46,389 bases of DNA from positions 1-46,389 of the forward strand of contig JBDROZ010000085.1 in the NCBI GenBank assembly GCA_043809585.1. The letters are read 5' to 3'. The translations under genes and the position numbers were made by a program. Positions 1 to 46,389 of the stretch are shown one piece after another; positions within the stretch are counted from its first letter, which is position 1; the number at the start of each line of letters is the position of its first letter. The notes below the pieces were generated by a model that saw nothing but the letters and a program-made list of their open reading frames with translations, made no database searches and was not told the DNA's origin. The stretch comes from Candidatus Eiseniibacteriota bacterium (GTDB lineage: Bacteria; Orphanbacterota; Orphanbacteria; Orphanbacterales; Orphanbacteraceae).

Positions 1-2
1 GG

Positions 3-266
3 CACGAGGCGATCGAGATCGTCGGGGAGGGGGGCATCCTCCTCGCCTCCCGGACCCCCGAGGCCCTGGAGCGTGTCGTCGGCCGGATGAGGGAGTCGGT
101 CCCCTTCCCCGACGTGCCGGGAACACTCATCCCGACGCTCCGCGATTTCCTCCGGGTCTGCCGTGGGGAGATGAAACCTCCGATCAGCGTCGCCGACGGA
201 CGGGCGGCGGTCGCTCTGGTCGACGCCTGCCGCAGGAGCCGGGGCCGCTGGATCGGGGCGGAGTGA
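3..266 (+). CDS. C-terminal fragment of a probable Gfo/Idh/MocA-family oxidoreductase (gene starts before the window)
   Basis: Hand translation from position 3 is open to TGA at 264-266: HEAIEIVGEGGIL...LRDFLRVCRGEMKPPISVADGRAAVALVDACRRS, resembling the GFO_IDH_MocA C-terminal pattern. Confidence 0.55.
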   Translation, partial: HEAIEIVGEGGILLASRTPEALERVVGRMRESVPFPDVPGTLIPTLRDFLRVCRGEMKPPISVADGRAAVALVDACRRSRGRWIGAE

Positions 267-353
267 CCGGCCTGCCATCCCTTCCATATATATGGCCTCT
301 TCTCCTGTCGTGACGTGTCGCCCGTGGCATGTCAATGTGGCATAAAAAAATAG

Positions 354-380
354 CTTGCACTCTACCTGTGAGAGTGCTAG
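354..380 (+). promoter_or_regulatory. CIRCE operator (HrcA site) overlapping the groESL promoter
   Basis: CTTGCACTC-N9-GAGTGCTAG versus consensus TTAGCACTC-N9-GAGTGCTAA. It overlaps a possible -35 TTGCAC (355-360) and -10 TAGTTT (378-383), 17-bp spacer, upstream of groES. Confidence 0.9.
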
Positions 381-567
381 TTTATAACCTGCTGTGCGAT
401 CAATGGCTTACGATTCCCATCGAATGAGGTACGGCTTTTGCATCCTTCTTTGAGTTCTGTGAGTAGATGGGTGGAAGTCGTACCCGGCGCACGTACTTCA
501 CGAACCGTAACTTCTTGATCGACGATCGGCGGATGGATTGACCGTCCGCCTGGAAAGGAGAAGAGGG

Positions 568-858
568 ATGAAGATCAAACCTCTGAACGATCGAATCCTG
601 GTACAGCGCCTCGAGGCGGAGGGCAAGACGTCCGGCGGGATTATCATTCCCGACACCGCCAAAGAGAAGCCGAACCAGGGCAAAGTGATCGCCGTGGGCG
701 AGGGCGCGAAGGACAAGGACGGAAAGCGGGTCCCGATTCAGCTGAAGAAGGGCGACCGCATCCTGTTCTCCTCCTACGCGGGCACGGACCTGAAGCTCGA
801 GGGTGACGAGTTCATCATCCTCCGGGAAGACGACGTCTACGGGATCATCGAAAAGTAA
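568..858 (+). CDS. groES: co-chaperonin GroES
   Basis: MKIKPLNDRILV...GGIIIPDTAKEKP...G.VIAVG signature; AAGGAG RBS upstream of ATG 568. Confidence 0.98.
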   Translation: MKIKPLNDRILVQRLEAEGKTSGGIIIPDTAKEKPNQGKVIAVGEGAKDKDGKRVPIQLKKGDRILFSSYAGTDLKLEGDEFIILREDDVYGIIEK

Positions 859-2517
<1,659 letters not shown>

Positions 2518-2540
2518 AAGCCGGTTCCGACCGAAGCACG

Positions 2541-2573
2541 ACGGCCCGCTTCCCTAGGGGAGCGGGCCGTTTT
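2541..2573 (+). terminator. rho-independent terminator after groEL
   Basis: ACGGCCCGCTTCCC-TA-GGGGAGCGGGCCGT hairpin followed by TTT. Confidence 0.8.
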
Positions 2574-2794
2574 CGGGGGGGGGGGAGCGCGTGATGTGAC
2601 ACGCACTCCTGAAAGAAAGCCCGGCCGGACGGGGAATCGGTATCGGGAGGGGGCGGGGCATCACCGGGCGAGCTCAGGGAAGATATGCGCAACGCCGACA
2701 CTACGCGTCCGGAACACGGGAGGGTTATCTCCCGCAGCACGACGAGCGTCCCAGCCTGAGAGGAGATTCGGGGACTGACACCTCCCGAGCCTCT

Positions 2795-2853
2795 CCCGTT
2801 CGTCCTGAGTGCCGCCGAACGGAGGGAGGCGGTGTATCGAAGGATGAACCGGG
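2795..2853. repeat. REP-like palindromic element, copy 1
   Basis: CCCGTTCGTCCTGAGTG...GTATCGAAGGATGAACCGGG, imperfect palindrome; its first 17 bp are identical to 5517-5533. Confidence 0.65.
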
Positions 2854-2930
2854 AAAAAGGCACCACATCCCGGGTGTCTGAGCCCGTCCGGACGGAGGAG
2901 CCCGAGAAAGGTATTATCTCGGAGCGCCCC

Positions 2931-3485
2931 CTACGGCTCGAGCGCGATCCGATCGAGCCAGATCGTCGGGGCCTGGTTCCAATTGCGGAGGAAAATCCGG
3001 AATGCGTCGATGCGGGATAGGTCGAGGCGGCGGGCTTTCGGTCCCGCCTCCACTTCCTCGAGAAGGATCTCGATCCGGTGCTCCCCCGGCGGGACCCGGA
3101 AGTGCCCGTTATACCGGTTCTCGAAGGCGTATCCCGATCGGGGATCGTCGACCCGGACCACGAGGTTCAGGGTATCCGCTCCGGTGTGGCGAACGTGGAA
3201 GGAGAGTGCCCGATAGGGGCTCCAGTCTCTCTCGAATTCCCGGAAGCTGACGCCCGGGTACTGCTCGTCCATCAAGTCGCACCGGAGCGACCGCCCTCCC
3301 GAGGCGGCCCACTCGCCGGAGAGATCGAAGAGGGCGTGGCACTTCCAAACCACCCGGTCCTGATCGGCTTCCTTTTCGAAATCGTAGAGGACGAGCGGCT
3401 CCGAGGCCCGGCCGCCGCAGCCGGCGCCGAGGAGTACCGGGAGGAGTACCGGGAGGAGTACCGCCCTGAGGGTGAGGCGCTTCAT
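2931..3485 (-). CDS. lipoprotein with a probable carbohydrate-binding (galactose-binding-like/CBM) domain
   Basis: MKRLTLRAVLLPVLLPVLLGAGC lipobox, then LYDFE...DWSPYRALSFHV...LDLSRI...IWLDRIALE. ATGA overlap with the upstream gene. It is the C-terminal 184 aa of track ORF 2931..5555. Confidence 0.75.
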   Translation of the reverse strand: MKRLTLRAVLLPVLLPVLLGAGCGGRASEPLVLYDFEKEADQDRVVWKCHALFDLSGEWAASGGRSLRCDLMDEQYPGVSFREFERDWSPYRALSFHVRHTGADTLNLVVRVDDPRSGYAFENRYNGHFRVPPGEHRIEILLEEVEAGPKARRLDLSRIDAFRIFLRNWNQAPTIWLDRIALEP

Positions 3486-4354
3486 TCCCGCTCCTCCCCG
3501 GTGAAGCGGAAGACCGTGATCTCCGGCGGGTAGCCGAACCGGATCGGGAAGAGGCTCCAACCGATGCCGTGGCTGACGTGGATCCACAGGGGGCCGGCCC
3601 GGTACCGGCCCGCCCGGTAATCCCAGTACTTGTCCGGCATGACCCGTCGCATCACGGCGGTCGGCGCCGCCACCTGGCCCCCGTGGGTGTCCCCGGCCAG
3701 ATAGAGATCGGCCCCCGCGGACGCCGACTCGTCCACGAGGTAGGTGGTGTGGGAGAGCACGAGGAGGGGCGTCCCGGGGTCGGCCTCGCGAAGAAGAACC
3801 CGCGGGTCGGGCCCCCCGTTCCGTTCGTCGATCTCGTCCGCGCCGATCACCTGGAGGTGCCGGCCCCCGCGCTCGAGAATCAAGCCGTCGTTCCGGAGCA
3901 TGCGGATGGGGTCGCCGTCCCGGAGGGGACCGGCCGGTCCGTCGGCGTCCGGGAAATGGCACATCCGGCACGACTCGCGGCTCCCGTCGTAGTCGACGTT
4001 GCCGAGCACGCCGAGAAGGCCCGCCTTCGACGGGATCCGGCCGAGCAGCTCGAGGGCCCCCCGGCGGGGGGCCTCGTCCCGGACGTAATCGCCGGTGATG
4101 AAGACGTAGTCGGGGTCGATTTCTTCGAGGGCGGCGAGGAGGCGCTTCTCCCGGAGACCGATCCCGGTGGTGTGGAGATCGGAGATGTGGACGGCCACGG
4201 CGCCGTCGAAGAACCGGGCGAGGCGGGGGGAGGGGATCGTCACCTCCTTGACGGTCATGCGGAAAGGTTCGCCCAGGACGGCGTAGGCGAGAAGGGCGCC
4301 GGCGAGAAGGGCCCCGGCCGTCAGAATGCGCTGGATGATCGTCCGTCCCGTCAC
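3482..4354 (-). CDS. membrane-anchored metallophosphoesterase (YkuE-like)
   Basis: HISDLH, ITGD, GNVD, LSH and GDTHGGQ motifs; C-terminal RFGYPPEIT; N-terminal TM helix. GTG 4354 has GGAG upstream. Confidence 0.88.
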   Translation of the reverse strand: MTGRTIIQRILTAGALLAGALLAYAVLGEPFRMTVKEVTIPSPRLARFFDGAVAVHISDLHTTGIGLREKRLLAALEEIDPDYVFITGDYVRDEAPRRGALELLGRIPSKAGLLGVLGNVDYDGSRESCRMCHFPDADGPAGPLRDGDPIRMLRNDGLILERGGRHLQVIGADEIDERNGGPDPRVLLREADPGTPLLVLSHTTYLVDESASAGADLYLAGDTHGGQVAAPTAVMRRVMPDKYWDYRAGRYRAGPLWIHVSHGIGWSLFPIRFGYPPEITVFRFTGEERE

Positions 4355-4481
4355 TCGTCGCTCCGCCGCTCGAGAGAAGCCCCCACTCTGCCACCTTGGG
4401 GGCGCTGTCGTCAACGGCCCCGGGTCGTGATATCATGTCCGAGGTCGATGAAAGGGCAAACCACCCGCGGAGGAGGCGAGC

Positions 4482-5495
4482 ATGGTTCGAGTGGGACTCA
4501 TCGGATGCGGATACTGGGGCCCCAATCTGGCCCGGAATTTCGCGGACCTGCCGGATGCGGAGCTCGCGGCCGTCGCCGACCTGGACGGGGCGAAGGTGGA
4601 GAAGATCGTTCGCCGCTATCCCACGGTGGAGGGACGGGCCGGCGCCGACGAGATCTTGAACGACGACTCGATCGAGGCGGTGGTCGTCGTCACCCCGGCG
4701 GAGACCCACTACGACATCGCCCTCAGGGCCCTCGAAAAGGGGAAGCACGTCCTCGTCGAGAAACCCCTCGCCATGAAACCGGAGGAGTCGAAGCGCCTCG
4801 CCGAGGCGGCCGATGAAAAGGGTCTCACCCTCATGGTGGGGCACACCTTCGAGTACAACCCGGCGGTCCGGCGCCTCAAGAAGATGGCCGGCGAGGAGGG
4901 GTTCGGCAAGATCCGCTACGTCTATTCGACCCGGGTCAACCTCGGCATCTTCCGGCCCGAGATCAACGCCATGTGGAACCTGGCCCCCCACGACCTTTCG
5001 ATTCTCTTCTACCTGCTCGAGGAGGCGCCGTCGTCGGTGGTCGCCCTCGGGCGGGCGTTCCTGAAACCCGGGGTGGAGGACGTGGTCTTCCTGTTTCTCG
5101 AGTTTCCGTCGGGGAGCGTGGCCCACGTGCACGTCAGCTGGCTCGACCCGTCGAAGGTGCGGCGGCTGACGGTGGTCGGCGAGAAGCAGATGGCGGTCTA
5201 CGACGATCTCGACAGCGAGCAGAAGCTGAAGCTGTACGACCGGGGATTCGAGAGCACGCTCTTCCAGGACGGGGGATTGGAGGACTACCGGGTGCGGCTC
5301 CGGGGGGGGGACATCCACGCGCCGAAGATCGAGACGACCGAGCCCCTCAAGGTGGAGTGCTCCCACTTCGTCGAGTGTGTCCGGGAGGGGAAGCGGCCCC
5401 TCACGGACGGGTGGAACGGCCACCGGGTGGTCGCCGCCCTCGCCGCGGCGGACCGGTCGCTGAAGGCCGGGGGCGCGAGGGTGGCGGTGGGGTAG
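4482..5495 (+). CDS. Gfo/Idh/MocA family oxidoreductase (probably nucleotide-sugar related)
   Basis: GLIGCGYWG, HVLVEKP, LMVGH, WNLAPHD and VSWLDPSKVR motifs; GGAGG RBS. Confidence 0.93.
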   Translation: MVRVGLIGCGYWGPNLARNFADLPDAELAAVADLDGAKVEKIVRRYPTVEGRAGADEILNDDSIEAVVVVTPAETHYDIALRALEKGKHVLVEKPLAMKPEESKRLAEAADEKGLTLMVGHTFEYNPAVRRLKKMAGEEGFGKIRYVYSTRVNLGIFRPEINAMWNLAPHDLSILFYLLEEAPSSVVALGRAFLKPGVEDVVFLFLEFPSGSVAHVHVSWLDPSKVRRLTVVGEKQMAVYDDLDSEQKLKLYDRGFESTLFQDGGLEDYRVRLRGGDIHAPKIETTEPLKVECSHFVECVREGKRPLTDGWNGHRVVAALAAADRSLKAGGARVAVG

Positions 5496-5517
5496 GGCGG
5501 GGGAGCCCGAGATCCCC

Positions 5518-5568
5518 CCGTTCGTCCTGAGTGATCCTCCCTCCGGTCGGATCACTCAGGACGAACGG
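5518..5568. repeat. perfect 20-bp hairpin between convergent genes (REP-like copy 2, possible bidirectional terminator)
   Basis: CCGTTCGTCCTGAGTGATCC-N11-GGATCACTCAGGACGAACGG. Confidence 0.8.
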
Positions 5569-5646
5569 TGAAAGAGGCCGGCGAAGGAAAGGCGCTTCGC
5601 AGGCCGTGAGGGGATGCCGCAGTAGAAGCCACCCGGAATCCGCGGG

Positions 5647-6738
5647 CTAGAGGTCTTCGTAGAACCGCCGCCCTCTCGACATCATCGCCTCGAAAGACCG
5701 GGACGAGTTGCCGAGCGAGGCCTTCCGGAAGACCTCGAAGGCCCGCTCGAAGAGGCGGAAGACCTCGGGCGTGTGTTCGTTCAGGTGCTGGATGTCGTAG
5801 TAGAGGCGCGGGTTTTCCCCGGCGACTTCGGAGGACGTGGCGACTTGCTTTTCGAAGGTCGTCGTCCCGAGCCGGTGAAGATCCCTGGCCGGGAAGCCGC
5901 TCCGGACGAGGGCCTCGGTGAAGATGATGTTCACCGCGTGGGCGAGGCCGAGCACGATGCCGATCGCCCGGTCGTGCTCCTCCACCGGGATCTTCACCGT
6001 CTCGAGGGACGTGTCGGTGAAGAGGTCCGACACGGCCCGGTCCGCCCGCGGGTTCCCGCAGGGGCAGTGGACGAGGATCCTGTCCGAGAGAAGGTAGACA
6101 TCGGGCCCGAAGAGGGGGTGGATGCTCGTGATCGCCAGCCCCTCGTCGAGGCCGAGCCAGATCTCGTCGAGGACCGGGCTCTTCAGGCTGAAGAGATCGA
6201 CGACGACCCCCTTCGGCTTCCGCTTCCGGATCTTCCTATAGATCTGCGCCGCCCCGTGGAGGGGGACCGAAACGACCAGGATCTCCGCCTGGTCCACCGC
6301 CTTCTCGAAGCTCGTCGTCGACCGGAACCCCGCGAGGGGCCCTTCGGGATCGTGGATCAGCACCCGGTGGCCCCGGGAATAGAAGTAGTGGGCGAGCCAG
6401 CTCCCCATCTTTCCCCGGCCGCCCAAGATCGTGATCTCCCGCTTGCTCCCGAGGAAGCGCTTCTCGTGAATCGCCTCCTGCTCCCGCACGGCCCCCCGGA
6501 TGAGTGCGCGGAAGATCGTGCGGCCGAGGCCCGGATCGATTCCCTGTTTTCGGCACCGCTCCTCGGCGAACTCGAGGACCTCCGCCTCGGTTTCGAAGTC
6601 CCGCACCGGGAATCCGGAGGCGAGCTTCACCTTGCCCACCTGCCGGGCGAGGTCGGTCCTCTTCTTGGCGAGCTTCAGGATCTCGCCGTCCAGCCGTCGC
6701 ATCTCCTTGCGCAGTTCCTGCAGCTTCTTCCGAGGCAT
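5647..6738 (-). CDS. tyrA: bifunctional chorismate mutase / prephenate (arogenate) dehydrogenase
   Basis: N-terminal AroQ-like LQELRKEMRRLDGEILKLAKKR...VRD..E; ILGGRGKMG, DLFSLK, SIHPLFGP and EHD motifs; TGATG overlap with hisC. Confidence 0.9.
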   Translation of the reverse strand: MPRKKLQELRKEMRRLDGEILKLAKKRTDLARQVGKVKLASGFPVRDFETEAEVLEFAEERCRKQGIDPGLGRTIFRALIRGAVREQEAIHEKRFLGSKREITILGGRGKMGSWLAHYFYSRGHRVLIHDPEGPLAGFRSTTSFEKAVDQAEILVVSVPLHGAAQIYRKIRKRKPKGVVVDLFSLKSPVLDEIWLGLDEGLAITSIHPLFGPDVYLLSDRILVHCPCGNPRADRAVSDLFTDTSLETVKIPVEEHDRAIGIVLGLAHAVNIIFTEALVRSGFPARDLHRLGTTTFEKQVATSSEVAGENPRLYYDIQHLNEHTPEVFRLFERAFEVFRKASLGNSSRSFEAMMSRGRRFYEDL

Positions 6739-7859
6739 CAGTGTTTCTCCTCGAGGTGGCGGTTCAAGGCTTCGAGAAAGGCGTCGTCGTCGCTTTTCGT
6801 TCCGACGGTCACTCGGATGCAGTTCGCGAGCCGACGATCCACGGGAATCCGGTCCCTTCCGGCCCGCCTCCCCGCGCCGGCGCCGACGGGCCGCACCAGG
6901 ATCCCTTCCGCGAGCAGCGCCGCGTGGGCGGCCGCTCCGTCGGGGGCGCGAAAAAGGAGGAAATTCGCGTCCGAGGGAAAGACCTCCACGCCGGGCATCT
7001 CTTCCATCTTCTTCGAAAGCCGCTCTCTCTCTCGGACCACCCGGCCTGTCTCCTTCGCGATCATCTCCCCCTCTCCGAGTATCGTCTCCGCGGCGATTTG
7101 AGAGAAGAGGTCGACCGAGTGGGGCGGTTTCGCCCGTTCGATCCGAGAGAGGACTTCCGGGTCGCCGAGCAGGTAGCCGACCCGGAGGCCCGCGATCCGG
7201 TAGGCCTTCGAGAAGGTCCGGAGGAGAACCAGATTCCGGTGTTGCCCGAGAAGGGGGCCGAGCCGGGAGCCGGAGAACTCCCGGTACGCCTCGTCCACCA
7301 CGACCACGCACCGGGCAGCCGCGGCGATCGCCTCCACGCCGCCGGCCGGGAGGGACCCGCCGGTCGGGTTGTTCGGCGACGGGAGGAAGACCAGGCGGGG
7401 CCTCGTCACCCGGAGGGCGCTGACGAACCGCTCCGGCTCGTACACGAACCGGTCGCCGAGGGGAACCGTCTTCACCGTCGCCCCGGCGAGGCGGGCGACG
7501 AGGTGGGCCACGCCGTAGGAAGGGGTGGGGGCGACCATCACCGTCCCCCGTTCGAGGGTGGCGAGCCCGGCCGCGTAGAGGAGTTCGTTCGACCCGTGGC
7601 CGACGAGGACCCGCCGGTCCGAGAGGCCCACCCGCTCGGCGATCGCCCGGGCGAGACGGACCGGAGGGAATTCGGGGTAGCGGGACCATTCCGCCTCCAC
7701 GAGGGCCTTCGCGATCTTCCTTTTCAGAGAGAGCGGAAGCTCGACAGCCGATTCGTTCTGGTTCAGCTTGACCCGGTGGGGGGGGAGGGGGACGCGGTAG
7801 GGGCGGATCCGCGCCGTCTCGCGCCGGAAGGGGGGAAGAGGACCGGGTTTCTTCTTCAT
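6738..7859 (-). CDS. hisC: histidinol-phosphate / aromatic aminotransferase
   Basis: KLNQNE, RYP, SPNNPTG, DEAY and RTFSKAYRIAGLRVGY (PLP lysine). Confidence 0.93.
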   Translation of the reverse strand: MKKKPGPLPPFRRETARIRPYRVPLPPHRVKLNQNESAVELPLSLKRKIAKALVEAEWSRYPEFPPVRLARAIAERVGLSDRRVLVGHGSNELLYAAGLATLERGTVMVAPTPSYGVAHLVARLAGATVKTVPLGDRFVYEPERFVSALRVTRPRLVFLPSPNNPTGGSLPAGGVEAIAAAARCVVVVDEAYREFSGSRLGPLLGQHRNLVLLRTFSKAYRIAGLRVGYLLGDPEVLSRIERAKPPHSVDLFSQIAAETILGEGEMIAKETGRVVRERERLSKKMEEMPGVEVFPSDANFLLFRAPDGAAAHAALLAEGILVRPVGAGAGRRAGRDRIPVDRRLANCIRVTVGTKSDDDAFLEALNRHLEEKH

Positions 7860-8070
7860 CGTGCCTCCGGAGGATGTTCGGAGGATAGCGGTCCTCCACC
7901 CCGTCGGTCAATCCGTGATCCTCCCGTCGTCTGGACAGTCTCGGGGGGCCGGTGTATCGTCCGGAGAGATGGACTGAATCCACTCAGGGGACGAGGTCGT
8001 TCCCTCCCCTTCTCCGGCCGGGTCTCCTTCCGGCCCCGGGGCGACCCGGCGCTCCCGGCGTCAGGATGAC

Positions 8071-8727
8071 ATGAAACGGAGCGATTGGAACCGCTATTGG
8101 GCCCGCTCCCGGGGGGGGCGATTCACGAAGGCGAGCTGGTCGAAACGGCGCATTCTCGCCCTTCTCGATCCGTATCTGACGCCGGGGGCGCGGGTACTCG
8201 ACGCCGGATGCGGGTCGGGGTTCTTCTCGGCCGTCTTCGTGGAGAAGGGGTGCCGGGTCACGGTGCTCGATCTCGCCGAGGAGGCCCTCGATCTGGCGAG
8301 GGAGGCGACCGGCGGCCGGGCGGATGCTTACATCCAAGAGGACCTGTTGGACGCGGCCTTCGGGGCGCGCCACGGGGAGGCCTTCGACTTGATCTTCTCC
8401 GACGGACTCTTCGAGCATTTCCTCCCGGAGAACCAGGAGAGGATCGCCGGGAACATGGTCGCCTCTCTCGGACCGGGGGGGAGGGTCGCGACTCTCGTGC
8501 CGAACGCCCTCTCGCCGTGGCGGCTGATTCGGCCCCTCGTCATGCCCGGGATCTTCGAGGTCCCTCTCCGGCGGGGGAGGCTTCGTGAGATCCACCGGGC
8601 CCTCGAGATCGAGAGGGAAGGGGGCCTGAACGTCCTCCCCTTCGGTCCTTCCCCGGAGCGAATCCTCGGCCCCCGGTTCGGGATGCTCCTTTACCTGATC
8701 GGCCGCAAGAAGGAGGGCGCCTCTTGA
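8071..8727 (+). CDS. class I SAM-dependent methyltransferase
   Basis: VLDAGCGSG motif I, FDLIFSDGLFEH, LGPGG...VPN. Confidence 0.9.
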   Translation: MKRSDWNRYWARSRGGRFTKASWSKRRILALLDPYLTPGARVLDAGCGSGFFSAVFVEKGCRVTVLDLAEEALDLAREATGGRADAYIQEDLLDAAFGARHGEAFDLIFSDGLFEHFLPENQERIAGNMVASLGPGGRVATLVPNALSPWRLIRPLVMPGIFEVPLRRGRLREIHRALEIEREGGLNVLPFGPSPERILGPRFGMLLYLIGRKKEGAS

Positions 8728-9725
8728 AGAAGCGCTACCTCTTCAACATCCTTCTCGGGATCCTGATCTTCGCCTTCCTCCAATACTGGCTCGGCATCCG
8801 GGAGAGCCTCGAAGCCCTCTATTCGGCGGACGGGAGGTACCTCGTCCTCGGGGTGCTCGCCTTCTTCCTCTCCCAGGCGATCCGGGTCGTGAAGTGGAGG
8901 CTCTTCTACCGGCAGGCCGGAGTTCGCACCACCGCGAGCGGGGTGGCCCATTTCTACTTCAAGCTGAAGTTCTTCGGCATTCTGACTCCGGGCCGGGTGG
9001 GGGAGTACCTGCCCGCCCTCACGTCGCGCCGCGCGAAAGGCCCCCTCGTCTCGTTCACCACCTTCGACCGCCTCGCCGAGTCGATGATCACCCTCACCAT
9101 CGCCATCGTCGCGTTCACGCGGCTCCTGCACGGCGTCCTCTCCATCGACCCGTTGCCAGTGGCGATCGGCGGCGTCGCGGTGATCGCGGGGATGTCCTAC
9201 CTCTGCTACCGAAACGAGTGGATGATGGGCCTCGCCCACCGGATCGGGAAACGGCTGGAGCCGTTCCGGCATTGGAAGCCGGTGGAGCGCCTGCTCGACT
9301 CGGAGAAGCGAATTGCCCTGGAGATCAGGAACCTCCAGCGGTCGTTCCGGAAGCTGTTCGCCCCGAAGACGCTCGCCCTGATCCTCGGGATCACGCTGTC
9401 GGCGGTGGCGGTGGACCTGGTCTTCTGGTGGTGCACGTTCGCCGCGCTCGGCATGTTTCTGGCGCCGAGCATGCTCGTCGCGGCGGTGGCGATCTTCAAT
9501 GTGACGGGCTTTTTCTCGCCCACGCCCGCGGGGATGGGGGTGGCGGACGCGGCGTTCGTGATCTTCCTGCACTCCGTGGGGGTGACGGGGGCGTTCGGGA
9601 CGTTCGTGCTCCTCCTCCGGCTGATCCTCTACATCGTCACGTCGGCCTGCTATCTCCTCTTCCACACGATCTTGGAACTGGGGAAGGAAGAGACCGTAGA
9701 ACGGGATCGCACGGGCGGGCCCTGA
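8724..9725 (+). CDS. lysylphosphatidylglycerol synthase TM / flippase-like protein (UPF0104)
   Basis: Multi-TM protein with R..KW, TPGRVGE, FDR and PTPAGMGV.D motifs; overlaps the methyltransferase stop. Confidence 0.85.
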   Translation: MKKRYLFNILLGILIFAFLQYWLGIRESLEALYSADGRYLVLGVLAFFLSQAIRVVKWRLFYRQAGVRTTASGVAHFYFKLKFFGILTPGRVGEYLPALTSRRAKGPLVSFTTFDRLAESMITLTIAIVAFTRLLHGVLSIDPLPVAIGGVAVIAGMSYLCYRNEWMMGLAHRIGKRLEPFRHWKPVERLLDSEKRIALEIRNLQRSFRKLFAPKTLALILGITLSAVAVDLVFWWCTFAALGMFLAPSMLVAAVAIFNVTGFFSPTPAGMGVADAAFVIFLHSVGVTGAFGTFVLLLRLILYIVTSACYLLFHTILELGKEETVERDRTGGP

Positions 9726-9806
9726 CCGGGGCCCGGGTGGGCGTGGGGCGGCTCGGACACCGCGTGCGCTCTCGTCATTTCCGAAACCGGTCCCCCGCCC
9801 CGCCGG

Positions 9807-11147
9807 CTACTCCAAGAACAAGTACCTGAGAACGAAGAGGCCCGCCAGCAGGTGCAGCAGCCAGTGCCCTTCCCTCGCCCGCCCGGTCACCAGTTTCAGG
9901 AGTGAGTAGGCGATGAAACCGAAGGCGATTCCCTCGTGGATCTTGAAGGAGAAGGGGATGATGACCATGGGGAGGAACGCGGGGAGGTACTCGGTCGGGT
10001 CCTTCCAGTTCACGTCCCCCACGGTTCGCATCATGACCGCGCCGATGAGAATCAGGGGGGGGGCGATGAAGGGGCGGAGAATGACCCCCCCTTCCGCTTC
10101 GACCCCGCCGCCGATGGTCCGGACGAGAGGATAGAAGGCGAGGGAGAAGAGGAAGAGGAGCGCCGTGACCACGCTCGCGAGGCCCGTGCGGGCCCCCTCG
10201 GCGATTCCCGCGGCGCTCTCGACGTAGCTGGTCACCGTGGATGTCCCGAGGATCGATCCCGCCACCGTTCCCGCCGCGTCCGAGAAGAGCGCCTCCTTCG
10301 CCCGCGGGAGCTTCCCGTTCTCCATGAGACCTCCCGTCTCGCAGACCCCGAGAAGCGTGCCGAGGGTGTCGAAGAGGTCGAGGAAGAGGAAAACGAAAAG
10401 GACCGTGACGAACCCCGGCTCCCGAAAGACGCCGGGAATGTCGAGACGAAGAAGCGCCGGATCGGCGATGCGCGGGAAGCCGACCACGCCCTCGATCCGC
10501 ACGAGGCCGAGCAGGGCTCCGACGACCGCGGCGGCGGCGACGCCGAGAAGCATGGCCCCGCGGATGCGGAGCGCCAGGAAGACCGCCGCGGCCGCCGTTC
10601 CGGCGAGGGCGGCGAGGGCGGGGGGCGCCCCGGGGCGACCGAGGGAGATCAGCGTGCCCGGGCTTCCCACCACGAGTCCGGCGTACTGGAGCCCGACGAG
10701 GGTGATCATCAGGCCGATGCCGACGGCGATTCCCGTCCGGAGGCAGGCCGGAAAGGCGTGGAGGATGGCGGACCGGACGCCGGTCAGGGAGAGCACCGTG
10801 AAGAGGGAGCCGCTCACGAAGACGGCGCCGAGGGCGACGGTCCACGGGTAGCCGTATCCCCCCGCCGACATCGCCCCGCATACGGAGAAGGCGAAGAAGA
10901 AGTTGGGTCCCATGCCGGGGGCGAGGGCGATGGGCAGGTTCGCGAGGAACGCCATGAGCAGCGTGGCGAAGGCGGAGGCGACGCAGGTGGCGAGGGCGAC
11001 CGCCCCGTGGTCCATGCCGCACGCCGAGAGAATCGCGGGCTGCACGAAGAGAATGTAAGAGAGGGTGAAGAACGTGGTCGCGCCGCCGAGCGCCTCGCGG
11101 CGAACCGTGGACCCGAGTTCGTGCACCCGGAAGAGGCGTTCGATCAT
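9807..11147 (-). CDS. NCS2/AzgA-family purine permease
   Basis: ANLPIALAPGMG, DLFDTLGTL and GTSTVTSYVESAAGIAEGARTGL motifs. Confidence 0.95.
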   Translation of the reverse strand: MIERLFRVHELGSTVRREALGGATTFFTLSYILFVQPAILSACGMDHGAVALATCVASAFATLLMAFLANLPIALAPGMGPNFFFAFSVCGAMSAGGYGYPWTVALGAVFVSGSLFTVLSLTGVRSAILHAFPACLRTGIAVGIGLMITLVGLQYAGLVVGSPGTLISLGRPGAPPALAALAGTAAAAVFLALRIRGAMLLGVAAAAVVGALLGLVRIEGVVGFPRIADPALLRLDIPGVFREPGFVTVLFVFLFLDLFDTLGTLLGVCETGGLMENGKLPRAKEALFSDAAGTVAGSILGTSTVTSYVESAAGIAEGARTGLASVVTALLFLFSLAFYPLVRTIGGGVEAEGGVILRPFIAPPLILIGAVMMRTVGDVNWKDPTEYLPAFLPMVIIPFSFKIHEGIAFGFIAYSLLKLVTGRAREGHWLLHLLAGLFVLRYLFLE

Positions 11148-11256
11148 CCGTCGACCTCCGGCCCGATTGTAAGGGACCGGCCTTGGGGGGGGCAAGGCCG
11201 ACGGCCGTTGCGGCGGCGGCGCCCCGGTGATAGCCTCCCGGTCGAGGGGAGAAGCG

Positions 11257-13119
11257 ATGGCCGGGCGAAAGGGACAAGACGGGAGGAGGGACGGCGCGCT
11301 CCTCTTCGTGCTCGCCCTCGCGGCGGGGTTCGTGAACTGGCGCTTCCTCTCCGCCGACTTCTTCCTCTCCTATCCCATCATCGACGCCGCCGAGTATCTC
11401 GCCGAGGCGAAGGCGATCGTCCGAGGGCTCCCCTACTGGCGGGCGGTGCCGATTCACGGCCCGGTCTATCCCCTCTTTCTCGTCCCCTTCGACCTGCTCT
11501 TCCGGTCCCCCTTGGCGCCGGTGTTTCTCGCCCAGATCCTGCTCACCGCGGGAGCGGCCGTTCTCGTCCGGTCCGCCGGCGTCCGTCTCGGCGGGCGGCT
11601 TCACGGGAACATCGCGGGGGGGCTCGTCGCCCTCGCCCCGCCCCTTCTCTACTTTCAGGTCCAGGCCCTTCCGGTGAGCCTCCAGGTGTTCCTTCACGCG
11701 GCGATGCTCCGGTTCCTCGTCGTCCGGGATCCGGGGGACCGCCGCGCTCTCGCCCTCGCCGGGATTCTCGGAGGACTCTCCTATATGACCCACCCGGGGG
11801 CGGGCCTCGCCCTCGCCGCCGTCGGGGTCTTCGTTCTCGTGAAAGACCGCCCCTTCCCCTCGGGCGGGCTCTTCCTCTCCGCCCTCGCGCTCACCCTTCT
11901 TCCCGTCTCCTTTCTCAACCTGAGGGCGGGCGAGGGGCCCTGGCCGGTGACGGGGAACGCGGGCCTCAACCTGTACGTCGGGAACGGCCCGCATTCGGAC
12001 GGCACCCCCCACGTGCGGCCGGGCTACGAATGGGAGAGGCTGACCTCCATGCCTCTCCTCGCCGGGATCGAAGGGAGCGCGGAGGAGAGCCGTTTCTTCT
12101 TGAACGAGACCGCCGATGCATGGCGCGAGGACCCGGCCGGTTTCATCGGCCGGATCGCCGCGAAGGCCCTCCTTTTCGGCTCCGGGTTCCCCATCGACGC
12201 GAGCCACGATGCGGCCTACTTCGCCGAGCGCTCGCCCCCCCTCCGCCTTTTCTTCCTCGACGCGTGGATCGTGGTCCCCCTCGCCCTCGGGTTTCTCGCG
12301 CTGGGGCGGGCATGGTCCGGCCCTTGGCCTCAGGTGGGTCTGGGGGTTCTCGGATACTGGGTCGGGACGGCGGCGACGGTCTTCTCGATCCGCTACCGGG
12401 CGCCGGCGTGGCCTTTTCTCGCCCTTCTCGCCGCCGCCCTCCCGGCGCTCCGCCCCCGGCCTTCCCGGCGGGAGATCGGGAAGGGTGCCGTGGTCGCCGC
12501 CGCCCTTCTCGCCGCCGCCCTCCTCGATCCTTTCAGCTACCGGGGGAAGAACCCGGTCCGGATCGACTACCAGATCGGGCGGCTTCAATACGACAGACGG
12601 AATTTCGAGGAGGCCCGGCGCTCGTTTCTCGACTTGTGGGAGGAGACGGAGGACCCCGACGCCGCGAACGCCCTCGGGGCGGTCGCCCTCGCCGTCCGGG
12701 GCGAAGAGGAAGAAGCCGGGATCTGGTTCCGCCGCGCCCTCGAGGCGGCCCCCGACTACGCCGACGCCCACTTCAATCTCGGGCTCTGGATGATCCTGCG
12801 GGGGTGGGCGGACGAGGGGGAGGGGGAGATCGATGAGGCGATCCGGCTCGCGCCCGGTCACGGGGCCGCCCTCTATACGAAGGGAATCCTCCTCGAGGGG
12901 CGGGGCGAGTCCGCGGAGGCGGAGCGGTTCTACCGGCTCTCCCTCTCCCGGGACCCGACCCGGGCGGACGGGTGGAACGCCCTCGGCGTCCTCTTCGCCA
13001 AGTCGGGGCGCCGGGCGGAAGCGGAGGAGTGTTTTCTGCGGGCGTGGAAGCTCGACCCCGAGTCGCCGGAGACGCGGATGAACCTGGAGCGGCTTCGGGG
13101 GAACGCCCCCCGCGGATGA
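11257..13119 (+). CDS. ArnT/PMT_2-like GT-C membrane protein with C-terminal TPRs
   Basis: PIIDAAEY...HGPVYPLFL, GLNLYVGN and RYRAP motifs; about 10 TM helices; TPRs (PDYADAHFNLG, DGWNALGV). Confidence 0.8.
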   Translation: MAGRKGQDGRRDGALLFVLALAAGFVNWRFLSADFFLSYPIIDAAEYLAEAKAIVRGLPYWRAVPIHGPVYPLFLVPFDLLFRSPLAPVFLAQILLTAGAAVLVRSAGVRLGGRLHGNIAGGLVALAPPLLYFQVQALPVSLQVFLHAAMLRFLVVRDPGDRRALALAGILGGLSYMTHPGAGLALAAVGVFVLVKDRPFPSGGLFLSALALTLLPVSFLNLRAGEGPWPVTGNAGLNLYVGNGPHSDGTPHVRPGYEWERLTSMPLLAGIEGSAEESRFFLNETADAWREDPAGFIGRIAAKALLFGSGFPIDASHDAAYFAERSPPLRLFFLDAWIVVPLALGFLALGRAWSGPWPQVGLGVLGYWVGTAATVFSIRYRAPAWPFLALLAAALPALRPRPSRREIGKGAVVAAALLAAALLDPFSYRGKNPVRIDYQIGRLQYDRRNFEEARRSFLDLWEETEDPDAANALGAVALAVRGEEEEAGIWFRRALEAAPDYADAHFNLGLWMILRGWADEGEGEIDEAIRLAPGHGAALYTKGILLEGRGESAEAERFYRLSLSRDPTRADGWNALGVLFAKSGRRAEAEECFLRAWKLDPESPETRMNLERLRGNAPRG

Positions 13120-13138
13120 GCCGCCCCCCTCTTCGATC

Positions 13139-15271
13139 TCAGGAATTCAGGAACGCCCGGGCCTCTTCCGCCGCCCGATGGGCCGGGGCGAGTTCGAGAA
13201 GTTTCCGGTAGTGCCGTTCCGCCCCCCGCCGGTCGCCCCTCTTCAGACTCGCCCGGGCGGTGAGAAGCCTGGTCTCCGATGATGCCGGATCGTACATGAG
13301 GGCCCTCTCGCCCCACGCCGCCGCCTCGTCCCATCGTCCCCCTTCCGCCGCCATCCCTTGGAGGAGTTCGCAGGCCTCCACCGCGGCCGGATCCTTCCGG
13401 GCCGCCCGCCGAGCGAGACCTTCCGCCCTCCTAGCATCTCCGAGGTATCGGACGATCGCCGCGCTCCGGACGAGGGAGGCCGCCGAAGCGTGCTCCCCGG
13501 TCACGATCAAAGAAGCGGCCCGCTCCCGCTCTCCCTCCCGGAGGAGAAGCTCGGCGAGGAGAAGACGGGGAAGAGGCTCGCCCGGCGCGGTCTCGAGGAT
13601 GCCGCCGAGCATCTCCTTCGCCTCTTCGTAACGACCCCGGTCGACGAGAAGGCCCGCCGCGGCGTAGCGAAGTCCGGTCTCGCCGGGGGGCGGATCGTCT
13701 CCTCCCGAAAGAGAGAGCGCGGCCAGACGGAAGCGCGCCGCTTCTTCCAGGGTGGGGGCGGAGCGGGCCCGGGTTTCGAGGGCGTTGACCCAGAAGACCC
13801 GGAGGGGCCCGGAAGCGAGGACGGTCCTCGGCGAGCGGGGAAATTCCGGGAGTCCCTCGGGCGGACGGAGAGGGGGCGCCGACTCGTCCCGGAAGAGAAT
13901 GCCGGACGGAATCGCGCCCTGCACGGGGTGGGAGAAGTAACGAGGGGCCTCTCCCGGCGGCGGAACCGGCCCTCCGAACACGGTCCCCTCGGGATTCACG
14001 ATGCGAACGTCGGGGCGGAGGTTCTCCGCCGCCCGGAGATAGAGAAGGGGAAAGAGGAGATCGTCTCCGGCGGCGACGAGCGTCGCTCCCTCGGGGAGTG
14101 ATCGGAGCATCTCCCGGGCGTACGCCTCGGGGAGCGACTCGCGATCGTACCGGTTCGCCTCGAGAGCCCCCGGAAACCGGAGGACGATGACCGCGAGCAG
14201 TGCCGCGATCCAAACGCTTCGCCCCCTCATTCGGGAGGGGAGAGCGGCGGCCACCGTTTCGGCGGCGACGGTGAAGAAGAGGAGGAGGAACACGAGCAGG
14301 GGGAGGAGAAAGACCTGGTTCTCCTCGACCCGGTCGGGCGCGAGAGGGAAGGGGAGCAACCCGAGGAGGAGCGGCCCGTAGAGGAGGAAACCGGCGGCGG
14401 GGATCAGGGCGCGCCTTGGCGTGCGGACGACCATCGCCAGGAGTCCGAGGGGGACGAGGGGGAGGAAGGGAAGAGGCAGGCTGCCGCCGAGCAGCATTCG
14501 GTAGCCGGCGTCGATTCGGCGGAGCGCGAGCCCGAGGGAGAAATCGGGCCGGGGCGTTCCTTCGTATTGGGAGCGGAGGACGTGGGCGAAGAAAGCGCGG
14601 AGCCCTTCCGGGTTCCCCCAATCGACGGGCGGATTCGAGGCGGAGCGGATCGGGAGATAGAGGAAGATCGTCGCCGTGGCGAGGGCAAGCAGGAGGGCGG
14701 CGAGAATTTCTCGGCCCGGGCCGCGTCCTCTTTCGCGGCGCGCCAGCGGGGCGATGGCGAGAAGGGGGAGGAGGCCGGCGCCGAGGGGATGGGCGGCGAC
14801 GGCGAGACCGCCGGCGTATCCGGCTCCCGCGGGGCTCCCCCCGCCGGCCGCCCGCGTGAGCAGGAGGAGGGCGGCGAGAAAGAGGGCGAGATGGAGCGTG
14901 TACACTTCCGCCGCGACGGCCTCGGCCCAGAGCAAAGGGGAGAGGCCGAGCAGGAGAGAGGCGGCGAGGGCGGGGCCGGAACCGCCGTGTCGCCGGGCGA
15001 GGAGATAGAAGAGGGCCACCGCGGCGGCGCCGGCGAGAGAGGAGAGAAGATTGACGGCCGACGCGGGCGATCCCGGGGAGGAGGCGGCGAAGAGCCTGGC
15101 GATCAGCGTGTAGAGCGGGTAGCCCGGGGGATGGGCGATGTCGAGCCGGATGGCGGCGGCGGTCAGTTCGCCCGAGTCCCCCAAGTGGACGCCGGGGCAC
15201 CGGGTGGCGCCGTAGAGTCCGGCGAAGGCCAGGAAGAGAAGGATGGGAAGAAATGTCGCACTTCGCTTCAT
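13139..15271 (-). CDS. DUF2723 (TMEM260-like) membrane glycosyltransferase-like protein with TPRs
   Basis: GDSGELTAAA..LDIAHPPGYPLY, AEVY, YLPIRS..NPPVDWG and GDD..FPL.Y motifs; C-terminal TPRs. Confidence 0.88.
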   Translation of the reverse strand: MKRSATFLPILLFLAFAGLYGATRCPGVHLGDSGELTAAAIRLDIAHPPGYPLYTLIARLFAASSPGSPASAVNLLSSLAGAAAVALFYLLARRHGGSGPALAASLLLGLSPLLWAEAVAAEVYTLHLALFLAALLLLTRAAGGGSPAGAGYAGGLAVAAHPLGAGLLPLLAIAPLARRERGRGPGREILAALLLALATATIFLYLPIRSASNPPVDWGNPEGLRAFFAHVLRSQYEGTPRPDFSLGLALRRIDAGYRMLLGGSLPLPFLPLVPLGLLAMVVRTPRRALIPAAGFLLYGPLLLGLLPFPLAPDRVEENQVFLLPLLVFLLLFFTVAAETVAAALPSRMRGRSVWIAALLAVIVLRFPGALEANRYDRESLPEAYAREMLRSLPEGATLVAAGDDLLFPLLYLRAAENLRPDVRIVNPEGTVFGGPVPPPGEAPRYFSHPVQGAIPSGILFRDESAPPLRPPEGLPEFPRSPRTVLASGPLRVFWVNALETRARSAPTLEEAARFRLAALSLSGGDDPPPGETGLRYAAAGLLVDRGRYEEAKEMLGGILETAPGEPLPRLLLAELLLREGERERAASLIVTGEHASAASLVRSAAIVRYLGDARRAEGLARRAARKDPAAVEACELLQGMAAEGGRWDEAAAWGERALMYDPASSETRLLTARASLKRGDRRGAERHYRKLLELAPAHRAAEEARAFLNS

Positions 15272-15495
15272 CGTGTCTCCGAGGGTTCGCTCCGGCCCGG
15301 GATCGACGGGATCGTGCAGAAACGAACGGCCCCTTCGCAGATTGTACGGATTCGGACCCTTCCCGCCAGAAAGAACGAGAGGCCCTTTCCTAGCTTGCCC
15401 GGGGACAACGGCTTTCGCCCCCGATCCCCGAGGGATTCTGGCACCGGTCTTGCAAAACGTGGGAGTGGACAGATCACCGTGCAAGGAGGTGGGAT

Positions 15496-15699
15496 GTGCG
15501 TCTCTTCGTGATGACGGTTTTGCTTTCCGGATTCTTGATGACCGGCTGCGCGGTTTACACCCGTCCGGCCCCGCCCCAGGGTCGGGCCGAGATGCGGGGG
15601 GCCAGGCCGTGCGCGGGCGCGACGTGGGTCAGCGGGCACTGGCGGTGGGAGGGGAAGCGGATCGGGTACCGGTGGGTACCGGGACAATGGCGCTGCTAG
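15496..15699 (+). CDS. small lipoprotein with YXWGXW/WXXGXW repeats
   Basis: Lipobox LMTGC; WVSGHWRW and WVPGQW; AAGGAGG RBS. Confidence 0.8.
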   Translation: MRLFVMTVLLSGFLMTGCAVYTRPAPPQGRAEMRGARPCAGATWVSGHWRWEGKRIGYRWVPGQWRC

Positions 15700-15707
15700 G
15701 GTGTGTC

Positions 15708-16140
15708 CGCGGTCCGAGGTCGATGCTACTGCGGCCCGCGATCGCCGGCTGCGAAACCGTTCTCCTTCACCGCCGTCCTCGACGGGGCTGAGGCCCCGCC
15801 TCCGGTCGTCGGTTCGTCCGAACGGGCTCTCGCCCGGCGCTCGCGACCCTCGTGACGAATCGACCTCGGACCGCGAACACGGGGAATCCGGAACGGAAGC
15901 TTCCCCCAGAGCGGGCTCTCGCCGCGCGCTCCCGGCCCTCGCCCTGGAATCGACTTCGGATTTCGGACCCACGGACGGGGAGGGACCGTTCCTTCAAGAG
16001 AGGTTTCAGAGCGGGCTCCCAAGCCTCGTGACGAATCGACCTCGGACCACGGACACGGGGGATCCGGAATGGAGACCTCCCCCCGACCGAACGCTCGCCC
16101 GGCGCTCGCGACCCTCGTGACGAATCGACCTCGGACCGCG
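15708..16140. repeat. composite intergenic repeat array (one inverted and four direct copies, ~86-90 bp period)
   Basis: Core GAATCGAC(C/T)TCGGA at 15857, 15947, 16033 and 16122; 47-bp identity between 15829-15875 and 16094-16140; inverted copy starting at 15708. Confidence 0.9.
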
Positions 16141-16230
16141 GCTCGCTCCGGGCGTCGCGCGTCTTCCTTTTTGGACGGTGAATGAGCGCCCGGCCGCCCC
16201 CTTGCCGCCGTTCTGATGTACATTCCTCTC

Positions 16231-17135
16231 ATGGCAAAATGGAGAAGAAGTGGACTCGCGGGCGACTCTCGGGGGAGGTTCCTGGAAGAGATCTACCGGA
16301 AGTACGCGCGGCGCGAGTTCCTCGAGACCGATCCTCTCCCGATCGTCCGCCGGTACGATTCCTCCGAGGACCGGGAGGTGGTCGGATTCCTGACCGCCCT
16401 GCTCTCCTACGGGCGTGTGGCCTCCATCCGGGGGCACGTGGAAGAGGTGCTCGCCTTCATGGGGCCGTCGCCCGCCCGCTTCGTCCTCCGCCGATCCCCC
16501 GCCGTCGCGGACGAGCGGTTTCTCTCGCTGCGCTACCGATTCCACACGGGAAGGGACATCGCTTCTCTCTTTCTTGCCCTCGGCGAAATCCTCCGAGAAG
16601 CGGGGAGTCTCGAACCCCATTTCCTCTCCGGAGGGGGTGGGACGAGGGAGAATCTGGGAGCCCTGGTTCGGCGGATCCGAGCAGTGGACGTCCGCCGGTA
16701 TCATCCCGCCGGCGGTTTCGAAGCCTCCCCGGGACTCCGGTTCTTGGTCCCGGCCCCCGAAAATGGGAGCGCCTGCAAGCGGTGGAATCTTTTTTTCGGT
16801 GGATGATCCGGCCCGACGACGGGATCGATCTCGGCGTATGGAAGAAGGCGCGGCCGAGGGATCTGGTGGTGCCTCTCGACACGCACCTCCATCGTGTCGG
16901 CCGGAGGCTCGGAATGGTGGTGGCCCGCGGAACCAGCTGGGAAGCGGCCGAGCGCTTCACCGCGGAACTTCGGACCTACGATCCGGAGGATCCCGTGCGG
17001 TTCGATTTCCCTCTTTGCCGCCTCGGCATTCTCGATCGGTGTCCGGAAACCGGATTCCGGGACCGGTGCTCCGGATGCGAAGTGCTCCCGATTTGCCGGC
17101 GGGCCTCTAAAGGGTCGGCGCAAATCATTCGATAA
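16231..17135 (+). pseudogene. TIGR02757/DUF2400 family protein interrupted by a -1 frameshift at a T7 run (may be recoded or a sequencing error)
   Basis: Frame 1: FLETDPL...DREVVGFLTALLSYG...SACKRWNLFF. Frame -1 continues RWMIRPDDGIDLGVW...LVVPLDTH...DPEDPVRFDFPLCRLG. Confidence 0.8.
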
Positions 17136-17150
17136 AAAGAAGGAAAAGAG

Positions 17151-17180
17151 TTGACAGGTTTTTGGCGACTTCCATATATT
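17151..17180 (+). promoter_or_regulatory. sigma70-type promoter upstream of the histone-like gene
   Basis: TTGACA-N18-TATATT, preceded by an A-rich UP-like tract. Confidence 0.7.
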
Positions 17181-17428
17181 CGCCTTGTTTTGAATGATGT
17201 TATGTGGGATGGGTAAGACATGACTTCGACAGGAACCTTCATCAACAACGTTCGCGCCACGAAGTCGGTGGGCGGGCATGGTCATAGATCTCTCGGGATG
17301 ATGGGTGGTGGAGGGAGAGTCGGGTTCGGCGAACTCTCTTGCCGGGTTTGCTCGGTGGCAACCGGATCTGACGGTTCGCCGAATTGGCGGAGGGTTCTTT
17401 CTTCGACCTTCAACGGAGGTGAATGAAG

Positions 17429-17749
17429 GTGGCCACGAAGAAGAAGGCAACGTCTAAGGCTAAAGTGAAAGCGGCGCCCAAGAAGAAACGAGTCGCGAAG
17501 AAGAAAGCCACCAAGAAGAAAGCGACGAAGAAGAAAGCCACGCGCAAGAAAGCGACCAAGAAGAAAGCCAGGCGCAAGAAGGCGACCAAGAAGAAGGCGA
17601 CCAAGAAGAAAGCGACGAAGAAGAAAGCCACGCGCAAGAAGGCGACCAAGAAGAAAGCGACCAAGAAGAAGGCCAGGCGCAAGAAGGCGACCAAGAAGAA
17701 AGCGACCAAGAGGAAAGCCAGGCGGAAGAAAGCCACGAAGAAAGCCTAG
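17429..17749 (+). CDS. histone H1-like Lys/Ala-rich repeat protein
   Basis: Tandem KK(A)TK/KKARR pentapeptides encoded by 15-bp repeats with synonymous variation. GGAGGTG RBS fits the GTG start at 17429; ATG 17423 is an alternative. Confidence 0.85.
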   Translation: MATKKKATSKAKVKAAPKKKRVAKKKATKKKATKKKATRKKATKKKARRKKATKKKATKKKATKKKATRKKATKKKATKKKARRKKATKKKATKRKARRKKATKKA

Positions 17750-17770
17750 GTCTTTCGGTCTTGGAATCTC

Positions 17771-17803
17771 GGAGAGGGCGGGTCCGACGGGCCCGCCCTC
17801 TTC
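17771..17803 (+). terminator. hairpin terminator after the histone-like gene
   Basis: GGAGAGGGCGGGTCC-GAC-GGGCCCGCCCTCTTC. Confidence 0.7.
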
Positions 17804-17820
17804 TCGTGGGGGCATTCCCG

Positions 17821-17850
17821 TTGACGCTGAAACCACCTGTTTTTTATAAG
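17821..17850 (+). promoter_or_regulatory. sigma70-type promoter upstream of the sulfatase-like gene
   Basis: TTGACG-N18-TATAAG. Confidence 0.55.
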
Positions 17851-17853
17851 GTT

Positions 17854-19188
17854 GTGGCGATATCGGCGCTGACCGGAGTCATGCTCGGCGGGGGGTGCGG
17901 GGGGCGGGAGGACCCGCCCGTGATTCTGATCACGGTGGACACCCTGCGGGCGGACCGCCTCGGATGCTACGGATCCGCCCGAGTCCTCACTCCCCACATG
18001 GACCGCCTCGCCCGGGAGGGAACCCTCTTCGCCGATTGCGTCTCCCCCGTCCCGTCCACCTCCCCTTCCCACGCCACCATCCTGTCCGGACTCCTCCCCG
18101 TGACCCACGGTCTCCGGGAGAACGGGGCGGAGCTTTCGCCGGACGTCCCGCTCCTCGCCGAGGCGTTCCGGGAAGGAGGCTACCGAACGGCCGCCTTCGT
18201 CAGCGGATTCCCTCTTCTCGGCCGGTTCGGTTTCGATCGCGGTTTCGACCTTTACGACGACCGCCTGTCGGACGGGTTCACGACCCGGGAGGGAAGGACG
18301 CAGGGAACGGAACGGGTCGGCCGGAAGACGGTGGACGCCTTTCTCCGTTGGCTGGACGAGGCGGACGGTCCCTTCTTCGCCTGGGTCCACCTGTTCGATC
18401 CCCACGCGGTTTACGGGGCTCCCCGGCCCTTCCAGAGGATGTACTACTCCGGTTCGGGGGAGCGGGATCCGTCGAACACCAGCCTCGAGGGGATCGACCT
18501 GCCTCCGTATCTGATGCTGCCGGGCGTGACCGACGTCCGTTTTCCCGTCGCCCTCTACGAGGGAGAGGTGGCCTACGCGGACCACCAGATCGGCCGTCTC
18601 CTCCGGGGCCTCGAAGAGAGGGGGCTGCTCGATCGAGCGCTCCTGGTTTTCACGGCCGACCACGGCGAGAGCATGACGGAGCACGGGTACCACTTCGGCC
18701 ATTCCCACTTTCTTTACGAGCCTTCCCTCCGGGTCCCGCTCGTCTTCCGGTGGCAGGGCAAGGTTCCGGCGGGGAGCATCGTCGAAGAGCCGGTTTCCCT
18801 GACCGATCTCCTCGACACCATTCTCGATCTCGCGGGTCTCGGCCCCGCCGTTTCGGGGGAGGGGAGCAGCCTCGCCCCCGCTCTCGCGGGCGGGACCCCC
18901 GTGGAGCGGACGATCATCCTGGAGCGCCCCCCTATGGAATCGGGGCTTCTCTTCGGCGCCCGGCGGGGGCCGTGGAAGTACATGCGAACGGGAGAAGGCG
19001 TGGAAGAGCTCTACCATCTCGATGACGATCCGGGAGAGCTCCGGAACCTCGCCGGTGCCAACCCGGAGCGGGCCTCCATTCTCCGCGACGAGGTGATCCG
19101 GAAGATCGGGGAAGGCGGGATCGAACGCCCTCCGATCGACGAGGAGACCAGGGAAAGACTCCGCAGCCTCGGCTACGTCGACGGCTGA
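17854..19188 (+). CDS. sulfatase-like (alkaline phosphatase superfamily) hydrolase, probable lipoprotein; start uncertain
   Basis: ITVDTLRAD, STSPSHATILSG, WVHLFDPH, TADHGE, ELYHL..DPGE..NL and LRSLGYV motifs. Confidence 0.88.
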   Translation: MAISALTGVMLGGGCGGREDPPVILITVDTLRADRLGCYGSARVLTPHMDRLAREGTLFADCVSPVPSTSPSHATILSGLLPVTHGLRENGAELSPDVPLLAEAFREGGYRTAAFVSGFPLLGRFGFDRGFDLYDDRLSDGFTTREGRTQGTERVGRKTVDAFLRWLDEADGPFFAWVHLFDPHAVYGAPRPFQRMYYSGSGERDPSNTSLEGIDLPPYLMLPGVTDVRFPVALYEGEVAYADHQIGRLLRGLEERGLLDRALLVFTADHGESMTEHGYHFGHSHFLYEPSLRVPLVFRWQGKVPAGSIVEEPVSLTDLLDTILDLAGLGPAVSGEGSSLAPALAGGTPVERTIILERPPMESGLLFGARRGPWKYMRTGEGVEELYHLDDDPGELRNLAGANPERASILRDEVIRKIGEGGIERPPIDEETRERLRSLGYVDG

Positions 19189-21107
19189 TCTTCTCTCTCC
19201 GGGCGTTTCCCCGCCAGCCTCACGAGCAGCACGATCAAGACCGCCCCGACCAGAAGTCCCGACCCGGCGGGAGCCCCCCGCGCGGCGGGAACGTATCCCG
19301 CGGCAAGGGCGATCGTTGCGGTGGCGAGGGCGTAGGGGATCTGGGTCCGGACATGATCGATATGGTCCGCCGCGGAGCTCACGGAGGAGAGGATCGTGGT
19401 GTCCGAGATGGGGGAGCAGTGGTCGCCGAAGATCGATCCCTCGAGCACCGCCCCGATGGAGAGAACCGTGAGGCCGAAGGGGCCGACCGGAGAGGACTCG
19501 CCGAGGAGATAGGCGAGGACCACTGAGTTGGGGAGGATGATCGCCATGGTCGACCAGGAAGAACCGGTCGAGAAGGATACGAGACAGGAGAGGACGAAGA
19601 GGATCATCGGGTAGAGAAGGGGGGAGAGGGTCTCCCGAAAGAGGGCGACGAGGTAGTGGGCCGTCCCCATGTCGCGGCAGACGCCCCCGATGCACCACGC
19701 GAAGAGGAGGATGACGATCGCGAAGAAGAGGGCCCGGGTCGAACTGAACGCGGCCCGGACGATCTCCCCGGCTCCGAGAATCCGTTGGGCCAAGAGGAGG
19801 GCCGCGGCGAGGAAGAACCCGGACCAGGCGCCGGCGGCGATCGCCCGGGTGGAGTTCGCCCCGGCGATCACCTCCCGGAGCGCCGCGACGGAGAAGAGCC
19901 CCCTGAGGCCGTAGGGGGCTTCGAGGGACCGGTTCCCGGTGATCCAGAGCGCCGCCAGCGTCACGGCCACCACCGCTCCGAGGGGAAGCAGGCCGTTCCA
20001 CCACCGGAAGGGGACCCCTTCCTTCGGCTTCACGCGGGTCATGGCGTCGGAGATCATCGGCCGCGCCCCCGGCCGGATGACGTGCCCCTCCCGGCAGGCC
20101 CGTTTCTCGGCGCGGAGCATGGGGCCGAACTCCCGGCCCAGGAAGATCCCGGTGCCGATGAACACGAGGGTGAAGACCGAGTAGAAGCGATAGGGAAGAG
20201 TGCGGGCGAATACGATGTACGGGTTTTCCGCGATGCCCACTTCGAGGAGCTGGGGGGCGAACTGGCTGACTTCGTAGGCGATCCAGGTGGAGAGGAGGGA
20301 GAGCCCCGCCACGGGGGCGGCCGTCGAATCGACCAGATAGGAGAGCTTCTCTCGGGAGATCCGAAACCGGTCCGTGAGGGGGCGCATGGTGCTCCCGACG
20401 AGGATCGTATTGGCGTAGTCGTCGAAGAAGATCACGAGCCCCATGGCGAAGGTCACGGCCTGGGCGGATCGGCGGGAGCGGACGAAGCGCATCATGAGTT
20501 GGATCATGCCCTGCACGCCCCCTCCGCGGCTCATGATGCCGACGAGCGCGACCAACCCGATCACGAAGCCGATGATCTCGATGCGGAACGAATCGAGGAG
20601 CGCCTCCTGCACGAGGTATGTGCGGAAGAAGACCCAGAGCCCCAGGATCGGGTTGTTGCCGTTCATCAGGGTCGTGCCGAGCCAGACGCCGGAGAAGAGG
20701 GCGAGGATGGTCCGCTGGAAGATGAGGGCGGTCAGGATCGCCACGAAGGGGGGGAGGAGGGCCCGGGCGTCGACGAAGGGGATCTTCGCGGTCCGATCCC
20801 TCCCCTCCCCGTTCCAAGATGCGGAGATCGACCCGTCCCCCCGCCGGATGACGAGCCGGAGCGGCGGGCCGTCGCCCCCCACCTCGAGCCCCGCCGCGGC
20901 GAGAAGGCTCCGGACCCGCGGGGCGCCGGCGCCGTCCCCTCCCACGACTTCCACCACGATCTCCCGGGGGGTTCCGTCGAGCGTGGAAGCCACCTTCTTC
21001 GCGAGGTCGCCGACGGATCGTTCGAAGAGGTATTCCGGATCGGGATCGGGCGCGAAGAGGAGAAGAAGGGCGAAGACCAGGAGTACGGCGACGCGCAGAC
21101 CGGTCAT
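19173..21107 (-). CDS. Na+/H+ antiporter NhaC family protein
   Basis: IFFDDYAN, SREKLSYLVDSTAAP, FSTGSSWSTMAI and FGDHCSPISDTTILSS...DHVRTQIPYA motifs. Confidence 0.93.
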   Translation of the reverse strand: MTGLRVAVLLVFALLLLFAPDPDPEYLFERSVGDLAKKVASTLDGTPREIVVEVVGGDGAGAPRVRSLLAAAGLEVGGDGPPLRLVIRRGDGSISASWNGEGRDRTAKIPFVDARALLPPFVAILTALIFQRTILALFSGVWLGTTLMNGNNPILGLWVFFRTYLVQEALLDSFRIEIIGFVIGLVALVGIMSRGGGVQGMIQLMMRFVRSRRSAQAVTFAMGLVIFFDDYANTILVGSTMRPLTDRFRISREKLSYLVDSTAAPVAGLSLLSTWIAYEVSQFAPQLLEVGIAENPYIVFARTLPYRFYSVFTLVFIGTGIFLGREFGPMLRAEKRACREGHVIRPGARPMISDAMTRVKPKEGVPFRWWNGLLPLGAVVAVTLAALWITGNRSLEAPYGLRGLFSVAALREVIAGANSTRAIAAGAWSGFFLAAALLLAQRILGAGEIVRAAFSSTRALFFAIVILLFAWCIGGVCRDMGTAHYLVALFRETLSPLLYPMILFVLSCLVSFSTGSSWSTMAIILPNSVVLAYLLGESSPVGPFGLTVLSIGAVLEGSIFGDHCSPISDTTILSSVSSAADHIDHVRTQIPYALATATIALAAGYVPAARGAPAGSGLLVGAVLIVLLVRLAGKRPEREDQPST

Positions 21108-21133
21108 GGGAGCCCGATCCCGCGGGTCATCGG

Positions 21134-21586
21134 CTACATCCCTTCCCGGATCTCCCGCTCGATCTCGTCTTCCAGACCTGAGTCGAGGGGGGCCTTCTCC
21201 GTTCGTCCGCTCCCTTTCCCACTCGCCTTCTGCTTCTTCAAGATGCCGCCGACCACGAAGACGCCGACCACGAAGAGGGCCACGGGGGCGATGACGGCGA
21301 GCCGGTTGAAGCCCTCTTCCACCGGCTGGGAGAGGATGCGCTCGCCGTACTTGGCGACGTAGAAGTCCATGATCTCCTGGTCGCTTTTCCCCTCCCGCGC
21401 GAAGGAGAGGATCTCTTCCTTCATCGCGTCCGCCGATCCCGACTGGTGGTCCTTGAGAAGGCCGACGTAGCAGCAGGGGGCCATGAACTGGGAGTAGAGA
21501 TACTCGGCGCGATCTCCCGCCTCGTCCGCAAACGCGGCGGCGGCGACGAGGAGAAAGAGAAGAAGTCCGGCGATTCGGTGGTTCAT
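21134..21586 (-). CDS. ccmH: cytochrome c biogenesis protein CcmH/NrfF-like
   Basis: Signal peptide, FMAPCC, then A.AMKEEI...GKSDQEIMDFYVAKYGERILSQP and a TM helix. Confidence 0.85.
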   Translation of the reverse strand: MNHRIAGLLLFLLVAAAAFADEAGDRAEYLYSQFMAPCCYVGLLKDHQSGSADAMKEEILSFAREGKSDQEIMDFYVAKYGERILSQPVEEGFNRLAVIAPVALFVVGVFVVGGILKKQKASGKGSGRTEKAPLDSGLEDEIEREIREGM

Positions 21587-21690
21587 GGTCGGTTCTCCAG
21601 GGTGCCTGAATTCCGGTCGTCCGACCGGAACGTGTCTCCTTCCTTTAGTATATCCGAACCCTACCCGGCCGCGAACGGGAAATGCCCGCC

Positions 21691-23388
21691 TTACGAACCT
21701 TCCCGTGTGCGGAGCAGGCGGTCCCGGGCGGCGAGAAGGTCGGGCGACCGCGGTTCGATTTTCAATCCTTCCACGACCTGGCGGAGCGCCCCCTCCCGGT
21801 CCCCCCGGCGCTCGAGGACCGAGGCGAGCGCGAGCCGGGCCGCCGCGAACCGGGGATGGTCCCGGACCACCGCCGACAGTTCTTCCTCCGCCTCCTCCCG
21901 CCGGTCCAGGTAGGAATAGCAGAGCCCGAGGTTGTACCGGGCGTTCCGATAGGCCGGCTCCTCGTCCAAGGCCTCGCGGAAGTGAGGGATCGCCTCCTCG
22001 AAGCGGCGGGCTGTGAGGTGGACGACGCCGACATTGTAGTGGCCCTGAGCGAACCGGTCCCGCTCGAGGCCGGTCAGATTCGAGTTCGAGAGGAGGGCGG
22101 CCGCCGCGAAGATGGCGATGGAGACCAAGGTGCGCCGGTCGGCGCCGGTCCGGGGAATGCGGACCCAGCGAGTGAGGGCGACCCCGGCGAACAGGGGGAG
22201 GACGGCGACGACCGGCATCCGGTAGCGGGCGGTGACGAAGAAGAGAACGACCGAGAGTCCGTAGGCGGCGAGAAAGAGGAGGAGGAGCCGGACCCGCCGG
22301 TCCCATCGGACGAGGATGATGCCCGCCGCGGCGAGGGGGAAGAGGACGCCGAAGCCGAGGTTCATCAGCCGGTCGAGGACCTTCGAGTACCGCCGGAAGA
22401 AGTAGATGCCCTGGTTGTTGCTCACCTCGAAATCGTTCACGAGGAGGTACGCCTTCTTCGCCATGAGCCGGGCCGCGGCGCCCGGGTCGTCCCTGAAGAA
22501 CCGGAGGGTCCGCCGGAACCAGTACGACGAGACCTCGCTCCGCCGGAGGGGCCGTCCCGCCTTCTCCTCGGCGATCCGGATCATGTCGCCGTAGCCTCCC
22601 CACCAGGTGCCCTCCGTGCCCGGCGCGATTGCCGTCATTCCGTCCGACTCCGGGTTGTTCCCGATCCAGAGATTCGTGCCCCCCTGCCAGCTGACGAGGA
22701 CCGGATCCCCGGCGCCGGCGTTGTGGAGGAAGACCGGGGCGATCGGCAGGAGCGCGCCGGCGATGTACGGAATCAGCCACCGGGCCGCGTTTCGCCGTCC
22801 CTCTCGATCGATCAGGAAGAGGAGGGGCGCGAGGGCCCCGAAGAGGAGGATGTTCGGCCGCGCCACGGCGGCGAGGCCGAGAAGGAGACCGGCCGCCAAT
22901 CCCGTTCCCCGGCCGGGACGAACCGCGAGCCGGAGGAGCGCCCCGAGGTGGAGAAGGACGAGGGGAAGGAGGATGGGAACGATGAGCAGGCCGGCATCGA
23001 AATAGTAGGCGAGCCCGTAGAAGAGAAGAAGAAAGGCCCCGGCGGCGGCGGCGGTGCGGCCGACCGCCCCCCGCCCGAGGCCGTAGAGGATCACCGGGAG
23101 CGTCGCGCCGATGAGGAGCTGCACGATCCGCGGGAAAAGAAGCCCCCCCTTCCCGATGCGAAGGAGAAGGGAGAGGAAATAGGGGTAGAGGGGGGCGCGG
23201 AAGAACGGTTCGTCCGGAAACCACGGTTCCCCGCGGGCGAGCTGGGAGGCCCAGCGGTAGTGGACCGCCTCATCGAGCAAGGGGCTCTCGAAGAACGGGT
23301 TGTCTCGGATCTCCGCCAGGTACGCGAGGCGGATCGCGATTCCCGCCAGAAGGAGGAGGAGAATCAGGATCCTTTCCTTCCGGCTCAC
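21691..23388 (-). CDS. ArnT/PMT_2-like GT-C membrane protein with C-terminal TPRs
   Basis: PLLDEAVH...FFRAPLYPYFL, RPN, GGTNLWIGNN and ARYRMP motifs; TPRs. Paralog of 11257..13119. Confidence 0.85.
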   Translation of the reverse strand: MSRKERILILLLLLAGIAIRLAYLAEIRDNPFFESPLLDEAVHYRWASQLARGEPWFPDEPFFRAPLYPYFLSLLLRIGKGGLLFPRIVQLLIGATLPVILYGLGRGAVGRTAAAAGAFLLLFYGLAYYFDAGLLIVPILLPLVLLHLGALLRLAVRPGRGTGLAAGLLLGLAAVARPNILLFGALAPLLFLIDREGRRNAARWLIPYIAGALLPIAPVFLHNAGAGDPVLVSWQGGTNLWIGNNPESDGMTAIAPGTEGTWWGGYGDMIRIAEEKAGRPLRRSEVSSYWFRRTLRFFRDDPGAAARLMAKKAYLLVNDFEVSNNQGIYFFRRYSKVLDRLMNLGFGVLFPLAAAGIILVRWDRRVRLLLLFLAAYGLSVVLFFVTARYRMPVVAVLPLFAGVALTRWVRIPRTGADRRTLVSIAIFAAAALLSNSNLTGLERDRFAQGHYNVGVVHLTARRFEEAIPHFREALDEEPAYRNARYNLGLCYSYLDRREEAEEELSAVVRDHPRFAAARLALASVLERRGDREGALRQVVEGLKIEPRSPDLLAARDRLLRTREGS

Positions 23389-23422
23389 GGCGGGGCGTCT
23401 CCTCTCGATGGTCGGACCATGT

Positions 23423-24280
23423 TCAGGATACGCCTTCCCGCACCTTCCTTTCCACGGCCTCGAGGATCTCCAGGGCCCGCTTCGCCTGCATCTCGAGGAG
23501 GAGGGTTTCCGGGGAGCGTGTCGCCCGCCCGAGTTCGCGGGACGAGGAGGAGAGGGCGCGGAGGTAGTCCCGGAGCGCGTCGATGTCGGAAAGCGCTTCC
23601 GTGGAATGGGCCCGGTCCCGGACGGGAACCGGCTTTGCCGGGGGAGGGGACGCCGGCGTGCCGGCGGTCATCGCGACGATCAGGCGGCGCGCTCCCCCCC
23701 CCGGCTCCCGCCACTGGTGGATGTCCACGTCGACCCGGACAGGGGAGCCCGGCCGGGGGGAAAGGGCGCGGAGGGAGGCCTGCTCCCCCTCTCGTATGCA
23801 CCGCTCGAGAACGCGAAGAAGGGGTTCCCCGCCCCCCGCGGCGGAGTCGGTGCTCCCCGCCATCGGCTCGCTCCGGAAGGAGCGGCCGACCAGCCGCTCT
23901 TTTCCCTCGATCGAAAGGAAGCGGAGTCCGGAGCGGTTCACCGATCGCACGCGCAGGGATGGATCTAGAACGAGGAGTCCCACGCCGGCCCGGTCCATCA
24001 CGTCGTCCACATACCAATGAAGGAAACGGAGGTCTTCGCGGAGCCGCGCCAGTTGTCGCCTCGTCTCGGGGGCGACCCGGCCGGGGTAGACCCGGCGGGC
24101 GACCAGGAGATTGACCAACGTCAGGGCGGCGAAAAAGGCCGCGGCGATGCTCGCGATCCGGGACGGCCCCGGGTCGAAGTAACGAATGGCGAGGAAGAAA
24201 ACCGCCACCGAGAGGGCGTACTCGGCGATCACGACGAGTACGATTCGGCTCATGGGACCGGCGACGCGCTCCCAGCCCAT
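23423..24280 (-). CDS. two-TM membrane protein with a PAS-like domain
   Basis: Two TM helices, a coiled coil, then VMDRAGVGLLVLDPSLRVRSVN (PAS-like start); GGAGGTG RBS before ATG 24280. Confidence 0.65.
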   Translation of the reverse strand: MGWERVAGPMSRIVLVVIAEYALSVAVFFLAIRYFDPGPSRIASIAAAFFAALTLVNLLVARRVYPGRVAPETRRQLARLREDLRFLHWYVDDVMDRAGVGLLVLDPSLRVRSVNRSGLRFLSIEGKERLVGRSFRSEPMAGSTDSAAGGGEPLLRVLERCIREGEQASLRALSPRPGSPVRVDVDIHQWREPGGGARRLIVAMTAGTPASPPPAKPVPVRDRAHSTEALSDIDALRDYLRALSSSSRELGRATRSPETLLLEMQAKRALEILEAVERKVREGVS

Positions 24281-24428
24281 GGACAAAACACCTCCCCACG
24301 GGGATCCGCCGCTCCCCGCTCGGGCAAGAGGGGAACCGGGCGCCCGAAGTCCCGGCGCGGCGTTCCGTAATCATCGCACCCTATCGAGAAGACGCGGCCG
24401 GACCGGGCGGGGACGGTCGAACGCCACC

Positions 24429-24487
24429 ATTGTAGCACAGGCGTCCGCGGGATTCCCCTTGCGCCCTCGGAGCCCGGCCCCTACAAT
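24429..24487. promoter_or_regulatory. divergent sigma70-type promoters
   Basis: Plus strand TTGCGC(24459)-N17-TACAAT(24482); minus strand extended -10 TGcTACAAT (24437-24429). Confidence 0.45.
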
Positions 24488-24540
24488 CCGGCCGATCCAA
24501 AACCCTGGCATCGACGTTCCATTCTCGGTGAGGGAGAATC

Positions 24541-25044
24541 ATGCGAATTCGAATCGTCTCAGTACTCGCTTTGGCGGCGCTCTTCCTGCTCCCGGCCGCC
24601 GGGGAATCGGCCGGGAGCGGCGGCCGGATCGGCGTCGGATACTCGCAGTACCCGTTCGCGGGGGATATGGCCACGCTTCGGTACGACTCGTACAGCTTCA
24701 TGATCGAGGGGGGCTTCGGGCTCTTCGATCGGGGGGACAGCCAGTTCATCCTCGGCTCGAAGATGGCGGTGAAGCCCTGGGAATACCAGGGGATCCCGGT
24801 GGAGATCGGCGGGGATTTCGCGCTGGTGACCGACGGCACAACAGAATCGGTGACGAATGGGACAATAACATCGGTGAAATCCACCACGTTGATCGACCTC
24901 GGATTCTTCGTTGGCCTATCCACGCTCGTGACCGATCAGGTGAGTGTGGGGGTGCAAATCTATCCGTTCGCCCTCGGTCTCGGTGGAGACACGACGGCGC
25001 TGAACATCGCGGACGCGACGATCAACATTCACTTCATGTTCTAG
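24541..25044 (+). CDS. small outer-membrane beta-barrel-like protein
   Basis: Signal peptide, alternating amphipathic beta strands, C-terminal INIHFMF (terminal Phe). Confidence 0.7.
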   Translation: MRIRIVSVLALAALFLLPAAGESAGSGGRIGVGYSQYPFAGDMATLRYDSYSFMIEGGFGLFDRGDSQFILGSKMAVKPWEYQGIPVEIGGDFALVTDGTTESVTNGTITSVKSTTLIDLGFFVGLSTLVTDQVSVGVQIYPFALGLGGDTTALNIADATINIHFMF

Positions 25045-25069
25045 AACGAATGGGCGGACGGGCCCTTCG

Positions 25070-25097
25070 CGCCCTCCGGCGGCCCCGCCGGAGGGCG
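25070..25097. terminator. hairpin between convergent genes
   Basis: CGCCCTCCGGCGG-CC-CCGCCGGAGGGCG followed by TTT. Confidence 0.7.
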
Positions 25098-25099
25098 TT

Positions 25100-25390
25100 T
25101 CACATCAGCAACCCGACCAACCCGATCAAGCCGGCCAGGCAGGCGAGAACGACCGCGATCCCGACGACCAAGAGCAGGGGGAGGGCGAGGCCGATCCCGA
25201 CCGCCGCCCCGACGCCGCCGAGGAGGAGCACGGGCAGCGCGAGGAGAGCGAAGGGGAGGGCGAGAAGCGCGAGGAGAATCCCCCCGACGATCTGGAAGGG
25301 GATCAGCAGCAGGTGGAGCACAACGACGCCGATCTTGAAGAGGAGGGCGAGAAACGCCACCCCCAGAACGAGAACGAAGAGCTCGAGCAT
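25100..25390 (-). CDS. small hydrophobic membrane protein
   Basis: 96 aa, almost entirely hydrophobic; GGGAGG RBS upstream. Confidence 0.7.
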   Translation of the reverse strand: MLELFVLVLGVAFLALLFKIGVVVLHLLLIPFQIVGGILLALLALPFALLALPVLLLGGVGAAVGIGLALPLLLVVGIAVVLACLAGLIGLVGLLM

Positions 25391-25536
25391 GATTTCTTTC
25401 CTCCCTCGGATTCCGTCGTTCGTGATTGGAGTACGGCCGGGGAGGGACTTTTGTTCAGTGGGCGTCGAAATCGCGGGCGGGCGGGCCGGGCCGGGCCGGC
25501 GAACCCAGGCGTAACAATCGGAAAATCAGTCGATTA

Positions 25537-25725
25537 GCCTTGATCTTTCACAAGATCTCGGCGGAGAACGCTATTCCTCGCGTGCCGGCACGCCATCCGG
25601 AACCGTACTCGCCCTCACGATGGCTCACGTATTGTGAAATGCGCTCCCCATGGTTCGGGCTGCGTGCGGCCCCGGCTGACGCACTCTCACGCGTTGGATC
25701 TCGAGATTTTGTGAAAGATCAAGGC
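25537..25725. mobile_element. MITE-like non-autonomous element (189 bp)
   Basis: 24-bp terminal inverted repeats GCCTTGATCTTTCACAA(G/A)ATCTCG with one mismatch, flanked by TA on both sides; no ORF. Confidence 0.8.
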
Positions 25726-26420
25726 TAGATCTCGGTCTCGTTCGCCCTCCGGGCGTAGGGGATCGGATCTTCGGCGTTGTTCGCCCGGAAGGCGGCCAGC
25801 CGGAGTCGGCAGGAATCGCAAACGCCGCACCCCTCCTCCTCCCCCCGATAGCATGACCAGGAGAGCTCGAAGGGGACGCCCAGTTCCAGGCCGAGGCGGA
25901 CGATCTCCGCCTTGGAACGGCGAATGAGGGGCGTGACGATGCGGATCCCTTCCCCCCGGGCGGCCCCCCGCCGGACCGCCTCGCCGAAGGCTTCGAAAAA
26001 CGACTCCCGGCAATCGGGGTACCCCGACGAGTCCTCCTCCACGGCGCCGATGTAGACGGCGGTCGCGTCGATCACCTCGGCCCAAGAGACGGCGATGGAG
26101 AGCAGGCCTCCGTTCCGGAAGGGAACGTACGACGTGGGGATCTCCCGTCTGTCGATCCCGTGCTCCCGGAGAGGGATCGAGGCGTCGGTGAGGGCCGAGC
26201 CGCCGATCGCTCCGAGGACGGGGAAGGCGCATTCGAGCTGTCGCTCCACTTCGAAGTGGTCGGCGATCGCTCGGAAGGCGGCGCGCTCCCGCCTCTCGGT
26301 CCGCTGGCCGTACGAGACATGGAGAAAGGACGGATCGCCGTCCCGGGCGGCGATCGCCGCCGTCACCAGGCTGTCCATGCCGCCGCTGACGAGAACCACC
26401 GACCGTTCCCTGTTCGTCAT
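25725..26420 (-). CDS. queC: 7-cyano-7-deazaguanine synthase
   Basis: LVSGGMDS, SYGQR, SYVPFRN, YPDC and SWSCY...CGVCDSCRLR motifs. Confidence 0.97.
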   Translation of the reverse strand: MTNRERSVVLVSGGMDSLVTAAIAARDGDPSFLHVSYGQRTERRERAAFRAIADHFEVERQLECAFPVLGAIGGSALTDASIPLREHGIDRREIPTSYVPFRNGGLLSIAVSWAEVIDATAVYIGAVEEDSSGYPDCRESFFEAFGEAVRRGAARGEGIRIVTPLIRRSKAEIVRLGLELGVPFELSWSCYRGEEEGCGVCDSCRLRLAAFRANNAEDPIPYARRANETEI

Positions 26421-26422
26421 GG

Positions 26423-27058
26423 TCACACCCCCCGGGTCTTCTCGGGCCAGAGGAGACGGTGGAGTTGGATCTGCAGGCGGGCGGGGAGCCGGTCTTCGAG
26501 AATCCACTCGCCGAGGTCCCTCGGGGTGGTCCGCCCGTGGGCGGCGGAGAAGAGGACGGCCCCCTTCCATCCGGCGAGTCGGTTCTCGACCACCCGCTTC
26601 GCCCACAGGTAGTCTTCCCGGTCCGTCACCACGAACTTGACCTCGTCCTCGTCGCGGAGAAGCTCCAGGTTTCTCCAATACATGTCCCCGTCGTGACCGC
26701 TCCCGGGGCATTTGCAGTCGAGGATCTTGATGACCCGGGGATCGACGCCCTCGACCGAAACGTGTCCACCCGTCTCGACCACGACCTCGAAGGCCGCTCC
26801 GAGGAGGAGGTCGATCAGCGCGGGGAGTTCGGGCTGCTCGAGCGGTTCGCCGCCCGTCAGAAGGACGAGGGGAATGCCGAAGGAGCGGACCGTCTCCGCC
26901 ACCCGCTCGGGCGTCATCTCCTCGCCGCCGCGGAAAGCGTAGGCCGTATCGCAGTAGCGGCAGCGGAGCCTGCAGCCGGTGAAGCGGACGAGCACTGAGG
27001 GGCGGCCGCTCCGGGTGCCCTCCCCCTGGAGGCTCGCGTAGATCTCCGTCACTCTCAT
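26423..27058 (-). CDS. queE: 7-carboxy-7-deazaguanine synthase (radical SAM)
   Basis: EIYASLQGEG, RFTGCRLRCRYCDT, TGGEPL, ETGG and QLH motifs. Confidence 0.96.
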   Translation of the reverse strand: MRVTEIYASLQGEGTRSGRPSVLVRFTGCRLRCRYCDTAYAFRGGEEMTPERVAETVRSFGIPLVLLTGGEPLEQPELPALIDLLLGAAFEVVVETGGHVSVEGVDPRVIKILDCKCPGSGHDGDMYWRNLELLRDEDEVKFVVTDREDYLWAKRVVENRLAGWKGAVLFSAAHGRTTPRDLGEWILEDRLPARLQIQLHRLLWPEKTRGV

Positions 27059-27279
27059 CGTCGGCGCCCCGCCCCCTTTCCGTGAAAACGGGCACGGCGC
27101 AGGCCGTGCCCCCGAGGCTCTCGGACTTCAATGTACCACGCCCGGCGATGGATGGGAAGCCGATCGGGGAGGCTCGGTCCTTTTTCCATTCTCCTATTTA
27201 TTGGCGCGAGAAAGAGCCGCCCTGCTTCCGGATACGACCCGGCGGTGGGCCGGAAGTTCCGTCCCCCGCGGTTCTTCGC

Positions 27280-27308
27280 TTGACCTTTCCCCCTTAAAAT
27301 GTTATGGT
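27280..27308 (+). promoter_or_regulatory. sigma70-type promoter with extended -10, firing into a non-coding region
   Basis: TTGACC-N17-TATGGT with TGn upstream of the -10. Confidence 0.65.
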
Positions 27309-27311
27309 CAG

Positions 27312-27690
27312 TTCACCTTTGAGAAGAAGGTGCCTTTCGACGATTTGGTGAAGCAGAGAACGAAGTGGACACGAGATCGGCCCAAGGGGAGGATCCTACG
27401 ATCCTCCCCTTGAGCGCATGGGGGGGTGTCTAACCGTAAGCCTCCGAGCGAACACGAGGCAGGCCATCCGGCGTTCTTCGCGCCGCCCCGTGGGGCCGAA
27501 GCGCGGGTAGACAGCCCTTCCGTCATTTCCGTTCGAGTCGGGCCACTTTCTCGCCCCACGAGCCGGGTTCGCCGCAGAAGCGGTGAAGGCTCGATCGGAA
27601 ATGAAGAAGCCCCCCGCTTGTGGCTCGTGTCATTCCCAGCCCGGAAACAGGCGCCAAGTCCCTTCCGCGTCTATGTATAGGGACCCACGA
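27312..27690 (+). ncRNA. candidate large structured non-coding RNA (family not recognised)
   Basis: Nested helices 27368-75/27624-31, 27383-95/27400-12, 27427-36/27504-13, 27523-39/27588-604 and 27568-75/27580-87. G-U pairs favour the + strand; promoter directly upstream; no credible ORF. Confidence 0.6.
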
Positions 27691-27813
27691 TCACGAGTGA
27701 AGCAGGGGGCTCCATATTGCTCAGCCATTATCTCATTCCCGCTGGTAAGAATCAAGCCATTTATCCGGTAAACTGCAGATATTTTGACAAATCTCCAGCC
27801 GGGGCCGGTCGCC

Positions 27814-27843
27814 TTGACAGGGGCCGGAAAGCGGTGATAGCCT
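27814..27843 (+). promoter_or_regulatory. sigma70-type promoter of etfBA
   Basis: TTGACA-N18-TAGCCT with TGn extension, about 80 bp before the etfB ATG. Confidence 0.6.
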
Positions 27844-27921
27844 CTCCCGGAAAGAGTTGGCATTTCGACCCATCCGGACACCATCCCGGTCCGGAGCGAA
27901 TCCCCGGAGGCTGGAGGAATC

Positions 27922-28719
27922 ATGAAGGCCATCGTCTGCGTGAAAGAGGTGCCCGAAACCCCCGATGGGGTCCGGGCCACCGATCAAGGCTACCTTTCGG
28001 CGAAGGAGGACGGGAGCTTCCTCGTCGACCCGATCGGGCCGTATGCCGTCGAGACCGCCCTTAGGCTCCGCGATCAAAAGGGGGGCGAGGTGGTGGTGAT
28101 CTGCCAGGGGACGGCCCGGGCGGAAAAGATCCTGAAGGAGTCGGCGCTCGCCGTCGGCGCGAACGAGGCCTTTCTCCTCGCCGACGACGCGATGAAAGGG
28201 GCCGATCCCCATGCCACGGCGCGGGCCCTTGCCGCCGCCATACGCAAGGTGGGAGGGTATGACATCGTCCTCTGCGGCGACCGCGCCGCGGACGACAACG
28301 CGGCGATCGTGGGGCCCGCCCTCGCGAGGCTTCTCGACATCCCCGCCCTGACCTTCGTGGACGAGATCCTCGAGTTCGACCCCGACGCCAAGACGATCAA
28401 AGTGGCCCGGGGGCTCGAGAACGGCCGGGAGATCGTCGAGTCCTCCCTGCCCGCGGTGGTGACCGTGATCAAGGGTATCTACGAGCTCCGCTATCCGTCC
28501 CTCCTCGGGATCCGGAAGGCGGCGAAGAAGGAAGTGCCGGCCTGGACCGCCGCCGATCTCGGCGAGGATCCGTCCGGCATCGGCATCGCCGGTTCTCCCA
28601 CCTTCATCCGGGCATTGAACCCGCCCCCCGCGGCGGGCGCGGTGGAGATGATCCAGGGGGAGCCGAAGGAAATGGCGGACGCGCTCGTGCGGAAGATCAT
28701 GGACGCGAAGATCCTGTAG
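27922..28719 (+). CDS. etfB: electron transfer flavoprotein beta subunit
   Basis: MKAIVCVKEVP, AVETALRL, DIVLCG..AAD, LPAVVTV, LRYPSL and GIAGSPT motifs. Confidence 0.95.
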   Translation: MKAIVCVKEVPETPDGVRATDQGYLSAKEDGSFLVDPIGPYAVETALRLRDQKGGEVVVICQGTARAEKILKESALAVGANEAFLLADDAMKGADPHATARALAAAIRKVGGYDIVLCGDRAADDNAAIVGPALARLLDIPALTFVDEILEFDPDAKTIKVARGLENGREIVESSLPAVVTVIKGIYELRYPSLLGIRKAAKKEVPAWTAADLGEDPSGIGIAGSPTFIRALNPPPAAGAVEMIQGEPKEMADALVRKIMDAKIL

Positions 28720-28732
28720 GGAGGCGGCTACG

Positions 28733-29707
28733 ATGGCGGAATCGATTTGGGTTGTGGCGGAACGCGCGGCCTCCGGGATTTCGCGCGCGACGAAAGAGGC
28801 GATCGGCAGGGCGAAGGAGCTCGCCGGCGGTCCGGTCGCGGCGGTGCTCTGCGGTTCGGGGACGGACGGAGAGATCGAAGAACTGAAGAAAGCGGGCGCC
28901 GGCCGGGTGATCGTTCTCGAGGACCCGCGGCTCGTCCCGCACCGTGTCGACGTTTGCGCGCCGGCCCTCGCGGCGCTCGTGAAGGAGAGGAACCCCGAAG
29001 CGGTCTTCATCCCCGGCTCCATGAGCGGCCGGGAACTGGGCGCCGCCCTCGCCACCGATCTCGGCGGCGGAGCCGTGCAGGACTGCGTCGACCTGACGAG
29101 GGAGGGCGACAAGCTCATCGGTAAGCGCCCCTGCTTCGGCGGAAACCTGACGGCGGAAGTCGAGAACCGCTCGGCGGGGACCAAGGTGTTCACATTGAAG
29201 CCGAAGGCGTTCCCCCTCCCTCCGGAAGGGGACGGGGCGGGCGAGACGGAAAAGGTCGCGGCGGCCCTTCCCGCGGGGGATCTCCGGGCGAAGGTGCTCG
29301 AGGTCGTCCGGGAAGCGGGGAAGACGATCAACCTGGAAGAGGCGGACGTGATCGTCGCCGGTGGACGGGGGCTCGGCAAACCGGAGGGCTTCGACACCCT
29401 CCGGGAACTCGCCGACGTGCTCGGCGGGGCGATCGGCGCCTCCCGGGCGGTCGTCGATTCCGGTTGGATTCCTTATCCCCACCAGGTGGGTCAGACGGGC
29501 AAAACGGTGAAGCCCAAGCTCTACATCGCGTGCGGGATCTCCGGCGCCATCCAGCACCTCGCGGGCATGCGGACGGCCGACAAGATCGTCGCGGTCAACA
29601 AGGACGCCAACGCGCCGATCTTCAAGGTGGCCCACTACGGTCTCGTGGGGGATCTCTTCGAGATCGTTCCGCTTCTGACGGAGGGGTTCCGGAAGGCCCT
29701 GCAGTAG
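28733..29707 (+). CDS. etfA: electron transfer flavoprotein alpha subunit
   Basis: [45 protein letters not shown] and NKDANAPIF motifs. Confidence 0.97.
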
Positions 29708-29710
29708 GGG

Positions 29711-31567
29711 TCAGCGGGTTCCGTTCCCGTCGAAGAAACGACCCACCCAAGCGGGCGGCGGGCCCTCCCCCTCCGAGGAGACGGGAGCGTCCGCCGCTCT
29801 TCTTTCGATCATGGCCGACAGCTCCCGGCGGATTTCCGGTCTTTCCCGGGACCGGTCGATCGCCTCGCCGGGATCGGCCTCGAGGTCGTAGAGCTCCTCG
29901 CCGAAGCCCGTCTCCCCGGGCGTCCGGATCAGCTTCCAACCGTCCTTCCGGATCGCCGTCAGGATCCCGGCGAGCCCCTCCACCGGACGCCTCTCGTTTT
30001 GCCGCGGGAGCAAGGTGACGCCCGACTCGGCCATCAACGGGAGGTCTCGAAAATCCTCGGGCCTCTCCACGGCGCCCATCAGACTTCGCCCGTCCACGCC
30101 CGGCGCCACGCCGAGGTGGAGGACGTCGAGGACCATGGGTAGAAGATCGATGGTACGGACCTGGCCCGAGACGATCTGGCGGGGCAGGTTGGCGGCCCGC
30201 ACCAGCATGGGCACGTGCAGCGAGGGGTCGTAAAGGAACTCCCCGTGATCGAACCAGTACCCATGCTCGCCGAGGCTCTCTCCTTGGGTTCCGGTCACGA
30301 GGATCAGTGTGTCGTGGATCTTGTCGCTCGCCTCGAGGCTCTCGACGAGGCGGCCGATCATCCGGTCCACCGAGCGGATCTCGGCGTCGTAGAGGGCGAT
30401 CGCCCACGCCCGGTCGGCGTCGCCGAGGGGCCGGTGGCCGAAGACGCGGCAGCCCCGGGTCGGCCGGTAGTCGAAGACCTCCCCGTACGGCCCGCGGTAG
30501 ATTCCCTCCGCGAAGAGCCGGTCCTCTCCGGGCGGCTCGTAAGGCATGGCCGCTTCCGGGTAGTGGACCCAGAGAAGGAAGGGGCGCTTCTTCCTCTCCT
30601 CCGTCCACTCAATGGCCTCCCGGGTGCGGGCCTCCGCCGTGAGGTCCTGTCCCTCCACGAACTGGTCGAACCCCTGATCGAGACCGCTTGCCCCTTCGGG
30701 GAAGGGGATGCCGACGAAGGCGCCGGTGGCGTACCCCTTGTCGCTCAGGATCTCGGCGAGGGTCACCTCCGCCGGGGGCAGGGGGTCCCAGACGCGTCGG
30801 ACGCCGTGGGTCGAGGGGGACCGTCCGGTGAGTATCGAAGCGAGGGAGGGGTGTTCCCGAGGAGAGACGGTAAAGGCCCGCGTGAAGAGGATCCCCTCCG
30901 AGGCGAGCCGGTCGAAGGTCGGGCTCGTCCGCCGGAGGTACCCGTACGCCTCGAGATGATCGGGCCGGATGGACCCGGCGGTCACGAGCACCACATTGGC
31001 TCCCCGGGGGAAGTTCTTCGTGTAATTGATGTACGCCGCGCTGTTCGCCGCGGCGAGCAGGAAGAGGATGCCCACCACGAGCCGGAGCGTGAACCCTCGG
31101 AGGAGGGTGGAGAAGAGGGGAAAAGCCTCGAAGAAGATCCGCGCCGCGGCGAGACAGGCGAGGAGGACGATGGCGGCCCGGCCCGCGCCCAGGAAGAACG
31201 GGAAATCGAGTGAGAGCTTCTCGGACGCCGCTCCGGCGAAAAGGGGCATTCTCATGGCCGCCGCCGAGAGGGCCACGAAGAACAGGATCGACGCGATCCA
31301 TCGGAACGAGCGGGGGGCGATCCGGGAGAGAAGATAGAGGCAGAATGCCGCCGGAACGCCGAAGGCCACGAAGAGGAAGAACGCGCCGTTCAGCTCGTCC
31401 ACGAAGCGGGCGAGGGCGATGTTGGTCAGGCCCTTCTCGATGTACCCGTTGGCGGAGATCGCCGAGAGACCGTCGGCGATGCCGAGGAGGAAACCGATCA
31501 AGGCGACGATGGAAATGCCCGACCGGAAGTGGTCGGCGGACATCTTCTTCCTCTTGGATCCGATCAT
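29711..31567 (-). CDS. membrane-anchored sulfatase-fold protein with degenerate metal site
   Basis: About 5 N-terminal TM helices, then a sulfatase scaffold (NVVLVT, TSPTFDRLASEG, YDAEI, GESLGEHG, LHVPML, ELYDL..DPGE). Confidence 0.85.
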   Translation of the reverse strand: MIGSKRKKMSADHFRSGISIVALIGFLLGIADGLSAISANGYIEKGLTNIALARFVDELNGAFFLFVAFGVPAAFCLYLLSRIAPRSFRWIASILFFVALSAAAMRMPLFAGAASEKLSLDFPFFLGAGRAAIVLLACLAAARIFFEAFPLFSTLLRGFTLRLVVGILFLLAAANSAAYINYTKNFPRGANVVLVTAGSIRPDHLEAYGYLRRTSPTFDRLASEGILFTRAFTVSPREHPSLASILTGRSPSTHGVRRVWDPLPPAEVTLAEILSDKGYATGAFVGIPFPEGASGLDQGFDQFVEGQDLTAEARTREAIEWTEERKKRPFLLWVHYPEAAMPYEPPGEDRLFAEGIYRGPYGEVFDYRPTRGCRVFGHRPLGDADRAWAIALYDAEIRSVDRMIGRLVESLEASDKIHDTLILVTGTQGESLGEHGYWFDHGEFLYDPSLHVPMLVRAANLPRQIVSGQVRTIDLLPMVLDVLHLGVAPGVDGRSLMGAVERPEDFRDLPLMAESGVTLLPRQNERRPVEGLAGILTAIRKDGWKLIRTPGETGFGEELYDLEADPGEAIDRSRERPEIRRELSAMIERRAADAPVSSEGEGPPPAWVGRFFDGNGTR

Positions 31568-31644
31568 GGTTCACCTCCCCGTGCCGGGGAGTCTAGCATA
31601 CCGTCCGTGGGGGGCTCCCGGGCCTTTTGGCGTCCATTTCGGTG

Positions 31645-31674
31645 TTGACCGTCCCTCCGGCGTTGGCTTACCAT
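31645..31674 (+). promoter_or_regulatory. sigma70-type promoter of the bactofilin gene
   Basis: TTGACC-N18-TACCAT. Confidence 0.5.
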
Positions 31675-31716
31675 ACGAGTCGGTATTGCAAGTCTCGAAC
31701 CTGAAAAGAGTTGGAA

Positions 31717-32145
31717 ATGGCCAAGAACGAATTCGGGGAGGGAGCGGCCAACGTGTCTTCGATCATCGCCGAAGGGTGCTCCGTAAACGGCACCATCAGC
31801 GTAAGCGGCAGCATCCGGGTGGACGGTCAGTTCGAAGGCAAGCTGACCGTCGCCGACAATCTCGTCATCGGAAAGAGCGGCAAAGTCCGCGCCGAGGTGG
31901 AAACCAAGATCGCCAGCATCGCGGGGACCCTGAGCGGCGAGATCAACGCGAAGGAGGGCGTGAAGCTCCAGAGCGGATCCCGCTTCGAGGGTAACATCTA
32001 CACCCAGAACTTGGTGATCGAGGAAGGCGTCTACTTCGACGGCGGATGCTGGCGTTCGCGGGAGAAGGGCCCGAAGCGGCCGGCGGCCGGCGGCTCCGGC
32101 GGTGGGGTCCCGGCGCAGGGCAAACCGGCGATCGCCGGGGCCTGA
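31717..32145 (+). CDS. bactofilin (polymer-forming cytoskeletal protein)
   Basis: SIIAEGCSVNGTI..SGSIRVDGQFEG...LVIGKSGKV...LVIEEGVYFDG.C. Confidence 0.92.
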   Translation: MAKNEFGEGAANVSSIIAEGCSVNGTISVSGSIRVDGQFEGKLTVADNLVIGKSGKVRAEVETKIASIAGTLSGEINAKEGVKLQSGSRFEGNIYTQNLVIEEGVYFDGGCWRSREKGPKRPAAGGSGGGVPAQGKPAIAGA

Positions 32146-32269
32146 TCCCCCCCGCGCCCGCATACTCTCTCTCGCCCCGCCGCGGGTCTCCGTCCCGTTC
32201 CGCTCGGCCCGACGGCCGGGCGCCGGGTCTTGCGCCTCGTACCCCCGCCCCGATCCCGGAGGTATCGCC

Positions 32270-32758
32270 TTGAAGCGGATCGCCGTGGTCATCACCGTGA
32301 GCGACGGCGTCTCCCGGGGGGAGAGGGAGGACGGGAGCGGGCCCGAAGCGGTCCGCCGGCTCGAAGCGAACGGCTTCGTCGTGGCGGCGCTCGAAGTGGT
32401 TCCCGACGAAATCCCCGCGATCCAGGAGAAGATCCGCACGCTCATGGGGACCCACGGTCCCTCTCTTCTCGTGACCACCGGCGGCACCGGTTTCGCCCCC
32501 CGGGACGTGACGCCCGAAGCGACTCTCCCTCTGATTCAGAGGCGGGCCCCCGGCGTGGAGGAACGGATCCGCAGCGCCGGCCAGGCGCGGGGAATCGCCA
32601 CCGCCGCGCTCGGGCGGGGGATCTCCGGCATCGCCGGAAGCACCTGGATCGTGAACCTTCCCGGGAGCGTCGGGGGCGTCAAGGACGGACTCGACGCGAT
32701 CGCCCCCCTGCTCGACCACGCCCTCCACGAGCTCGAGGGGGGCGGCATCCACGGCTGA
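32270..32758 (+). CDS. MogA/MoaB family molybdopterin adenylyltransferase
   Basis: ITVSD, D.SG, VPDE, TTGGTGFAPRDVTPEAT and NLPGS motifs; TTG start with GGAGG RBS. Confidence 0.92.
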   Translation: MKRIAVVITVSDGVSRGEREDGSGPEAVRRLEANGFVVAALEVVPDEIPAIQEKIRTLMGTHGPSLLVTTGGTGFAPRDVTPEATLPLIQRRAPGVEERIRSAGQARGIATAALGRGISGIAGSTWIVNLPGSVGGVKDGLDAIAPLLDHALHELEGGGIHG

Positions 32759-32938
32759 CGATTCCCCGGCCGATTCCTCGGTCCGCGGCCGTCGATGCTC
32801 GCGAAAAATGAACAGGCTAGAAATGATGCCGCGGCCGGTGTCATGGGCGGAAACGCTCGATGATGGGGAGCGAGGCTTCTGGGGAGAGGACGAGAGTCCC
32901 GACGGACGATCCCCTCCGCGCCCTCTGTCGCTCGGCCC

Positions 32939-34261
32939 CTACTCCCCGGCGCCGCCGGTCGGTTCGACCTTCGCTCCGTGGGGAAGGCGGATCGTGAAGA
33001 CGCTCCCCTCGCCCTCGGCGGAAGCCACCCGGACCGACCCGCTCTGGCCCTCCACGATCTCCTTCACGAGAGACAAACCGATGCCCGCCCCGCCATGCCG
33101 CCGGGTGTCGGAACCGTCGGCCTGGCGGAACGGATCGAAGATCGCCCCGATCGCCCCGTCGGGAATGCCGACGCCCTCGTCCCGCACCGTGATCTCCACC
33201 CCATCCCGGTCGGTCCGGCTCTCGATGCGGACTTTGCCGTCCTCGTGGGAGAACTTGATCGCGTTGTCGATGAGGTTCCGGATCGCCCGTTTCGTCCGGT
33301 CCCGGTCGAAACGCGTGGGGGGGAGTTCCGGAGAGAGCTCCAGATCGAGGGAGAGGTTCTTATCCTCCATGTCGATACGAAGGGACCGGGCGACCTCCTG
33401 CACGAGCTCGTTCAGGTCCCCCTCTTCGGCGACCATCCGTATTTTCCGGTGCGTGAACTCGGAGAGGTCGAGCACCTGATCGATCAGGTTCTTCAGGCGC
33501 TCGCTCTGTTTCAAGATGCTCACGGCGAATTCGAGACGCTTCTCCTCGTCCACCTGTGGGTAGCGCAGGCACTCGGCGAATCCGACGATGCAGGTGATCG
33601 GCGTCCGGAGCTCGTGGCCCACGTTGGAGAGGAACCGGGTCTTCATTTCGTCCATCTCCTTGAGGCGCTCGTTCTGCTCCTCCATGGCCCGGTTCGCTTG
33701 CTTCATCTCCTCGTACAGATCGGCGTTGTCCATGACGATCCCGGCGATGTCCAGGATCGAGCGGAGCATCTCGACCTCGTACGCGGAGAGAGGGGCCGAC
33801 TGGATTCGGTCGCCGAGCAGGAGGATCCCGTTCAGCTTCTCCTTGACCCGGATCGGGACGGCGTGACGCATGCGGTGTTTCCGGAGAAGCTCCACGGCGC
33901 TCACTTCCCGGTCGGGAAGGCCTTCCGCCCCGAGTTCCACCGGGTCCCGCACGACCCGCATTCGCCGGGCGAAGAGCCCCGAGGGCCGGAGATCGACGGA
34001 GTCCCGGATCTCGTCCGCTTTCAATCCCCGGGCGGTCATGCGGAAACGGTCTTCCCCGCCGTCCCGGGTGAGCAGAATGGCCCGGGAGACCGAGAGCAGG
34101 CCCATCACGGTGAGCAAGAGGAAGCTTTCGAGACGGCTCCGGTCCTGCACCACCATGAGGGAACGGGTCAGTTCGAGAAGGGTCTCCAACCCGAGAATGC
34201 GCTTGCGAAGATCCGCCGGGTTTTCCCGTTCCACGTCGATTCCGGTATTCGTTTCCGCCAT
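32939..34261 (-). CDS. cytoplasmic GAF-domain sensor histidine kinase
   Basis: GAF-like N-terminus; H-box NVGHELRTP, N-box NLIDNAIKF, DEGVGI, F-box and GAGIGL. Confidence 0.93.
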   Translation of the reverse strand: MAETNTGIDVERENPADLRKRILGLETLLELTRSLMVVQDRSRLESFLLLTVMGLLSVSRAILLTRDGGEDRFRMTARGLKADEIRDSVDLRPSGLFARRMRVVRDPVELGAEGLPDREVSAVELLRKHRMRHAVPIRVKEKLNGILLLGDRIQSAPLSAYEVEMLRSILDIAGIVMDNADLYEEMKQANRAMEEQNERLKEMDEMKTRFLSNVGHELRTPITCIVGFAECLRYPQVDEEKRLEFAVSILKQSERLKNLIDQVLDLSEFTHRKIRMVAEEGDLNELVQEVARSLRIDMEDKNLSLDLELSPELPPTRFDRDRTKRAIRNLIDNAIKFSHEDGKVRIESRTDRDGVEITVRDEGVGIPDGAIGAIFDPFRQADGSDTRRHGGAGIGLSLVKEIVEGQSGSVRVASAEGEGSVFTIRLPHGAKVEPTGGAGE

Positions 34262-34274
34262 GTTTCTCCAAGCC

Positions 34275-34664
34275 TCAGGCGCTCGGCTGCCCCTCGCCGT
34301 GAAGGAGATGGTGCAGCGCCTCGTTCCGGTCGCCTACGATCTCGAGGAATTCGCGCACGTTCAGAACGTCCAGGATTCTCCGGACCGACGCCGGCACGCT
34401 CAAGAAGGCGACGCCGCCGCCGTCGGTCTGCATCTCCTCCACGAGGGAGAGAAAGATCCCGATGCCCGCCGATCCGATGAAGTCGATCTCCTCGAGGTCG
34501 ATCAGGAACCGGGTGCAGCCGGCCGCCCGGACGTCCTCGATTTCCGTCAGCACGAGAGGGAGCCCCTCGGCGTCGAACCTGCCCCGGAGGCGGAGCTCGG
34601 CGATGAGCGGGTTCTCCCGGATCATCTTCGAATCGATCGTGAAGTGAGGGGTCGTCTGTTTCAT
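34275..34664 (-). CDS. STAS-domain anti-sigma factor antagonist (RsbV/SpoIIAA-like)
   Basis: LRGRFDA, IDLEEIDFIGSAGIG (phospho-Ser motif); ATGA overlap with the upstream gene. Confidence 0.9.
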   Translation of the reverse strand: MKQTTPHFTIDSKMIRENPLIAELRLRGRFDAEGLPLVLTEIEDVRAAGCTRFLIDLEEIDFIGSAGIGIFLSLVEEMQTDGGGVAFLSVPASVRRILDVLNVREFLEIVGDRNEALHHLLHGEGQPSA

Positions 34665-35221
34665 CCGCTGGCACCTCCGCCGCTCCTGGGGTCCGTGTCG
34701 CGCCCCGGAAGGCCGAGGCCCCGGGGGGAGAGCTTCTTGATGAGGAGGAGGTGGTTCTCCCCCCGGAGGGTCTTCCGGAAACGGATCCGGTCGACCGAGT
34801 TTCGGATCAGCTCCAGGCCGAGGCCGCGGCCCTGGAGTCGCACCCGCGGGTCCGTCACGTCCGGCGGGGGCACCTTCTCCGGGTCGACGCTCTTTCCCCG
34901 GTCGAGGAAAGAGAGAACCAGAAGGGAATCGCCGAACCGCACTCGAAGTACGATGCGGGCCTTCCGGTCGAACCCGTAGGCGTGTTCGATGATGTTGAGG
35001 CAGATCTCGTAGGCGGCGATCTCCGCCGCCCGCGTCTCCTCCACCGACAGGTCGTGCCTCTCGCACAGAACGGTGAGAAACGCGCACATGGGCCCGACGG
35101 AGTCGATGCGGGCCGGGATCTCCAGCCGGAACCACCCCCCCTCCCGGGGAGGGAGGAAGGGCACGCGGAGATCGGCCCGGAACGCCCCGGGGCGCCCCTT
35201 GGTGTCGGGAGTGCAATTCAT
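34661..35221 (-). CDS. anti-sigma factor Ser/Thr kinase (RsbW-like HATPase_c_2); start may be 35257
   Basis: EICLNIIEHAY, DRG, GRGLGL.LI...VD and N.L.LIK motifs. Confidence 0.9.
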   Translation of the reverse strand: MNCTPDTKGRPGAFRADLRVPFLPPREGGWFRLEIPARIDSVGPMCAFLTVLCERHDLSVEETRAAEIAAYEICLNIIEHAYGFDRKARIVLRVRFGDSLLVLSFLDRGKSVDPEKVPPPDVTDPRVRLQGRGLGLELIRNSVDRIRFRKTLRGENHLLLIKKLSPRGLGLPGRDTDPRSGGGASG

Positions 35222-35261
35222 AGGCACCTCGCTCCGATTATCGTCTTTCCGGTCCATTGCT

Positions 35262-36809
35262 TTACGCGCCCGCCCCGCGGGCCGCCGCGGCGCGCACCGC
35301 CGCGGTTCTCTTCACGACGAGAAGCGTCAGGTCGTCGCTCGGCGGGCGGGTCCCGACGAAGCGGCGGACGCCCTCGACCACGGCGTCCGAGATCCACCGG
35401 GAGGAGTTCCCCCCGTGCTCCCGGAGGATCCGGCGGAGGCCCTCGTCCCCGAACTCCTCCAGATTCCCGTTGGTCGCCTCGCTCACGCCGTCCGTGTACT
35501 GCACGAATCCCTCCCCCTCGCCGAGCTCGAGCACGGCGTTCTCGATCCGCTCGGCGAAACGGCCGTCCGAGAAGAGCCCGAGCGGAATGCCGCGCGTGCC
35601 GATCGGCTCCCCGAGCACTCCCCCCTCCCGGATCGGCAGGAGCGGATTGTGTCCGGCGCTGGCGAAGACGAACCGCCCGCTCGGCAGGTGGAGGACGCCG
35701 TAGAACATGGTGATGAACATCCCCCGCTTCATGTTCGGGTAGAGCATGTCGTTCAGGTGGACGAGCATCTCCGCGGGGGACTTGTACCGGGGGCCGTGGG
35801 TGCGGAGGAGGGCGCTCGTCATGGCCATGACCACCAGCCCGGGAACGCCTTTCCCCGCCACGTCCGCCACGGTGACGCCCACGTGCTCGTCGTCGAGAGG
35901 GATCAGGTCGTAGTAGTCGCCGCCCACGGCCTGCGCGGGCTGGTGGTATCCCGCCACGTCGTACCCCGGGAGCGCGAGGTTCGGACGGGGGAGCATCTTC
36001 TCCTCGATCTCGCGGGCGATCTCGAGCTCTACGCCGAGCCGCTCCTTCTCGACCAGGTCCCTCTGGGCTTCCTTCAGTCGGCCCGCCATCTCGTTGAACG
36101 TGTCCGCGAGACGCCCCACCTCGGTCACGCTTTTCACGGCGATGCGATAGTCCAGGTTGCCCCGGCCGATCTCCTCGGTCCCCTTCGTGAGCTGGTTGAT
36201 CGGCTTCACGATCCGGGAGACGAGGAAGACCGTGAAGATCAATCCGGCGAGGAGGGCGCCCCCCACGACGCGAAGGGTGCTCCGGCGGGCGTCCCTGACC
36301 GTGCGACGCAGGTGGTCTTTCTCCATGCCGAGGTGGACCCGTCCGAGGACCGACCCGTCCCGGAAGAGGATGGGCACCGACACCTCGAGAACCTCCTCGT
36401 CGTGACGGAACTCCTCCTCCCCCCGCCGGGCGAGGATGATCGGGAGGTCTTCGAGGGTCTCCCGGTCTTGGTACGGCTGGTCCACGTTTCTCTGGATCCG
36501 GTCCCCCCGAATCATCCCGTTCCGGTCGACCACGACCGCGTAAGCCAGCTCCCGGTTCTCTTCGAGGATATCCGTGATCAGCGGATGGAGGACGAACTCG
36601 GGGAACTGGTCGAGCAGGGGGGAGGCGGAGAGAGAGGCGAGGGACCTCCCCTGGGCGAGAAGGCGGGCCCGCACCTCCGATTCGAGCACCCCTTTTTCCC
36701 GCTCCACGATGATCCAGCCCGTCGCGAGGGTCAGTGCCGAGAGGAGCACTCCGACGGAGACGGCGAAGATCACCTGCAGGCTGACGATGGGGCGCCTCTT
36801 CGACTTCAT
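35262..36809 (-). CDS. membrane sensor PP2C phosphatase (periplasmic domain, HAMP, SpoIIE/RsbU-like)
   Basis: Two TM helices, HAMP (EVGRLADTFNEM), then VGGDYYD, ADVAGKG, SAGH, YTDGVSE and SDDLT. Confidence 0.95.
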   Translation of the reverse strand: MKSKRRPIVSLQVIFAVSVGVLLSALTLATGWIIVEREKGVLESEVRARLLAQGRSLASLSASPLLDQFPEFVLHPLITDILEENRELAYAVVVDRNGMIRGDRIQRNVDQPYQDRETLEDLPIILARRGEEEFRHDEEVLEVSVPILFRDGSVLGRVHLGMEKDHLRRTVRDARRSTLRVVGGALLAGLIFTVFLVSRIVKPINQLTKGTEEIGRGNLDYRIAVKSVTEVGRLADTFNEMAGRLKEAQRDLVEKERLGVELEIAREIEEKMLPRPNLALPGYDVAGYHQPAQAVGGDYYDLIPLDDEHVGVTVADVAGKGVPGLVVMAMTSALLRTHGPRYKSPAEMLVHLNDMLYPNMKRGMFITMFYGVLHLPSGRFVFASAGHNPLLPIREGGVLGEPIGTRGIPLGLFSDGRFAERIENAVLELGEGEGFVQYTDGVSEATNGNLEEFGDEGLRRILREHGGNSSRWISDAVVEGVRRFVGTRPPSDDLTLLVVKRTAAVRAAAARGAGA

Positions 36810-36810
36810 G

Positions 36811-38847
36811 TTACCGCCTTCCTCCCGACAGGTCTTGGGTCTTCCGAATCTCCGAACGCGCCCGCCGCACGTAGGAGAGGGCCCTCTCGTCTTCCGGGTC
36901 GATCTCGAGGATCCGCTCCCACGTCTGGATCGCCGCCGCGAGGTCGCCCGCCGTGTAGAGGTCCATCCCGTGGAAGAGGGCGGCCTGCTTCAAATAGGAT
37001 GTGACGTTCTCGAAGCCGGGGGAGAGGCCGTACACGAACTCGAAGTAGCGGATCGCCTCCGGGTACCGCCCACCCCGGAACGCGTCGAGCCCGGATCGGT
37101 ACATCCGTTCCGCCTCGTCCCTCTCCTCCGCCGTCAGCTCCCTTCTCGGCGCCGGTGGAGGCGCCGCCGTTTCCGCCGCGGCCTTGGCCGCGGGGAGCGG
37201 AGAGGGGTCCGCCGGCGGGGCTTGGAGGCGGGCGATCTCTCTCTCCAGGTCGTCCCGGTCGGGGCGGAGCCCGAGGGCCGCCCGGTAGCGCTCGATCGAC
37301 GTCTCCGGGCTGCCCCGATCCCTGTACCAGTCCCCCTCCTCCACGAGGGCATCGACGCGGAGGGCGACGAGGGAGTCGACCCGCACCCGGAAGCGGCGGG
37401 CATCGGCGTTCTCCGGGTCGATCCGGAGCGCTTCGTCGAAGGCCTCCCGCGCCTCTTCGAAGTCGGAGAGGGCGAGATGCTCGACGCCCCGGGCCAGGTG
37501 GTCGCCCACCTCCCGGTTCCGGACCGTGGCACGTTCGTGGGCGACCCGCGCCTCTTCGGCGAGCCGCTCGGCCCGATCCTCGCCGGGGTCGATGGCGAGG
37601 GCGGCCTGGAATTCGGCGATCGCTTCGAGCAGGTTGCCCGAAGACTGATAGCCGGCCCCCGCGGCGAGGTGCTTCTCCACCCGGGCCCCGGAAAGGCGGG
37701 TGAGCCCCTCTTCGTCCCCCGGCTTCCAGAGGAGTGCCCGCTCGTACGCCGCCTCGGCCCCGGCATGATCGCCGGCGGCGAGAAGATCGTCCCCCTCCCG
37801 GAGGCTCCGCTCGAACTGGCCCCGTTCCTTCCGGTCCAGCTCGGAGAGGGTCCGCTCCTCGAGGATCCGCTGCTCCCGGACACGCCGATCTTCCCGGAGG
37901 TAGTCCAGACTCCGCCCGAAGGTGACCGTCAGGGCGAGGCGGTGGGCATCGCCGAGGTCGCCTCTCCCGAAGGAGTAATCGAGGCGGCCTCCGCCGGCGG
38001 CGAATCCGAACCCGCTCGACCATTCGTCCCCCCCCGCGCCGGCCCGGAGCGCGAGCCCTTCCATGAGGGCCACCTCCGCGCCGAGACGGAACCGGCCGCC
38101 GCTCTTCCGCCCCTGGTCGATCTGAGCGGAGACCGTCCATCCGTTCGTCCCCCCGCCGAAAGCGGGGAGTCGATAGGCGACGCCGACCCGAAGGAGGGAG
38201 GGCAGCCGGTCCTCCCCTTCGACGAGCGTGAGGGTCGGCTCCACGGCGTTCCGGATCGCCGCGCCGACGGCGAAGTTCCTCCTCGACCACGCGCCGTCCG
38301 GCGGGTCGGAGCTCCGGAGGAGCACGCCGAGGTCGACGCCAACCCCGGTGGCCGTGCGGCCGTCGAGCGAGTGGGTTTCCGCCTTCAGGCTCGCGCCGAC
38401 CGCGACGGGGCCGAAGTCGGGAAGGGCGTAGGAGAGGATCCACTCGTTCTGCACGTTCGAGAACGTGCCCTGCGCCTCCCCCCCGGCGTCGTATTTCTCG
38501 ATGCCGTCCAACCCGTAGCGGAGATTGCCGAATCCGACGGTGCCGAAATCGAGAAGTGGATGGACGTAGCCGACGTAGGTGTACCGGTTCCCCTCGACGA
38601 AGGGGGACGTGTAATAGAAGGTCAGCTCTTTCCGTCCTCCGCCGGCGAGCCCCGCCGGGTTCCACACCAGAGCGTCCGGTCCCTCGGCGAGGGCCGTGTA
38701 GGCGCCCCCGAGGGCGAGGGCCCGCGCGCCGGCGCCGACGGCGAAAGGCGACTCCACGCCTCCCCGCTCCGCCCCGGTGGCGGACGAGGAGATCAGGAGC
38801 AAGATCGCCGTCGCTCTAGCGCAGAACCGCAATTTTCCGAATTCCAT
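36811..38847 (-). CDS. PorV/PorQ-family beta-barrel fused to a C-terminal TPR region
   Basis: Signal peptide; GAGARALALGGAYTALAEGPDALVWNPAGL; barrel ending LDY...LGDAHRLALTVTFG; then about 350 aa of TPRs. Confidence 0.85.
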   Translation of the reverse strand: MEFGKLRFCARATAILLLISSSATGAERGGVESPFAVGAGARALALGGAYTALAEGPDALVWNPAGLAGGGRKELTFYYTSPFVEGNRYTYVGYVHPLLDFGTVGFGNLRYGLDGIEKYDAGGEAQGTFSNVQNEWILSYALPDFGPVAVGASLKAETHSLDGRTATGVGVDLGVLLRSSDPPDGAWSRRNFAVGAAIRNAVEPTLTLVEGEDRLPSLLRVGVAYRLPAFGGGTNGWTVSAQIDQGRKSGGRFRLGAEVALMEGLALRAGAGGDEWSSGFGFAAGGGRLDYSFGRGDLGDAHRLALTVTFGRSLDYLREDRRVREQRILEERTLSELDRKERGQFERSLREGDDLLAAGDHAGAEAAYERALLWKPGDEEGLTRLSGARVEKHLAAGAGYQSSGNLLEAIAEFQAALAIDPGEDRAERLAEEARVAHERATVRNREVGDHLARGVEHLALSDFEEAREAFDEALRIDPENADARRFRVRVDSLVALRVDALVEEGDWYRDRGSPETSIERYRAALGLRPDRDDLEREIARLQAPPADPSPLPAAKAAAETAAPPPAPRRELTAEERDEAERMYRSGLDAFRGGRYPEAIRYFEFVYGLSPGFENVTSYLKQAALFHGMDLYTAGDLAAAIQTWERILEIDPEDERALSYVRRARSEIRKTQDLSGGRR

Positions 38848-41800
38848 GCTCGGACGCTCCGCTTTCGTAACGCACGGTGACCGACGCGAGGTAGGCGCCG
38901 GAGATCACGTCACGGCCCTCTCCGTTCCTGCCGTCCCATCCGGTTTCCAAGAGTCCCGCGCCGCCGATCCTCGCTTCCCACGACCGGACCGGGACGCCCA
39001 GTCCCGTGAAGATCCGGATCTCGACCCGGCCCGGTTCTTTCGCGTAGAAGGCGATGGTCGTCTCCTCCCGGCCGGCGGCGAAGGGATTGGGGTAGTTCCT
39101 GAGGCTCCCGTCGAAGGTTCGCTCCGCGAGGTGGGCGTAGGCGGACGGGTTCACGCTCTCCTCCGTCACCTCTTCCACCGCCGGGCCCTCGCCCACGAGC
39201 TCGATCCGGTCCGCGGGAAGTCGGATACGGAAGGCGGCCAGCGAGGGATCGTCGGCGATCTCCAGATCGCCCGTGACCGCCAGCGTCTCCGACGGGGCGA
39301 TCCCGAGGGGCGGATCGAAGGTGAACGCGATCTCCGAAGCCCCGAAGACGCCCGCCGTCTCGGTCCCATCGGCGCCGGCCCGGACGACGGCGGACCGGAA
39401 GGCGGCGGACGGGTCCGCGGTCGACCCCTCCCGGTCCTCCACGAGAAGCGCGAAGCCCCGGAGGCGGAGCTCCGATTCCTCCTCGCCCCCCGAGGGGGTC
39501 AGCTTCAGCGAAATCCCGCTGAGGCCCGACGCCCCGCCCACGGTGGTCGGCGGAAGGGAGAGCCGGATCCTCGCTTCGACCCGCTCGCTGATCCGGCGCA
39601 CCTTCATCGGGTCCGAGCGATAGAGACCCGGATCGTCCCCGGCGAATCGGATCGCCACGGGCTCCCCGGTGATGCCGTCCGCCCCGTCGATCATCCCGGC
39701 GGTCACCACGAACCGGTAATCGCCGGGGGGGGCATCCGCCCGGAGGTCGACCACGACGCCCGCCTCCGTCCGGTTCCCCGGCTCGAGCGCCACGGGGGCG
39801 GAGAAGGGGAGCGAAAGGGTGGCCGAACCGTCCGCGAGGGGAGCGGCCGAGGCGATCACCGCTCCGGTTCGGATCTGGACGCGGGCGACGAGGGATCTCA
39901 TCTCCGCCGAATCGCCGCCCGCTTCTTCGAGGCGAATCCGAAGGCCAAGGACCCGCACCGGCGACAGGGTGTCTCCTCCGGGGTGTTCGAAGGCGATGCG
40001 GAACGCCTCCCGGCCCGTGGCCCCCGGATAGACCGCGGAGGTGTCGGTCCCCGGGGATCCCTCCGCGAACATCGTGTCCGTCGGGATGACCACGATCGTC
40101 CCGATCGGCTCGGTCACGAGGAGCTCTACCTCCACGCCCCCTTCGTCCGTCTCCGTTCGCGGATCGATGAAGACCGTGTCCGACACGCCGAGACGGAAGG
40201 GGCCGAGGGGGGCGCCCGCGCCGAGGTCGCCGGTCAGGCTCATCCCGATCGGATTGCCGACCGGTACGATCACGGGAGGAGAGAGGGGGATGGTGAGCAC
40301 GCCTGCCGCCGTCGTCCAGTGGTTCCCCTGGAAGTGGGTGATCCCCGTGCCGGTGACCCGGGCCCTGTCGAAGGGGAAGAGGCCGTCGGAGAGGAGGATC
40401 TTGATCGCGCGGATCGAGACGTCGGCGGTCACGCCGGGGACGCCTTGGCTCTGAAACTCCACGCCCAGGATCGGCACCGATGCCGTCCCCCGGTTGACCC
40501 GCGGGGGCAACCCCTCGCGGACGGTGACGACCAGCGCGGTCGGGGGGACGACGATGGACGCGACGCGGGTCCTGATCGGGAACGGTCCGATTACGGGCAC
40601 CGCCGATCCGGAAAGGACGTTCCGCGCCGTCACCGCGGACGGCGCCGGCAGAGCACCGGCGAAGGAGCCGGCGGAGGGCTCGACGAGAAGGTCGACGAGA
40701 AGTTCCAATGCCGCCGTCTCCCCCGGCGCGATGTCGATCGGCGCATTCAGGGGAAGTGTGAGGACCCCTTCGCCCACGGAGGCGGAATCGACCAGGCCGA
40801 TCGGGGCGCCCCCCCGCTCCACCGCGGCCCCCCGGAGGAGATCCCGAGCGGCGATCGCCCCCCCCCCGTCGTCCTCGAAGACGACGCGGATCGTGTCCAC
40901 CCTGACGGGTGCGGCCCCGCTCCCGCTTCCGTCGGCGTGTGTGAGGGTGAGGACGAAGAGCGGCACGAGCCGGTCTCCACGGCTGACCGCTTCGGGAAGG
41001 GTGTTCACGCCGCTCACGAGGAGACCCGTCGGCGCCGGCTTGGTGGTGACCGCGTCCGAGTCGACCAGGAAGGAAGAGACCGGCGTTCCGTCCGACGCCC
41101 TCTCCCCCCGCGCCCGCCCGCGGAGGGTCGCGGTGCCGGGGGTCTCGGCGCGGAGCCGCCATTCGAACCGAGCCGTCCCGCCGGGGGGAAGAACGAGCGG
41201 GCCGTTCGCGGGCGTCCCCAGAACCGTGTGATGTACTCCGGTCACCGCGAAGCTGTCCGGCTCCACCAGGACGAGCGTGTCCGGCGAGGGGCCCGTCAGG
41301 TTCTCCGCGACCAACGCGGCGGTCCACTCCTGACCTGCCGAGAGGGGTCCGGCGGGGATTTCAAGACTCGCGAAAAGAGGAGAGGTGGAGACCTGCAGGA
41401 CCGCGCCCGCCGGGACCGGTCCGTCGACGGGACCGTCGTTCCCGGAGGCGACGGTGAGCCCGAAGGAGGGGATGGCGAGGGAGAGCGTGCGGCCGTCCCG
41501 GGCGCCGGCGGAGGCGGCCACGCGGACCCGGAGCGTCTCTCCGCCGGCCGGGACCGCCAGTCCGATCCCCTCCCGGGCCCACGCCTGGCCGTTCCAGACG
41601 AGGTCGCCGAGTTCCGTCTCCCCCGCCCCCGATCCGGCGAGGAGGGTGAGTCGTTCGATGTCGACCATGTCCGCCGTGCCCTGGTTCACGAGGCGCACGC
41701 CGAGGAGCGAGTCCGAACGGCAACCGTTCGAGGGGACCGTGATGGAAAGGGCGAGCCGCCCACTCTCGGTCGGGGTGAGGGCGCCCCCCGGAATCCCGTG

Positions 41801-44800
41801 CACCTTCACCTGGGCCGCCGCCATGCCGTTCACCACGGGGGGGGAGGGAGTTCCGATGGGGAAGGACCCCTCGATCACGCGGTCGACGGCGAAGAGGAAC
41901 GCTTCCGGCCCGGAGAGAAGAAGGCGGACCGTGTCCCCGTCCGCCGCGCAGGCGAGTCCCACGTCGCCGCCGATCGTCACCGTGCGGACGCCGCCGGGGG
42001 GGAGGGGGAGGGTGAAACCGGCGAGCGCGGCCCTCCCCGACAGGGTCGGTGCGGTCGCGAGGGGGGGGCCGGGATTCCCGCCGATCCGGGCGCCGTCGTA
42101 GAGCTTCACCCTCTTCATGACCGAGTCGGGCTCATCCCCCGAGGAGAGGTTTTCCACCGTGAGCCCCACGAGCCGGACCGTGTCCGGGTAGACGTTGGCG
42201 AGATCGACCTCGAAGAGGAGGAGGTCCGTCCGCCCCGGGAGGGGGGCGGTCTCGCCTCCGCCCCCGCCCGCCTCGGCGATGACGCGGCGGGCGCCGCCGA
42301 ACACCCGGGCCGAGGGGGCGAGCACAGGGGCGTCGACGGGACCGTCGTTCGACGAGGCCATGAGCACTCCGTCGACGGGCACCCGGAGGCGGAGGGTCCG
42401 CTCGTCCACCGCGTTCGCCGAGGCGTCGACGGAGAGGAAGAGCCGCGCGCCCCCGGGCGAAACGGGCAACCCGAGGCCGGAGCGGGTCCAGCCGTCGCCG
42501 GTCCAGTAGAGGGCGCCGAGGTCCGTGTCGTCCCCGCCCCCCCGGTCGTACCCACCGTTCCCGCCGTCCCGCCAGAGCCGCACCTCGACGATGTCCTCCC
42601 CCTGCAGGGCCGTGCCGGCGTTCTGCACGGTGAGGGAGCGGAGCGTGTCCGCCCGGTACCCGTTGGAAGGGATCACCAGACCGAGGGCGAGGGAGTCGTT
42701 CGCCCCCGCCGGGAGGTCGGGGGGGAAACCGGCGTCGGCGGCGAGCTGGGCCGCCACGAATCCGTCGACGATACGGGCCCCCGGCGAGTCGAGAGGGAAG
42801 GCCGCCGAGACCTGGGTGGTTCCGCCGAAGACGAGATCCGCCGCCCCCGCGACCGCCCCGTCGATCTCTTCCCCGTCCGGCGCCTTCGCCTTGTTCAGGT
42901 CGCCGGTCACGAGGAGCCCCGCCGTGTCCCCCCCCGCGACGGTGAAGGCGAGTCCGGCGAAGAGCGCCTTGCCCCCCGAGAAGCTTCCGGTCCCGAGGAC
43001 CGTCTCGCCGCCGTCCGCGGCGCCGTTCCGGTTCCCGTCCGCGACGAGACGGATCGCGGAGAAGATGCCGTCCCGTTCCGCGACCGTTCCGGGGCCCGCG
43101 CCGTCGTTCGTGACCCGGAGGGCGCTCAGCGTGCGCCCCCCTTCGTACAGGTTGACCAGGTCGAGCCGGAGGAGAGGGACGGATGAGGCGTCCGGCCGGA
43201 CCACGGTCCCTTCGATCGCCGGGGCGCTCACCGCCACGTAGGGGGGGAGAAGCTCGAGGGAGTTCGCCTTCGCGAGAAAGGTCTCCTCGAATCGCCCGCC
43301 GTTGCCGTCCTCACCGTCGATGTGGAGGAAGACCGGGTAGTTTCCAGGGGCGATCTCCTCGGGCACCGTCTCGCCTCCGAAGAGGCAGATCCCGGGTTCG
43401 CCCCCGGGGAGGAGCGCGACCGGCGCCGTGAGGGATGCCTCGAATGTGGCGTTCCCGTCGCCGAAGGTGAAGGTGGTCGCGGTGCCGAGGGTGAGGGCCG
43501 GGCCCCGGACGTTTTCGAGGGCGATGGCGAATCCCGCCTCCCGTCCGGCCACGACCCGGTGGGGAAAGAGAGAACGGGTGACGTCGATGAGGAGGGGCGC
43601 CTCCCCGACGGTCCATGATCCGGTCGTTGCCGCTCCGGACGCCGCGGAGCCCCCTTCTCCCGAAACGAAGGAGGCCGACGCTTCGCCGTCGATGACGACT
43701 GCCTGCCCGGCCAGGGCCGAGTCGGCCACGTCCACGAGGAACCGGAGCGTGTCCCGGCCACCATCGGGGACCGGGCCGCCGGACCAGGGGATCGCCGTGA
43801 CGGCGTAGTCCTCCTCCCGGTCTCCGCCCCCCGCGGTGAAGCGGAGAGCGCCGGCGAGAGAGGTGATGCCGCCCCCGGTCCCGTTCCGGAGGGCGAGGGC
43901 GACGGGGATCTCCCGCTCCCCCCGGGTCACCATGGCCCGGGACTCGATCACCGCCTCGATCAAGAGCCCCGCCGGATCGAAGACCGTGACCGGCGCCGTT
44001 CCCGAAACCGGCCCCGGAGCGGAGGCGATCACCGATCCCGTCCCCGCGTTCTCGGCGGTGAAGAGCCCTCCGCTCACGGCGCCGATGCCGCCGGTGACGG
44101 ACCAATCGATCGGGTCCCCCGTCGGGTTCCCCTCTCCGTCGTAGGCGATGGCGATGAAGAGCTTCTCCTCTCCCGCCGCGAGCGCCGCCGCAGGCGGCGC
44201 GATCGTCACGGATCGGGCCGGTCCCGGCACGACGGTGATCGGGCCGCTCCGGCCGGTGATGGGACCGCCGGTCACGATCACGCTATCGACGCCGGGTGTG
44301 GTCGCGGCGAAGAGGCCCGTCGCCGAGTTGATCGCGCCGATCGAAGATCCCCCGCTCCAGCCGAGCGGGCCGGGGTCGTCGATCACGTTTCCGCCGCCGT
44401 CCCGGGCGACGGCCGTGAAGTGGATGGTCTCCTCCGTGTTCACCGTGTCCGAGTGGGGGACCACCTCGAGGGAGGCGAGTTCGCCGGGCACGATGGAGAG
44501 GGAGGCCGTGTCCGACACCGCGCCGGCGGCGGCGACGATGACCGCCGCCCCGACCGACGCCGGGAGGAAGAGGCCGTCAGAATCGATGGAACCGAGTCCC
44601 GTCGGCTCGCTCCAGGAGACCGCGGCCGGATCCAGGGCGTTCGAATCGGCGTCGAAGAGGGCCGCCTCGAACTGAACGGAACTGAGAACGCTGATCGACG
44701 TGTCCGCCGGGGTCACGGCGAGGATCGCCGGCGCGCCCGGCGTCACCTCCACGGCGGCGCTCTCCGCGGCCGCCCCCTCGGCGGCGATCACCCATCCCGT

Positions 44801-46153
44801 TCCCGCTCCGGCCGGGTCGAAGAGGCCGGCGCCGTCGATCGTCCCGATGCCGCCGGCCACGGTCCACGCAGGATCGATGACCGTCTCGTAGCCGCCGTCG
44901 TCGTACCCGGCGGCGGTGAAGAGGAGGATCGAGTCGGCCGTGAGGGAGGCGGCGGGGGGGGCGATCTCGATCGTCACGGCGGGTCCCGCCGTCACGACCA
45001 CCCGGTACGTGTCCGAATCCCCCGCCGTCCCGTTGGCGTCCCCTTCGGCGAGGACCTGGGGGGCGAAGTGGGTTCGCGAGTCGTCGCCGTAGGGGACGAG
45101 GAGAATGCCCCCCGGCGCGGGCGCGTCCGGCGTCCGGACGCGGAAGTCGATCTCCACCGTGGCCGTCGCCGCGAGGGGGGCGGCGAGCCGGACGTCGAGG
45201 GTCTCTTCGTCCCCGGCGTTCGACCAGAAGACGTCTCCCCCGCCGACCCGGACCGCGAGGGGAAGGGGCCCCGCGAATCCTCCCGGGAAGGGGAGGAAGA
45301 TCCGGTCGACGCCGGAGTGGACCGATCCGTCCTCGATGGTGAACCGGGCGGCGAGGGTGAATTCCGCTTCGGCGTTTCGGACCGCTTCGGCCGGAACGAT
45401 CTCGGCGACCCCTTCGCCGAAGGCGGGGAGCTCGGGGTCGGGCGTCTCCACCACGAGGGTGAGGGCCGGTCGGAGGGACGGGATGGCATAGTCGCTCGAC
45501 GGGATCGACACGATCGTGTTCTGTCCCGAACCGTAGGCGAGGATCACCCCGTGCTCCCCGCCGAGATCCTCGTACCAATCTTCGGCGAGCCCCGTCACAT
45601 CGAATCGGAGCCATTCATGTTTCGCCGTCACCGTGTCCATCGCCGCCGCGGGTGTTTCGTAGTCGCCGCCGGCCCTCGTCCAGTAGGAGGGGGGGATTCG
45701 CACGTACCAGTTGACGCCGCTGAACGGCTGGCCGGTCCCCTCCGCCCACGCCGCGGTCACCCGGTGGACGCCGACTTGGAGAGGGTCGACGTAGGGGGGC
45801 GACATCGGTCGGAAGTCCTCCACGTAGACCGCGAGCTCGGCGCTCACCAGGCGGGCGTCCGGGGGGAGCCCGGGGAGGGGGAAGCGGAGGAGGGACCGCC
45901 ACTGGTGCGCGGCGGCCGTATACACGGGGGGCTCGATGTCGAGACTGTCCAAGTCGACCGGCTCCAGCCCGGCCCCGCGCCCCACGAAGAGGGTGTCCCG
46001 GAGGCCCGTGCTGAGGTAGGGGGACGCGGAGCTGATCCAGGCGTCGACCCCGTTCGTGCCGTTCGGCTGAATCACGTATGTCGTCGTCCCCGCCGCGGCG
46101 GCGCCGGCGAGAAATACAATGGATATCAATGAACGAAGGAGAAGACGAATCAT
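38816..46153 (-). CDS. giant (~2445 aa) secreted surface protein: DNRLRE-like N-terminal domain, Ig-like repeats, C-terminal FlgD/T9SS-type sorting domain
   Basis: Signal peptide; DAWI...RSLLRF...VHRVTAAWAEG...FDVT.L...W; Big_2-like repeats (FTA..YD..GN, WSV.GGIG.I...GLF); C-terminus NYPNPF...TTIAF...WDGRN..G..V.SG.Y. Confidence 0.9.
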   Translation of the reverse strand: MIRLLLRSLISIVFLAGAAAAGTTTYVIQPNGTNGVDAWISSASPYLSTGLRDTLFVGRGAGLEPVDLDSLDIEPPVYTAAAHQWRSLLRFPLPGLPPDARLVSAELAVYVEDFRPMSPPYVDPLQVGVHRVTAAWAEGTGQPFSGVNWYVRIPPSYWTRAGGDYETPAAAMDTVTAKHEWLRFDVTGLAEDWYEDLGGEHGVILAYGSGQNTIVSIPSSDYAIPSLRPALTLVVETPDPELPAFGEGVAEIVPAEAVRNAEAEFTLAARFTIEDGSVHSGVDRIFLPFPGGFAGPLPLAVRVGGGDVFWSNAGDEETLDVRLAAPLAATATVEIDFRVRTPDAPAPGGILLVPYGDDSRTHFAPQVLAEGDANGTAGDSDTYRVVVTAGPAVTIEIAPPAASLTADSILLFTAAGYDDGGYETVIDPAWTVAGGIGTIDGAGLFDPAGAGTGWVIAAEGAAAESAAVEVTPGAPAILAVTPADTSISVLSSVQFEAALFDADSNALDPAAVSWSEPTGLGSIDSDGLFLPASVGAAVIVAAAGAVSDTASLSIVPGELASLEVVPHSDTVNTEETIHFTAVARDGGGNVIDDPGPLGWSGGSSIGAINSATGLFAATTPGVDSVIVTGGPITGRSGPITVVPGPARSVTIAPPAAALAAGEEKLFIAIAYDGEGNPTGDPIDWSVTGGIGAVSGGLFTAENAGTGSVIASAPGPVSGTAPVTVFDPAGLLIEAVIESRAMVTRGEREIPVALALRNGTGGGITSLAGALRFTAGGGDREEDYAVTAIPWSGGPVPDGGRDTLRFLVDVADSALAGQAVVIDGEASASFVSGEGGSAASGAATTGSWTVGEAPLLIDVTRSLFPHRVVAGREAGFAIALENVRGPALTLGTATTFTFGDGNATFEASLTAPVALLPGGEPGICLFGGETVPEEIAPGNYPVFLHIDGEDGNGGRFEETFLAKANSLELLPPYVAVSAPAIEGTVVRPDASSVPLLRLDLVNLYEGGRTLSALRVTNDGAGPGTVAERDGIFSAIRLVADGNRNGAADGGETVLGTGSFSGGKALFAGLAFTVAGGDTAGLLVTGDLNKAKAPDGEEIDGAVAGAADLVFGGTTQVSAAFPLDSPGARIVDGFVAAQLAADAGFPPDLPAGANDSLALGLVIPSNGYRADTLRSLTVQNAGTALQGEDIVEVRLWRDGGNGGYDRGGGDDTDLGALYWTGDGWTRSGLGLPVSPGGARLFLSVDASANAVDERTLRLRVPVDGVLMASSNDGPVDAPVLAPSARVFGGARRVIAEAGGGGGETAPLPGRTDLLLFEVDLANVYPDTVRLVGLTVENLSSGDEPDSVMKRVKLYDGARIGGNPGPPLATAPTLSGRAALAGFTLPLPPGGVRTVTIGGDVGLACAADGDTVRLLLSGPEAFLFAVDRVIEGSFPIGTPSPPVVNGMAAAQVKVHGIPGGALTPTESGRLALSITVPSNGCRSDSLLGVRLVNQGTADMVDIERLTLLAGSGAGETELGDLVWNGQAWAREGIGLAVPAGGETLRVRVAASAGARDGRTLSLAIPSFGLTVASGNDGPVDGPVPAGAVLQVSTSPLFASLEIPAGPLSAGQEWTAALVAENLTGPSPDTLVLVEPDSFAVTGVHHTVLGTPANGPLVLPPGGTARFEWRLRAETPGTATLRGRARGERASDGTPVSSFLVDSDAVTTKPAPTGLLVSGVNTLPEAVSRGDRLVPLFVLTLTHADGSGSGAAPVRVDTIRVVFEDDGGGAIAARDLLRGAAVERGGAPIGLVDSASVGEGVLTLPLNAPIDIAPGETAALELLVDLLVEPSAGSFAGALPAPSAVTARNVLSGSAVPVIGPFPIRTRVASIVVPPTALVVTVREGLPPRVNRGTASVPILGVEFQSQGVPGVTADVSIRAIKILLSDGLFPFDRARVTGTGITHFQGNHWTTAAGVLTIPLSPPVIVPVGNPIGMSLTGDLGAGAPLGPFRLGVSDTVFIDPRTETDEGGVEVELLVTEPIGTIVVIPTDTMFAEGSPGTDTSAVYPGATGREAFRIAFEHPGGDTLSPVRVLGLRIRLEEAGGDSAEMRSLVARVQIRTGAVIASAAPLADGSATLSLPFSAPVALEPGNRTEAGVVVDLRADAPPGDYRFVVTAGMIDGADGITGEPVAIRFAGDDPGLYRSDPMKVRRISERVEARIRLSLPPTTVGGASGLSGISLKLTPSGGEEESELRLRGFALLVEDREGSTADPSAAFRSAVVRAGADGTETAGVFGASEIAFTFDPPLGIAPSETLAVTGDLEIADDPSLAAFRIRLPADRIELVGEGPAVEEVTEESVNPSAYAHLAERTFDGSLRNYPNPFAAGREETTIAFYAKEPGRVEIRIFTGLGVPVRSWEARIGGAGLLETGWDGRNGEGRDVISGAYLASVTVRYESGASEHGIRKIAVLR

Positions 46154-46389
46154 GCAAACTCCACCGAGGACGGGCCGGAAGTGGGGCTCCGCGCTCTCAT
46201 TCATACGTAGAATCGGCCGTTCCCGGGGAACTCTTGAGGACGGAACCACTAGCCTGGATTATGCACAAATCTCCTACTGCGATCTCGGATCGCCGCCTGC
46301 GAAGCCTCCTTTCCGTCGCCGCCTCCTCGACGGGGCCCGTGGCGCACTTTCATCTTCTCGCGACCGCTCGGAGCGAGAAGTGTTAGTGC

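Follow-up and report, generated by a model that had tools for sequence, protein, structure and literature searches.

The gap between a queE-like gene and etfBA in a Candidatus Eiseniibacteriota genome raises the question of how many RNAs it encodes and on which strand. It lies in a stretch of 46,389 nt, here called the window. An earlier note, made from the letters of the window, had proposed a single multibranched plus-strand RNA of about 300–400 nt. Our comparison with related genomes suggests that the gap upstream of etfBA holds two small clade-specific RNA genes in convergent (tail-to-tail) orientation rather than one large RNA, a reading to which we assign a probability of roughly 0.55. 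We refer to them as unit A (plus strand, 5′ part) and unit B (minus strand, 3′ part).

The locus, its neighbours and its distribution

On one side, outside the RNA locus, lies a minus-strand gene for a QueE-like radical-SAM protein (26423–27058; Pfam Radical_SAM and Fer4_12), the best NCBIfam match of which is QueE TIGR04349 at 251 bits, below the cut-off of 300. The gene in this upstream position is a different one in most relatives. On the other side are etfB (27922–28719) and etfA (28733–29707), both on the plus strand and assigned by Pfam ETF/ETF_alpha with the agreement of NCBIfam. They are the sole genes that always adjoin the RNA locus, and etfB is found downstream in every true homolog.

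The RNA locus is separate from the etfBA promoter. The proposal that etfBA has a promoter of its own was borne out by P2 (TTGACA, an 18-nt spacer and TG-A-TAGCCT, that is, TTGACA...TGATAGCCT, at 27814–27843 on the plus strand), which is conserved in the aligned relatives as well as in G001, G002, G006 and G009 and separates the RNA from etfB in every version examined. Our promoter scan of the window left P2 unflagged. Between P2 and a minus-strand promoter placed back-to-back with it there is a conserved AT-rich stretch (27760–27780) with GGTAAAC at 27767–27773, and the consensus GrTAAAs was conserved in five aligned loci and in the further loci inspected. We infer that this stretch may serve as an UP-like element or as a site for a regulator.

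The locus was present upstream of etfB in all nine genomes examined of one family, two of which carry the diverged form only, and again upstream of etfB in three further metagenomic lineages. Strong model matches of the module before etfB were obtained in 7 of the 10 genomes of the phylum examined, and the diverged versions in G002 and G006 (10–12 bits) were recognised by eye. Outside the family, the search of 151 genomes with the covariance model R2 gave no convincing match and three weak ones at 21.7–26.1 bits. In its own genome, R2 found one weak match besides the locus, on C104 (23 bits), with no visible promoter, and the weak matches of the second model, R3, considered as possible paralogs, turned out to fall on an ordinary terminator and on coding sequence. 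A 15-mer pattern was abandoned as a homolog finder for being unspecific, as it picked up at least 120 stretches, from unrelated phyla. Two loci (L137 and L143) were dropped as chance pattern matches inside coding sequence, and the covariance-model alignment A5, which includes chance matches, was left out of the counts. Comparisons draw on about six to seven independent lineages only.

The earlier note had matched the locus to no recognised family, and the Rfam searches agree with it: none of the 4227 models of Rfam 15 matched either strand of the whole window at gathering score. Allowing E values up to 10 in 27000–27960 gave four matches, all with E of at least 4.6, the best-known being the Moco riboswitch, which reached 13.3 bits where 36 are required, and six homologous loci gave no match at all. 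Identity with 6S, RNase P or SRP RNA, to which the note could not match the locus either, was rejected because all three match elsewhere in the genome and not here: 6S RNA (RF00013) on C44 at 57.1 bits, RNase P RNA (RF00010) on C117 at 292.8 bits and SRP RNA (RF00169) on C78 at 73.1 bits. In the literature, a search for etfB together with RNA motifs returned no paper mentioning etfB among the best matches listed, and one for small or noncoding RNA in Eisenbacteria listed only unrelated matches. The locus is a conserved, promoter-equipped and structured predicted-RNA locus outside any Rfam family.

Unit A, the insert and the case for one large RNA

The promoter previously noticed, TTGACC-N17-TG-T-TATGGT (P1), was located on the plus strand at 27280–27308. 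It is one of the two promoter-like sites flagged in 26900–28100, where 0.1 are expected, the other being the minus-strand promoter of unit B, here called Panti. The pattern TTGAC-N15-20-TGnTAnnnT was found at the same position in all eight sequences that carry the 5′ module, and the scan also flagged P1 in L004, L139 and L142.

The core of unit A (27314–27412, plus strand) comprises a predicted 5′ hairpin (27314–27332), the predicted helix GAUUUGGUG/CACGAGAUC (27342–27350 with 27370–27378) and the GC-rich hairpin H2, present at 27383–27412 as had been described, which covaries among homologs. The GAUUUGGUG/CACGAGAUC helix is paired in 84.7% of its cells, against at most 53% when slid, with 12 G-U cells on the plus strand. 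Folding models favour the plus strand for this unit, RNAalifold giving −14.65 kcal/mol for plus and −8.70 for minus and the single-sequence minimum free energy being better on plus in six of eight sequences. Model R3 scored 89.6 bits at unit A of the window.

The transcript of unit A would start from P1 at about 27315 and would fold into the 5′ hairpin, followed by the GAUUUGGUG/CACGAGAUC helix, interrupted by a purine-rich internal loop, and by the strong hairpin H2. A short U-rich run comes after H2 in the relatives, where the RNA probably stops at this hairpin, at about 105 nt; among the loci scanned, H2 was flagged as a terminator in L139 only. Scanning the window flagged a terminator at neither unit. 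The U-run is missing from its version of H2; the transcript therefore probably runs on into the window-specific insert, and plus-strand transcription may cross unit B.

This insert (27413–27596, about 185 nt) is bounded precisely by the two modules, does not occur in any of the 11 other versions and is single copy in the genome. It consists of an arm (about 27419–27522) and of an expanded form, at 27523–27604, of the short hairpin H3; the two arms claimed earlier were recovered as 27423–36/27504–17 and 27523–37/27590–604. Its fold has a z of −2.4 on plus and −2.6 on minus, and it carries two further copies of CACGAG, at 27453 and 27557. In the other versions the whole locus measures 235–258 nt from the −10 element. 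We also considered that the insert, unit A and unit B could be duplicates of one another, and discarded the idea, since local alignments gave z values of at most 1.6, one trivial coordinate overlap excepted.

Could P1 nevertheless drive one multibranched plus-strand noncoding RNA, of about 400 nt here and about 250 nt in the relatives, with a long-range 5′–3′ helix and possibly switching between CACGAG and CUCGUG? The conservation of P1 agrees with such an RNA, as does the failure to find a plus-strand terminator between P1 and etfB in the window. The plus strand of 27300–27730 moreover contains four copies of CACGAG against one CTCGTG, the whole window having 37 CACGAG in 46,389 nt, and the 5′ strand of the 3′ domain has a complement in the 5′-domain stretch GACACGAG..CC..AAGGG. 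The 8-nt complementarity on which the earlier note built does exist (GACACGAG at 27368–75 with CTCGTGTC at 27624–31), but as a helix closing a domain it does not go beyond chance: aligning the 5′ part locally to the reverse-complemented 3′ part gives a z of 0.9, 66 of 300 shuffles scoring as well, and the helix is degraded in three of eight homologs. In these three (M141, G003 and M139) its 5′ partner is altered without compensation, and the changes in M141 and G003 preserve the local helix. Folding is better than in shuffled sequences, as the single RNA would have it, but it is not strand-specific (whole-locus z −3.57 on plus, −4.12 on minus); being good on both strands here, fold energy alone cannot separate one RNA from two opposed genes.

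Homologs of the gap were indeed found before etfB in relatives, although for only part of the proposed RNA: its middle (27413–27596) has no counterpart, the central 185 nt being confined to the window, and its 5′ domain is missing in four genomes. The models match only the 3′ part in G001 and G005, and in G002 and G006 neither the unit A model nor P1 gives a match. All four of these 3′ modules retain Panti and a U-rich tail. The 3′ domain also pairs better on the minus strand, and a single plus-strand RNA leaves unexplained a minus-strand promoter that is conserved in all versions. We therefore regard one large RNA as quite unlikely.

Unit B and its strand

Panti occupies 27755–27727 on the minus strand, with TTGATT at 27755–27750, a 17-nt spacer and TG-A-GATAAT ending at 27727. 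The strict pattern TTGnnn-N14-TGn-nAnAnT was found in 8 of 10 sequences; in the other two, G008 and G004, TGG-CATCAT and TGG-CATGCT were identified by eye, and Panti is also present in G002 and G006. The promoter scan flagged it in four of the seven loci scanned (the window, L004, L151 and L170) and missed it in L139, L142 and L152, where the −35 element matches at three of six positions only. The −10 element and the structured core are 14–23 nt apart in six of the eight strict-pattern sequences, G005 (31 nt) and G001 (117 nt) being the outliers.

The structured core of unit B (27610–27709, minus strand) is supported by its fold, covariation and G-U asymmetry. Its closing helix, GAGCCCCCUGC/GCGGGGGGCUU (27700–27712 with 27607–27619), includes an invariant U.G pair at 27704/27615. 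Inside it are the helix CUCGUG/CACGAG (27692–27697 with 27624–27629, plus 27688–90 with 27630–32), a hairpin (27679–27686 with 27656–27663) whose loop contains the invariant GACGCGGA, and a small predicted hairpin at 27639–27652. The second of these accommodates the GTCCCT/AGGGAC hairpin noticed before, at 27658–63/27679–84. The three-way junction and the invariant 15-nt loop are kept in eight long forms of the unit, and model R2 scored 121 bits at unit B of the window. Beyond the core lies the U-rich tail CUUCUUCAUUUCC (27597–27609), the presumed 3′ end. Within the 12 nt past the closing helix there are 4–10 T on the minus strand in all ten sequences, against 2–6 for the plus-strand tail, and in L170, alone among the loci scanned, a minus-strand terminator was flagged at the equivalent place. 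The “terminator” of unit B is a helix enclosing about 80 nt and not a canonical hairpin.

Transcription of unit B would begin at about 27720, 7 nt past the −10 element, with the presumed leader and start at 27720–27710, from the conserved Panti (27755–27727), which combines −35 and extended −10 boxes with AT-rich sequence upstream and stands back-to-back with the etfBA promoter. The RNA is predicted to form the long GAGCCCCCUGC/GCGGGGGGCUU helix with its invariant U.G pair, surrounding in the long forms the three-way junction, and would end in the U-rich tail near 27597 after about 125 nt. We infer that both units are made as discrete RNAs.

On the choice of strand our results depart from the earlier note, which had the G-U pairs functioning on the plus strand alone. 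When one fixed structure of unit B, the 3′ third of the locus, was applied to both strands, the minus strand had 232 Watson-Crick, 30 G-U and 7 A.C cells (90.0% paired) and the plus strand 7 G-U and 30 A.C cells (82.1% paired). The 90.0% compares with 84.4% in shuffles, and both sides have changed at 11 pairs, a number reached by 1 of 500 shuffles; in G001, UCCGUG/CACGGA replaces CUCGUG/CACGAG. One pair that is U.G on minus and C.A on plus is invariant in all ten sequences, and another varies among U-A, U-G and C-G on minus, which corresponds to U-A, C.A and C-G on plus. Invariant columns account for much of this asymmetry, one pair supplying 10 cells and another 8, and the independent events are therefore few.

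Consensus folding also points to the minus strand: with ten sequences RNAalifold gave −33.0 on minus and −23.6 on plus, a margin of 9.4 kcal/mol, which was 3.5 kcal/mol with eight sequences. In the window, unit B folds at −54.6 kcal/mol on minus (z −2.6) versus −45.1 on plus (z −1.4). Single-sequence energies are mixed, minus being better in five of eight and plus in three of eight (G003 by 6.8, G005 by 2.4 and M139 by 0.3), and in G002 the plus fold is the better one (−42.8 vs −37.7). In addition, two conserved U/G positions adjoining CUCGUG can pair on plus only, in 6–8 of the ten sequences.

A different interpretation of unit B takes it for transcription architecture, that is, a strong two-way terminator or insulator hairpin shielding the etfBA control region from transcription arriving from P1 and the upstream genes, with the minus promoter as a by-product or serving an upstream minus-strand gene. 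The best-conserved part in all versions is in fact the GC-rich closing helix with its flank, U-rich on minus and A-rich on plus; within the clade, hairpins resembling H2 are ordinary terminators, one R3 match in G005 being the terminator at the end of a gene. Yet about 100 nucleotides are conserved, more than a plain terminator needs, among them the invariant 15-nt loop and the three-way junction of the long forms. Panti keeps a distance of 14–31 nt from the helix in seven of the eight pattern matches, whereas the downstream minus-strand gene varies between genomes. An insulator thus seems improbable to us.

Relation to etfBA and to known RNAs

The constant presence of etfBA beside the locus invites readings in which the RNA acts on these genes in cis. 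The transcript from P1 might be a long leader reading into etfBA, with the 3′ module as a cis-acting attenuator or riboswitch-like element and the minus promoter gating it through antisense RNA or polymerase collision. Every version keeps strict synteny with etfB, the convergent promoters are 240–450 bp apart, H2 looks like a weak terminator in most versions and lacks the U-run in the window, and the U/G pairs available only on plus adjoin CUCGUG. On the other side, the conserved separate promoter P2 intervenes between the RNA and etfB, and in G005 an insertion of about 1.15 kb parts the module from etfB. On the plus strand no expression platform was found and the scan gave no terminator-like site in 27315–27921; long and short forms share no conservation of the kind expected of a ligand pocket, and the pairing of the 3′ module is asymmetric toward minus. 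We consider a leader rather unlikely. A bolder version would combine the converging promoters and the repeated CACGAG/CUCGUG into a new two-strand RNA switch, in which P1 read-through into etfBA is gated by the opposing unit B promoter and by alternative pairings, one excluding the other, between the single CUCGUG and several CACGAG. Were this long shot true, etfBA expression would be set by a sense/antisense structured-RNA device and not by a protein regulator alone.

Within the reading of two convergent genes, it is conceivable, though we put it forward only tentatively, that unit B makes a regulatory small RNA under joint control with etfBA, the two sharing a divergent region of 60–100 bp, and that this RNA acts by way of the invariant loop GACGCGGA or the invariant lower helix. 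Genome-wide, complements of the loop formed 191 clusters of at least 10 nt, and the search was uninformative because none exceeded 12 nt other than the gene itself. Predicted whole-molecule duplexes with the etfB leader were set aside as full-length and uninterpretable, several z values for unit A, between −2.9 and −5.2, coming from 20 mononucleotide shuffles only.

It has also to be asked whether one or both units titrate CsrA via GGA motifs, in the manner of CsrB or RsmZ. CsrA is encoded in the genome (55 bits), Hfq was sought there and not found, GGAGCGGAGCGGA occurs in the unit A internal loop of G008, G004, G007 and M142, the same loop of M139 has three GGA, and the invariant loop of unit B ends in GCGGAAGGGA. 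Known CsrA sponges, however, have many more GGA sites. Unit A of the window has two GGA only, the triple motif having been lost (GAACGAAGUGGA), G003 has one and M141 two, and the short forms of unit B are without the loop motif. A role as CsrA sponge is accordingly most improbable.

The closest parallels to two convergent small RNA genes are regulatory RNAs of an ordinary kind. OxyS and GcvB are stand-alone regulatory small RNAs, each transcribed from a sigma-70 promoter of its own to an intrinsic terminator and divergently from the neighbouring operon (oxyR and gcvA). Both units resemble them in having a short structured RNA body, with a conserved promoter in front and a GC-rich helix and U-rich run behind. 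The units are restricted to one clade, and the promoter of unit B diverges from that of a conserved neighbour within one control region. They differ in that this neighbour is a metabolic operon and not a regulator, that the putative terminator of unit B is the closing helix of the whole RNA, and that Hfq was not found in the host genome; there is no sequence or Rfam relationship with OxyS or GcvB.

The large RNAs OLE, GOLLD, ROOL and raiA resemble the locus in being GC-rich multi-helix intergenic regions with their own promoter and some covarying helices. Unlike in these families, the Rfam models of which match neither strand here, the locus has no conserved long-range architecture, its middle is not conserved and its ends favour opposite strands. 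Type I toxin-antitoxin systems of the txpA/RatA type pair a toxin mRNA with a convergent antisense RNA and share with our locus short convergent units, strong promoters and structured RNAs. Here no conserved small ORF for a hydrophobic peptide was recognised: the ORFs of the gap (44–84 aa) have no Pfam family and are crossed in the alignments by indels and by the 185-nt insert. The predicted transcripts need not overlap either.

In arrangement, the locus is similar to convergent small-RNA pairs of lambdoid prophages of Escherichia coli O157, among which the anti-sRNAs AsxR and AgvB are phage-borne, Hfq-binding RNAs of 51–60 nt (PMC4104026). In both cases two small RNA genes lie tail-to-tail in one gap, which can be mistaken for one long structured leader. 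AsxR and AgvB differ from our units, which would be about 105 and 125 nt long and are chromosomal beside etfBA in an uncultured clade with no Hfq detected, and they show no homology to them.

The predicted RNA pair is a new family of an ordinary kind of RNA. For genome scans the case carries a caution, namely that a long and highly foldable gap may consist of two opposed short genes plus a lineage-specific insert. If our reading of two convergent genes is correct, an uncultured clade would have a pair of uncatalogued small RNA genes fixed beside the etfBA electron-transfer genes, one of them having its control region in common with etfBA, and this would provide two covariance models for annotation and a concrete starting point for studying how RNA regulates redox or fatty-acid metabolism in a phylum without genetics.

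A conserved RNA locus upstream of etfB

The 863-nt intergenic gap at 27059-27921 is bounded by a minus-strand gene for a QueE-like radical-SAM protein (26423-27058; Pfam Radical_SAM), whose best NCBIfam model is QueE at 251 bits, under the cut-off of 300, and by the plus-strand genes etfB (27922-28719) and etfA (28733-29707). The promoter TTGACC-N17-TGnTATGGT reported in the earlier note was located by a promoter scan at 27280-27308 (P1), and the hairpin at 27383-27412 (H2), the arms at 27423-36/27504-17 and 27523-37/27590-604 and the GTCCCT/AGGGAC hairpin are also where that note had placed them. Folding of a 406-nt stretch, single copy in its own genome, is better than that of shuffled controls, yet this holds for both strands: -181.1 kcal/mol (z -3.57) for plus and -186.5 kcal/mol (z -4.12) for minus. 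The claim that no recognised family is involved agrees with Rfam 15, which gave no match at gathering score over the whole window and, in 27000-27960, none better than E 4.6. 6S RNA, RNase P RNA and SRP RNA were each located elsewhere in the same genome, which removes them as candidates.

When 41 genomes were searched at the DNA level, four of the eight other genomes of the family contained homologous blocks, corresponding to 27314-27411 and 27597-27711 of the window; two out-of-family matches of 22 and 37 nt (both E 8.9e-4) were taken as chance. A gapped pattern scan recovered two stretches on genome contigs (one true, one coding) and eight on metagenome contigs (seven true, one coding), the seven being four distinct sequences, three of them from new lineages (M139, M141 and M142). 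A looser scan of genome contigs returned only three records, named "Candidatus Eisenbacteria bacterium", "Gemmatimonadetes bacterium" and "bacterium". Covariance models, for which the tool describes its E-values as approximate, locate the locus in seven of the ten genomes available for the phylum, matching only the 3' part in G001 and G005. The family members still missing, G002 and G006, have a diverged version that was recognised by eye (10-12 bits with filters off). The single sister-family genome (G009) has etfB and its promoter, and no such RNA was found at that etfB; in a search of 151 genomes there was no convincing match outside the family, and three weak ones there scored 21.7-26.1 bits. 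Each true copy has etfB downstream of it, and the gene upstream of the locus differs from genome to genome. We regard the RNA locus as real and conserved; it is absent from Rfam.

In G005, about 1.15 kb is inserted between the RNA locus and etfB. This segment (L151, 1600-2760, from the promoter of the 3' module to etfB) contains a further promoter-like TTGACC...TATATACT as well as an 88-aa ORF, and may be inserted foreign DNA. The window also holds repeats of other kinds. A 193-bp element at 25535-25727, flanked by terminal inverted repeats of 26 nt with 96% complementarity, has 71 matches in its own genome (forty of at least 70 nt, at 68-100% identity), several of them at contig ends, and looks like a MITE-type repeat family. 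A tandem repeat at 15818-16141 comprises 3.7 copies of an 89-nt unit, with 65% matches. The array at 17496-17742 has a 15-nt period, consensus AAGAAGAAAGCGACC and about 14.7 copies, and can also be read with 30- or 45-nt periods; it probably falls within an open reading frame, and translation of one strand would give a Lys-rich repeat.

The single-RNA reading and the 5' module

According to the earlier note, the region encodes one plus-strand RNA of about 300-400 nt, in which complementary 8-mers at 27368-75 and 27624-31 close a domain of about 260 nt. Both 8-mers are present, but such an RNA is not supported by length, closing helix, chance level or modularity. The distance between the -10 element and the end of the conserved sequence is 400 nt in the window vs 235-258 nt in the seven other full versions, and the extra 185 nt (27413-27596, the insert) are specific to the window and absent from relatives. 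The 3' partner of the closing helix, CUCGUGUC, is invariant, whereas the 5' partner has become GACUCUGAG in M141, GAACGAGAG in G003 and GACAGGAG in M139, and the complementarity is no better than in shuffles. The changes in G003 and M141 preserve a local helix, GAUUUGGUG/CACGAGAUC, with nine continuous pairs in G003 (GGUCUCUUG/CGAGAGAUC); 84.7% of its cells are paired, against at most 53% with the partner slid. Local alignment of the 5' part to the reverse complement of the 3' part gave z 0.9, with 66 of 300 shuffles equal or better. In four genomes the 3' module is kept, whereas no 5' module can be recognised.

The plus strand of 27300-27730 carries four copies of CACGAG (27370, 27453, 27557 and 27692), two of them in the insert, and one of CTCGTG (27624), compared with 37 and 20 copies, respectively, in all 46,389 nt of the window.

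The 5' module (unit A, 27314-27412) was located by its covariance model at the etfB-upstream locus only; weak matches elsewhere were ordinary terminator and coding sequence. The data favour the plus strand for this module. P1 is present in eight of eight sequences, RNAalifold gives -14.65 on plus and -8.70 on minus, single-sequence energies are better on plus in six of eight, and the local helix has 12 G-U cells on that strand. H2, a GC-rich hairpin with 12-13 pairs and a covarying apex, is flagged as a terminator in L139 by the scan. In the window it has no U-run, and therefore the plus-strand transcript probably continues into the insert.

A probable minus-strand gene in the 3' module

The 3' module (unit B) looks like a minus-strand gene. 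Its promoter at 27755-27727, flagged by the promoter scan, consists of TTGATT, 17 nt and GATAAT with an upstream TG; the plus-strand motifs kept 3' of the structure are ATTATnnCA, CAAGC and GrTAAAC with a T-run after it, which in reverse complement read as an extended -10 box, a -35 box and an upstream stretch rich in A and T. The strict pattern TTGnnn-N14-TGn-nAnAnT occurs in eight of ten sequences, 14-31 nt from the structured core in seven and 117 nt in G001. G008 and G004 do not fit it and, by eye, carry TGG-CATCAT and TGG-CATGCT, respectively. Part of the promoter conservation, like the homology of G002 and G006, was judged in this way. The scan also flags this promoter in L004, L151 and L170, but not in L139, L142 and L152, where the -35 boxes match at only three of six positions. 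On the minus strand a U-rich run directly follows the closing helix: the next 12 nt hold 4-10 T in all ten sequences, compared with 2-6 in the corresponding plus-strand tail, and at this position a minus-strand terminator is flagged in G002.

Pairing was counted for one fixed structure of 30 pairs in a ten-sequence alignment. The minus strand has 90.0% of cells paired (232 Watson-Crick, 30 G-U, 7 A.C) and the plus strand, in the same columns, 82.1% (7 G-U, 30 A.C), which is contrary to the earlier statement that G-U pairs work only on the plus strand. At 27704/27615 in the closing helix, a C.A mismatch on plus is a U.G pair on minus, invariant in 10/10 sequences and, by eye, also retained in G002 and G006. 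Another pair is U-A (4), U-G (3) or C-G (3) on minus, the middle state being a C.A mismatch on plus. Many G-U cells sit in invariant columns, so independent G-U events are few, and the strand call is based on about six or seven lineages. RNAalifold gives -37.0 (minus) vs -33.5 (plus) for eight sequences and -33.0 vs -23.6 for ten. The window's own unit B folds at -54.6 on minus (z -2.6, MFE close to the centroid) and -45.1 on plus (z -1.4). Single-sequence energies are mixed, minus being better in five of the eight computed and plus in three; G002, folded separately, is also better on plus, and two conserved U/G positions beside CUCGUG are paired only on plus.

Covariation supports the predicted unit B structure: 11 pairs changed on both sides, a count reached by 1 of 500 shuffles, and at most 53% of cells pair with partners slid. 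In G001, UCCGUG/CACGGA replaces the CUCGUG/CACGAG of the others.

A weak match to the unit B model (23.1 bits, E 0.009) occurs elsewhere in the genome on the minus strand, at C104:33990-34113; the gene downstream of it has a start that resembles a signal peptide. This site shares with unit B the closing helix CCCUGC/GCGGGG, U.G pair included, and also shows a CUCGUG...CACGG pair and a tail rich in U and C; no promoter was seen there.

Two proposed small RNA genes and their possible roles

The simplest account of the region is two small RNA genes placed tail-to-tail. Unit A would be transcribed on the plus strand from about 27315 and unit B on the minus strand, starting near 27720 and ending near 27597, with a lineage-specific structured insert separating them in the window's genome. 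Strict etfB synteny, modular loss of unit A, a tolerated insert and opposite strand preferences all follow from this reading. Convergent small-RNA pairs have been described in lambdoid prophages (PMC4104026).

The unit B promoter stands back-to-back with that of etfBA (27814-27843), with about 60 bp between the -35 boxes in the window. Between these promoters, GrTAAAs with flanking A/T is kept in the window (27760-27780) and at equivalent places in L004, L005, L139, L141, L142, L151, L152 and L170; this stretch could serve as an UP element or bind a shared regulator. Less probable readings of the locus are a single plus-strand RNA and a two-strand switch gating read-through into etfBA. A CsrA sponge is unlikely, the GGA motifs being too poorly conserved; CsrA is encoded in the genome (C81:39277-39423, 55.3 bits), and Hfq was not found in this assembly, rated 97.5% complete.

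For two tail-to-tail genes, candidate interaction sites of unit B are the invariant loop GACGCGGA, conserved in the eight long forms, and the invariant lower helix with its U.G pair. The locus is a new family of an ordinary kind, that of promoter-to-terminator small RNAs.
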